A stretch of DNA of 64,000 bases, taken from the NCBI RefSeq assembly GCF_018350175.1, contig NC_058368.1, positions 54,624,001 to 54,688,000 on the forward strand, in the 5' to 3' direction. The notes beneath the pieces were generated by a model, which ran no database searches, had not been told where the DNA came from, and saw only the letters and a program-made list of their open reading frames with translations. Below are positions 1 to 64,000 of this stretch, in pieces. Source of the DNA: Felis catus. Its lineage: Eukaryota. Both the position numbers and the translations under genes were made by a program. Each line of letters begins with the position of its first letter. Position 1 is the first letter of the stretch.

Positions 1-1290
1 GGAAAGTATTGGTCTAGGGATCTTAGGAACTAGGCTTTTAATACAGCAGAACCTAAAGATGGGAAAAGTCAAGTAAGGGATAGATAAGGGAAAAAAGCCT
101 ACTTCTACATCTTAATAACTAGACCTAGATATTGTAGTTATTGAGGACACAGCCCTATGCATTAGCAGTGGATTCAGTGCATATGCTATCGAGTATGGAG
201 AACGAGTCTCTGACCTCCAGGGTATTGCCTATGAATTGATACCTCAGTTGAATTTTGCAACAGGGTATATACCATACTCTATTAAGCTGACTGCTTCCAG
301 CTAACAAAATAAGATCATTTAACTTTGTATTCACATGCCCATTAAAATTTTTTTTCATAGGTAGATTCTTTCCTTGGTCTGAGAAATATCTCTAAGATCT
401 CATGTTGATCAATTAGTCATTCTGTAAGTCTTTAGACAGCCATGAGGACAGATGCACTGCAGCAATGCAGCTAGTGAGGGTAAACCTACACTAGGGATGT
501 TCATTCAGATGAGGTCAAATTACTGAGTCTTCCAACATGATGGTATTACCCGATACCAAGTGACCTCTTGAGGAATGGAGCTGTACTGAGGGCTAAGTTT
601 CTGTCTCCGCTAAAGGCTTGCTGGGAATTCAGCAATGGCATTAGCTAGATCATGCTTAGTAAGAGGCATCTCATGCTGTTGGGACAAGACATGAGTTCCA
701 TCCCTCCACCAAAATCTTTCCTTTCATGACTCCTAGAGGCTAAAAGGAGGGCCTGGCTGACGTCTACAGAATGAGTCATGCCTCCTGTGTTGTGGGTATT
801 TTATAGTAGGCATTAATGTGAAACTCAAACATTTACATATATAGTGATCACTTTTTGTCAGCCCAACCACCAATCTCTTTATTAAACTTCCTAGTTTCCA
901 TTGTTCCAATCTTGTTCTTTACACGCCCATGAAAATTCAGCCAATCCATTCATTACTGGGAGCAGTTGCTGTATAACCACAACTTACATACAAGTGAATG
1001 GTCAAGTACACTATTCATAACTTTGCTCACAGAAAGGATTGCCTTTACAAATGTACTTCAGGGCCATGCTTTAATTGAATGTAATGTGGGCTGACAGCTC
1101 AGAGCCTGGAGCCAGCTTCAGATTCTGTGTCTCCCTCTCTCTCTGCCCCTCCCCAACTTGCACATTTGCATGCTCTCTCTCTCTCTGTCTCTCAATCTCA
1201 AAAATAAATAAACATTAAAAAAAATCTCACTTTGTGCTATAAGCCACATGCGAGCCTTGATTGAAGATATTGTGTTCAGTCTGAAGAATA
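1..1290 (-). mobile_element. Decayed ERVL-class (ERVL/MaLR-related) internal sequence: pol RNase H and integrase, runs off the window start; interrupted by a CAN-SINE at ~1086-1225
   Basis: Frameshifted minus-strand translations resemble recalled ERVL pol: NGLAEFSWACKEQDWNNG (cf. NGLAGWSGTWKEHDWKIG), QQHEMPLTKHDLANAIAE...LSPQYSSIP (cf. QQHGLPLTKADLATATAE...LSPRYGTIP), KIQLRYQFIGNTL (cf. KSQLQCQLGDNTL). Many stops. Confidence 0.8.
1086..1225 (+). mobile_element. CAN-SINE, 5'-truncated
   Basis: gctgacagctcagagcctggagcc...gattctgtgtctccctctctc, (CT)n, aaataaataaacattaaaaaaaa; tRNA-like head missing. Confidence 0.9.
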
Positions 1291-2034
1291 TTTAAGGTTT
1301 CCAATTAAATGTATACTTGTCAGAAAAAGATAATAAAATAAAATATCATGAAAGTTCCTATAAAATTTAGTGTAGTTCTGTTGGCATAATTCTATAAAAA
1401 TTTAATTTTTATAGACCAATTATTTCAAAAGATTTAAAAATGCAATATAAAAAACAAAAGAAAAAAGGCAATAGGCATAATTTATTTTTTGTGAATAATT
1501 TTAAAAGGCATTAAATACAATATTATCTGAAGTGTTATCATTACAGTGAGAGCTACCTTTATTTAGATTTGGGAAGGAAAATTCAAACGTGCTAATTTGT
1601 GTTGTTTCCAATTTGTATATTACCAATACGGTTTTCAAAGAACATGCATGTACAAATTTTTGAGTGGTAATGTTTCATTTCTTTGAGACCAAATATGCTT
1701 CTGTTCTTTTCCCCATTGTTTTTTTTTATTTGTTTGATTTTCAACTGTAATAAATTCTATACACTTATATTCAAGTTCAATGAGTTTTTCCTCTGCTATG
1801 TTCAGTATATACGTATATATACACACATATGTATTTATTTATATACTAATATGTATTATATACATTAAATATATATTATATTTGCATTTCCATTTGTCTA
1901 ATTTTATATTTTCCATCTCTGTGCTATTCCATATCTGTTCATGCATATTCTATACCTTTTCCACTGATCCTTTATAATGTTAAAAGTTACTTAAAAATAT
2001 TTTTCCTAATAATTCCAACATCTAGACCCATTTT

Positions 2035-2295
2035 GGGTTTTTTTGTTTATTGTTGTTTTTGTAACGTTTATTTATTTTTCAGAGAGAGAGAGAGAGAGAG
2101 AGTGTGTGTGTGTGTATGTATGTGTGTGCAGGCACATGTGAGTGGGGAAGGGGTAGAGAGAAGGGGGGACAGAGGATCCCAGGTAGGCTCTGTGCTGACA
2201 ACTGAAAGCCCAGTGCAGGGCTTGGACTCATGAACCATGAGGTCATGACCTGAGCCAAAGTTGGATGCTTAACCAACTAAAGCACCCAGGCACCC
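2035..2295 (-). mobile_element. CAN-SINE
   Basis: T-rich tail, (GA)n, body ending cacccaggcacccc; degenerate TSD tagacccatttt/tatacccacttt. Confidence 0.93.
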
Positions 2296-2566
2296 CTCTA
2301 TACCCACTTTATATCTTGTTCTGCTGATAGTCTTATCTATCGTATGTGGGTGATTTATTTTTGGTGTGTGTGTGTGCAGTTTTTTTTGGTTTGTTTTGAT
2401 TTTTCCATGCTGGATATTTTGTGTGTATGAACAAAAGAGATTCAGTTACATAATCTTTATGTTTATGGGCATTCTTCTTCTTTTACTTTGTTAAAGGTTA
2501 TGTCAAAAGAACTTATGTGCCATATTGAAGAGGCTGCCACTATCCAAAAATGATTCAATTTGAGGG

Positions 2567-2592
2567 TTTTTTTCTTAGGTTTATTTATTTAT

Positions 2593-2645
<53 letters not shown>

Positions 2646-2765
2646 CCCAAGCAGCTTCTGCACTGTCAGTGCAGAGCCCAATGCAGGGCTTGAACTCACA
2701 AATCATGAGATCATGACCTGAGCTAAAGTCAGATGCTTAACTGACTGAGCCACCCAGGTGCCCCA
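2567..2765 (-). mobile_element. CAN-SINE
   Basis: (GA)n, gagatcatgacctgagc, gccacccaggtgcccc; TSD caatttgag on both sides. Confidence 0.95.
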
Positions 2766-2799
2766 CAATTTGAGTTTTAAATGAGATAATAAATAAGAT

Positions 2800-3900
2800 T
2801 GATTTAAACTTACCAAATATGTTTAAATTCATAATTTGGTAATAATAATATAAAGAATACCCAATTACTCAACTCAAGGAGATGACAGGGAAGAAAATAA
2901 TTATCTTCAAAATGAATATAAAAATAAATGAGACATTAGTTTTGCCCTTTCAAATGAGCTATATTACTATGAAAACAAACAGTAATTGAGGCATGATTTT
3001 ATCTATTTGACACACTATGCACCAATTGATTTAGGCACTGATGATCAATAGCTGATAAAAACACAGAAATGATCTCTTGATATGAAACACAACACAACAC
3101 AACAAAACTAAACTAAATACATCACTATGTATCGTCTTACCAAAGGATTGAACACGACTCTAATGAAAACTCTGGATCCAAATGCCAATTTGCAAGAAAT
3201 ATGGGTGACAGGGAACATACTGAACTGTTCATGAGTATGCAATCAGCAAAATGCAGACTGCAGGAAACTCTAAATACAAAATGCCTCAAGTTTTTCAACA
3301 GGAAAATTATAAGAAAATGAAAAGTATAGAAGAGAAACTTGTTGATTAAACAAGACTTAAAGTCACATTACTTAAAATCAAATGGATAGGAAGGACTAAA
3401 CTGTGGGTTGGAACACAAACTTGAGTGATAAAACCATTAAGATATGAAAACAAAGTGGTTAATATAAGAGTCAGGAGAGGGACACTTGGGTGGCTCAGTC
3501 GGTTAAGCGCCCAACTCTTGATTTCAGCTCAGGTCATGATCTCACAGTCTGTGAAATCCAGCTCCGTGTCAGGCTCTGCACTGACAGAGCTTGGGATTCT
3601 CTCTATCCCCACCCCCCTCTCTCTGGCCCTCCCCCACTCACACTGTCTAAATAAATAAACTTGAAAATAATAATAATTAAAACAAGCAAAAAAATGAGTC
3701 AGGAGAATGGCTATTCTTGAGGGGAAAGACAAAGTTTTGAGATTGAATCTGAATCTATGAGAGGCTTCCAGAGTTCTGGCTTAATTATTTTTCCTGACTT
3801 TTGTGGTATTTACTTTATTAAACCTTATAATAATTCATGAAGCTATGTTTATTTTTATAGTTTATTTATCTGTGTTTTATTGTACATTTTAAAAGTCTTA
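2800..3900 (+). mobile_element. Old L1 (L1ME/L1MD-like) 3' UTR fragment, interrupted by a SINE
   Basis: Recalled L1M 3'UTR motifs such as gcaatcagcaaaatgcagactg...ggaaactcta and gattaaacaagacttaaagtcacat; boundaries approximate. Confidence 0.55.
3479..3693 (+). mobile_element. CAN-SINE
   Basis: gggtggctcagtcggttaagcg head, ctcaggtcatgatctc, A-rich tail; TSD gagtcaggaga. Confidence 0.95.
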
Positions 3901-4959
3901 AAAAAGTTAGATTATATTAAATATTTAGCTTTGATAATTCAGAAGGTGACTCTGAAACTCTACTGAGATAGTAGTATAGAATAAGAGCATATTTTTCTTT
4001 ATGTGAGGAGAATCACAGAATATTAATATGATCCTTTTTTGCTGACAGTTTCCAAGAGTCATCTATTGATGACTTGGTAGATCCTATTACCTAATTATTT
4101 TGAATAGTACATATCAAATTTTATTTTATTTATGGATGATTATCATTTTAAATGTTTGGATTTCATCTGAAGCAAGTTTTTTTTCTCTTTTTTTAACTAT
4201 AAAATGAATAGGCCAATTCTACAAACTACACGTTTCAAACTTGCTTTGAGGTAAATTGACTTTCACTGGATTAGCTGCTGTTCACAAGGTCACCAATACA
4301 AACATGTCCATTTGTATGGAGACCTTCTTTAAAAGGCAACAGGAGTTCACTATAAGCTGTCAAGCGTTTTCTTGTTCTCTGACATAAATTCACTCAGTAT
4401 AGTGATGAGTGGCTTTTTCATGTACCTTCCTTTATTTTCTTGCCTGAAGTCATGCATTGTATAATGGTTCAATTGAAATGTGCTTTGCTGAACACAGACA
4501 ACAGCAAAAGTTAGAGACACATTGAAATCTATGTATCATTATATAGTCAAAATATGTGTAGTTTTATTAAGTAACCAGCATACTGCCAGAGCAGAGAAAT
4601 ACTTTAAGCATTATATCTTTTACTTTTATTCAGAATAAGCAATAATAGATTTAAAATGTTTGAAAGGAACTAAGCTCCGCATGGAAGTGACTTGAGAATG
4701 CACAGTGCCCTTTTCTCTTGCTGTGTATGCAGGAAGGTGAGTAGAGTGCAGGTTGGGTTCTAATATATTTATGGCACTGAATATAAAGGTCAGTAACTTG
4801 GAAAGAAAAAGACATCAACAGTTAGACACTGTATTCCAACACCTAGAATCATAGCCAAAGAATTTCATGAGAGAGAAAGAGAAAATGAACTATAGGTGCA
4901 TTTTATTTGAAAATTACTTATTGTCTCTATAATAAAAAGAAGATCAGTATGTACACATT

Positions 4960-5317
4960 CTGACAAATACTGTATGATCTCACTTATATGTGGAATCTAA
5001 AATCAAACTAAAAAAAACACAGTAAATTGGTAGTTGCCAGGGGGTGGGGGAAATAGGAAAAGATAGTCAAAGGATACACATTTAGTTATAACATGAGTAA
5101 GTTCTGGGATCTAATGTACAGTATACTAACTGGAGTTAACAATACCGCATTCTAGGGGCGCCTGGGTGGCTCAGTCAGTTGAGCAACCAACTATTGGTTT
5201 AGGCTTGGATCATGATCTCAAGGTTTGGGTGTTCATGCCCTATGTCGGGCTTCCTGCCGACAGTGTGGGACCTACTTGGGATTCTCTTCCCTGCTCTCTT
5301 TGCCCCTCCCCTACTCG

Positions 5318-5365
<48 letters not shown>

Positions 5366-5608
5366 GTCTCAGAATAAACTTAAAACAAATAAAAACAATA
5401 CTGTATTATATACTTGAAATTTGCTAAGAGAGCAGATCTAAAAAATTCTCACCACACACACAAAAATGGCAACTATGTAAGGTGATGACTATGTTGTCTA
5501 AGTTTATTGGGGTAAGTATTTTGCAGTATGTACGGCTATCAAATTATGCACACCCTAAACTTACATAGTGTTATGTGTTAATCAAATCTCAATAAAGCTG
5601 AAAAATAA
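4960..5608 (+). mobile_element. L1MA-type 3' end, interrupted by a CAN-SINE
   Basis: gacaaatactgtatgatctcacttatatgtggaatctaaa ... gtaagttctgggatctaatgtacag ... atctcaataaagctgaaaaa. Confidence 0.85.
5155..5393 (+). mobile_element. CAN-SINE nested in L1 3' end
   Basis: ggggcgcctgggtggctcagtc head, long (CT)n; TSD aacaataccgcattcta/aacaatactgtattata. Confidence 0.95.
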
Positions 5609-7829
5609 GTGTGCATATTTTACTTTTTTTGCTGCCATGTATGCATGTGTGCATTTATTTTCTGTATGTTATCTTTTTATCATTATTTCTTGTATTATCT
5701 ACGTTAACAAACTTAGTGGGAAATCTCACTGTCTGTGGAATTTTGCAATAGTTATTTACTATGTTATCATAATTTTATATTCTACATATAAAGAATTCAT
5801 TCTTGTTTAATCCCCCCCCCCCGCTCCGCCATTTAGGTGTCAGACTCTCTGTTTTCCTCTAGATGGCAGAGTAGTACTCCAAATGTTAAAGATACTCTAT
5901 GTGATAAACATTTAAAACATTTATACTGTATTTGCTAGCTGTTTGAAAATACACTTTCTCCCTTCTACAGCTAAAACAAAATAGAGTATATTTATGTGGT
6001 ATATTTTTAAACTGGTGAATACAATACAATAAAAAGCAAGTAAATATGATATTAAACAAATGCTAAAACTCATACATACCTGACAGTGCTTGTAGTAATG
6101 TATCTGGCATGTTTGCATTTACCAAAAGACCTGGAAACCATTCATGTGTCTTTTAATATTCTGTATCTTCCATCTATATATTCTATCTACACTCTGGGGA
6201 GTATATTGTCTGCCATCAAGTTTTACAGCCTTTATTACTTGCATTACAGTCCCTGATGGGACGACTCTAAGAAACCCTTCCCTAGTGGTTGTTCCTATTT
6301 TCTTTGAGAATTTCCCACCAAGATTTCAGGAAAATAATGTCTCAGAGTAGTTCTCAATGAGTCCAAGATGGAATTTTTGCAAAAACCATGGGTAAGCTCT
6401 TCCAAATGTCCAGAGTTTTCTTTCTCTGAGTTTCTCTGGCACTAAAGTGAAGGAGTGTGCTACCTGTATATCTCCTCTGCAAACACACAGGGCAGGTGTA
6501 ATTCTGCATTTAGAGACCTAGAAACTGAGGGGGTCTTTCATTGTTTTTCCAGGTACAGTTTGATAGCCTTAGGGATATTTGTATAGAATCTCTAGCCTCC
6601 AAATAGTCCTCTTTTACATTTTGCTATCAGTGTCAAATGTGATTTTGATTTATACGTGGAACTTTTGTATCTTTCCTGCTTTCTTATATAGAGCCATAAA
6701 GATGCATAAAATATGATAGTTATGATGATATATGTAGTGAATGAGACAGTAATACAAAAGTTAATGACAAAAAATAATAGCAGACCTTTCCTATAATGAT
6801 AAATGTTTGAGATCTATAAAAAATAGATTTAGTAACAAGGGAAACTACTTTTCCCTTTTAATTCATGAGCCAAATATGTATTTTCAGTTGTTTACTACCT
6901 GGAAAATGTAAGTAAAGTAAGGATAATAATTATGATTGTGAGGGGAATAAGTGAAAATTTCCCTGATACTTGAATAAAGTCATTTGGAAGAAAGCAGGCA
7001 TTACAGAGACAATTGCCCCAAATGGAAAACTTTTGGCCTAAATATTACAGGCCAAATAATTCAACAAAATATAATTTGACATGAAAACCAACTATTCATC
7101 CTCTTTTTTTTGTAGCAATATGAAGGTGCATTGCAAGACTAATTAATTCTTATTCCAGTATTATTGCTTGTAGTAGACTGAATTGGCCTTACTGAATGCA
7201 ACATGAAGACATTATTTTCCCAAACATGCCATATGGTGTATACACTGGCCTGGTCAAATTTTAATAAAAATAAGAGTATTCTGAAGATATGATTTCATGA
7301 AATAAGAATGTTTTTGTTTCAAACAATCAGATATTAAGAATTTAGTGTTTGATTTTTAAGAAAAATCTTTGATTCTCATCTTTATATATGCAAGCATGAA
7401 AGTGATATATTTATCTTATTTATAGTTATATATTTCATTTCCAATATTTTTTTCAAATCACATAATATATTGTACAATCTATATTTTGAGCTATGTTCTT
7501 CAAAGGTAATCAATACACATTAACTATTTATCAAGAACTTTCATATGGTCTATCAGTTTAGTGTCCTTAAGGATCCTGAAATGAATATATACCTATTTTA
7601 TTTTGCTAAATATGAAGAATGAAATTCAGAAAAATTAAATCACTTGCTCAAGACAGCAGGTAAATAAAATAACTAGAATGTGCCTCCTATAACTTCAGCA
7701 TGACAATATAATCAGCTTTTTATTATTCATTATGGCCACGATCTAACATTCTGACATTGAGTATATCTCCTTTAGGCTGCAATATTTTAAGTCATGGTAT
7801 ATCTTCCACATTATCTAGATCTGATGAAA

Positions 7830-8140
7830 TCAGTAGACCTTCCAAATTAAGCAGCTCCAAGGTTTTCCTGTGTTTGCTATTTTTCTTAGGACTGCTGCTT
7901 CTCCATTCTCTTGTCTTATTAGTTGGTTATTGACTGTGAAAAAAAAGAATGCTGCTATGTCTTTGAGATAGAACCGAAAAGCTCCTTTGGAGATTGTGAA
8001 CTTCACATCTCTGGAGGAAACGTCGAGAAAATTAAAATCTTCATGGTTCGTGAGTACCTTGACCTTTCTGTTAGCTTTTCTAACTGGCTAAGTTGTTCCT
8101 AATCTGTATTCTGACACTACTTATGATGGCATTTATGACT
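7830..8140 (-). mobile_element. Probable CR1/L3-like LINE endonuclease relic
   Basis: Minus-strand frame 8087-7830 reads VLTNHEDFNFLDVSSRDVKFTISKGAFRFYLKDIAAFFFFTVNNQLIRQENGEAAVL, resembling the APE motif GDFNxPD...RFLxxI..FLxQxVxxPTR..GxAxLD. Confidence 0.45.
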
Positions 8141-8435
8141 TTCCTCTGGAATCTTCACATATCACTTAATTTTATTTATTAGAAATGCATGTAAACTCTT
8201 GTGTATTACATTCATTTACTTGTTATAAACCCTCTTCTTCAATAGGCTTTAAAAAAGCAGGATTCCTCCTGACCTGTAGTTTTTATAGAGTCTTTTATAG
8301 AGTCATATTACCAATGATTCTTAGGAAGCTTTCAAAACTGAATTGTTCTCAAAGTTATTTTAATTTAAATTCATTTAAACAGTGGACACTTTTACTCTTT
8401 AAATTGTTCAAGTTTCATATAAATTACTATCCATT

Positions 8436-8652
8436 TTTTTAATTTTTATTTATTTATCTTTTAAGTTTATTTATCTTGAGAGAGAGTGTGCACAAGTGGG
8501 GGGAGGGCAGAGAGAGGGGAGGGAGAATCCCAATCAGGCTCTACACTCTAGCACAGAGGTTGATGCAGGGCTAGAACTCACAAACTATGAGACCATGACT
8601 GAACCAAAATCAAGAGTAAGACGCTTAACCAAGAGAGCCACCCAGGCACCCC
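8436..8652 (-). mobile_element. CAN-SINE
   Basis: tttatttat tail, body ending gccacccaggcacccc; TSD aattactatccatt/aattgctattcatt. Confidence 0.93.
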
Positions 8653-8970
8653 GAATTGCTATTCATTGTTTAACCCTCAGTTTTCAAAGCAGTGAAATAA
8701 AGGAGCTGAATTACTTGATTTGTAAGGATTCTTCCAGCTTTAAAATTCTATGTATTTCATAATTCAATGATTTTCACTTACTTCATAATTAAGCAAGACA
8801 AATACTCAGTGAAACTCTTTTTAAGTCCCTATCTATTTATGTATCTATGTATCTGATTTCACTGAAAGTTTAAATGTTTGTTAATTCATAAACACACAAA
8901 CACACATACAGATATGTACAATTACAATGAATTTTACAATTTCTTAGTACAACATAATAGCTTCAATATT

Positions 8971-9191
8971 ATTTTTTTTATTTTTAATGTTTTTATTTAT
9001 TTTTGAGAGAGAGGGAGAGACAGAGCACAAGTCAGGGAGGGGCAGAGAGAGAGGGAGACAAAGAATCAAAAGCAGGCTCCAGGCTCTGAGCTGTCAGCAC
9101 AGAGCCCAAAATGGGGCTCGAACTCATGAACTGTAAGATCATGACTTGAACCATAGTCGGATGCTTAACCAACTGAGTCACCCAGGTGCCC
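8971..9191 (-). mobile_element. CAN-SINE
   Basis: Full body; TSD cttcaatatt on both sides. Confidence 0.95.
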
Positions 9192-9308
9192 CTTCAATAT
9201 TCTTATTGTATTTATAAAGCATTAATTATGTACACTTAGAGGCAATATAACTCTATTCTGCTCTTTGTTTACTGATTTTGGGACTTTAAAATAAAATGTA
9301 GGCTTATT

Positions 9309-9522
9309 TTTTTTTTTTGTAATGTTTATTTTTTCTTGAGAGACAGACAGAGGCAGAGCACAAGCAAGGGAGGGGCAGAGAGAGAGGTAAACACAGAATC
9401 TGAAGCAGGCTCCAGTCTCTGAGCTGTCAGCACAGAGCCTGATGCGGGACTCCAACCCACAGATTTTGAGATCATGACCTGACCTGAGGTCGGACGCTCA
9501 GTTGATCTACCCAGGCACCCCC
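9309..9522 (-). mobile_element. CAN-SINE
   Basis: Full body; TSD aggcttatt on both sides. Confidence 0.95.
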
Positions 9523-10866
9523 AGGCTTATTCTTTACTTTGACAATATTGTTTACATTAACACTTATAAGGAGATAAAACTTTCACATGTGTGGTTATTA
9601 CTTTTCTCTCCTTTCTCCTGAAGTGCTGAAATTGATTTTCATTTTCTGTCTTATGTGAAAAGCAACATTTGGGGACCAGCTTCTTTGTCACGAGAAAATC
9701 ATCTCCCTTTTTAAAGCCCTAGACACTGATCATGCTATATTTCCCAGAAAGAGGATCTCTAAATTGTCAGAAAACTTTCCTGGTGGCCTACTTGCCTGCC
9801 TACCTTGGTGCAAAAATCTCTCCCAGGATTCATAGTGGTGTTCAGAGGTCCAGGAATTAGAAAAATGAGTGAAAGACAATAGGGATTACTGTCTCCTTGT
9901 AAATATCATGAACAATATCAAAATAAGGGGTAATACATTTTAATTGTATTTCTGTATTAATAGATAAGAGAGAAAAAATAGATATACAGATGGACACATG
10001 TACATAAAGTAGTATGATTTATTTTCTGGCAGAGAATAGAAATGCTACACTTTGCTGGAAGTTTTTTTATTTATAATATGCCTCATGTCTAATTCAACTA
10101 GTTCATATTTATTGAGTACAGTGTATGTTTAGCTTTGTAATAAGACATACACTTAGAAAACACCCTGAAGTATATGTTTCAGTGCTACAATATATAAGAG
10201 AGAGAGAGAGAGAGAGAGTTCTATAGGAATCAGAGAAGGTCAGGACTACTGTGGTCTGTAATGGTTGGGAAAGAACTGTGATGTCCAGGGATGGGTTTAT
10301 CTTATTCCATGCCATGTGTCCAGTGCCTAGGACAGTGCTTAGAATCTAACAGCTGCTCCGAGCATAATTACCTCACTAAAAAGTGGGACTTAACCAAGGT
10401 CTTTCATATAGAAAATGTTACCTCTGAAAACGTTTACATGTTCTAAAATACATGCCAATCATTATAAACACATATTAGACACTATTTAGAGTTTCTTTTC
10501 AGTAGTTTTCATCTATTAAAAATGTTTTGAATTTATTATTCTTTATTAGAGTTTTTGTTTTGTTTTTCAATAGAGTGAAGTACCTAGCATTAGAGAAAGA
10601 TTGAGAGATACATTTATTGCAGTTTTTAATTTTTTTTTTTAGTTTGTAAGCATGTCATTTTACAGAAACCCATTTTAAGTACAGGATCCATGTGGAAAAA
10701 AAATGTGCCAAGCAAAATTTAAGCTCTACAAGTTTATGAAATTTACAGGTACTTTACCCAATGGGAAGTACTGAACAAGCTTATGAAGTGCACCAATGAA
10801 ATACACTTTTAGTCCATAACATGTGACAAATGCTATACACAGTGCTTTACAAACAGTACCTCACTG

Positions 10867-11078
10867 GGGTGCCTGGGTTGCTCAGTAGGTTGACTGTCTG
10901 ACTCCAGCTCAGGTCATGATCTCATGGTTCGTGAGTTCAAGCCCCGCATTGGGCTAGTTGCTGACAGCTTGGAGCCTGGTGCCTGCTTCATATTCTGTGT
11001 CTCCCTCTCTGTCTGCCCCTCCTCTGCTTGCACACTCTCTCTCTCTCAACAAGAAAATAAAACATTAAAAATTTTTTT
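10867..11078 (+). mobile_element. CAN-SINE (inserted in a MIR relic)
   Basis: ggggtgcctgggttgctcag head; TSD tacctca; MIR-like ggatgaggaaatcaaaactta downstream. Confidence 0.93.
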
Positions 11079-11913
11079 AAATTACCTCATTTATTTCTCA
11101 TAATTATATTGGATATTAATTTTCTCCATTTCAAGGATGAGGAAATCAAAACTTAAAGATAGACATTTCCCCGAATTTTACAAAGGTGAAAGTGGCAGGT
11201 TGTCTAATTCCAAAGCATATTCTTTTAGAAGTGTCACAATAACTTCCCCAAATATGTCAAAGTTAATAAAACATAATGAACACAATTAATGGGTAGTAAA
11301 AAGCATTCCTTTTTGACTAATATAAACATCCTTTCATAAAACTTCAAGCATCCTAGATCTTCACCCAGTCTCAATCTTTCATCAAATATTCAATAACCTT
11401 AAGTTATTTTAAATCAGAAATAGATTTAACTCTAGAGAAAAATGAGAAAAGATTTTAGCATGTTCCTGTAACTCCTATGAATATAATGAATACTTAAGAA
11501 ATACTACTTTCTAAGTACTCCAGGCTTTGGGTTATCATTTGACACTTGAGCCAAAAACTAAAACGGCTACGTTTGATGGTGTTTTATTGGTATATAAGAA
11601 AGTTGAGATTCATAGATGAAAACTTTAAGGTAGTGTTGCCTAAAATGTCTGATCATAAAAAACATACAACCGTTTGCTAAAATATAAATTTCCAGGCCTT
11701 CACTTTGACGTACTAATCATTAAGTCTGGTATGGATCTCAGAACTCTAAAATATTAAAAGAAAATCAGGATATTCTAAAACACTACCTAAGACATATTAA
11801 GTCTAAGGGGAAAAAAATGAATGAATTCAATAAAGATTCAAGTCTTAAGGAATAAATTTGAAGCAGAGGAAGAAAGACAGTAATATTAAAGTTTATAAAG
11901 AGTAAGAAAACAT

Positions 11914-12133
11914 GGGCGCCTGGGTGGCTCAGTCGGTTAGGCGGCCGACTTCGGCTCAGGTCATGATCTCACGGTCGGTGAGTTCGAGCCCTGCGTCGGT
12001 TTCTGTGCTGACAGCTCAGAGCCTGGAGCCTGTTACAGATTCTGTGTCTCCCTCTCTCTCTCTGACCCTCCCCCGTTCATGCTCTGTCTCTCTCTGTCTC
12101 AAAAATAAATAAACGTTAAAAAAATTTTTTTAA
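11914..12133 (+). mobile_element. Young CAN-SINE
   Basis: CpGs intact; perfect 16-bp TSD aaagagtaagaaaaca at 11897-11912 and 12134-12149. Confidence 0.97.
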
Positions 12134-12231
12134 AAAGAGTAAGAAAACAGACATAAATTCTTAGTGTATATTTAAGCATGTATTTAAAACTTTAACAAAA
12201 AGAAAGCAGAAATAAACATTTATAAATATAT

Positions 12232-14010
12232 TTTATTTCTCAGCTTTACTAAGGTATAACTGAAAAGTGTAAACATTTAAAATGGGCAACATGACAATTT
12301 GTATGCGTATACATTGTATAAGGATTCCTACCTTTCCATTAATTAACATAATCATTGCCTCATATTTTTACCTTTTTTTTGGTGTATGTGAAAGCAAACA
12401 CTACTGTCTTGGCAAATTTCAGTTACACAACGCAGTATTATCACTATAGTCACCATGTTAAACATTAAACCCTCAGATCTATTTATCTCATAACTGAAAG
12501 TCTGTACCCTTTTATCAATACTCCCTATACCCGTCTCCCCTGGCCATCCCTGGGCAACCACTTTTCTACTCTGTTTCTATGAGGTATTTTCCCCTTTTCT
12601 CTTCTTTCCTTTTTCTTTTCTTTTCTTTTCTTTTCTTTTCTTTCTTTTTCTTTCTTTTTTTTTTTTCCTTCTCCTAAGATTCTGCATGTAAGTGATACCA
12701 TGCAGTATTTGTCTTTCTCTGTCTGGCATATTTCACAAAATGCCCTCCAGATTCACCCATGTTGTCACAAATGTTTTCTTAAGGCTGAATTATTTATATA
12801 TATATATATAAATATAATATATATATAAATTATATATATAAATATATATATTTATATATAAATATAATATATATAAATATAAATATATATAAATATAGAT
12901 ATATATCTATCTATCATTGGATAAATGGATACAGAAAATATATTTTATATCATATATATATATTTTATATCATATATATTATATATATATATTATAAATA
13001 TAGATATATAATATATATAATATATATAATATATAAATATAGATATATATATAGATATATATATCTATCATTGGATAAATGGATACAGAAAATATATTTT
13101 ATATCATATATATATATGATATAAAATATATTTTCTGTATCCATTTATCCAATTTTTTCGTTACTTACATTTTTTCGTTACTTTGGCTATTGTGAATAAT
13201 GCTGCAATAAATATTGTACAATATCTCTGAGTTTCAGCTTCCTATGGGTATACACCCAGAAGTGGGATCTCTGGATCATTTGGTAGTTCTAGTTTTAATT
13301 TCTTGTAAACTTCTATAATGTTTTTCATAGTGGTTGTACCAGCTTACATTCTCACCAACAATACACAAGAGTTCTGTTTTTTCCACATCCTTGCCAGCAT
13401 TTGTTATCTCTTGCATTTTTGATAAGACCTTCTAATAGGTGTGAGGTGATATCTCCTTGTTTTGATTTGCATTTCCCTGATGACTTAGAAATGTTGAGTA
13501 ACTTTCCATGTACCTGCTGGTCATTTGTATGTCTTCTTTGAAAAAATGACTATTCATGTCGTATGCACATTTATTAATCAAGTTATCTATTTTTTTAAAA
13601 AAATACTGAATTGTATGAATTCTTTGTATATTTTGGATATTAACCCCTCATCAAATAGGTGGTTTGTAATTTTTTCTTCTATTCCACACACTTTCATTTT
13701 GCTGATTGCTTCCTCAGGTGGGAACCTTAAAGACTGAGGTCCTAGATGTGCAGTCTAAACACTGTACCCCTCAGGGAGAAGCTGGGAGTTGGGGGTTCCC
13801 TCCTGATTGTGTGGCTCTGTGTCAGAGTTTACGGTGAGAGTGTGTCTCAGCCTTTCTTACATAATCTGATAAAGGTTATTTTCTCTGTAGCCCCACATGT
13901 AGGAGTCACCCATCCAGTTTCTGGACTTCTCTCATGGGGAACCTCTCTGTGTGTGGTGTACATTTGCCGTAGGAGGAGCCTCCAATGTGACCATCTTTGA
14001 CTTCATCTCT
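12232..14010 (-). mobile_element. Old L1 (L1MA-like) with ~300 bp of 5' end joined directly to the ORF2 C-terminus and 3' UTR
   Basis: 12232-13714 is L1 3'UTR/ORF2 end (atgcagtatttgtctttctctgtctggc, ttggctattgtgaataatgctgcaata). 13715-14010 resembles an L1 5' terminus (sense strand begins near aagatggtcacattggaggctcc). Possible TSD ataaatatatttt/ataaatacattct. Confidence 0.75.
12790..13153. repeat. Complex (TA)n array containing a perfect 84-bp palindrome (13070-13153) and a duplicated palindrome arm
   Basis: Read directly; base-by-base symmetry checked. Confidence 0.95.
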
Positions 14011-14171
14011 GCAATAAATACATTCTTTAAATCTCAGTAATAAAAACCTCTTGAATACCTTTCAAATGATAGTTGACTTATCTAGCAATAGAGACAGTAG
14101 ACTTGATCAGTGCTGATTTTATTTTTAATTTGGGGCTGGTGTTTCAACTTCAGTCATTTTTTTCTAGCGTT

Positions 14172-14598
14172 TGTTGAGGGATTTGATTTCACCTACTTAC
14201 AAGGTAAGCAGCTATCCTCTCACTGTTTCATGGATGCTGGCAGAAGATGAAGGCTCCTGGGACAAAGACAAAGTGGTTTCTTATCCCTAGAAAAGGAAGT
14301 AGCAGGAGCATCAGCCTGCACTCACCTCCCTGCACCCCCAGCCCCACAAGGGTAATATAACTTGGGCCTGAATGGAAGCCTGCACATCCCAGGGTTTATG
14401 TTGCAGGGGAGAAACATTGAACTTCAGGAATCTGCTGTTTTATAACAAGCCTGCTTTTTGTCCTGGAGGCAAATTGATTGATGTAAATACAAAACTGACA
14501 GAAGTCCGGAGAATGAATGGTTGGGGGCATGCCTTGTTGGCATACCAACAAGAAAAGCAGGAGCAAAACAGTCCCATGGAGGACTATGTCTTCCAAAA
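14172..14598 (-). mobile_element. Solo LTR, LTR40-like (ERVL)
   Basis: actgtttcatggatgctggcagaaga...ctcctgggacaaagacaaag ... gtcccatggaggactatgtcttccaaaa matches the recalled reverse complement of an LTR40-type consensus; subfamily name uncertain. Confidence 0.65.
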
Positions 14599-15615
14599 GT
14601 GTTTATACCTGGTTCTATAACAATGTTATATATACATGTATATTTTTAGCCCCACATCTCAAAGCAGGAATAATAACCTAACATACACACATACAAACAA
14701 ATACATGTGTCCTATTTCCACATCCCTGTTCTTTCCACTACCTTATTATTTTACTGATTAGGTTGAGATACTGAGACAGCTGTACAAACTCATACAGGTT
14801 TAGAGAACTTATTCAAACAGGCATATCTGATTTCCAATCCAAACTGTTTCAGTTTTCCAATATAGCATATCACTTATACTTGATATGAAAGACATAAAAG
14901 TAATTGGCCATATTCTTTAGGTTACAAGTGCTACTAATCAAAGTTTCAAGAACAGAGAGCTTCATTGAGGGGTAAGTAGGCAACCTATAAAAAAGATATG
15001 CTGATCGGAATAAAATAGCCACAAACAACTAAATAAGTGAAGAAAGTGGCGTAATGGAGAATGAAGGGTTGGAATCTAAAAGTAAATACAGAGAAATTTC
15101 ATTGTGATGTAACGTAAGAATGCAGAAAATAGAAGAATTTGGAAAATGCAAAAAATGATGTATGTGAATGGTGAATGTTTTAAATAAGAAATAATACTGC
15201 ATGCATAAAACATTGTGATTCATTTTAGATATCTCTTCTTGTATAGATATCGCTATGTTTGCTCTGAGTTGCAAGGGACAGTGCCTCCCCCAGAGCAGGG
15301 CAGGGAAAGCGAAACCACTGTGACTCCTACTCATCATGTAGGTCAGCAAACCATTTTGCAGCCAATTTACAAAGACCTGCTGGCAAAATGTTAGCAGGAT
15401 ACCATGTTAGACAAAAACACCAACAGTGGTTTATATTACTAATAGCTGTGAATGTCTTAATACTTTATTATATATATTTCTCATTTGATACATTTTCTTC
15501 CTCACACTCTTACACATAGATATCATCTAAAGGCTATTCATATATGTATTACTTCAAATGACTGCTGGGAATGGATATGAAGTCCAAACTATAATTACCC
15601 ACATGCAACCTTCTT

Positions 15616-15658
15616 TTTTCCCTTTAAGTTATTTATGTGGTATGTATGTATGTATGTA

Positions 15659-15715
<57 letters not shown>

Positions 15716-15876
15716 CATAACTAGGGAAGGGCAAGAGAAAGGGTAAGAAAGAATCCCAAGCAGGTTCTGCATTGCCAGTGTGGAGCCAGTTGTGGGGCTG
15801 GAACCCACTAACCACAAGATCATGACCTGAACTGAAATCAAGAGTCACTTAACCCACTGAGCCACCAGGCGCCCCC
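15616..15876 (-). mobile_element. CAN-SINE
   Basis: (GA)n and body; 15-bp TSD acatgcaaccttctt. Confidence 0.95.
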
Positions 15877-15922
15877 TACATGCAACCTTCTTAATGCATC
15901 TATGAGGACATATTCTGCCTTC

Positions 15923-16296
15923 TGTGACAGCTAATTTTATGCATCGAGTTGAGGGTGCTTTTCGATGAGATTAACATTGAAATCAGTGAACTCTGAGTAA
16001 AACAGATTGCTCTCCATTATGTGAATGGGCCTTATTCAATCAGTTGAAGTTTTTGATAGAACAAAAATACCATCTTTCCAGAACAAGAAGGAATTCTCTA
16101 GCAGAGTGTCTTCAAACTTCATCTGCACCATTGGCTTTCCTGAGTCTCCAGCTGGCTGGCTCACACTGCAGATTTTGGACATTCCAGCATCCATAATCGC
16201 TCAATATATATGCACACAGATAGATGTAGATATAGATAAACAGATATAGATATAGATCTCCTATTGGTTCTGTTTTCTGCAGAACTGACTAATCCA
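15923..16296 (+). mobile_element. Solo LTR, MLT2 family (ERVL)
   Basis: tgtgacagctaattttatg start, gatgagattaacattgaaatcagtgaactctgagtaaaacagattg, end ctcctattggttctgtttt...gactaatcca. Confidence 0.88.
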
Positions 16297-16561
16297 CCTC
16301 ACTTTTTCAAATTTATGTATTATGTTTTAGCAACCATAACTATCTTGCATTGTCAGAGTTCTCACTAATGAGGTTAAGCTGAAGATAAACCAGGCTGTAT
16401 CTGTTCTGTTTCAAAGAATATGACTTTTTTACAGTAAAAATTTTATTATTAAAAACTCTACACTTTCCATGTACGGATTATAAATTGTAAACTCTTTGAT
16501 TTGGTCCTGGCTAGGAAAATTGTAGATGAAGCTAGACACTTTATCCTATAGTAACAATTTT

Positions 16562-16800
16562 TAAAAATTTTATTAATTAATTAATTAATTAATTAATTTT
16601 GAGAGAGAGAGAGGAGGAGAGAGAGAGAGAGAGAGAGAAAGTGAGTGGGGGAGGGGCACAGAAAGAGGGAGAGAGAGAGAATCACAAGCAGGCTCTGCAC
16701 TGTCAACATGGAGCTAGATGTGGCCCAAAGTCATAGGCCGTGAGATCATGACCTGAGCCCAAGTCAGATTCTTAACCCACTGAGCTGCCCAGATGCCCCC
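16562..16800 (-). mobile_element. CAN-SINE
   Basis: (TTAA)n tail, (GA)n, body; TSD tatagtaacaattttt/tacagtaaccattttt. Confidence 0.93.
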
Positions 16801-17386
16801 TACAGTAACCATTTTTAGTGACTAAATATAGTTAGATGGAAGAATATGGACAGAGAAGCAGTGGGAAAAGAAAATCGTTTTTGCATCTATAAAATGGACT
16901 TGATAATACATAATTCATAGAGCTGTTCAGTGTATTAATTTATATAAGGAATAGAAATATACATTGAAAACTTTATATAAATATTAAAATTTGAGGATAG
17001 GGCCTTTAATTTGAATTTTATAATATTAAGAGTATTGATTTTCTATTATCTGTCTTGCTTTATTCTAGAAGCTGGAGATATAGCAATGAATGAAACAAAC
17101 TCCCCACGCCAATTTGCACATGTTTACAATAATACTTTAAAATGTTTATATACAGATAATTAGGTAGGAGGAGGGGCCAAGATGGTGGAACAGCATGGAA
17201 GTTTTCTGTGTGTCTTGCGTCCATGAAATACAGCCAGACCAACACTAAACCATCCTACACACCTAGAAAACTAATTGGAGGATTAACACAACAATCTGCA
17301 CAACCTGAACCACAGAATTCAGCAGCTACATGGTGCAGAGAGGTGAAATGGGGGAGAGAGAAGCCGTGGGAAGGGAGGTGCTTTTG

Positions 17387-18616
17387 ATACTACCCAAAGC
17401 AATCTACATGTTCAATGCAATCCCTATCAAAATAACATCAGCATTCTTCACAGAGCTAGAATAAATAATCCTAAAATTTGTATGGAACCAGAAAAGACCC
17501 TGAATAGCCAAAGCAATCTGGAAAAAGAAAACCAAAGCAGGAGTCATCACAATCCCAGACTTCAACCTATACCACAAAGTTGTAATCATCAAGACAGTTC
17601 TTGTGACAGGTGCTGGCACAAGAACAGACACTCAGATCAATGGAACAGAATAGAGAACTCAGAAATGGACCCACAAACGTATGGCCAACTCATCTTTGAC
17701 AAAGCAGGAAAGAATATCCCATGGAATAAAGACAGTCTCTTCAGCAAGTGGTGCTGGGAAAACTGGACAGCAACATGCAGAAGAATGAACCTGGACCACT
17801 TTCTTACACCATATACAAAAATAAACTCAAAATGGATGAAAGACCTCAATGTAAGACAGGAAGCCATCAAAATCCTCGAGGAGAAAGCAGGCAAAAACCT
17901 CTTTGATCTTGGCCACAGCAACTTCTTACTCAACACGTCTCCAGAGGCAAGGGAAACAAAAGCAAAAATGAACTACTGGGACCTCATCAAAATAAAAAGC
18001 TTCTGCACAGTGAAGGAAACAATCAGCAGAACTAAAAGGCAACCGCCAGAATGGGAGAAGATATTTGCAAATGACATAGCAGATAAAGTGTTAGTATCCA
18101 AAATCTACAAAGAACTTATCAAACTCAACACCCAAAAAACAAATAATCCAGTGAAGAAATGGGTAAAAGACATGAATAGACGCTTCTCCAAAGAAGACAT
18201 CTAGATGGCCAACTGACACATGAAAAAATGCTCAACATCACTCATCATCAGGGAAATACAAATCAAAACCACAATGAGATACCACCTTACACCTGTCAGA
18301 ATGGCTAACATTAACAACTCAGGCAACAACAGATGTTGGCAAGGATGTGGAGAAAGAGGATCTCTTTTGCATTGTTGGTGGGAATGCAAGCTGATGCAGC
18401 CACTCTGGAAAACGGTATGGAGATTCCTCAAAAAACTAAAAATAGAACAACCCTACGACCCAGCAATTACGCTACTAGACATTTATGCAAGGGATACAGG
18501 TGTGCTGTTTCAAAGGGACACATGCACCCTTATGTTTATAGCAGCACTATCAATAATAGCCAAAGTATGGAAAGAGCCCAGATGTCCATCGATGGATGAA
18601 TGGATAAAGAAGAAGT

Positions 18617-18670
<54 letters not shown>

Positions 18671-18770
18671 CAATGGAGTATTACTTGGCAATCAAAAAGA
18701 ATGAAATCTTGCCATTTGCAACTACATGGATGGAACTGGAGGGTATTATGCTAAGTGAAATTAGCCAGTC
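17387..18770 (+). pseudogene. L1 ORF2 C-terminal remnant (post-RT and CCHC region), frameshifted with stops
   Basis: ORFs 17482-18204 and 18220-18801 contain [67 protein letters not shown]. Confidence 0.95.
18619..18666. repeat. (TA)24 microsatellite within L1 ORF2 KWYIYTMEYY motif
   Basis: aagaagtgg(ta)24catacaatggagtatta. Confidence 0.97.
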
Positions 18771-19300
18771 AGACAAATACCAGGTGACTTCACACACATG
18801 AGGACTTTAAGAGACAAAAAAGATGATAATAAGGGAAGGGAAACAAAAATAGTATAAAAACAGGGAGGGGGACAAAACAGAAGAGACTTATAACTATGGA
18901 GAACAAACTGAGGGTTACTGGAGGGTTTGTGGGAGGGGGGATGGGCTAAATGGGTAAGGGGCACTAAGGAATCTACTCCTGAAATCATTGTTTCACTATA
19001 TGTTGACTAATTTGAATGTAAATTTTAAAAAATGTTTTAAAAATGTTTATATATAAATAAATAAATATACATGTACTTTGTTTTGCATATTTTCTGGCAC
19101 CAAAAAGCAGCTTCATAAAAGTTACTTTTATTTGTATGTATGGGAGAAAGCAGAACATAAAACCAGTTACTTGCGAGAAACCTAACTTGACTTTTATAAA
19201 TTTCCATAAATAATTAAAGATTCCAGTTTGGTTTAATTATCTTCTCTATTCCAGTCATGAGAGTACAGTATGTAGCCATCCTCTTTAAAATGTGGATGGA

Positions 19301-19529
19301 GGGGTGCCTGGGTGGCGCAGTCGGTTAAGCGTCCGACTTCAGCCAGGTCACGATCTCGCAGTCCGTGAGTTCGAGCCCCGCATCGGGCTCTGGGCTGATG
19401 GCTCAGAGCCTGGAGCCTGTTTCCGATTCTGTGTCTCCCTCTCTCTCTGCCCCTCCCCCGTTCATGCTCTGTCTCTCTCTGTCCCAAAAATAAATAAACG
19501 TTGAAAAAAAAATTTAAAATAAAATAAAA
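19301..19529 (+). mobile_element. Young CAN-SINE
   Basis: gggtggcgcagtcggttaagcgtccgacttcagccaggtcacgatctcgc; perfect 15-bp TSD taaaatgtggatgga (19286-19300, 19530-19544). Confidence 0.97.
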
Positions 19530-19668
19530 TAAAATGTGGATGGAATAAAACAGCCACACATCTTCATTGCCAACTTTTTTTTTTCTTTAAAAGTTAGGCT
19601 TGGATAACTGCAGAATTAAATTCAGAAGGTATATTTATAGGGCTATTAGTTTTGGTGTGCGGTATCAC

Positions 19669-19844
19669 CAATGCTGTGCTGGTAAATGTTCAACAGCTGT
19701 GCTTTGAAGCTGATTTAAAGCTGTTTGCCAATATCTGTGGTGTAAATACTCAAACCATGGCCAATTTCAAGCAATAAATGTTCCATTGCTGAATGTGGAA
19801 TTGGCTCATGAGGAGCTACATGAGCTGGCTCCAGAACACCACTC
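19669..19844. mobile_element. MER63-like hAT DNA transposon (non-autonomous)
   Basis: gtgctggtaaatgtt start, ggtgtaaatactc..accatggccaatttcaagc core, gagctggctccagaacaccact end. Confidence 0.8.
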
Positions 19845-22095
19845 ACTTCTCCTTCTGTCTCAAGGTCAGCATAAGTACACACATAGATGGAGTCACACAA
19901 ATGTGTATTAAAGCAAGCTGAATATATTCTTTGCAGTGCATATATTGTTAGGCATGGTTTCCTTTTGGGAATTCATTGATTATCATTAGTTTAATAACTT
20001 CTCAAATCCCCTATATTCCACATATAAAAATTACTCTTTCTGGTACCAAATACAGGCATCAACTCAGAACTAGAACTTAAGGGATATTAGAAAAAAGTAC
20101 AAATGAGAGATAGGGCCAAGGACAAGTATATTTGTCTTTGCAGAAAGGATTCTGAAAATGCAGAGTGTGAAACAACACGTGTGAAAAGATCTGAGCCTGG
20201 ATATCTTTGGAAAAAATGTTGAAAACCTGTCATTTTTGTTTAATATTGTAATATAAAACAGTGCTAAAAATATAAAATTCTGCTATGGAAAAATATATAA
20301 ATGCATATCTCCAAATTAGTAAATTTTCATAAGAGTTATCATCAATCATATGTGCTCTTTTCAGGAAATAATTAGATTATCTCATGAAAAGTGAGTAGGA
20401 AAGTCGTATTTCTGCTACAGTCAGTATCTGCCAACCCTCACATATTATACATGATTATACTGAACTTGGGATATTTTAGGACAACAGAGAATAATTAAAA
20501 TTTGGAGTTTCAAGGGAGTGAAGCAAAAATCACTAATTTGTGAGTTTTATTGGAAGTTCACTTTATAATCCCAAGTTCATTTAAATCTGAATATCCTCAT
20601 GCCCTTGAATCAAATTCAGAGGCAAGAAACCTTGCAATCTACAGGGTAAAATCTCTCTGGATACAATCCCAGAGGACACACTGTATTCTAATTATCTCTT
20701 TTCTGTTGGAATTTAATTTTACTCTGCCTTAGATGACAGCTATAAATGAAAGAACAATTACATTTTTTAAAAGAAAAGTCATAGAGGCTGACATTTGATT
20801 TAGAGTCATTGAGAATTAATAAAACTCACTTTGTGATAATATGCCTCCTTTGAAAACTAGTAAATTGACCAATAGCAGGTCCCCAGTGTAATTTGTGGAT
20901 TCAATTTTATTGACACTCCAGGGGAAACGTTAATAGGCATACAGACATTATAATTGTTAGCTCCCACTATTTTATAACTACAATTTTAATAGAAATAATA
21001 TAAAGGAAGACAGTATTACTTATAACAAACCTATGGCCTGCTCTATTTCCATTCTTTTTTCAATGTTTGGATTGTCATAGGATGTCTGGGAATTTGGTAT
21101 TTTAAAAGACCTGAGGTAGAACTATTCTAGCATTAATTTTAGCAGTCAAGTTAAGGTAAATGTTTTATGGGAACCACAGCTGTTCCAAGAATGGGTAGAA
21201 TGAGATTTCAGTGTCTGAAGCTGTGCATAAACCAGCCTTGAGACTCATAAACTCTCTATAAATGTATAGGCAGTCTCTGAACCTTGGACTACTATCTTTA
21301 TATTAACAACTCTTCTATTTACTATGATAAATTAAGTTTGGCTTAATAAAACTTTGTTGAGCACATTTTTTGTGCTAGGATGCTCAGTAGGCAACATATT
21401 TGAAGGAATATAATATAGATGTACATACAGTAGTAAATTTTCTTACACTTAATGATAATATAAAAGATGCAGAGTAGAGATAACACAGAAGATGAGATGA
21501 TTAAGTGTACGTGTGTGTGTATGTGTCAGTATATGTATGCGCCCATGTGTTCAGATGCAGAAGAGGAAACTCCAGATAAGTCTTTCGATGGGAAAATAAT
21601 TGCACCAAACTTTGGTAAGGGTCGGGGGGGGTGGTGGAGGAGAGGGCATACATTATTCTATAAAATACCTCATGGAGCCCTTTGCCTTCTTTATGATATG
21701 TTTTGCCCTTCCCTTGTCTGCAAGGTTACCCTTGGTGTTATTTTACATCTGTTAATTGGGGTTTTGGTGGCTAAAATAATTCCATCTGCATAATCTTATT
21801 GAAAGTTTTGAGGATCTTAGGCCAAAAGAAAAACAAATTCATAAAATCAGGTAACCTTCCTCCCCCTAAAAGCAAAATAGGTAACTATTTTTTTCAGACA
21901 TAGCTGCACAGTCATTTTTAAAGACAGAATTAGGAATTTGAGAAATCAAAACATATGCTGTATAAGAACAGTGGTGGAGACTATGGAGTGGACATTTTGT
22001 AGGCAGAATATCCGTATTTTTCTCCACGAGTTAAACATCACATTATGTAGTGAGTTTAGAATGTTTTCATTAGTGACAAATAATCCTACAAAGAA

Positions 22096-22335
22096 TAATA
22101 ATAGCTAACATTTATCATGAGCTTACCATGTGCCAGGCATTGTTCAAAGCTATTCATACGTTAACTTCTTGAAGCCTCATGGCAGCCCTTTGGATATGTA
22201 TTACAATTATTCTATTTCCCTATTTGTAGAGAAAAAAATAAAACATAGAGAGGCGAAGCAATTTGCCCCAGGATCTACAGGTAATACATAGCAGAGTCCA
22301 AAACCCAAACTCACAAATTAACCACTCTGCTATTA
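22096..22335 (-). mobile_element. MIR SINE
   Basis: aataatagctaacatttat..gagcttaccatgtgccaggcattgtt ... gaggcgaagcaatttgcccca ... ttaaccactctgcta. Confidence 0.85.
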
Positions 22336-22434
22336 TATGTTTCATGATCATCTCCACAAATGTATTTGTCTTTTCTGTTGCAGTTCTGAGAGTGAAAAAT
22401 TGACTCTAGGAACACAGTTACCAGCCCCAATTTA

Positions 22435-22647
22435 TTTATTTTTTTAAACGTTTATTTATTTTTGAGACAGAGAGAGACAGAGCATGAATGGGGGAGGGTC
22501 AGAGAGAGGGAGACACAGAATCTGAAACAGGCTCCAGGCTCTGAGCTGTCAGCACAGAGCCCGACACGGGGTTCGAACTCACGGACCACGAGATCATGAC
22601 CTGAGCCGAAGTTGGCCGCTTAACTGACTGAGGCACCCAGGCACCCC
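22435..22647 (-). mobile_element. Young CAN-SINE
   Basis: Perfect 15-bp TSD accagccccaattta (22420-22434, 22648-22662). Confidence 0.97.
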
Positions 22648-22869
22648 ACCAGCCCCAATTTAAATACACTTGCAAAAATAAAAAAGTTGTTTACCTTTAA
22701 ATTGCAATACATCCAACATTTTTAGGCAAATAGAAATTAAAGTACAACCAGCACAGATGTGTCTGCTTCCTTAACACTTGTATAACCAGTCTTTGCCTGT
22801 CATGTAGAAGGTGGTTAATAAGTATTTGCTGAATAAATGAAGGAAATGGAGGTCATTTTAATCATAAAT

Positions 22870-23210
22870 TGGTCCATTCACTTACTGGTTATTTTTCCCA
22901 GTGTTTATTGTTCACTGAGTCCCAGAACGGGCTATGTATTGTACTATACACTGAGGATGTAAAAGGTAATATAACTCAAGGGGAGATAGATGTTTTAAAA
23001 ATATGATAAATAATAAAATGGAACTGAATATGTTCTTACCACTGCTTCTCGGAGAAGTATGAGACTTCTGTACAAAAATATTGAGGGTTTTGAGCCAATC
23101 TTTCAATGTTAGAAAGTGTGTTTCAAATAAGTAAGAGTATTGGAGAAAAGGTATACTCCCAGCCAATAGTGATATTTTGTTAAGACCAAGGCTGCATAAA
23201 AGTAAGTGAG
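22870..23210 (-). mobile_element. L2 LINE relic
   Basis: cattcactta...gtttattg..cactgaggatgtaaa and ggagaaaaggtatactcccagcc resemble antisense L2 3' end; approximate. Confidence 0.45.
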
Positions 23211-24102
23211 TTTTACAGAGAACTGTGAAAGTTGAGTCACTGACTGAATCCTAAACAGCATACCAGAAGCATGGAAAAGTTAAAGCAAGTGCCATAGGTA
23301 GTAATTTAAATGTAGCATTTGGGGTTGATATTGATGTAATCTGGAGAATTGTATAGTATTGCATTTCCAATTGCTGAATTTTTTGTTTTGAAACAAAGTA
23401 GAATTTCCCAAAAGGAAAATTAAATTATGAGAATCATTAAAAGCAACATTGAACAACTTGAAATGCTCAGAAGAAATATGAATCATATAGTCAGCCCCAT
23501 GAGATTTCAAGATATGGCATAAATAAAAGATAATATCTTTGTGTATAAGAATATAGACTAAACCTTTTGAGTTGGCCTCTGACAGGTAAATAATAAAACT
23601 ATAGATAACAAACAGGGAGATTTTTCTTTAAGAAATAGTTTTTTTTCCTTCAGATCATCTTGTGTAAAACCTCCACCCAATATGTATTAATGATGCTTCA
23701 TAAATAAGATATACCAGGAGATAAATGAAAACACAAGCTCCTTGTAGAACACGTTTGCCTCATTTTCTCTCCTAGCTAGTTAGCTTTTCTCCTCACCATT
23801 CATCTTCTTCTGTGATTCTAAAGAGAATAATAAAATGCTGTTCTCTAATTAGGGCAGGATTTTAAAATTTGTTTTGAAATGTGTGAACTGCTGACATTTT
23901 CCATTTATATTTAAAGACTATGTGGCAATTACTGAGGCTGTGAGTACGCTCAAAGGTGAACAAATACACCAGAACAAAGCCAGGCAAATTTTAAAAGTCA
24001 TAGCCCCCATTTCTTGGTAATAGATCAATTATATTTTTCAGCAAAAATATTTTCTGCAAGTCTGTCACCCTGCTTATTGTGTTAGTTTAATTCTGCAACA
24101 GC

Positions 24103-25030
24103 CTGTGGGAACTATAAGATCCTTCAGGCTGTTCACCAGGAGAGAATGACACAGACACTTATACGCTAGGAAGGAGGGGTTTACAGTCAAGAAAAATGTG
24201 GGGTTAGTTTCAATTTTTCAGGGCACTTGAGACTGGAGAGAGATTGACAAGAGAAGGGCATGCTCACATTTTGACCTACAATTTACTTTCATTCAAGTGA
24301 ACATTAGAGGTCACATTTCTCACGTTTAGGTGGGACAAAACAGTAAAATCAACTTCATGGATGTAATCCTGAAAGATGTTAGTCTTGTGTTGCAGAAGGT
24401 ATACTCCTCACTTCTGTGGGGGCCTAGGAACTGTTTGACACCAGAGATAATTAGGATGACATGAAAGCAGATGTTGGAACACATATGCCAACCCCAGAAG
24501 TAGCTGGCATCAGGAAGAGCTCAAAGGGTTTGTAAGTTGTTAACCTCCTGGGACAGAAGCAACTGTTTATGGCTAAAAGGTACTCCAAAAAGCCACAAAC
24601 GGGAATTTCCCTTGATAGCTGCTGCTGAAATAATGCATCTTTGGGGACTGAGCACAGACAAGGTGAGGATGTGGGGCACATACTGTTTGATCTGAGGTTC
24701 CTGCGTATCTCACTCAGGTGAGGGGAGCAAACTCAGCCTGATTTGTTCCCTCCCTGTGTAGTGGGAAAGTGCACACCAGGATAAAAGTGTAATAAATTTA
24801 GGGCTCAGGGGAAGATGGAAACCTTGGTCTTGAGGGATATTAGCCCTGCTTATGGCCCTTATAAAACTAAATCTTGAAGCCTAGAGATTTTTTTGTCACT
24901 CATGCTATTAAGAGTCAGAGACTGTGACCTTGGCATCACTCCCAAGAGCAAGAGAAAATGCTTTGCTTCTGGGAAAGCTGGTAAGATAGGTGAGAGGCCA
25001 GGATGAGGCCATAAGCCGATTGTAACCTGG
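24103..25030. mobile_element. Possible ancient LTR, family not identified
   Basis: ~0.9 kb block with higher GC than its flanks, starting tgtggg, with an ataaaac poly(A)-signal-like motif near 24862. Confidence 0.3.
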
Positions 25031-25859
25031 TGATCTGGTGCAAAAGCTAAAGCCCAAAAAAGAAAACTGTGGTTATTGATGGTGGCTACAGAGCAATTTC
25101 TGTCCAGCTTATTTTCTCAGACGTGTGGGTTAAAAAAACACATTCAGAATCTTGAGACACATCTTATTTTATCTAATAATGCATTTTATCCCAAGAACCA
25201 GTATTAGCAATCGTTTCAAGTATCCTCAGAATAAAACTTTTAAGAACTTGAACTATGTCCTAAAAGATTAAGAGGAAGTTGTTCATTCAATTATGTTTCC
25301 AGAGTCCAGTTACACAAATATTGTTTCATTGCTGGATTGCCCAAAGAATTAGCTTTTCAGTTTCAGTGAACAGTATACTGACTGCCCTCAAGGGCATGTT
25401 TTAAATTTTAAAAGTTTTAAATGAAATTTCCTGGAATTGATCAACACATACCAATAGATATTCCCCAAACTGAACACATTTTTCAACAGATTCATTATTT
25501 TTTTCACGTTCTTCTCATCTATGTTCCAAGTCCCCATGGAATGTATCTTTTACAAACGTTGTTGCCTTTGTGAAACCATACTCAAAAGATGAGTAGAGGA
25601 ATTTTAATGCCATAGATCTATTTAAATAGAGTTGTAGTATTTTTTGTTATGACAATATTATAAAACTCTCACAATACAACTAAATACTGTAGTATTTAGT
25701 GGGACAAAAGAGGATGCATCTATAGAAATCTGTTTAAGAACAGATGATGATATTTACCAAAATGAGGAAGAGCTGATGTTATGGCTTCAGGACACCATCA
25801 CATGATGTTGCCCATTATCTGGAAATACTTCTGATAATACTGCGGTTAGACCATGTTCT

Positions 25860-26020
25860 GTATGATTTCATTTTTTTCTTCAATTTGTTGAGGTTTGATT
25901 CATGGCCAAGAATACAGTCTACCTTGTTATATATACCATGGGTGCTTGAAAAGAATGGCTAATGCTGATATTGACTTATTCTATATTCCTCCTGATTTTT
26001 CTTTAGTTATTCTATCTTAA
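25860..26020 (-). mobile_element. Old L1 ORF2 (endonuclease region) fragment
   Basis: aatttgttgaggtttg..tatggccaagaatacagtctaccttg...ccatgggtgcttgaaaagaatg. Confidence 0.65.
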
Positions 26021-26911
26021 GTCCCAGTGATACCACAGTCCTGTGATTTGGAAAAAAAATCTGTCCTTTGAAACTCAAGTTCTTCACCTTTAAAATGGGT
26101 TATACAATGTCTGCTTTTCAGGATTCTTGAGAAAAAACAAATAAATATAAAATATTTGGCATATTACAGAGAGTTCAGATAATTGTACCCTCTACTATTT
26201 TAATTACTGTTATCTGGTAAATAAGGCAATTGACTATCTAGTTTGCAAATGGGGTAATCAGCTCCCATCTGATGTTTGTATATAGTTAGGTATAACCTTG
26301 TCCATTTCTCCCAGGAGTTACTTAAAATTCTGCTAGTGATAACATATTACTGTCTGCAGCAGTCTCAGTTTTGTATTATAAACAGAAAATATAAGAAATG
26401 TCTTTAAGGAAGAACAACTCATAATCAAATTAGGACAGTGTGGACAGAAAACCATAAGAAAAGGCAAAATAATTTGCACGAGTAAAGTACTCTCTCAGAA
26501 ATGTGAGAAGTAATTACTTTCATCATCAGTTCAATTAAAACTAGTATTATGCAGAAACTGGTATTCCAGTTTTCTCTTGAAAGTTGATAAAATTATGAAA
26601 AGAAGATACAGGGCAAGAGATATTACAAATGAAGAAATTACAAAGTATGTAAAGAAAACTAATAATTTTTTTTGGCTGCAGTATATGTAAAATAGAAAGG
26701 TAAAAGGAGGTAAGTTTGAAGTAATATAGCACAGGAATTTTGTCCTTTAATATACTAGGCTACAAAATATGGTCCTAACTAGAAAGGAAAAAAAAGCCAC
26801 AGAAAGTTTGACAGCAGGTGACTTACAGTATTAGTATTGTAACTGATTTGCTTGAAAAGTCAGGAAGAATGAGAATTAACACTATAAATGTGCATGTTTA
26901 ATATAAACAGA

Positions 26912-26914
26912 TAT

Positions 26915-26949
<35 letters not shown>

Positions 26950-27163
26950 TTGAAAATATTTTTTAATGTTTATTTTTGAGAGAGACAGAGACAAAATGCG
27001 AATGGGTTAGGGGCAGAGAGAGAGGGAGACACAGAAACAGAAGCAGGCTCCAGACGCTGAGCTGTCAGCACAGAGTCTGACACGGGGCTCGAACTCACGA
27101 GCTGTGAGATCATGACCTGAGCCAAAGTCAGATGCTCAACCGACTGAGCTACCCAAATGCCCC
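26912..27163 (-). mobile_element. CAN-SINE with (ATTT)n tail
   Basis: Full body; TSD ataaacagat. Confidence 0.95.
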
Positions 27164-29174
27164 TAAAATAAACAGATTTAAAAATGAAATAATTTATAGA
27201 GATGTGATTCTTACCTAATGGTATATAAAATTGATAGCATCTTCTTAAAATGTTCATATTTAGTAACTGCTTTGATATCACCAATTGGCATATCCACTTA
27301 CACACTATAAGGTAATCTAATACCATTTTCTTAATTGCACACTTCTACAAATTGAAAAGTTAAGCGAGACACCTGAAATCATGACTGTTTTGCAGATATG
27401 GAAATGCAAATGAGAATGGTTATTTTCAATTTCTGTATTTGAATCTGTAAACTCTTCTGCTTAACATAACACAATATAACAATTTCTTAAATATTTTATT
27501 CTAAGGTAACTTTACTTACTGTAACTAATATTGGTATGAGTATGAGCATGGCAGAAAAAATCAATTGATGACAGGCCTTCAGGTGCTACGTATATGCACA
27601 GAAAATCGTTTCTTCTTTTTTACAGAGTGTAGTAGTAGAAGAAAGAAGATAAGACTTTGGAAAAAAAGACCCGAGGTAGCAGCTTTGAATTCTGGCTGAC
27701 TCTTATTGTATCTGGCTTTGGGGAGAGCAAATACACTTTTTGACTTCATTTTCCTTACCTTTAAAGTGGGGGAAATTAATACCGGCTCTCAAAGTAAGTG
27801 TGGATATCAAGAAAGAACGTGTTATAAAACGTATGGCAATATGTATTCTGCTATTTTTATTATTGCTAGTTAGTTCTCTACATTATTTTTGCAAACATTT
27901 TTGCTATAAATGAATTTCGTCTGTACCACATTCTTAATACAAATTCTGTTTAGAAAAGTATATTTCTGGGTTGCCTGCTACTCAGAAGTCTTGTCTAATT
28001 GTTGCCTTTGTTACCCTCTGGTTTATAATTTTGATATGTTTCTCATGCTTTATTTTACCATCATTTTTCTAATAAATGTAATCCATTTTTTGTTTATTCT
28101 TCTACTTTTTAACTTAAATGAGGATTTTTTAACTTACATGGGGTCAGACCAACTTGCTCTGACCAACAAATTGATGATCCTCTCCTGCTATTTAAAATTA
28201 TTATTAGAAAATGATGCACATTTTCCAGATGTAAACAGCTTTCCTAAGTTTAAACCAGGAATCTGAGGCTCTATGGGACATTTAAAAATCCAAGCTAATA
28301 ACCTCATTCATCACATATTGGGAACTGTGCAAGAAGGACACAGGCAAAACCTTAGTTCTGAAATTAATTTCCCAATTCACCACTCCCATCTGCTATAATC
28401 TTTTTTAATCCTCTTTGCTTTTCTTATGGCTGTTTTGATTTTCTATCCTTTCTTTATCCTTGATTCTTGGCTGCATTTTCCCAGCAATGAAACTCGCTCA
28501 GGTCTACAATGATTTGGATTTCCTTTCTCACTATTCTTTCATGTCTTCTTGTCTGCAGCAGACAGCTTTGGACCACGGTGGTCATAGAACACGCAGGTCC
28601 CAGCAATGCACCTTACACAAAGCACTGTTAATAGGCTTATCTTAGTCACAAGAACAGTGACTACATAAATACAAAACTATGGTGTCATATACTTTCTCTT
28701 TCATTCATGTATCGGTGTTATGATGATGCTCTGTTGTTGGCCATACTACCAAGATGCAGTTTTTCTTACTTGTCCTTTATGGTATTTAACCCATCCTAAA
28801 TTTAGAAATTAAGTTCTTTTTTTCTGCAATATACTGGAATATCTCTGATAGAAGTGCTTACGTTTGAAGTAACGTAAAATGTGCCTGCATCAAAGTCCAA
28901 TTTTATTATGTGGAAGCAGTAAATCTGCTTTACCTACAAGTTACTGCTTCAACATGATGTGAGTTTGCTATTTTATACTTGAGAAATAATGAAGCTCTAT
29001 GTTTTTGCCTAATATAATAATTCTAAATAGGCATTGCAGAAAATCTAAATTGTGTAATAAACTTAGCACTCTTTATTATATTTGTTCATTTATCATGATG
29101 ATCATTTATTACTCTTTCACTGATTGCTGTGCTTTGAAAATCTCAGTAGGATCTTTGAGTGATCTGAGTTATGG

Positions 29175-29400
29175 TTTAAATAATAATGATACCATACATT
29201 TATACTGCTTTACAGTCCATAAAACATTTTCAGATACATTATCTAATTTTATTTGATGCTCAGGACAACACTGCCAGAAAACAGGGTCAATGTATCTATG
29301 TTAGATAGAAAAAAATTGAAACTCACAGATAATAATTTCCCCCAAACTCACTCAGTTAAACATTAGATGCCCCCTATTTACTTCATAATCTGAGGTGGCT
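29175..29400 (-). mobile_element. MIR-family relic (overlaps the donor of the inverted insertion)
   Basis: catttatactgctttacagt..ataaaacattttcagatacattatct...ttgatgctcaggacaacactg...aaattgaaactcacag. Confidence 0.6.
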
Positions 29401-30090
29401 ATAGTGAAGCTTCATTTTGTTCTCAGTGCCCAGTAAAAGAGGTAAGAACATTAGGACTCCCAGCATGGTTTTATGCCCATATTTTTCAGTATATCTAAAA
29501 CTTAACTATTCAAGACCTAGAACAAATTCTTCCTCTCCTATGATCTCCCCTATTATTTCAGTTTGAGTAAATTTTCTGTCCAATGACTTATTTCCAACAT
29601 TTAAAGTTATAGTAACTATTTAAACTAACTTCTATTACTTACTCCATAACTTCTTTATTTCTCAAATTCATTTTTTTAAGTTTTTATTTAAATTCCAGTT
29701 AGTTAACATAGAGCAAATATTAGTTACATGTGCACAATGTAGTGACTCAACACTTCTCTACAACACTTGGTGCTTGTCAAAGCAAGTGCACTCCTTAATC
29801 CCCATCACCTATTTAACCCGTCCCTACAACCCACCTCCACTCTGGTAACCATCAGTCTGTTCTCTATAGTTAAGAGTCTTTTTTCTTGGTTTGCCTTTCT
29901 CTCTCTTTTTTTCATTTGCTCCTTTGTTTGGTTTCTTAAATTCCATATATGGGTGAAATCATTTGGTATTTGTCTTTCTCTGACTTATTTTGCTTAGCAT
30001 AACACTCTCTAGTTCCATCCACATCATTGCAAATGGCAAGATTTCATTCCTTTTTATGGTTAATATTCCATTGTGTGCGTGTGTGTATGT

Positions 30091-30267
30091 ATACATACAT
30101 TGGCCCTCTTTTCTGGCAGTGCTGTCCTGAGCATCAAATAAAATTAGATAATGTATCTGAAAATGTTTTATGGACTGTAAAGCAATATAAATGTATGGTA
30201 TCATTATTATTTAAACCATAACGCAGATCACTCAAAGATCCTACTGACATTTTCAAAGCACAGCAAT
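30091..30267 (-). repeat. 177-bp inverted duplicate of 29123-29299 inserted in the L1 microsatellite
   Basis: Ungapped reverse-complement alignment by eye: 170/177 identical. Confidence 0.97.
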
Positions 30268-30314
30268 ATACATGTATATATATTTCAAAGCACATTATAT
30301 ATATTTATATACTA

Positions 30315-30348
<34 letters not shown>

Positions 30349-33300
30349 CACTTTTTCTTTATCCATTCATCAGTCAATGGACATTTGGACTCTTTCCATA
30401 ATTTTACTATTGTTGATAATTCTGCTATAAACATTGGGATGCATGTATTCCTTTGAATCAGTATTTTTGTATCCTTTGGGTGACTACTTAGCTGTGCAAT
30501 TGCTGGATCATTGGGTAGTTTTATTTTTAATTTTTTGAGGAACATCCATAGTCTTTTCCAGAGCGGCTACACCAGTTTGCATTCTCACTGACATTATAAG
30601 AAGGTTCCCCTTTTCCCACATCATCTCCAAGACCTGTTGTTTTTTGTGTTGCTAATTTTAGCTGTTCTGACTGGTGTGAGGTGGTATCTTATTGTAGTTT
30701 TGATTTGTATTTCCCTGACGAGAGATGTCAAGCATCTTTCAGTCTGCTGGCCATCTGTATGTCTTCTTTGGAAAATGTCTATTCATGTCTTCTGCTCATT
30801 TTTTAACTATCATTTGTTTTTTGGGTGTTGAGTTTTATAAGTTCTTCATATATTTTCAATACTAACACTTTATCAGATACGTCATATGCAAATATCTTCT
30901 CCCATTCCAAAAGCTGCCTTTAAGGTTTGTTGATTGTTTCCTTCACTGAGCATCAGATTTTTATTTTGATAAATTCCCAATATTTTTGCATTTGTTTCAC
31001 TTGCCTCAGGAGACTGATCTAAAAAGAAGTTGCTATGGCTGATGTCAAAGAGATTACGGCTTATGTCCCTCCCTAGGATTTTGATTATTTCCTATCTCAC
31101 ATTTTGGTATTTCATCCATTTTGAATTTATTTTTATGTATGGTGTAAGAAAGCGGTCCAATTTCATTCTTTTGCATGTAGCTGTCCAGTTTTCCCAGCAC
31201 CATTTGTTGAAGAGACTGTCATTTTCCCACTGGATATTCTTTCCTTCTTTGTCGAAGATTAATTTACTATTACAGTTGTGGGTTAATTTCTGGGTTTTCT
31301 ATTCTGTTCCATTGATCTTTGTGTCTGTTTTTGTGCCAGGACCATACTGTCTTGATGACTACAGCTTTGTAATATAAGTTGAAGTGCATATTTGTGATGC
31401 TTCCAGCTTTGCTTTTCTTTTTCAAGGTTGCTTTGGCTATTTGGAGTTTTTTTGTGGTTCCCTACAAATTTTTGGATCTTTTGTCCCAGATCTCTGAAAA
31501 ATACTGGTGGTATTTTGATAGGGATTGCATTAAATGTGTAGATTGCTTTGGGTAGTATAGACATATTAACAAAATTTGTTCTTCCAATCCATGAGGATGG
31601 AATGTTTTTCCATTTCTTTTTGTCACCTTCAATATCTTTCATCAGTGTTCTTTAGTTTTCTCATGTCATGTCATCCACAAATAGTGAAAGTTTTATTTCT
31701 TCCTTGCTAATTTGGTTTTTTTTACTTCTTTTTGTTGTCTGATTGCTGTAGCTAATACTTCCAGTGCTATGTTAAATAACAGTAGTGAGTGAATATCCCT
31801 GTCTTGTTCCTCACTATGGGGGAAAACTTATAAGCTTTTCCCCATTGAGGATGATATTAGCTGTGGGTTTTCTTTCATATATGGCCTTATTGTGGTGAGG
31901 TACTTTATTGAGAGTTTTTACTACGAATGAATGTGGTACTTTGTCAGACGCTTTTTCTGCATTATAAGGATCATGTGGTCCTTATCCTTTCTTTTATTAA
32001 TGTGGGGTATCACATGGATTGATTTGGGAATATTGAACTACATTCCTACCCAGGAATAAATCCCATGTGATCCTGGTGGATGATTTTTTTAATGCATTTT
32101 TGGATTCAGTTCATAATATTTATATTGAGAATTTTTACAACCATGTTCATTTGGGATATTGGCCTGTAGTTCTCTTTTTTTAATGGAGTCTTTATCTGGT
32201 TTTGGTATCAGGGTAATGCTGGCCTCACTGAAGTAATTTGGAAGTTTTCTTTCCTTTTCTATTTTTTAGAAACAGTTTGAGAAGAATAGGTAAAAAAAAC
32301 TCTTCCATAAATGTTTGGTAGAATTTCCCTTGGAGCTATCTGGCCCTGGTCTTTTGTTTGTTGGGAGTTTTTGATTACTGATTCAATATCTTTGCTGGCT
32401 ATGGGCCTGTTCAAGTTTTCTTCCTATTTTGGTTTTGGTAGTTCATATATTTTTAGGAATTTACCCATTTCCTTGTGGTTGACTTCTAGGTTCATAGTGT
32501 TGTGGTCAGAAAGGGTGCATGATATATTTCAATCTTTTTTTTTTATTCCTTAAGGCTTTTTTGTGACCTATTATGTGATCTATTCTGGAGAATGCTTCAT
32601 GTGCACTTGAAAAGAATGTGCATTCTGGCTGTTTTTGGATGAAATGTTCTGAATGTATGTATCTTTGAAGTTCATCTGGACTTGTGCCATTCAAAGCCAT
32701 TATTTCCTTATTTATTTTCTGTTTTGACCATCTGTCTATTGATGTAAGTGGGGTGTTAAAGTCTCCTACTATTATTGTGTTATTTTCAATTAGTTCCTTT
32801 ATGTTTGTTATTAATTGTTTTATATATTTGGGCACTCTCATGTTAGATGCATAAATATTTATAATTGTTATATCTCCTAGTTGGATTGTCCCTTTTATGC
32901 CTTTCTGTGTCTCGTCTTACAGTCTTTGTTTTAAAGACTTGTTTTTCCAATAGAAGTATTGCTACTCCAGCTTTCTTTTCACATTCTCTTGCATGACAAA
33001 TGTTTCTCCACCCCCCTTCACTTTCAATCTTCAGGTGTCTTTGGATCTAAATGAGTCTCTTATAGGCAGCATATAGATGGGTCTTGTTTTTCTATCCATT
33101 CTGATACCTCATGTCTTTTGATTGGAGCATTTAGTTAATTTACATTCAAAGTAATTATTGATAGATATGTATTTATTGCCATTTTATTACTAGTTTTGTT
33201 TTTGGTTCTGGGGATTTCTCTGATCATTCTTGTCTTTGTCACTTTTGGTGTCTCCTTTGCACTCAGAGTCCCCTATATTTTTTTCAGAGCTAGTTTAGTG

Positions 33301-34894
33301 GTCACCAACTCCTTTAGTTTTTGTTTGTCTGGGAAATTCTTATATTTCCCTCTATTCTGAATGACAGCCTTGCTAGATAGAGTATTCTTAGCTGCAGATT
33401 TTTCCCATTAACTTATTTCATTATATCATGCCACCCCCTTCTGGCTTGATAAGTTTCTGTTGAGAAATTTCCAGTAGCCTTATGGGTCTTCCCTTGTAAG
33501 TTAAGGACTTCTTTTGTCCTGTTGCTTTCAAGATTTTTTCCTTTTTCACTGCATTTTGCAAATGTAATTACAATATGTCTTGGTGTTGGCTTGCTTTTGT
33601 TGATTTTGATGGGAGTTCTCTGTGCCTCCTGGACTAGATATCCTTTCCCTTCCTCGGATTAGGGAAGTTTTCTGCTGTTATTTCTTGAAATAAATTTTCT
33701 GCTCCCTTTCTCTTCTTCTGGGACTTCTATGATAAGAATGCTATTATGTTTTATGAGGTCTCTGTGTTCCCTAAGTCTATTCTTGCCTTGCATAATTCTT
33801 TCTCCTTTGTGTTCAGCTTCATTATTTTGTCTTCTAGATCACTAATCATTTCTCTGATTCTTCCAGCCTCCTGTTCATTGCATCAAGCCTGTTTCCAATC
33901 TCATTTACTGAATTCTTCATCTCTGATTATTTTTAACTCTTATCTCTGTGGTAGGGGTCTCACTGATGTTTTCTATTCTCTTCTCAAGCCCAGTATGTAT
34001 CCTTATGATCATTGCTTTAAATTCTCCATCAGTCATGTTACTTATATCTGTTTTGTTAGATTTCTGGCTGTGGCCTTATCTTGTTCTTTCATTTGGGATA
34101 AATTTCTCTGCCTTGGCATTTTTTATAAGTCCCTGTCTTCTTCTGTGTGTTAGAAAGTCAGTTATGTCTCCTGCTCCTGAAAGTAATGTTGTTATGAAGA
34201 AGAGATCATTTAGTTTACAGGGCCTGGTGCTTTAGGGAGTGTCTCCAGTGTGTGCTGTTTGTGCTCTGCTGTTGTGTTAAGCCTGCTTTATCCTTCAGGC
34301 CAGTCTGCAGAGATTCCCCTTGCCTGCTGTGGGAAGTGTTTGGTCCCTGCCTGAATGTGGTGAGTTTTAACTATGTGTGTTCTGGTCCACTTGTGAAATG
34401 AGACCTGAGACCAACTCCACCAGAATTGAGGCCCTGCAGAACTCTGGTTGGGAGACCTGGTGTGGGCAGGGGTTTGGACTCGTCTTCAGGAGGAGGGGCT
34501 TGCTACAATGGGCCTGGGGCAAACTTAACTCAGAGGCACAGTCCCACCAGAGCACAGGGGGTAGGACTTGGTGTAAGCAAGTTAGGCAGGCATTGTTGAC
34601 CCTGAGCTGCTTTCTGCAAGTGGCTCTGTGTTTATGCTGAAGGGTGGTGGGGGAAATGGCAAGAGCCAGTTCCTTTGTCCCCAGAGACGCACCTTGGGTG
34701 AATGCTGCCTCTAAGTGACACACTCTGAGAAGAGCAAAGGATCTCCCTGCTGTGTGCTGCAGGAGTTCTTCAGATCACAGTTTCCACACTTCTGCCCCTT
34801 GGGGTTGTTTGCCTGCCCTCTCTCCAGGAGCAACACAGTGCCTTCTGGGCTCTATTCCAGCCAAGTCCACTGGACTTTAAAACTCCAGGCTTTA

Positions 34895-35079
34895 GGGGTG
34901 CCTGGGTGGCTCAGCTGGTTAAGTGCCTGACTGGATTTCAGCTCTGGTCATGATCTCATGGTTTGTGAGTTCAAGCCTCTGCACTGGCAGTGTGAAGCCT
35001 GCTTGTGATTCTCTCTGTCCCTTTCCTGCTCTCACTCTCTCTCAAAATAAATAAACTTAACAGCAACAACAACAACAAC
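34895..35079 (+). mobile_element. CAN-SINE (first of tandem pair) in L1 5' UTR
   Basis: ggggtgcctgggtggctcagctggttaag head; (CAA)n tail. Confidence 0.93.
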
Positions 35080-35093
35080 AACTCCATGCCTCA

Positions 35094-35294
35094 GAGGTGC
35101 CTGGATGGCTCAGTCCCTTGAGTGTCCAATTCTTAATTTAGGCTCAGGTCAACGTCTCATGGTCGTGTAATATAGCCCCACATTGGATTTTGTGCTGATT
35201 GTGAGGGCCTGCTTGGGATTCTCTTTTTCTTCCTCTGCCCTTCCCCTGCTCCTGCTCTCTCTCTCTCTCAAAAACAAAACAAAACAAAGCAAAT
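35094..35294 (+). mobile_element. CAN-SINE (second of tandem pair) in L1 5' UTR
   Basis: gaggtgcctggatggctcagtc head; (AAAAC)n tail. Confidence 0.92.
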
Positions 35295-35665
35295 AACTCT
35301 AGGCTTTAAGTCTTATTGGTTGCAAGAACTCACAAAACTCAGTCCCTCTCATTTTTTAAGCCAATGACTTTGGGGAAATGTTCTCCTTGTGTGTTCACTT
35401 GGGTGGTCCTCTCTCTATTGCCCTTCATTGTGACTACAGCTCCCTCCCCTCTGCATCACCTTTCTCCCCTAAATCACATCTCTGCACTTTCTACCTTCTT
35501 AATGTGACCTCTTTTCTCCCTTTAGTTGTGGAGTTTGTTCTGTTAGTCTTCAGGTCAATTTGGGGGGGGGGGTATTTAGGATGATTTGATAGTTATCTAC
35601 CTGTGTTCATGGGATGAGAGGAACCTAGGGTCCTCCTGCTCCACCACCATCTTTCTCTCTTCTCC

Positions 35666-35762
35666 TTCACTGTCGTTTTGATTTGCATTTCCCTGATGAT
35701 CAGTGATGCTGAACATCTTTTCAGGTGTCTATTCTCCATGTGTATGTCTTTTTTGGAGAAAT
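35666..35762 (-). mobile_element. Short L1 ORF2 3' fragment
   Basis: gttttgatttgcatttccctgatgatcagtgatgctgaacatcttttc...gtatgtcttttttggagaaat. Confidence 0.85.
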
Positions 35763-36991
35763 CTCATGCTTGACAAGTTTTCTTTACATACACTTCTTCA
35801 TATATACTCCACCTATATTCTGTCTTTCTTTTCCTCAGTCTGTATGTTTGCTGCTTGTCTGTCCTAATCCTATTGTGTTTTCAAGATAATATCTATCTGT
35901 AACCATTTATCTATTGTTTATTAAAAAATTTGACTTAGTAATAATATTCAATAAACTCCTTAAGACAAGAAAAAAAATCTCACTTAGTAAACATATCCTG
36001 CCTGACCCACAGATATGGAAGTGTCTCCTCCTTGGGAAGGTATATTTTCCTATGAATTTCTTTAATTTTCACTTTAAGGGCTGTTTGTGTATTGGACTTC
36101 TCTACATTTATTGTGCTCATGAATAGAGTATATATAAATATCAAAACAATTAAGTACATGCTTACTATACAGTCTCTGGTACATACCAAATACGTAACAG
36201 TGATTAGCATTCAGATGTTGAAATAAATATTAAACTAACTTCAAAAGTCTAACTAGTTTATTATATATGTTGGACCATGTAAATGTTCATGGAGAAATGA
36301 ATTTAGACATTCTCACTGCTGACCCTTTATACCTGCTGTCTTTATTTATTTCTCTCTGGACAACTGGATAAAACCATCAGCAAGTATTTGGATCATTTTC
36401 TATAAATCAAGAGTCCCATTTTAGTTTAGTATAGAATTTCCAAACCTCAGTGAAGATTAAAATTCCTCCTCTTCACTAATTTAAGCCTTCCCCATTCAGT
36501 GAATTCTGAAGTATGGAAGGGAGGCATAATAATTCTATTTCTACCTCTTCTTTTTTTTTTTCTTCTTATTTGCTGAAGTTTTGAGTAGTTTGATGGGCAG
36601 AATCAAGGGAGAAGGAAAAGATGTAAAGTACAGGGAAGATCCTGCTAGACAGATACTTATCAATTGGCCTTGCATTGTTGTGGATACCAAAGGTGTCTTT
36701 TCTTTTTATGATATTTTAATGGATTTATCAGATATATTTTCAGGTATTCAGTCTTTCCTCTGAGTCAGCTTATCCCTCCATGATGGCCTTGCCCATACCT
36801 GTCCAAATGGAAACACACCTTTGCTTTGCTTTTGGTGTAAATATAACTGCAGCTAAAATATTCCTCTTACTCTATTCAACCACCTCAACCACATTTAGCT
36901 TCAGATTCTTAATCCCATTTTTCACCAACAAATATTAGTCACCAGTTCTGGAATCAAGAGCATAGGTCCACTTAAGATTCGAAGTGGCTCT

Positions 36992-37209
36992 GGGGAGCCT
37001 GGGTGGCGCAGTCGGTTAAGCGTTCAACTTCAGCCAGGTCACGATCTCGCGGTCCGTGAGTTCGAGCCCCGCGTCGGGCTCTGGGCTGATGGCTCGGAGC
37101 CTGGAGCCTGTTTCTGATTCTGTGTCTCCCTCTCTCTCTGCCCCTCCCCCGTTCATGCTCTGTCTCTCTCTGTCCCCAAAATAAATAAACGTTGAAAAAA
37201 AAAATTTAA
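36992..37209 (+). mobile_element. Young CAN-SINE
   Basis: CpG-rich body; perfect 17-bp TSD aagattcgaagtggctc (36974-36990, 37210-37226). Confidence 0.97.
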
Positions 37210-38759
37210 AAGATTCGAAGTGGCTCCTCTGGTGGAGCTTCAAAGGCATGGAGGTGATTGTGCAACACCAATAGTTCCAGCAGTAGTGTCCTGGGACCAT
37301 CTTTCTGGTGTTAGAAACTTGTCTCTACATCACTTCCTTGGTTCTATACCAAGACTAGTTTTGAGAGCTACTGAATATCTTTTCATTAAAATACTTTTTA
37401 CTTTAAGCTAACAGTTACTGGTTTTGCTTTCCATTTTTTCCCACCAAGAAATACAATAAAAATTATTAATGAGTTGATATAGCAGGGATGTTATACAAAT
37501 TTCCAATTGCTTTTAATTATTTCTTTTACTTATCTAAATGTTGCAAGGTTATTCTATGACATACTTGCTGAGCATCACCCTGAATTAATTATTTCTTATC
37601 ATAAGGATGAGGAAACATAATAAACTAATAAGGTACAATTCAGTTACTCCAATTCAGTGTCTATTTCTTTCTTTCAATTGCTACTATTTATACGAAGAGT
37701 ATTGGTCTATATCCTGATTTTTAAACATAGCAAGAAGTTCAAATAAGCAATGTAATGTTGAATATAAAAACTCAGAAATTGAAACCGTGTAGAAATTAAG
37801 ACAGTAAGACAGTATTGTTTAATAAATATAAGCACAAAACACACATAGAATTTAATACATCTTACTCTGTAACTGCATACCATATGGAAAATGGTCACAT
37901 GCCATTTTACAAAATTGAAATAACTGCATTGCTGGTAAGACGTAAAGAGGGAAATACTCAGTTTTACAACTGACCTTTATGGCACTTTCATAGCTTAGAA
38001 ACAAATGACCTAATTTTACTAAATTCCAGCTCCCATGACAGTCATCCTTGCCTAGACAAGTTTGAAAGTGCTGTAACTTATATAATGTCAAGCCATTTGT
38101 AGTCTAATCTCATCACAGATAACTTAACAAGTTACAATGGACAAAATTATAAGAAAAAAGGATTTTAAATCTCAACAGAAAAAGTTCTAAATGCCAAAAA
38201 TGTGTTTTTAACACGAAAAGAACTTCTGAAATTCTTCTTTGTATTAAATATACTATACACATTAGAATGTCCCCAAATTTCTCTTTCCTTTACAATCTCC
38301 TTTAAATTTTCCATCTATATCAGCCTGGGCTGAATTTAAAATTTTCAATCTATTCACCCAACAGTTCTGAATCTCTTCATTTGTTTTCTTGCCAGTAAAT
38401 ACACCCTACTTAAATAAATCCATCAAGTGAGCCTCAGAGACTCTCAATTCATCTCCTCAAACATTATCTTGATTTTGCCTATCAAATGCTCACAAATAGA
38501 GAAGGTGAAAACTAATTCTCCTTAATCAGCACAGGAATGAAGAAGCCATGAAAATCATGCAGTAATATTTGTCTTGCCATATTAAGGACAACAAATATTA
38601 ATATGAGATAAGGAGGTGTATTGTGGTTTGCCTATAATATAGGATTCAAATAATGTAGAGTAACATACGTATATGTTTGTGTGTGGCTGTGTGTGTGTGT
38701 GGGGGGGGAGGGAGACACGAAGTTCATTCATTGCTTCTGTAATGCCTAAGAGACATTAC

Positions 38760-39046
38760 AGTGGAGTGTACAGTAGAGTATTGTTAACTATGCACATCGC
38801 GCTGTACCGCAGGTCTCTAAAACTTACTCATCTTGCATCACTGAAACAAGATTTCCATTTCCCCTCCCTCCAGCTCCTCCCTGGTAACTGCTATGCTACT
38901 CTGCCTCCATGACTTTGACTATGTTAGGTACCTCATATAAGTGGGATCATGCAACATTTGTCCTAAAATTGGCTTATTTCACTTAGCATAATGTCCTGCC
39001 AGTTCATTCATGTCACATATGGCAGGATTTCTTTCTTTTTTAAGGC
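38760..39046 (-). mobile_element. L1MB/L1MA-type 3' end fragment
   Basis: gtattgttaactat...tctctaaaacttactcatcttgcat...acctcatataagtgggatcatgca...ggcttatttcacttagcataatgtcc. Confidence 0.85.
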
Positions 39047-39099
39047 TTTTGTTATTAAGTAACAAGAATATTGAAAAGAACACAAATTTTTTTAATGAA

Positions 39100-40858
39100 T
39101 AATAATTAAAACTTCTTGACATGAATATATATGGCCATAAGAATTAAGTCCTCACTAGGAAGATTAAACAGAAGTTTATTTTAAAAAGTGGAGAATTTGT
39201 CAACTTGAAGAGGTTTTCACAGAGCTGAAGAAAAGATAGAACTGGAAGAATGGAGAGGAAGACACAGGGATGAACTTAATGAAAGAAATTAATAAACAGG
39301 ACAGACTTAAAGGGCTTAGATATGTGTCTGATAGGATACCTCAAAGAGGGTGATTGTGTGAAGTAATATTTGTGATGGTAATGACTGTGAAGTTCAGGAA
39401 CTAAAGAAGGTCCTGGGGAACCCAGATTTTAAAAACAACCAACCAAGCTCAAGGAACATATAGAATATATACATTGATTCACGTAGGGGCAGAATATTAT
39501 AGGCAGAGTGGGATATTAAGTGTAAATAAAACGAAAAGATAGGAAAGTCCATTAGTATAAATGCAGACTTACCATGTGTAAATCAGATATTCTCTAAGAA
39601 AATGAAATTAAATCTTTGGGTGAAAATACTACTGAGAATATTAACTTATGGGGAATGACTATAATATTTGAACTATGTTTACAAAGTCTTATTTGTTTGC
39701 CATCAGTATTGAGTGTTTATGGTCAAATGATGCGAATGCTAGCAGCTTCTTTCAAAAATACTGCAGCAAAAAAAGCTTGTGTGAAAAACAAATGAAAAAA
39801 GAATCACCAAAGTTTGATGACAGTTACATGGAGTTTTATTTCACTATTCTTTGGCTTTGGTATATGTTGAAATTTTCTATGAAGTTTATCAAACTTAATA
39901 TTCCATAAACATTAATTATAAATTAATAACATTTATTTGTAGATCTTTAATAATAAGATAGCATTAAAATAACAACATGGTGCAATCGGGGATGGGAGAA
40001 ATAGAATCCATGCTTTTGAGAGATAATATCATTAGACTATGTTGTATCATGGAAATCTATTAAAACCATAAAGGTTTAGCTATATCAATAATAGAAAGAT
40101 AAAGTATAAAATTGAAAACAGTAGGAGAAAGGAAGGCAATGAAGAAAACTTGATACATTACACAGAAGGAGAAAAGAGAAAAGGAAAATAAGAGAAAAGC
40201 ACATTATGTAGAAAACACAAATAAGATGAGAGAAACAAGTTTGATTATATCTGCCAATTAAATGACTGAAATATTAAAATAACCTCTTTGATACCGATTA
40301 TAATGTAGAATTCTTAAGATTCTGTTACATAATTTTAAAAAGATATATGGAAAACATGAATGTATACAGAAAACTTGTGCCTAAGGATATAGAATGTATA
40401 TCAGAAAAGTGCTGACAAAAATGTTGGTGATGTAATATTCATAAAAAATAGATTATAAGACAAAGGCCAGTAAATTTTTTTTTCTTAATGATGAAAAGTA
40501 TCTAGCAAGAAATTATAATCTTGAGTTTTTGCACCCAAAGACATATATACTGACGAAATGCTCCAAAAAAAAGTGTACAAGTTTTTAAACATTCATTCAT
40601 TCAGAATCTTATAGGTGAAAAATGAAACAAAGTATTTACAATATAAAGATTTAATACAATCTACACACTACTTAATAAACATTCATAGGGGCCCCTGGGT
40701 GGCTCAGTTGGTCAAGCATCTGACTCTTGATCTCAGCTCAGGCCATGATCTCAAGGTTTGTGAGACTGAAGCCCACGTTGGTATCTGTGCTAATAGCGTG
40801 GAGCCTGCTTGGGATATTCTTTCTCCCTCTCTCTCTGCCCTTTCCCCACTTGCTTGCT

Positions 40859-40896
<38 letters not shown>

Positions 40897-41155
40897 AAAT
40901 AAACATTTAAAAAATAATAATGGAAACATAGAATGCTGCACAAGTAGAGAACATGTCTTTTTACAGTACATATGAAATATATATATTCAGAGAGAGAGAC
41001 AGAGAGAAATACCATATATTGTGTGCCTATGTGTGTATATAGACCATAAACCATGTATTAAACCATGAAGGGAATATCAATAAATGCAGAATTATCAATA
41101 ACTTAATGTCCATCCTCTCCGAACAAAATGCAATACAATCTACAACAAATACATG
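39100..41155 (+). mobile_element. Very old L1 (L1ME-like) ORF1 to ORF2 endonuclease relic, interrupted by a SINE
   Basis: A-rich plus strand; ORF1-like gatatgtgtctgataggatacctcaaagag...aatatttg and EN-like agaccataaaccatgtattaaaccat...ctctccgaacaaaatgcaat; boundaries approximate. Confidence 0.55.
40688..40915 (+). mobile_element. CAN-SINE
   Basis: ggggcccctgggtggctcagttgg head, (CT)n, aataaataaacattt tail. Confidence 0.94.
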
Positions 41156-43112
41156 TCTAAGTCCCCTAAGACGACACAGTAAAGAGCAGAGACAAACAAA
41201 AACTCCCAATACCTCTCCCTCCACTCTTTGCCACTAAATTACTTGGATGATTTTGGAGTCATTTAACTTCCTTGTGGTTTATTCTTCTCTGCAAAATCAA
41301 ACTGCTGCAAGATAAATGAATCATTAAGCCTCGAAAACATGTGGGACTTTGTGTCTTAATTTTAGGAGAAAATTCCTATCAGACTGGTAGACATTTATAA
41401 AACAAAGATTATTCAAGAAGTAGTGACCAAATAATGCAAGCTTTAATGGATCACCGCTTTCACAGAAAGTCTTACTTTTATTGTAGTCAAATAAAGCACA
41501 CAGGAAATAATGCATCTTGAAAATCACTGTGTTCTCCATTCTTACAATTGCTTTAATAATTTATAAAGATAGCATGTAAGGTGACAGGAAATTGATACTC
41601 AGACAAATATGTCTCCCCAAACTACTGTCAAATGAACTGCCCTCTGGATGTGTCCTGAATGGCATGGCAGCCGAAGCAGTCCCTAAAGAAATCAGTGAGC
41701 TTTAGCAATTTGACAAAATGACTCTGCGGAGCACACAACCTTTACAAATTACTCTTTGTTTGAATACTAAAGTGAATAATATCATTTTCAGAGAGCATAT
41801 GGGGATAATGCTGTATATCTTCTACTCCCTCTGGATCAAAGTGTATCTATTTTGTCCATTATTGTGGAGTAAATTCTAATTTACTCAGTTCTTAGAGAAA
41901 TGCTCCAATAAAAGAAAAAAGTGCTGCTCAGCAACTTTTGGTTCACAAAAATGTTGCTCTTGCTGCAACTTTTTAAAAGCCAGTTATTATTAAACTCACA
42001 ACAAAACTCATCCAAGAAACAAATACAGGAAAATTCCCAACTGGACTTTTAATTACTCACAAACAGTGAACATTTCTGGTCATCAAGGAATGTTTAACAA
42101 CAGAAACATCTATACTCGGAAATTTTTCTTTTTTTCTTTTCTTTCTTTTATAGTCACTGCTGTTATTATTCTTCCTCTCTATTCTAATTTTCTTCTGCTC
42201 CTTCTTTTCCCTAACTACATCTATGTTACACAATGACACATGGTACAAATGTACAAATCTAAGCTACTGGTTTTCATGGTTGAAGGTGAGGAAAAGAGGG
42301 TTAAATAAAAGTAGGATACGTTTGCTTATAGTCACATAGTGATGATTTGGGGGGGAGAGTTTATCAATATTTTTGTGTCTTGATTTCTTCATTGTAAAAT
42401 TTCTATTATGACACTTATTTTGTCATCTCATAGAATAGCTACGATTACTGAGCAAGTTGCTAAATGTGAAATCATCTAGAAAATACCAAAATGCTACTCA
42501 AATACAGTGTCAGATTTTTTTTAATAGTATCAAAAATGTTAGGGTGGGAGAAAAGGAACACAGACACTCTGTTGTTCTAGACATTTCTGTTCTCAATATG
42601 CAGTGAAGGATCACATATAGTCCATGAAATTGAATTCAAAGACCTAATAAACTTTTTGTGGCATATCTAGATGCAGAGTCATTAAGAAATATTAATTTGT
42701 TAAATAGCTCTTCATCTGATAAGTAATGTCATAGTAATCAGTTCTTAGATCAGGAAGGTCTTTTAAAAGGAGTATTTATTTTAATAATTGCTAATTATAA
42801 GGATTCAATAATTATTGCATGGAAAAACCATACTTCGGTGTGAACAATCAAATTATGTTCAACTTCATGATGGAAGAGCCTAATAGACTAAAACTAATTA
42901 TCTCTAATCAAATGACTAGAAGTTTCCTAATAATCAGCATGGGAACTCAGAATCTAAATATATCTGGATGACAAATAGCGATAATGATTAAACTTTTAGC
43001 TTTGTAAACTTTAGCTTAGATTGTTCTAAGAAGAGTAATTTTTGGTATTTTGTTATAGAATTGTTGTGCTTTTCTTACAAGTAAATTTAGACAGAAATTA
43101 AAGAGGTAATAA

Positions 43113-43308
43113 AGGGGCTCCTGGGTGGCTCAGTCAGTTAAGCATCAGACTCTTGATTTCAGCTCAGGTAATGATCTCATGGTTCATGGGATAGAGCCCC
43201 ACATTGGGTTCTGTGCTGACAGCGCAGAGCTTGCTTGGGATACTTTCTCTCTCCCTCTCCCCCTCCCGATCCTCTCATGTCAAAATAAGTAAATAAACTT
43301 AAAAAAAT
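43113..43308 (+). mobile_element. CAN-SINE
   Basis: Head and tail present; TSD aagaggtaata/aagagctaata. Confidence 0.94.
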
Positions 43309-43984
43309 AAAGAGCTAATACAGACAGGAGAAGTTATGTATGATCTGTTTATAGTGAGTTCCTACAACCCAAATGTTAAGAATAAGAAAGAAGCAAATAT
43401 TTGGATTTTAGATTGATGCCATCATAGACTTTCTGCCAGTTTTAGTCTGAACTTCTGTAAACCTATACTTGAACTACTCCTTGGATCAGAGCTCTCCTTC
43501 TGGTTAGCAATGACTTCTCAGAATGCAACACCTGTGTTTTTAGCAGTCTGCTCGAGCTCCTGACCTTTCTCTGTCTTCTGTGGACATTTTCTGGGGAAGA
43601 AAATTTCTACTGATATTCAGGACATTTTAGTGACATAATTACAACATCACTCTGATAATTCTGATGCAACATACCTGCTTTATTTTTTATGACAAAACCA
43701 AATTCTTCTGCCTCTAGTCAAGTAACTCTTCTTCCTCCTACCTCCCCACCCAGGAAAAACAAAAACAAAAAGCAAACAAACAAAAAAACACAGACTTGTC
43801 CGGACATCTGCATCCTAAAGGCCCTTCTATTATATGATATTCATAACTCATCTCCCTATTCATTATAGCACAACACGAATGATTTCTCTGCCTGCCGCAG
43901 AATGTACACATATAACCTGACACACGCTGTGACCCTACTTTGGTCTGTGTCTCCTCTGACCACAACCAATTAGGCATACTCCAT

Positions 43985-44178
43985 CTATAGTATGCTGGTA
44001 AATGTTTAACAACCAGCTCTCAAAAAAATGACCCTTATGTGTAACATTCATACATTTCTATGGTTTAAACATTCCCACCACAGATTATTTCAAGTTACCA
44101 ACATAATGTAGAACATTTATGAAAATTTAATATTGCACTCTTGAGAATCATTACAAGCTGGCTTTCTCATTTTACTAA
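43985..44178. mobile_element. MER63-like hAT DNA transposon
   Basis: atgctggtaaatgtttaacaaccagctctc ... tttctatggtttaaacattcccaccac...tttcaagttaccaac; similar to 19669-19844. Confidence 0.75.
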
Positions 44179-44189
44179 AAAGTAGGATA

Positions 44190-44436
44190 TTTAGGAGATA
44201 AAAATACTGGTTTTAGGATAGTTCAAACCTTGCTCGGAATCCTGCCTCCAGCATTGTGAAAATTTGGGAAATATTTTAACCACTTTATACCTTAGATCCC
44301 TCATTTGTAATATGGGGATAGTAACAAAAATCTATCAGGTTGCTCTGAGGAAAAATTCAATAATCCAGGTAAAATGTTTTTCCACAGTGCTTGGCACATC
44401 AAAAAATATACAAATATTAACTGCTCCCATTAGTAT
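44190..44436 (+). mobile_element. MIR SINE
   Basis: gaatcctgcctc...tttaaccactttataccttagatccctcatttgtaatatggggatagtaa...cagtgcttggcacat. Confidence 0.75.
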
Positions 44437-44798
44437 TAGAGTATGTGACATAGATAATATACTTAGAAATATGCCTTTATTACTATATATAATTATTACA
44501 ATCATTATGCCATTCTACTGTGATTCCATCTAACCTGTGTATCTAGGATACATCAGAAGCTTCATTACTCTTTTCTTCTTTTACCCAACATTTAACATAT
44601 TACTATTATCTTAACAGTATAGATTTTTTAAAAAAAATATTAAACTTTTATTATAAAACAGTGAAATGTGACTGAATTCAAATCTTATCTCATTACATTC
44701 CTTTAACTTTCTTGAATACTATCCTGATTCATAAACTAAATGGTTCTTCTGAAACTTCTCAGGTATAAAAGACAACATAATATATTATGGCCCTGGGT

Positions 44799-44803
44799 TA
44801 ATT

Positions 44804-44871
<68 letters not shown>

Positions 44872-44947
44872 TCATTTTGAGGGAGAGAAAGAGAAAGGGA
44901 GAGAATATGCAAGCAGCTGTAGGGCAGAGAGATGGGGGGGGGGAGGG

Positions 44948-44989
<42 letters not shown>

Positions 44990-45114
44990 CCCAAGCAGTC
45001 TCCTCACTGTCAGTGCAGAGTCTGATGTGAGGCTCAAACCCACAAACTGTGAGATCATGACCTGAGCCAAAAACCAAGAATCAGAGGCTTAACTGACTGA
45101 CCACCCAGGTGCCC
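44799..45114 (-). mobile_element. CAN-SINE with (TTTC)n tail microsatellite
   Basis: (tttc)n 44803-44872, (GA)n, body ending ccacccaggtgccc. Confidence 0.94.
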
Positions 45115-45339
45115 TGGCTCCAGATGCCAAGTGATGCTGAGGATCACTCTGACTCTTTAGCATGACATTCACAGATGTGCACAATGTGACCACACAAATG
45201 ACATTCATGTCAGGGCATTTTTAATGCTATTTATACACAATTACTCTTTACTCCTCTCTTGAACAAGCAGCCTTGCACATACCAATTCAGTCACAGGACT
45301 CAGATGAGATACCTGATGTGAATGACTCAGTTCAGTTCA

Positions 45340-45726
45340 TCTGAATTTCCTACACTGTTTCCTTCACGTGGATGATCTTCTCCAACTATATTCTCTCCAC
45401 AACACTGCCTAAGGCATCAAGTCACACATTCCCAAACTTGACTGTCACCTCCCGTTCATTCTTCAAATGTCCTCAGTTCAGAATCAGTTAAAGTTTCTTT
45501 GATGTTTTCTCACTGGAGTTTGACTTAAACCCTTCACTTGCCTGGACAGCATACCTATCTCACACGATGGTATTTTCTTAATAAAACTTTTGCTTTCCCC
45601 ACAAACCTACTAGGCCCTTGCAAGAGAAAACATGTTCCTATTATTCTCTGTTATACTTTTGGCATATAGTTTGGTGACAATATAGATTATAAGTATCAAC
45701 TTGTTCAATAATTAAATGAATAAATA
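45340..45726 (+). mobile_element. L2 LINE 3' end relic
   Basis: cactgtttccttcacgtggatg...cattcttcaaat...ttccccac..actaggcccttgcaagag...ttgttcaataattaaatgaataaa. Confidence 0.55.
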
Positions 45727-46565
45727 CCCTCTTGCATGTGCTAATAATTTCAGTTATTGTTCGAGTTTTGATGCAAACTTACACATATCTCCATATGATA
45801 ATACTGAGAGAAGAAAGAAAATCATCACATTGTCATCTTCTATCATGCGAGAGAGACTAGGGCAAGCTGGGACTGCAGCACTTGCTGCGCATAACTCATT
45901 AATTTGGAATAGTATGTCACTTCTTTCATTATAAGATTGCCAAGTCACAAGATATGTGGGATGAAATATCAGCAAACAAAAGTCCTTCACTGGGGGGTTA
46001 TAACATTGGGGAGAAGATAGTCACAGAGTGAGCAAGAGTTTTATGAGTCTGTCAATTGACTGATTGGCAGGTCTCTGTAAAATGAGCCTTGTGGGATTTG
46101 ATACTTGAATTTTAATTAAACCAAAATTATTCATTGTTCAGTTCTGAATCCCTAAAGAGAAATTGAAAATCTTGCAGAGGGACTCCCAACAGTAATTACA
46201 TGTTCTGCTGAAATTTAATTGACTTGCATTACCCGGATAGACCTGACGAATGGAGAGCTAGTCATGGCATAGATTTTTTGGAGGAAGTAGATCAAAGGCA
46301 AAAATCTACTAGAAAATAAAACCGGCAAAGATTCTGCATTGGATGCTTTAATACTAGAGAAGAAAAAGAAGTTAATTTTTTTTTTAACGTGAGCAACCTA
46401 AATACATTTATAGTAACTGGAAGATCTTGTTCGGCATTCCTTTTTCTTCTACTAAGCAATGTGAATTTTAAGCCAAAAATACCTTGAAAAGCATTGATCT
46501 GGACCAATATTTTATGTAGAGTACTATATTCATCTTCAAAATAAAATCTGAAATATCTCTTTTCA

Positions 46566-46770
46566 GGGTGCCTGGGTGGCTCAGTTGGTTAAGCGTCCGA
46601 CTTCAGCTCAGGTCATGATCTCGCAGTTCCTGGGTTTGAGCCCCGCATCAGACTTTGTGCTGACAGCTCAGAGCCTAGAGCCTACTTCGGATTCTGTGTC
46701 TCCCTCTCTTTCTGCCTGCCCCCCTCTCTCTCAAAAATAAATAAACATTTTTAGAAAATTTTAAAAAATA
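46566..46770 (+). mobile_element. CAN-SINE
   Basis: Head gggtgcctgggtggctcagttggttaagcgtccg; TSD aaatatctcttttc. Confidence 0.95.
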
Positions 46771-47417
46771 AAATATCTCTTTTCTTACAGAGTAATAATG
46801 ACTTTCAATTGAGTTTCTCTACCAATTTTTCATGTATTTATGGATTTATTAACCCTAATGTTATTCTCTAGGTGGAAAGATGACACTGTTGATTAATTTT
46901 CTGTTGAAATGTTGCTTTAAGTGTTTTCTTCTCCTGGTGGTAATTAACTGAACATATTTAATTCTTTCTCTTGCTTAAGCTTCTCCCAGACCTCTTACTA
47001 TTCAGGCCATGCATACAGCGAAGTTTATTAGTCCCACAGGCACAGAATCTACTCAAGAGTAAAGAATGTAAGATCATAGAGGTATAGACTATCTTATTTA
47101 CAAACTCCACTACCCAGTCCCTCAATAAAGCATCATACCTTCTTTTGTAAATTCTCATAGTCCTTGGCCTCCTATTCCTCTCCACGTGTGGAGAGAGGCC
47201 CTTGTGTGAGATATAGGAAGTGGAAAATCAGGCAAAGTCGTATTCTTTGGAGGCAGGTGCAGGCAGGTGGGTGCACATCTCAACAGCGGGACATTTTCAA
47301 CAGCTCTCAGGTGAGCTTTTGAGAACCGCTGTGTTGCTAGGACAGAGGGCTGCGCTAATCATTGCTGGCTTCCATGACCTTTGCCCTCACAGTCTTTTCT
47401 TCTAAAGAATGCACGTA

Positions 47418-47645
47418 GGGGTGCCTGGGTGGCTCAGTCGGTTGAGCGTCCAACTTCAGCTCAGCTCATGATCTCACAGCTCGTGAGTTCGAGCCCCGCG
47501 TCAGGCTCTGTGCTGCCAGCTCGGAGCCTGGAGCCCACTTTGGATTCTGTGCTTCCTTCTCTCTCTCTGCCCCAACCCACTCGCATTCTGTCTCTGTCTC
47601 TCTCAAAAATAAACAAACATCAAAAAAAAAATAAAAATTAAAAAA
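47418..47645 (+). mobile_element. CAN-SINE
   Basis: Full body; TSD aaagaatgca. Confidence 0.95.
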
Positions 47646-48204
47646 AAGAATGCATGCACTTCTAATTCCCTGCATTAAAATATCTTCCTGCATAAAGGTG
47701 CATAGAATGGCTCGAGTTTTTTCTTATTAAACCCTAAAAAAATATAAATTTCAAAAATTTCTTTAATAAGGCAACTAAAGCCCAAAGAGATAATAGCCAT
47801 GTGGTGAGTTGAAAAAATTATCTAAGAATGATCCTAAAGTAATGGTACTTGTCCTGATTTTATTGCTTCCAGTGAATTCCTTCAAAGGACAGGCAATTCC
47901 AGTACATGTGATTAGAGTCAGGTCTATAAAATAATGGGGAGTTATTCATTTCTTTATAAAGAAAGAATAATGGGGAGTTATTCATTTCTTCATAAATACT
48001 GTAAAATCTGATTTACAAAAAGAAATAAAAATAACACAAAGATTTTGTGAAACATGCAGAGTCTGGCTCCCGGTTAAAAACTTGCCCAATCATAGGCCCA
48101 ATCACAGGCAATTACAAAGGCTCTACCAGGCATGCCTCAGAGAGGAAAGCTGTCCCCCCACCCCCAACACTGAGTCAAGGACTCAGGCCATTTGGTTGAC
48201 AATG

Positions 48205-48255
<51 letters not shown>

Positions 48256-48399
48256 TATATGTGCATCATATATATATATGATATATATCATATATATCAT
48301 ATATATGTGCATTTCTAGCCCAAGCACCTCCATCTGGAGGTCTCTATATGTGGGAGAAGGGGCACCTCTGGAGAGACATCCTTAATCTGGAGTGACACT

Positions 48400-48770
48400 T
48401 GAAGATATTTTTCTCTGACTCAGTGCTCAGAACTTTTCCATTCTTAACCCTTCCCCATATCTCTTGACCAGGCTTTTTGGTCCATTAAACCGAAGGAGTC
48501 TTTTGTTAGGGGCACCCTCAACAATGAGATTACCCATGGTTGTGCTGAGTCAGCCCATATCTAGTCCAGTGCCAATGTATAGGGTAGGTAGCTGCTACGT
48601 GCTAAGAGCTAAATTAACCACCATTTACAAACCAAGCTTTCTTCTGGAATTTCTAACTCTTCAGTAAACTCCACAGTTCTAAAGTAGTTACATCAGACAG
48701 ATTCTGTCAGTACAATTGTTGTCTAGGTGGGGAAAAGATTTCCTGGCACTTCCTGCTCTGACATTTTCCT
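48400..48770 (-). mobile_element. Old L1M 5' end (L1MC/L1M4-like)
   Basis: tcagacagattctgtcagtacaattgttgtctaggtggggaaaagatttcctggcacttcctgctctgacatttt matches a recalled antisense L1M 5' terminus; left boundary uncertain. Confidence 0.6.
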
Positions 48771-49187
48771 TCTCCTTCTAATTACTGAAGCGTCTATTCA
48801 AGTAATTTTTTTCCCATTTTTTTCAAGTGAGGCTATTGGTGTTTTTTTTTTTTTTTTTTTTTTCTTATCCTTCTAGATTACTTTCCTTTACTAGATGGGT
48901 GAATGATGAATCATATTTCCCATTGACTTGTCCTTTCATTTTTATAATGAAAACTATAATGTTTTCTGAAAAGAAGTTTTTAATGCTGATAAAATCCAAT
49001 CTATCATATTTTATTTTATGGTTGGTTATTTGGTGTCCTAAGAAGTCTTTGCCTAATAAAAGGTCAAAAAGAATTCCTTCTATATTTTATCCTAGACATT
49101 AAATTTTCTGAACTATACTGTTCCTGTTATGGATAATGCTATCCAGTTGATTTTGATTAGCATTTCTACAGTATATCTTTTTCCACA

Positions 49188-49510
49188 TGCTATGGTCTGA
49201 ATGTGCCTCCTGCCCCCAGAATTTATATGTTGAAATCTAACCCTCAAGGTGATAGTATTTGGGGACAGAGTCTTTGGGAGGATATTAAGTCACAGGGGCT
49301 CTGCTCTCATGGGATTAGCGCCCTTACACAAGAGGCCCAGGATTGCTCCCTGGCCCCCTTCCATCATGTTAGGACACAAGAAGGGTAGGAAATGCCAGCA
49401 GTTTGATCTTGCACTTCCCAGCTGCCAGAACTGTCAAAAATAAATTTCTGTTGTATATAAGCTACATAGCCCAAGGTGTTTTGTTATAGCAGCCAGAAGG
49501 GACTAAGACC
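49188..49510 (+). mobile_element. Solo LTR, MLT1A-type (ERVL-MaLR)
   Basis: tgctatggtctgaatgtg...tatgttgaaatctaaccc...ccagaactgtcaaaaataaatttctgttg...ttttgttatagcagccagaagggactaaga; flanked by ccaca. Confidence 0.92.
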
Positions 49511-49789
49511 ACATACTTCTTACTTCAACCTATTTCTGTTTTCATAATTAAAGTATGTTTTCTTTTATTCAACATACAGTCAGACTGTATGTTATTTCTC
49601 CTTACATAAGTTTATATTTCTTCTCCCTTTTGCTACTCTCTTTTATATATTAAATTGATTACTATTAATTGAATTATATGATCAAAATGGTAGGCAGTTT
49701 CTCTTACCTGAATATTTTATCAGACCATTTTTATTTTGCACTTTTAAAGAAATTACATTGTATGAGTTTTAAGAACTTATACTATGAAG

Positions 49790-49972
49790 ACCCAGATCTT
49801 GGACAACTTGCTCAACCTGTCTGTGCCTTAGTTTCCTCAATTGTAGAATAGGGATAATAATAATACCTATATCATAGAGTTGCTTGAAATTAATTGAGTA
49901 AATATATATATAGTGATTGAATGGTGCTTGTCACACAGAACTGCTTGTAGAAGCTTTTGCTGTGGTTATTAT
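49790..49972 (+). mobile_element. MIR SINE
   Basis: atcttggacaacttgctcaacctgtctgtgccttagtttcctcaattgtagaatagggataataataatacctatatcatagagttg. Confidence 0.85.
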
Positions 49973-50235
49973 TGATTAAATATTAATTTTATGATACATG
50001 TACAATTAGCACAAAACTTTAAATCCAGCTTAAATTGGTCAAGATTTTTGTTGTGTTGTTTTAAATTAAAAAGGCATGTAGTTTCTTGCATTTGGCTACA
50101 ACTACTATGCTGATTTAGTAGTATAAATTCTGTTTAAGCAACAAATCAAAGACAAATCACTTCATGTTCTTTACTGTTAGACTTACTGTGATAATTTATA
50201 GAACATTAAAACACATGTATATTGAGGTATCTTTT

Positions 50236-50399
50236 CTGTTGGGAGAGAGAGAAAGATGGAGAGGGAGAGAGAGAATTTTAAGCAGGCTCCATGCCTGGCA
50301 GCGTGGGGCCCAAGGCAGGGCTCCATCATGGCTGTGACATCAAGACCTGAGCCCAAATCAAGAATCAGATGCTTAACTGACTGAGTCACCTAGGTGCCC
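50236..50399 (-). mobile_element. CAN-SINE
   Basis: Body ending gatgcttaactgactgagtcacctaggtgccc; TSD ttgaggtatcttt/ttgagatatcttt. Confidence 0.9.
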
Positions 50400-51447
50400 T
50401 TTGAGATATCTTTATAAAACACTGAAATATATATCATTATTTTTACATAAAAATTTCCATTTATCCATAATATATAATGCAAAGTAACATTAATTATGTT
50501 TCTCCTGTTATCTGAAAGATTAAGATCACATATAATTCTCAAATGTATTTCTTCCATTTGAGTATATACTATAATAGTGTCCAATATATATTTTTGGTAT
50601 TAATCATATTACATGCCATATAAGTCTCAGTACCTACATTACTCTGAAAGCAGACCTGAAACATGATTTTTGAGATGAAGAGAGACTAAAAACAGCACTG
50701 GCAAATTTACGTTAGTTTTTCACATTCACAAACTGTCAATTGTGAACCCAAATGTAAATTTCCAGATCAAGTAATTTTCTCAATTATAAGTACTTGCAAC
50801 TATGATGAATTTGGCCAATCAACCATTTTCTCATATTTTCTCAGGTGTCTACAACTCATAATTTTCAATGATTAACATCATTAATAAAATTATTTCAATT
50901 TGAGACATATTTATATGAAGTAAAAAAATCAAGAGAATTGAAATTTAATTTTCCCAGAAAGTAAAAGGAAAAAATAAAAGTGGATGTGTGAGTAGGATTT
51001 TGAATAAAAATGCAATACTATATTTTACTGAGTGTATACTATAATAGAATCAGTTATAGTCTGTGGGGAAACACAAATGAAACACAGTCTGTAGTCCCTG
51101 GTCTCAAAGTGAACATAGGCTTGAAAAGAGATAATCAAAATGTAAATAAATATATGTCATGCTGAAAGCTTGGTACTTAAAATAAAACTATGATCTAGAT
51201 TCAAATTGAGGAAAAGCATGAGCAAAAGAATAACTTTATCAGAGGCCAAAGGGAAGTTTTTCTTTTTTCTTTTCTTCTTTCTTCTTTCTCCTTTCTCCCT
51301 TCTCCCTCCTCCTCCTCCTCCTTCTCCTTATTCTTCTCCTCTCCTTCTTCTTTTTTCTTTTTTCTTTTTTTTCATATAATTCTATCCAGAACATCTTACC
51401 CTCAAAGCCAGTACTTATTAGCATTAAAGGAATATTCCTAATAGATA

Positions 51448-51850
51448 TGTATGCGCTGGATAAAAGTGTTTTACAGACATATTCTGGGTTCAGTGATTAC
51501 TAAATACCCATGAACTACACTACACTTCCCAGCTGACTTCAGAGTTAGTCCATGGAGTCGTGTGAAAAGTTCTGGCCAACAGGAATAGATGTAATAGATG
51601 CTTCAGGGTGACTCACGGCTCCCTTTGTTTTTTCTGTAACCATCTCAGAGGACAAAGATTGAAATTGCAGCATGGAAAGCTCAAGGAAACCTGAATCTTT
51701 AATCACCATATGCTGAGAAGGGCTAACCTGCAAAATCTCAAAACTTTCATTATCTTTAGGTAAGCAAGAAACTAAGTTTTGATGTGCTAAGCCACTGAGC
51801 TTTGGTGGGATGTCATCACAGTGAAGCATAATCTAACCCGATGAATATAG
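51448..51850 (+). mobile_element. Solo LTR, old MLT1 (MLT1I/J-like)
   Basis: actacacttcccagc...gttctggccaacaggaat...gtgctaagccactgagctttgg...cacagtgaagcataatctaacc. Confidence 0.7.
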
Positions 51851-52264
51851 AGATGGGAGAGTTCATATTCTTTTTTCTAAAGCTTACTTGCTTGTATTGT
51901 TGACAGGTATAATGCAATTCATTTTGCCGTATTTATGATTGATTATAAATCCTTTCCTTCTTAGTGTGCAATAACAAAGGGCTATGTGAGATTCAGTGAA
52001 GGCTGATGTGACTATCAAAGGAACATTACCCCAGCCTTTAAAAGTTTAGTACTGTAAAGAATATAAAACACAGCCCGTTGCTAATGGCTTGCTCCTTCTA
52101 TAGCACCAAACAAAACAGATCATGTCTCTGTTTTTGTTCCTATCTTATTTATTTATTAACTTACTAGGCACTTGTTTCAGACATTGTAAAATGATAATCG
52201 TTGCAAAACAGTCTGAAAAAGTCGTTTCTCTTGCTTTTATTAATTTTAATTAATCTTACATGTA

Positions 52265-52422
52265 TCCCATTTTATCATTTCTACACACAACTTTTTCACA
52301 TTTGAACATCTATGAAATTGAGATACATGTAAAAATCACTATGTCTTAGAATTACACTTTCTTTGTTACATAAAATATTGCTGTGCCTTAAAGTTGATGA
52401 TATTTATATTATATTAAATATA
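52265..52422. mobile_element. MER104-like Tc2/mariner MITE
   Basis: tttttcacatttgaacatctatgaaattgagatacatgt...tgtgccttaaagttgatg resembles recalled MER104 core. Confidence 0.5.
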
Positions 52423-54129
52423 AAGTGTTGTATTTTTTTCCTTAAGGACCATTAATTTTTAATTTTCTTTTTTCAGTTGTTAATTAACTTAAATATTTAA
52501 AAATACTTAGGTAAAAACAACGAGCTTAAGAGAAGATTCAGGAGTAAATAATTTAATTCTCAAAGGCGTCCCTACATAATTATTAAAAGGCAACACCAAA
52601 TGAAGGTTACAAGATCTAGAGACAATGCCAAATTTCATACTAATTAAGAAACTCCAATCATGATTCCAGCTTCTCTAACATCATTTATGTAGCTGTGTCC
52701 CCTTCCCCCCAAAAGATCCAATGTATTTCTGTGGGCTGTTTTCCTATTTGATTCACTCACCCATAAATCAGCTAGGTTACTCTGTATTCTTTGTACCTGT
52801 GTGTCTATGAATTTAATATCTCTCTCTGAACTGTAATTTTACATTTTATATAGTGGATAAACACATAGGCCTATTAGGCTTTCCATTTCAAATATTAAAT
52901 ACGCAAAACTATTTCTACCAAAATGAAATACAGCAAAAGTAGTGAGCACCATTATATAAAAATGAAATAAAAATAAATAGGCATTGGAAACAAATCACAT
53001 TAAAGTTAAGGAAAAAAAAGAAGCATCTTTCTACCTTCACACCAAAGCTGAGCATATCAAACTAAACTAATGGCTTTTGATATCAGTTCATTAGAAGCAA
53101 GATTCTGAGCTATTCTGCTCTGCTTTTACAGCGTGGGAAATTTTAGTGGTGACTATGTTTACTGAAAATAAATGTACTGATCTCATTTCTACACTAAATC
53201 ATTCTGTTGCAGACTTATTTCAGATGTAGGCTATTCATGTAACTAAAGGGATGGATTCTTATATTTTTCAAAGACAAGCATATCGTTGGTGTCAATAAAT
53301 TTAATATTTTAATTCTTATTTGCTATCATTACAATTTAAAATAATAATTATAACAAACCTTATGAATTATTTCAATTCCCATATCTGTTATCTTCTTGTT
53401 ACATACAGAAAAATGAACTTGATGGCTATAAACTTGGTAACCATTACCCTGTTATAAATTATCCAGCTACTGAGAAAGACAGAATATAATAGAAAGAATA
53501 CTGTACAGAATATAATAGGAGATCTGGGTTCTGATGCTGGCTTTATTCCTGTAACTAGAAGTAGATGTTGACCAAATAGTATATTCATTTTACAAACGAG
53601 AAGGTTGTTTCAGAAACATATAGCACTCACAGGCTATACATATTTTTAATCACAAGATGGCTTATACTTTGATGGTATTAAAATATTAATGAATTTTTGT
53701 GCTAACAACTCTACATGAGATAGAATGGAATTAAGTGAGTTGGATTTGTGAAAAATAGGTCGGCTAGTATGTGAAAGTGCACTGAACTACATCAGGAAGC
53801 CCTTTGTAAAAATAACCTTCATTCATACACATAGGGTACAGAAAATTCAGAAAAACTTGTTTTTCATAATACTGAAGAAATAGGTCTTTTACATACATCA
53901 GATCCCAGGATCCGGTGATGTTCTTAGCTTTTATTTGTAAAGCTAGTAAGATGTATATACACATGTGAGACATAGTATGAGAAACCCAGCTTTCTTTCCC
54001 ATGATGGAGACTTTCAACGAAATAATTTGATCTAAAAGAGTCAAGACACCATTTACTTTTCTAATATCCCCATTCAATTTTATTATATGACAATAAAAGA
54101 CATTCTAACTTCACTTCTGTGATAGGACA

Positions 54130-54510
54130 CTTGATTTATGGGACTTGTCATGATTCAACACTGGTTTACCTCTCCACCTCATCTTTTACTAGTCAGCCCG
54201 ATACACTATAATCTAGTCATAATCAACTGGTAAATTTCTTAAACATGTCCTAATGTCATTTTCATCTGAGTTTATGCAACTCTACTTTCCTCCGCCTGGA
54301 AAATTCTTCTTCTTGCTTATTACCTGGGTATATCCTACTACATTTCTTGTTTCAGCTTGCAGTTCTTTTCCTTCAAGAAGTTTTTCCTGATTCTCCCTAT
54401 GACGTTCCCATAGCACCCAGTACTCTCCCTCCCACAGCACTTACTACATTTTCATGAAATTGCCTGTTAACTTTTCATTTTTTCCCCTCAAAAATCACGT
54501 CTCTTATCTA
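54130..54510 (+). mobile_element. L2 LINE relic
   Basis: tacctctccacctcatct...ttcctccgcctggaa...tcctactaca...tccttcaagaagtttttcctga...cacagcacttactaca. Confidence 0.65.
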
Positions 54511-54669
54511 CATTGCAGACACTGGTCATTGTCCGGTCAAGTCAGTTCTTTGTATGGAGTAAGACTTGGATACATATTATTATTAAATAAATGTATACAT
54601 TAATATTATTCATGTGCTGGAAGCTATCACTAATTCCTAATGTCTCTCAATAGATTACACAATGTTTTG

Positions 54670-55130
54670 ACATAATGTCATCTAGGATCAAGGAAGTCAC
54701 ATGTTTTATTTTACATATATCCACATTCTAAAACATAACATGGATTTACAGAAGTGCAGACAAAACTGTAGCAACTATCAGTGAAATGAATAGTGCTCTG
54801 AGATAATAATTAAGGTGAGAAAGCAGTCAGAAAAGGATTTTCTGGGATGGTTGCATTTAATCTGACAAATAAAGAATGAAAAGTAAATATCATAAGAGTC
54901 AACGGAATGAGATAGGACATATATAAAGGCTCCAAAATGATGAAGAGAAACAAAGGCCATACTATTCAAACTAGACTAATGCAGAATGCTTTAAATTGTT
55001 CTTTAAAAAAAGAAAGAAAAAAAAGAAGCACATTACTCATTATTTCAAAACCAGAGATTATATGAGTAGAACTTTATTACAGAGTACAGACATATATTCC
55101 AGAACCTAACATTTTTAGAATTATAATTTG
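54670..55130 (+). mobile_element. CR1/L3 LINE 3' RT relic
   Basis: tctaggatcaaggaagtc (SRIKEV, cf. CR1 SRSREV), gacaaaactg (cf. DKLE), atatataaaggc (cf. YLKG), gaatgctttaaattg (cf. NGFKL) in the expected order. Confidence 0.5.
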
Positions 55131-55789
55131 ACTATTTTTATAAGAACTGAAATGGTAGTTTCTAAGGTTAGTATAACTATTTTTCACAAATTAAGAAGCA
55201 AAAAACTTATCAGACACATAAGTCCCGCATTTATGATACACATTTCCTTAGATAAGAAGAATATATTTGCTTCTGTTAGGCAAAACATAGCTTTCCAAAA
55301 TGAATTTTGGAAGTGTCTTTGTTTTACTGTCATAAAAATGCAATTTGTACATTTCACTGTTAGGGGATAAATGTAATATTCTATTAAATACAGAGAGAAT
55401 GATAAGAGTGAAAAACTACAAAGTTGCTATTTTAGATTTTCCTCTATGATAACTGTTACATGCTAAGAAGATGATAAAAGAAAGCTTGAGGAGGAAAATG
55501 TAAGCCAGTTTTAAAACAAACCCGTGACTTTGACATGTGACAACAAATGACAGTTTTCCACAATAAAGATACAGATAGGTATTATTTGATGGCATGGACT
55601 TTGTTGAAAATTAGTGACAGGCAATGGTTTTTATGTGATAGGAAACAATAAAATGAGTTGGAGAAAGAATGGTATTTATAACTGATGATTTCAGAAAATT
55701 TCTGATCAGGAAGGATAATATAGGGACCTTTAGTAGGAAGATCAGAGAACACTTATTATGGAGGTAGTTACTATGAACCTGCGGGGCAT

Positions 55790-55986
55790 ATTATTTAATG
55801 TTTATTTTTCAGAGAGAGGGAGAGAGCATAAGGGGAGGAGGGGCAGAGAGAGAAGAAAACAGAGGATCAGAAGCAGACTCTGAACTGACAGCAGAGACCC
55901 CAATGCTGGACTCAAACTAATGAACCGTGAGATCATGAACTGAGCTGAAGTCAGTCCCTTAGCCAACTGAACCACCCAGGTGCCCC
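55790..55986 (-). mobile_element. CAN-SINE
   Basis: Body ending accacccaggtgcccc; TSD gggcat. Confidence 0.93.
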
Positions 55987-58144
55987 TGGGCATTTTTTGA
56001 ATTGGGAAGCAAATATGGTAGAAGGGTAATGTATTTGATTACATTTCTTTTCAATATGCATCTTTAAAAAGGTTCACATATCCTGCAAGAAAGGGGACAT
56101 GCATAACATTTGTTTCAAAATTTGGCATCTATTGTTAAAATAAATTGAAGAATAAATGCAAAGTTGCTGCAAATTTTCTTGTCACTTGTTCTTGATACAT
56201 CTCTATGATTGATAGATTTGTTTTTATTTTCCTGATGTTTTATATTCTTACTTAGCATTGAGACTCAGATCATTGTAAACTTTGCTAAAAACTGGCTGCT
56301 AAGGGCAAAGTTATTAACATTAGAGACTGACAGTCTGATGGACAGCGTAATGATAATAATTGTTATTTAACTTTTATTTGCTACCTGGACTGTGAGAGCA
56401 CTAGGTAGTTTTATAATTCTTGTTTCCATGGGAAACCAGGCTAAGCACAATGATAAGGCTGTTATTTATGTGTAGTCCGTTAAATTACAGTCCTTTCATT
56501 TTATATTTTTACACATGACTGGTGTCCTCATTGATAGAGTATAATGCTATGCTTCATTATCTGCATTAAATTTTCATAAATATCCATTTTGGTTACAAAA
56601 TAAGATAATGTAAGTGGTTTTTAGAGAGCTGTCAGGATTATTTTCAGGACCTTTTTTATCATTTCAGGGAAAATAGTATTAAAATGCTACTGTATAAAAA
56701 GCTACCCTGCTTATCTTTAGAAAGAAATACATCTTTAGAATAAAATATTTCATACGAACTATAATGCATTTTATTATTTATAATTTCATGTATATTTCTC
56801 TCTCAAATGTGTGTGTATGTACATAAATTATGCGTACACACATTTGGGAGGTATATATACATACATATATATGTACAATATATACAATATATATAAAAGA
56901 GAAAATGAAATAATTTTCATCTTATAACACCTGAAAGGATTGTATTATATGTGAAAATTATTTGATAAAAAGAGAGCTAAAAACCCAGAAGTCAAAATCT
57001 ATAATAACCTAAGGAAAAAGAAACTTTACACATAAAAAATACACACGTATACACATATATATTTAATCTAATTTGTCATACTCTACTGTCCAAGAACATC
57101 TTCAAAAGTCAAAAGTAATGATGTAATAAAGTTATATAGTATATTTAGAACAGATGGAGTAATAAGTACTTGAATTTAACTGACTTGACTACAAGCAATA
57201 ATAATGTGACCTTCCTTTTTAAAAGCAGACTACATTATTAGAATGAACAATAATCAATAAATCACTGCATTTAAATATGAATTGTGGAATAAACTAATAT
57301 CACCTGAGATAAACAGATATATTTAAATTTCTAGAGAAGCATCACAAGTCCAATCTTGGAAAGATTAAATCTTTTTAAATGAATATTTAAGAATATCTTT
57401 TAATATGTTCCTATGTCAACATGTCAATGGTGAATATACGTTATAATGAATATTTGGATTTAAATGTTTTTGGCTTTCCTAGTATTCAGTATGTTTTAAG
57501 ATCACTTTTTATTTTTTTAGTGTAATGAACTCACTCTGAAGTTTTATATCCTTAAGGGTAGCATAATTTATGGTGGCTCTCTCTCAGTTTGGAAGTCAAG
57601 GAGAGGTTTATACTTCTTCTCACTTGTATAACTAGACCAGACCATGGAACTGAGTTTACCCAAGCTAGCAATAACTCACAGAACTCTGGATCATTAGCCA
57701 ACAATCTAAGGACTAAGGTGAGGCTGGACATTAACCATTGCAGCTTTGGGACAACAGGAGTAGTGGTCTTTGTCAAATAGAATGTCCTCACTTTGAGACA
57801 GATGCAATATTTCTGCATACTTCCTCTTGCCCTCAGAAGTTTCTCTGCTTCCTGTCTTTTCCCAGATTGGTTACCTGGAGTCCCATCTATGTAAACATCT
57901 CAATAAGCTGATAGATTCTCACTTAATTCAATGTGGTTACTATTTGAAATCATCAATTTATTCAGTTATTTCACAAATATTTGTTGAATGTTTGTATATA
58001 TATGTGTATATATATATATATAATTATATGTGTACATATATATATATACACACATATAATACATAGTTAAGATACATCAATGATCAATGTAGAGCTTATA
58101 ATCTGAGAAAGATAAACTATAAACAGTAAACATAGTAAATACAC

Positions 58145-58195
<51 letters not shown>

Positions 58196-58437
58196 TATAT
58201 ATTATATATACACTATAATAAGTCAGAAGTTGATTAAGGGTTAGGAAATATTAAACAAGAAAAAGGAGCTCCAGAGTTAAGACAGGCAGGAGCAAGAAGT
58301 GTGAAGCCCTTCATTTCTTCATTGACTCATCCATGAAACCTGTTATAATCCCACACAGGTTATGATTTGTGAGAAATCAAAGCACACTAATATTTATAAG
58401 AAGCCTAAACTGTTTCTCATAAGGAAAAGAGATGTTT

Positions 58438-58648
58438 AGGGTGCCTGGGAGGTTTACTCGGTTGAGTGACCAACTATTGATTTTGGCTCAGATCATGATC
58501 TCACGGTTCATGAGCTCGAGCCCTGCATCAGGCTCTGCCCTGACGATGGGGAGCCTGCTTGAGGTTCTTTCTCTCCCTCTCTCTCTGTTCCTCTCCCACT
58601 GGTTCTCTCTCTTTCTCTCAAAATAAATAAACTTAAAAAAATTAAAAA
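58438..58648 (+). mobile_element. CAN-SINE
   Basis: Head and tail present; TSD aaaagagatgtt. Confidence 0.94.
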
Positions 58649-59484
58649 AAGAGATGTTCAGTGTAAAATCTGTGGGGAAAAAACAATATGTTGCAAAACA
58701 ATAATTATATATTATTTCATTATATAAATTAGATATGTGAAGGGTCTTGAAAAAGATGATTCTGAATGTTCTTAGGGTTGCTTCCTAGTGGTAAAAATGT
58801 GAGGTATTCATTTAGTGTTTGTTTTCACTTCTTTGTTTTTCTCAGATTTCCCACACTGATGTGTATAAATACGTGTACTGATGTGTGTATGTATAACTCT
58901 GTAACTAAAAAATAAGTTAATAAAACTTAGTTCCCAGGCAAAATGATAGGAGGCTAATAACCTCGATATTCTTGTATCAAACTTCCAAATAAAGTAGCAA
59001 TAAGTCACCAAAAAATACAAAAATTATATCAGTGCAAATTTAAACAAAATTTTAAATCATTGATATATAATTAGAAACTGAAAAATTTCAACTAACTGAA
59101 ACACTCAAGGGAACTGAATACAAAAATATCAAGATTTATACAAGCACCAATTTTGAACTGGAATAACAATAAAACAAGAATGGAGTGAACAATTATTATC
59201 TGTGTACCATCTTGAACAGTTACATATGTTAAACCATTTTTTGAAAGGGTTAGCCCCATATTATTTGAATACACTGGTGACCTTGTGATTTAAAGGAAGG
59301 TCTGGATTATCAAAACCTCATGTCAATTGCCTACCCATAGCCACAGTGTTGTATACAAATCAACAAATAACCAAACTAACAAACCCAATCCACCACTCTC
59401 TCCACTACTTGGACAAAGTTATTCTTCCAGTGACCAGATTACTGTATTCCCAACACCCATTTAAATCTTGCCTCAATTTAAATA

Positions 59485-59487
<3 letters not shown>

Positions 59488-59532
<45 letters not shown>
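59488..59532. repeat. (GT)n microsatellite
   Basis: About 22 perfect GT units. Confidence 0.97.
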
Positions 59533-59533
<1 letters not shown>

Positions 59534-60439
59534 TATGTAACAATTTGTTTCGCAGTTGATTCTGAGATATTGGTCCTTTGTAAAATGTAGGTGGGAAAAG
59601 AAACTTCATTGCCCATCTAAAAGGAAACTCCAATCACAGCAGAATGTTGGTATCTTTGTCTATTCATAAAATAGAACACACACACACCATGATTTTTACA
59701 CCAGTTAAAAACAGATGATAAAATCTTTCAATCAAGTTTAACCAATAGTAGATTAAAATGTTTAATAAATATGTAGCTATTTCAAGTCAACATCAAAAAC
59801 ACTAAATTTCCAATATACTGTAAAAAGAAAACTTTCCACTTGCATTAGCACTACCTTAGGAAATTCCAAACTGGATCTTGTTTTCTATCACCACTGGTTC
59901 TAACCTGCTGTATCTGACAGAAGCATGTACTTTGGGTGACTACACTGTGCTAAACTGTTTCTGAACCTAACTAAACATTTTGGACCAATAAATAACAGGA
60001 TTTGTTTTAACAAATTGTGTACATATATAGAGCTTCATTCTGACTTATTTAGAATTTGTTTTATCCTTAATGAGTGATTTTTCCTCCTTTTTAGCATATA
60101 TAAGCCCCCTTGTTTTTCCCCTAGCCAACCACTCAGTGATTTTTTTTCACTACTATATGTTCTTTTCTGACAGATAAAATACTTTTTTCTCCCAATAGTC
60201 TTTGTTTCACGATGTAAGGGTAAATATGAGAATACATACTTTTAAGAAATCAAATGACAATGACTAATACAAATTTAAGAAAAAAAACCCTATTAACATG
60301 TGATCAGTGAAGAATGAAATAACAATGGCATTTCTTTCATGAATTCACATATTTATTTCTAACCTCCTGTCATGTTTAGGGTGAATATATGTGAACGAAA
60401 AAGATAAAGTAACTTTCTTTAACTCTGCTATTATCATTT

Positions 60440-60960
60440 TTAAATATGAAAAAAGCCAATGAAAATCTGGAATATGGAAAAATAGGCACTGTTATACACA
60501 ATTAGATAAACATTGGTGCAACAATTTTGAAAAGCAGTTTGATGATATGCAACAACACCTTTAAGTTGTTTGTGCTTAATAATTTCACTTCCTGAGACTC
60601 TATCTTGAGATAATTGCTATAAAAAAGAATATGCAAAATTTTTCATGTCTAGTTTAAACATAATGAAGAATTAGAATGCAAGGATTACAGTGGGGGAGTG
60701 GTACAGTAGATTATGATTAACCCATGCAAAATATATTCTAAAACACTGAAAATGAGGCTTATAAAACATATCTATGGAAATTTGGAGAGTTTTTATAAGT
60801 TACATTACATAAGAAAGCAAAATTTAAAAATTATATTAAGAATATAACAGTGTGTAAAATATGCTGAGAAAAAAACTATTTAATAACAAAAAAAACTCTT
60901 AATAACAATACATAGCAATTTAAAAATATATTTACCCTTTAGATGATTCCTCTTTTTTTC
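60440..60960 (+). mobile_element. Very old L1ME 3' region relic
   Basis: ggaaaaataggcactgttatacac...attggtgcaacaattttgaaaagcagtttgatgatat...aatttcacttcctgagactctatc. Confidence 0.55.
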
Positions 60961-62020
60961 ACATTTTCTCTTTACTTTGCTCATTTTACACAATGAGAAA
61001 CTTTTCCTTTTTTTCTATTTTTTGGGTTTATTTTGATTGTTGTTTTTGTATCATTTTTTTTTTTGGATGTTCAAATGTCAGGATATCAGGAATTAAAAGG
61101 ATTTTAAAAGTAATTTGTTTTACTTTTTTGAATGGTGTACAGTAATGGGTTGCTCTGTTTGGGGATTATATTTGCGTGTGTGTATATATATATGGACATA
61201 TACATATATACACATGCACACATACACATACATAGTTAGACTAAAGTAAGCTGTTATTAATAGAGCTATAATCTAGTGGCTTAAAAGTAGAAGAAGGAAA
61301 ATCTATTTCTCTGTGTGAATACAGACTCTGCAGTGTGAGTGAGTGCAATATTACAAACATGAAATCTAAACCCAGTACTCAAGCTGTTGATCACTGAATG
61401 GCCACTGAAGTCCACAAATCACAAAACACCAAGAACAAACCTGTAGTCCATCTAACTTAGATTTATTAGCTTGCTGCAGGCAAGGCAAAAAGCCCTCTAT
61501 TGGAACCATGTAACATCTTGCAGGCAGTTCAAACAGGTGGCTACCTATCTCCCTAAGCTTTGTTCAGAAGGCAGAAGGCATGAAGTTGGTGTGGGAATGT
61601 CTTTGCTCAGAAGAAAGAACTGTTAGTGGTTTTGCATTTGGTTATGTGACTTTTCAACATAATGATTATAACACCACAACCAAACAGCAAAACTAAAAGT
61701 ATTGAAAGCATTGCTGACCTGTGCTGTATGTAAATTGTATTTTTTATTATATGTAATAAATAAATGCTAATCATCCTGTTTCCTATATTACATGCTTAAA
61801 TTTCAAGGAAGAAAACTGAATTGTATTTATAAGAACCATTAATTTAAAATATAGCATAAATAAAATTTAAAATACATATTATAATTATTTTTTGAGTTTT
61901 TGTCATTAATTTTATAATATTAAACATTGATTAAACTTACGTGCACTAGGAAGTTAGCTATTTTTTCTCTAAATCTCAATCTTAAATACTTCTCATGGAT
62001 CACGTATTTCCATATTACTC

Positions 62021-62597
62021 TGAAGGGTAGCAGAATTCATGCCACCCCAAATAGATCTGTAGGAATTAAGGACATGCCATTACAAAACAGGGCACTTGAG
62101 TATACTGATCATTTTGAGCTGTAGGCACTTGAAAAATAGCAAATGCAGGGAGTGGCTCTCCCTGAACTCCCTTTATCTGCCTAAAGACAGATTCCTCAAA
62201 AGGAACTCGGTTGTCATAAATCCCCTCTCCTGGAGTTCCATCACCCAGGGAAGATTGACTCATCACAGGACAAGAGACTAGAAGTCTGCACCACACCTGA
62301 CAATTTTTGTCACAAACTATCATATCTCCCATCCATTCTACAGGCCCATTCAACTTCCTAAAAATTATTTATTCTCCCCTGAGAAGTCTATATCCCCTCC
62401 CCTTTCCCTATTAAGATAGTATTTCAATCGGAATTCTAAGCCACCTCAGGGAGTGACTCATTTTTCTTTGGGTATCGCCCACATATGTATGAGATATACA
62501 TGTTACTAAACTTCTGCTTGTTTTTATTTGGTTAATCTGTCTTTTATTACAGGATAACTCAAAAGAGTAGAAGTAACATTATTTGTCCTCTCCTACA
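62021..62597 (+). mobile_element. Solo LTR, MER34-like (ERV1 class)
   Basis: TG...CA termini; gccaccccaaa; gatcattttgagctgtaggcacttga; ttggttaatctgtcttttattacagg; end tttgtcctctcctaca. Confidence 0.8.
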
Positions 62598-64000
62598 ATT
62601 GTTATAAGGCAAGGACAACATCAGATCAGGAAAATCTTGACAGCCATGTTGTAACCCCAAACTTCTGAATTAAAACCAAATAGATAATAGATGACCCTTC
62701 TTCCTTAACATAGCAAACTTACTGAAGATCTAGACATTTTGGATCCTTTCATTCCATATTTGGGGGAAACTCTACACTACTTTATAGAAAAAATATCTTA
62801 TATACTATTAAAACATTGAAACTATGATAGATACTTCATGCACATTCCCCATACATCCTATATTTATAAATGCATTTTATATAAAACTAGATGATACAAT
62901 AAATATGTGTCAATGTATTTATATAATTATTTTCCAGGAACAGTAAGACAATAAAAAGTCCATAATGTATCTGTGTATATTAATTTTGTGCTTTATAAAC
63001 CTTTACTTTTATGCACTTTTTAAGCAATTTAAGGGTTCTGACAGAAATTTATGCTCATAACTTTGGGGGTGAAAAGATGATATAGGAAATGCCTTGCCAC
63101 ATTATGTCAGAGTTGATTTTTTTTTCTTGATTGCTGTTTTTATGACACTAGAGCAATGAGCTCCTGGAGAAGGGAAAGCTTTTTATGAAAACCTTAAATT
63201 ATTGATTGGCAAGTTAAACTTAACTGCTCAAAAAGGCCTTAAGGTAAAATTTCAGGATAAAGCTAAAATTAAAAAAAATACTGAGATAAAACAGTTTTAC
63301 AAAATACAAAGGGGTATAAAATATAATATGGAGACACAGGATAGCTTTCAAAAGGAAGTATAGGGATTAATTAAGATACTTTTAGTATACATAAAAACAA
63401 ATCTAAAAAAAATAGAGAGAGTAATGTGCAATACTCCAATGAATTTACATAGTTTATACAGTATTCTTACAAACGTAAAATTATTTCCAACAATATACAG
63501 GGTGGGTTTAATGAATATACTATGGCATTGGATAAATGCTTATTTAAAATTTTATCATCTTTGAATTCAGTTAGATGAGCACTACAATTATTCTCATTAA
63601 AAAAGTCTATGATTAATTACTCTCACTTTGATTTTAAATTATTTTGTAAATAAATGTAGATGGAGTAATGCTGTTTGGCAAGGGTGCATACACTTCTATG
63701 GAAATTATGTACTACTAATAAAAGCATTCTTAGTAAGTCAACTGATCAGGTAAGTATTGAGATTATTTTCTAAAATAATTTTTAACTATTTTTAAAATAT
63801 GTGCCAAGAAAACATATATCTATAATTAAAATATTCAGCTAAATGGATATATTATTATAAAATCATGTCAAAACATTTATTTGAATTTACTTTCTGACTT
63901 CCTACAAATTAAATGCTTCTCAAGTAGGGGAGGGCAAAACTTCCTCTTCCTTGGAGGGCTGGACTGACTAGTATTATTTGCAAATGTTATGAGTTTTGGA

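What the first reader, a model, noticed from the sequence alone, without database searches (positions are those of the whole stretch)
29123..30294. 177-bp inverted, locally templated insertion inside an L1 microsatellite, with a second micro-copy
Seen: 30091-30267 is the ungapped reverse complement of 29123-29299 (7 mismatches in 177, 96%). The donor lies outside the L1, about 0.4-0.55 kb beyond its poly-A and 791 bp from the copy. The copy sits inside the (TG)/(TA) run of the L1 and starts at an atacatac/atagatac microhomology. It is followed by TA filler and a 12-bp re-copy of its own end (tttcaaagcaca, 30251-30262 repeated at 30283-30294). There is no poly-A or TSD of its own, so it is not a retrocopy. 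Known: such scars are typical of iterative template switching (FoSTeS/MMBIR or polymerase-theta end joining), and (TA)n arrays are break-prone. Inference: a germline break at the microsatellite was healed by copying the opposite strand nearby. The 4% divergence between arms suggests this happened after the visibly more decayed L1 inserted. If transcribed, the pair could form a 177-bp dsRNA stem.
Basis: partly seen in the sequence, partly recalled or inferred. Interest (0 to 1): 0.72.

Follow-up and report, generated by a model that had tools for sequence, protein, structure and literature searches.

The report
Old inverted DNA-repair patch in L1
A 177-base stretch of non-coding DNA was copied backwards into a TA/TG repeat inside a dead L1 jumping gene 0.8 kb away, most likely while a break was being repaired millions of years ago; it is a clean example of a known kind of repair scar, with no sign of a function.

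Summary
Observation confirmed: 30091-30267 is the ungapped reverse complement of 29123-29299 (170 of 177). The copy interrupts the 3' UTR microsatellite of a decayed L1 whose flanks stay colinear with a sister L1 lacking it. The donor joins unique DNA to part of an ancient repeat that continues past the donor end, which fixes direction and local origin. The left junction has a 6-base perfect, 9-of-10 imperfect microhomology, the best such site in 3 kb; the right has 2 bases, then palindromic filler and a 12-base re-copy (shuffle p about 0.014). This resembles yeast fold-back insertions and human microhomology-mediated templated insertions, with a longer reach. Arm divergence (6 of 173) gives roughly 8-12 My with a wide interval, far younger than the L1. 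Not obtained: read-level or cross-species proof, or any evidence of transcription or editing. A second L1 in the window has inverted flank copies in the same TA run, a weak hint of a hotspot. New member of a known kind; interest 0.27.

The parts
29123..29299 (+). Donor arm: about 55 nt of unique DNA plus the left part of an ancient dispersed repeat
29179..29364 (+). Ancient dispersed repeat (looks like MIR; name recalled, not from a call). It runs on past the donor end at 29299, so this side is the original
   Evidence: profile built from 7 other window copies, donor not in training: E 2.3e-05, 19.3 bits; reversed-window null best E 2.1; E 0.002
29290..29299 (+). Priming site: 6 perfect and 9 of 10 bases complementary to the microsatellite end at 30091-30100
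   Evidence: best of all + strand sites in 27000-30020
29671..35650 (-). Host L1, decayed, near full length; 5' end approximate, placed by inspection
   Evidence: Pfam endonuclease domain 32509-32916 (E 2e-06) and L1 ORF1 RBD-like domain 33416-33658 (E 1.3e-08); 78% to sister L1 over 30296-31558
30084..30100 (.). Left junction: alternating purine/pyrimidine end of the microsatellite with a 16-bp perfect palindrome (30084-30099); its last 6-10 bases are the microhomology
30091..30267 (-). Inverted copy of the donor; perfect match starts at 30095; 6 substitutions (3 transitions, 3 transversions), no indel
30266..30282 (.). Right junction: 2-base microhomology and filler with a 14-bp perfect palindrome (30266-30279)
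30283..30294 (-). 12-base second copy of donor 29128-29139 (same as 30251-30262), same orientation as the main copy, ending 5 nt from where the main copy ends
30295..30346 (.). TA-rich filler, 10-bp palindrome (30309-30318) and (TG)14.5 run, after which the L1 resumes

Best explanation
A real, old, probably neutral templated insertion made during repair of a germline break in the L1's TA/TG microsatellite. Most likely path: (1) break in the repeat [inferred]; (2) resection of about 1 kb leaves the + strand single-stranded [inferred]; (3) its 3' end (30091-30100) folds back on the same strand and pairs at 29290-29299 over a loop of about 790 nt [microhomology shown, pairing inferred]; (4) a polymerase copies about 167 nt to 29123 [product shown]; (5) the new end lets go, adds palindromic filler, re-primes for 12 nt on the same template and stops within 5 nt of the first stop, perhaps the edge of the resected tract [product shown, order inferred]; (6) it is joined to the right-hand end over about 2 bases, losing no L1 sequence outside the repeat [shown by colinearity]. 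The arms then drifted by about 3.5%. Steps 3-4 suit a processive polymerase, step 5 suits polymerase theta; the enzymes are not identified.
For: Ungapped 96% inverted match to local DNA. Direction: the ancient repeat is whole at the donor and cut off in the copy, and the L1 is colinear on both sides with a sister copy that has only a TA run there, so nothing between the arms is inverted. Long microhomology on the left, 2 nt on the right: the pattern of yeast fold-back insertions, with an imperfect 10-bp inverted microhomology, 10 to over 150 bp copied and 0-5 bp (median 2) at capture (PMC11724301, section 15 read). Sites with a 3' run of 6 and 9 of 10 matches number 12 in about 63.6 kb of + strand. 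Later than the L1: against the sister L1's open frame the host has 5 stops and 6 frameshifts in 263 codons and 13% difference at second codon positions; P(6 or fewer of 173) is 0.001 even at 10%. TA repeats are break-prone and repaired by microhomology joining in cancer cells (PMC13645644, passages).
Against: No read-level check was obtained. In one search the 14 best DNA-type runs hold only 0.83-0.87 of 225 sampled words of 28300-30400, and words private to the insert are 9.2% of that stretch, so these shares fit the insert being present or being absent from those runs. The microhomology was defined from the junction itself, which is partly circular, and a microsatellite reworks its own letters over millions of years. 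PMC13645644 saw the TA breakage on circular DNA and no increase on the chromosomal amplification. The 12-mer has only p about 0.014-0.03 before its position is considered.
Confidence: 0.6

Rival explanations
1. Replication-fork template switch (FoSTeS/MMBIR type) read from the right: a leftward-moving new strand stalls at the repeat, makes an aborted 12-nt start on the other parental strand about 1 kb ahead, restarts 5 nt further out, copies about 170 nt backwards and returns through the 6-10 base microhomology. Same product, no fold-back.
For: Both copies would start within 5 nt of each other (29128 and 29123). Aborted synthesis followed by re-priming, with a longer microhomology at the end, is described for templated insertions (bioRxiv 2019.12.20.882852, passages). 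Multi-template germline events are common in humans: 33 of 103 and 26 of 99 curated calls in two people (PMC8421209, section 10 part 1).
Against: Priming would rest on 2 bases for the long copy and none beyond the copied letters for the short one, and needs about 1 kb of unwound template ahead of the fork.
Confidence: 0.22
2. RNA-templated patch: a minus-strand read-through transcript of the L1 that ran into the 3' flank was reverse-transcribed into the break (class 2 templated sequence insertion).
For: The donor lies 0.37-0.55 kb downstream of the L1 3' end, and the orientation fits priming from the right on a minus-strand RNA (inference). Class 2 inserts have no poly-A or target duplication (PMC5110952, passages).
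Against: Those inserts come from distant loci; the host L1 was long decayed; no evidence of transcription here; the mismatches show no A-to-G bias (1 A/G and 1 T/C of 6).
Confidence: 0.06
3. Assembly or sequencing artefact, or a young private event whose mismatches are copying errors and not age.
For: No run holds more than 0.87 of the words, a gap that could include the insert. Fold-back artefacts at TA repeats are a general risk (own knowledge).
Against: An artefact should give near-identical arms or indel-type errors; here there are 6 evenly spread substitutions and no indel, plus structured filler. About 0.5% divergence between the window and those runs would give the same shares (0.856).
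Confidence: 0.07
4. The insert is as old as the L1 (made at integration) and the arms were later homogenised by gene conversion.
For: Inverted arms 0.8 kb apart can convert each other (own knowledge).
Against: Identity falls to random at both ends with no decayed shoulder; mismatches are not patchy (P = 0.45 for a longest identical run of 62); the insert is inside the 3' UTR, not at an L1 end.
Confidence: 0.04
5. The pair has been kept because it forms a double-stranded RNA stem with a role (editing, retention, splicing).
For: The arms would pair stably if co-transcribed (duplex about -273 or -284 kcal/mol), which any 96% inverted pair does.
Against: No Rfam match; only L1 domains pass Pfam cut-offs among 96 of 130 frames scanned; arm divergence is what neutral drift gives.
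Confidence: 0.02

Closest known systems
Local fold-back inverted insertions at double-strand breaks in yeast (PMC11724301; section 15 and passages read)
   Same: Inverted copy of DNA beside the break, primed by an imperfect 10-bp inverted microhomology, 10 to over 150 bp long, captured by 0-5 bp at the other end.
   Different: 41-nt loop and mostly 5-34 bp there; about 790-nt loop and about 170 bp here, with a second round of copying, in a mammalian germline.
Microhomology-mediated templated insertions (MMB-TI), germline 'classical' and 'complex' classes in humans (PMC8421209; section 10 part 1 and passages read)
   Same: Inverted copy of a nearby template with 2-12 nt microhomology or microhomeology; several templates in one event; present as germline variants.
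   Different: Their search needs the template within 100 bp and filters microsatellite calls; this event is 0.8 kb away, inside a microsatellite and millions of years old. Their supplementary event lists were not seen and may hold closer cases.
Polymerase-theta templated insertions (bioRxiv 10.1101/2019.12.20.882852; passages read)
   Same: Aborted rounds of synthesis in AT-rich DNA; direct and inverse repeats of the flank; the 12-mer and palindromic filler fit.
   Different: Typically 3-30 bp from within about 30 bp (longest insertion of any kind 157 bp); the main copy is outside the usual range.
Short-range template switches in great apes (PMC7954356; abstract and passages read)
   Same: Fixed evolutionary scars giving single inverted repeats, enriched near AT-rich DNA (4017 events).
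   Different: Template within 100 nt and not repeat-masked, so an event like this one would not be counted.
Templated sequence insertion polymorphisms, classes 1 and 2 (PMC5110952; passages read)
   Same: Class 2: a patch at a break, no poly-A, microhomology and filler.
   Different: Donor is distant and thought to be RNA; here it is adjacent.

Membership tests
MMB-TI / local templated insertion | Insert is an inverted copy of a nearby template that remains in place | tested here: met
MMB-TI / local templated insertion | Microhomology or microhomeology at the junctions | tested here: met
   6 perfect and 9 of 10 on the left, 2 on the right
MMB-TI / local templated insertion | Return to the original track with flanks colinear | tested here: met
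   alignment to sister L1
MMB-TI as operationally searched (PMC8421209) | Template within 100 bp of the insertion | tested here: not met
   791 nt.
MMB-TI / local templated insertion | An ancestral allele without the insert at the orthologous site | not testable with these tools
   no genome held; only paralogous L1s compared
Polymerase-theta TINS | 3-30 bp insert templated within about 30-50 bp | tested here: not met
   main copy about 170 nt from 0.8 kb; only the 12-mer and filler fit
Polymerase-theta TINS | Dependence on POLQ | not testable with these tools
   needs genetics
Fold-back inverted insertion (yeast type) | Long imperfect inverted microhomology at the priming end and 0-5 nt at the capture end | tested here: met
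   direction of synthesis is inferred
Class 1 TSIP / L1-made retrocopy | Poly-A tail, TTTT/A site and target duplication | tested here: not met
   no poly-A and no T-rich target; only a 6-7 nt microsatellite-like direct repeat
Class 2 TSIP | Donor distant from the insertion | tested here: not met
   donor adjacent
Independent insertion of a dispersed repeat | Copy matches the family no worse than it matches one local member, with element-like ends | tested here: not met
   copy is 96% to the donor including about 55 nt of unique flank, but scores only 6.2 bits (E 0.24) on the family profile; a genome-wide search was not possible
Edited inverted-repeat dsRNA | Both arms in one transcript with A-to-I sites | not tested
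   no RNA reads were examined on the locus

The most novel reading that the evidence does not exclude
The TA/TG microsatellite that carnivore L1s carry in their 3' UTR is a dispersed germline fragile site that repeatedly collects fold-back copies of its flanks, some from as far as 1 kb. Each scar can be dated by arm divergence, so cat-family genomes would hold a time-resolved record of TA-repeat breakage and repair that current surveys miss because they mask repeats and look only 100 nt away. Support is thin: 2 of 3 L1 3' UTR arrays in this window carry such copies against 0 of 15 other arrays (18 arrays chosen from the 29 rows); leaving out the ascertained event it is 1 of 2 against 0 of 15 (p about 0.12 by hand), or against 0 of 4 TA-rich arrays (p about 0.33). 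No title or abstract start in searches described this; those were listings only and the library lacks most subscription papers.
Probability: 0.3. Interest if true: 0.55.

Novelty: new member of a known kind. Interest (0 to 1): 0.27.

Why it matters
As a single locus it matters little: a neutral scar in a dead L1. It is useful as a well-preserved worked example in which template, priming site, second round and rough date can all be read, at a reach (0.8 kb) that published germline surveys exclude by design. If shared across species it is a homoplasy-poor marker near the root of the cat family. It would matter more if the L1 3' UTR repeat proves to be a general hotspot, because that would give thousands of datable germline repair events at TA repeats, whose fragility has mostly been studied in cancer cells and yeast.

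Tried and rejected
Own genome: none held, so no genome-wide copy count. Laying reads on the locus gave no data, so presence in individuals, polymorphism, transcription and editing stay open. Word shares were tested as a substitute and cannot decide. One exact 29-base pattern from the arms found 0 stretches in metagenome contigs, uninformative for a mammal. Rfam: 0 matches. Pfam on 96 of 130 stop-to-stop frames of 70 aa or more (34 left out, mostly in SINEs, simple repeats or overlapping frames): only L1 domains passed a cut-off; short exons would be missed, so intron or intergenic is undecided. Single-sequence nhmmer with the donor gave only weak hits (E 0.25-4.9); the profile search was needed. 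Rejected: inversion between the arms (L1 and ancient repeat both colinear); retrocopy or 3' transduction; independent repeat insertion; patchy gene conversion; an APOBEC-like or editing-like mismatch spectrum (mixed contexts). Earlier-finding look-ups near this place, by sequence and by words gave nothing relevant.

Full report
Observation. The window holds a 177-nt inverted repeat with arms 29123-29299 and 30091-30267, 791 nt apart, 170 of 177 complementary and without gaps. Identity drops to random at both ends. Among inverted matches of at least 30 nt and 88% in the window it is the only close pair; the other two are SINE pairs over 10 kb apart. The 12-mer at 30283-30294 repeats 30251-30262 and occurs otherwise only as the reverse complement in the donor.

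Setting. The copy lies in a minus-strand L1 from about 29671 to about 35650, identified by Pfam endonuclease and ORF1 domains. A second L1 (17387-18970) aligns with the host on both sides of the insert and has only a TA run there, so the insert sits in the 3' UTR microsatellite, no L1 sequence outside the repeat was lost, and nothing between the arms is inverted. The genome is of a cat-like carnivore by the labels and by unchecked earlier notes; no whole genome is held. Rfam found nothing; Pfam found only L1 domains above cut-off in 96 of 130 long frames.

Which arm is the original. A profile built from 7 other copies of an ancient repeat in the window, without the donor, hits 29179-29364 (E 2.3e-05; reversed-window null best E 2.1) and so crosses the donor end at 29299; in the copy it hits only 30211-30118 (E 0.24) (first seen). 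The repeat looks like a MIR; that name is recalled. The copy thus carries about 55 nt of unique flank and a cut-off piece of this one decayed element. It came from this locus and is not a fresh insertion of a repeat family.

Junctions. Left: the perfect match starts at 30095, inside an alternating purine/pyrimidine run (30084-30100) that includes a 16-bp palindrome. The last 10 bases of that run match 29290-29299 at 9 of 10, with 6 perfect at the 3' end. This is the best site on the + strand in 27000-30020; sites this good number 12 in about 63.6 kb. The test is partly circular because the primer was read off the junction. Right: 2 shared bases, a 14-bp palindrome, the 12-mer, more TA-rich filler with a 10-bp palindrome, then (TG)14.5. 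The 12-mer is reached by 286 of 20000 shuffles of the filler and by 142 of about 5000 random window pieces: suggestive, and more so because it ends 5 nt from the end of the main copy. A 6-7 nt direct repeat flanks the core but consists of microsatellite letters; there is no poly-A.

Age. Leaving out the junction mismatch, the arms differ at 6 of 173 sites (3.5%; 95% interval 1.3-7.4%), 3 transitions and 3 transversions, evenly spread (P = 0.45). With the cat rates of 2.3e-9 and 1.54e-9 per year (bioRxiv 10.1101/2021.04.06.438608, passages) this is about 8 or 12 My, with a range of roughly 3-25 My (arithmetic); that paper puts the cat-tiger split near 12 My. The host L1 is much older: 5 stops and 6 frameshifts in 263 codons and 13% difference at second positions against the sister's open frame; 6 or fewer differences in 173 has P = 0.001 at 10% divergence. 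The lack of indels between the arms is not informative by itself (P = 0.27). Two SINEs nested in the L1 are 14% and 23% from their closest window relatives, against 3.7% for the youngest SINE pair. The date assumes faithful copying and no conversion.

Mechanism. Most likely (0.6): a break in the repeat, about 1 kb of resection, fold-back of the + strand 3' end onto 29290-29299, copying to 29123, filler and a 12-nt second round, then joining over 2 bases. The asymmetry mirrors yeast fold-back insertions (PMC11724301, section 15). The mirror-image fork switch read from the right (0.22) gives the same product but primes on 2 bases or none. An RNA-templated patch (0.06), an artefact or young error-prone event (0.07), an old insert kept alike by conversion (0.04) and a functional RNA stem (0.02) are less likely. 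Products and microhomologies are shown; break, resection, order and enzymes are inferred. TA repeats break and are mended by microhomology joining on circular DNA in cancer cells, with no increase seen on the chromosomal amplification (PMC13645644, passages).

What stays open. No reads were examined on the locus (one search gave no data). One search lists 14 DNA-type runs of one organism, from 6 studies, holding 0.83-0.87 of 225 sampled words. Words private to the insert are 191 of 2071 (9.2%), words touching the TG run 2.8%, and 0.5% divergence alone would leave 0.856. The shares therefore fit both presence and absence of the insert. Substitutions without indels argue against an assembly artefact but do not replace reads. 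Transcription and editing were not examined; the stable duplex energy follows from the match alone.

Comparison with what is known. It works like the microhomology-mediated templated insertions found as human germline variants, about 100 curated calls of all classes per person, a quarter to a third of them multi-template (PMC8421209, section 10 part 1), and like ape short-range switches (PMC7954356, abstract and passages). Both surveys stop at 100 nt, so it falls outside their catalogues but not outside the kind. It fails the size and distance features of polymerase-theta inserts except for the 12-mer and filler, and fails class 1 and class 2 templated sequence insertions. Passages of PMC7025897 and PMC8082928 show templated insertions in cancer genomes and a low count among human germline insertions (15 of 3364 insertion events). 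No supplementary files were read. Unchecked earlier notes describe three other local inverted-copy scars in this genome, which points to a recurrent class.

Side result. A third L1 3' end (about 12560-13714) has, at the same 3' UTR site, an 84-bp perfect palindrome (13070-13153) made from its right flank and a second 48-nt inverted copy (12916-12963) 154 nt upstream. So 2 of 3 L1 arrays, and 0 of 15 other arrays tested (18 chosen from 29 rows), hold inverted flank copies. With the ascertained event removed this is not significant, and the perfect palindrome could be an artefact. It is the only lead here towards something larger.

Verdict. Real in the assembly, well explained as an old neutral repair scar, a new member of a known kind. 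Interest 0.27; hotspot reading probability 0.3, interest 0.55 if true.

Noticed in passing
window 12791-13153: TA array at the same 3' UTR site of another L1 holds an 84-bp perfect palindrome (13070-13153) and a second 48-nt perfect inverted copy of the right flank (12916-12963), period 154; a short direct duplication follows at about 13155-13185. Young fold-back scar or artefact.
   Followed up: partly
window 48208-48306: TA array outside L1 with nested 18- and 26-bp palindromes and a short repeated unit, a smaller snap-back-like pattern.
   Followed up: no
window 31808-31851: 44-bp quasi-palindrome (83%) inside the host L1 ORF2 region, possibly a short-range template switch.
   Followed up: no
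window 34881-35308: Two old SINEs in tandem inside the L1 5' region, flanked by a 14-bp direct repeat with one mismatch, with a partial third copy between them.
   Followed up: partly
window 17347-18204: Sister L1 3' fragment keeps a 285-codon open frame and a pure 50-bp TA run (18618-18667); much better preserved than the host L1.
   Followed up: partly
window 35667-35765: Short L1 3'-type fragment directly beyond the 5' end of the host L1 (76-83% to three other L1 pieces).
   Followed up: no
window 19301-19519 and 36992-37211: Youngest SINE pair in the window, 3.7% apart, about the same as the two arms.
   Followed up: no
window 47930-47990: 25-nt exact direct repeat at spacing 36 with a 16-bp palindrome (47949-47964) at its junction.
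   Followed up: no
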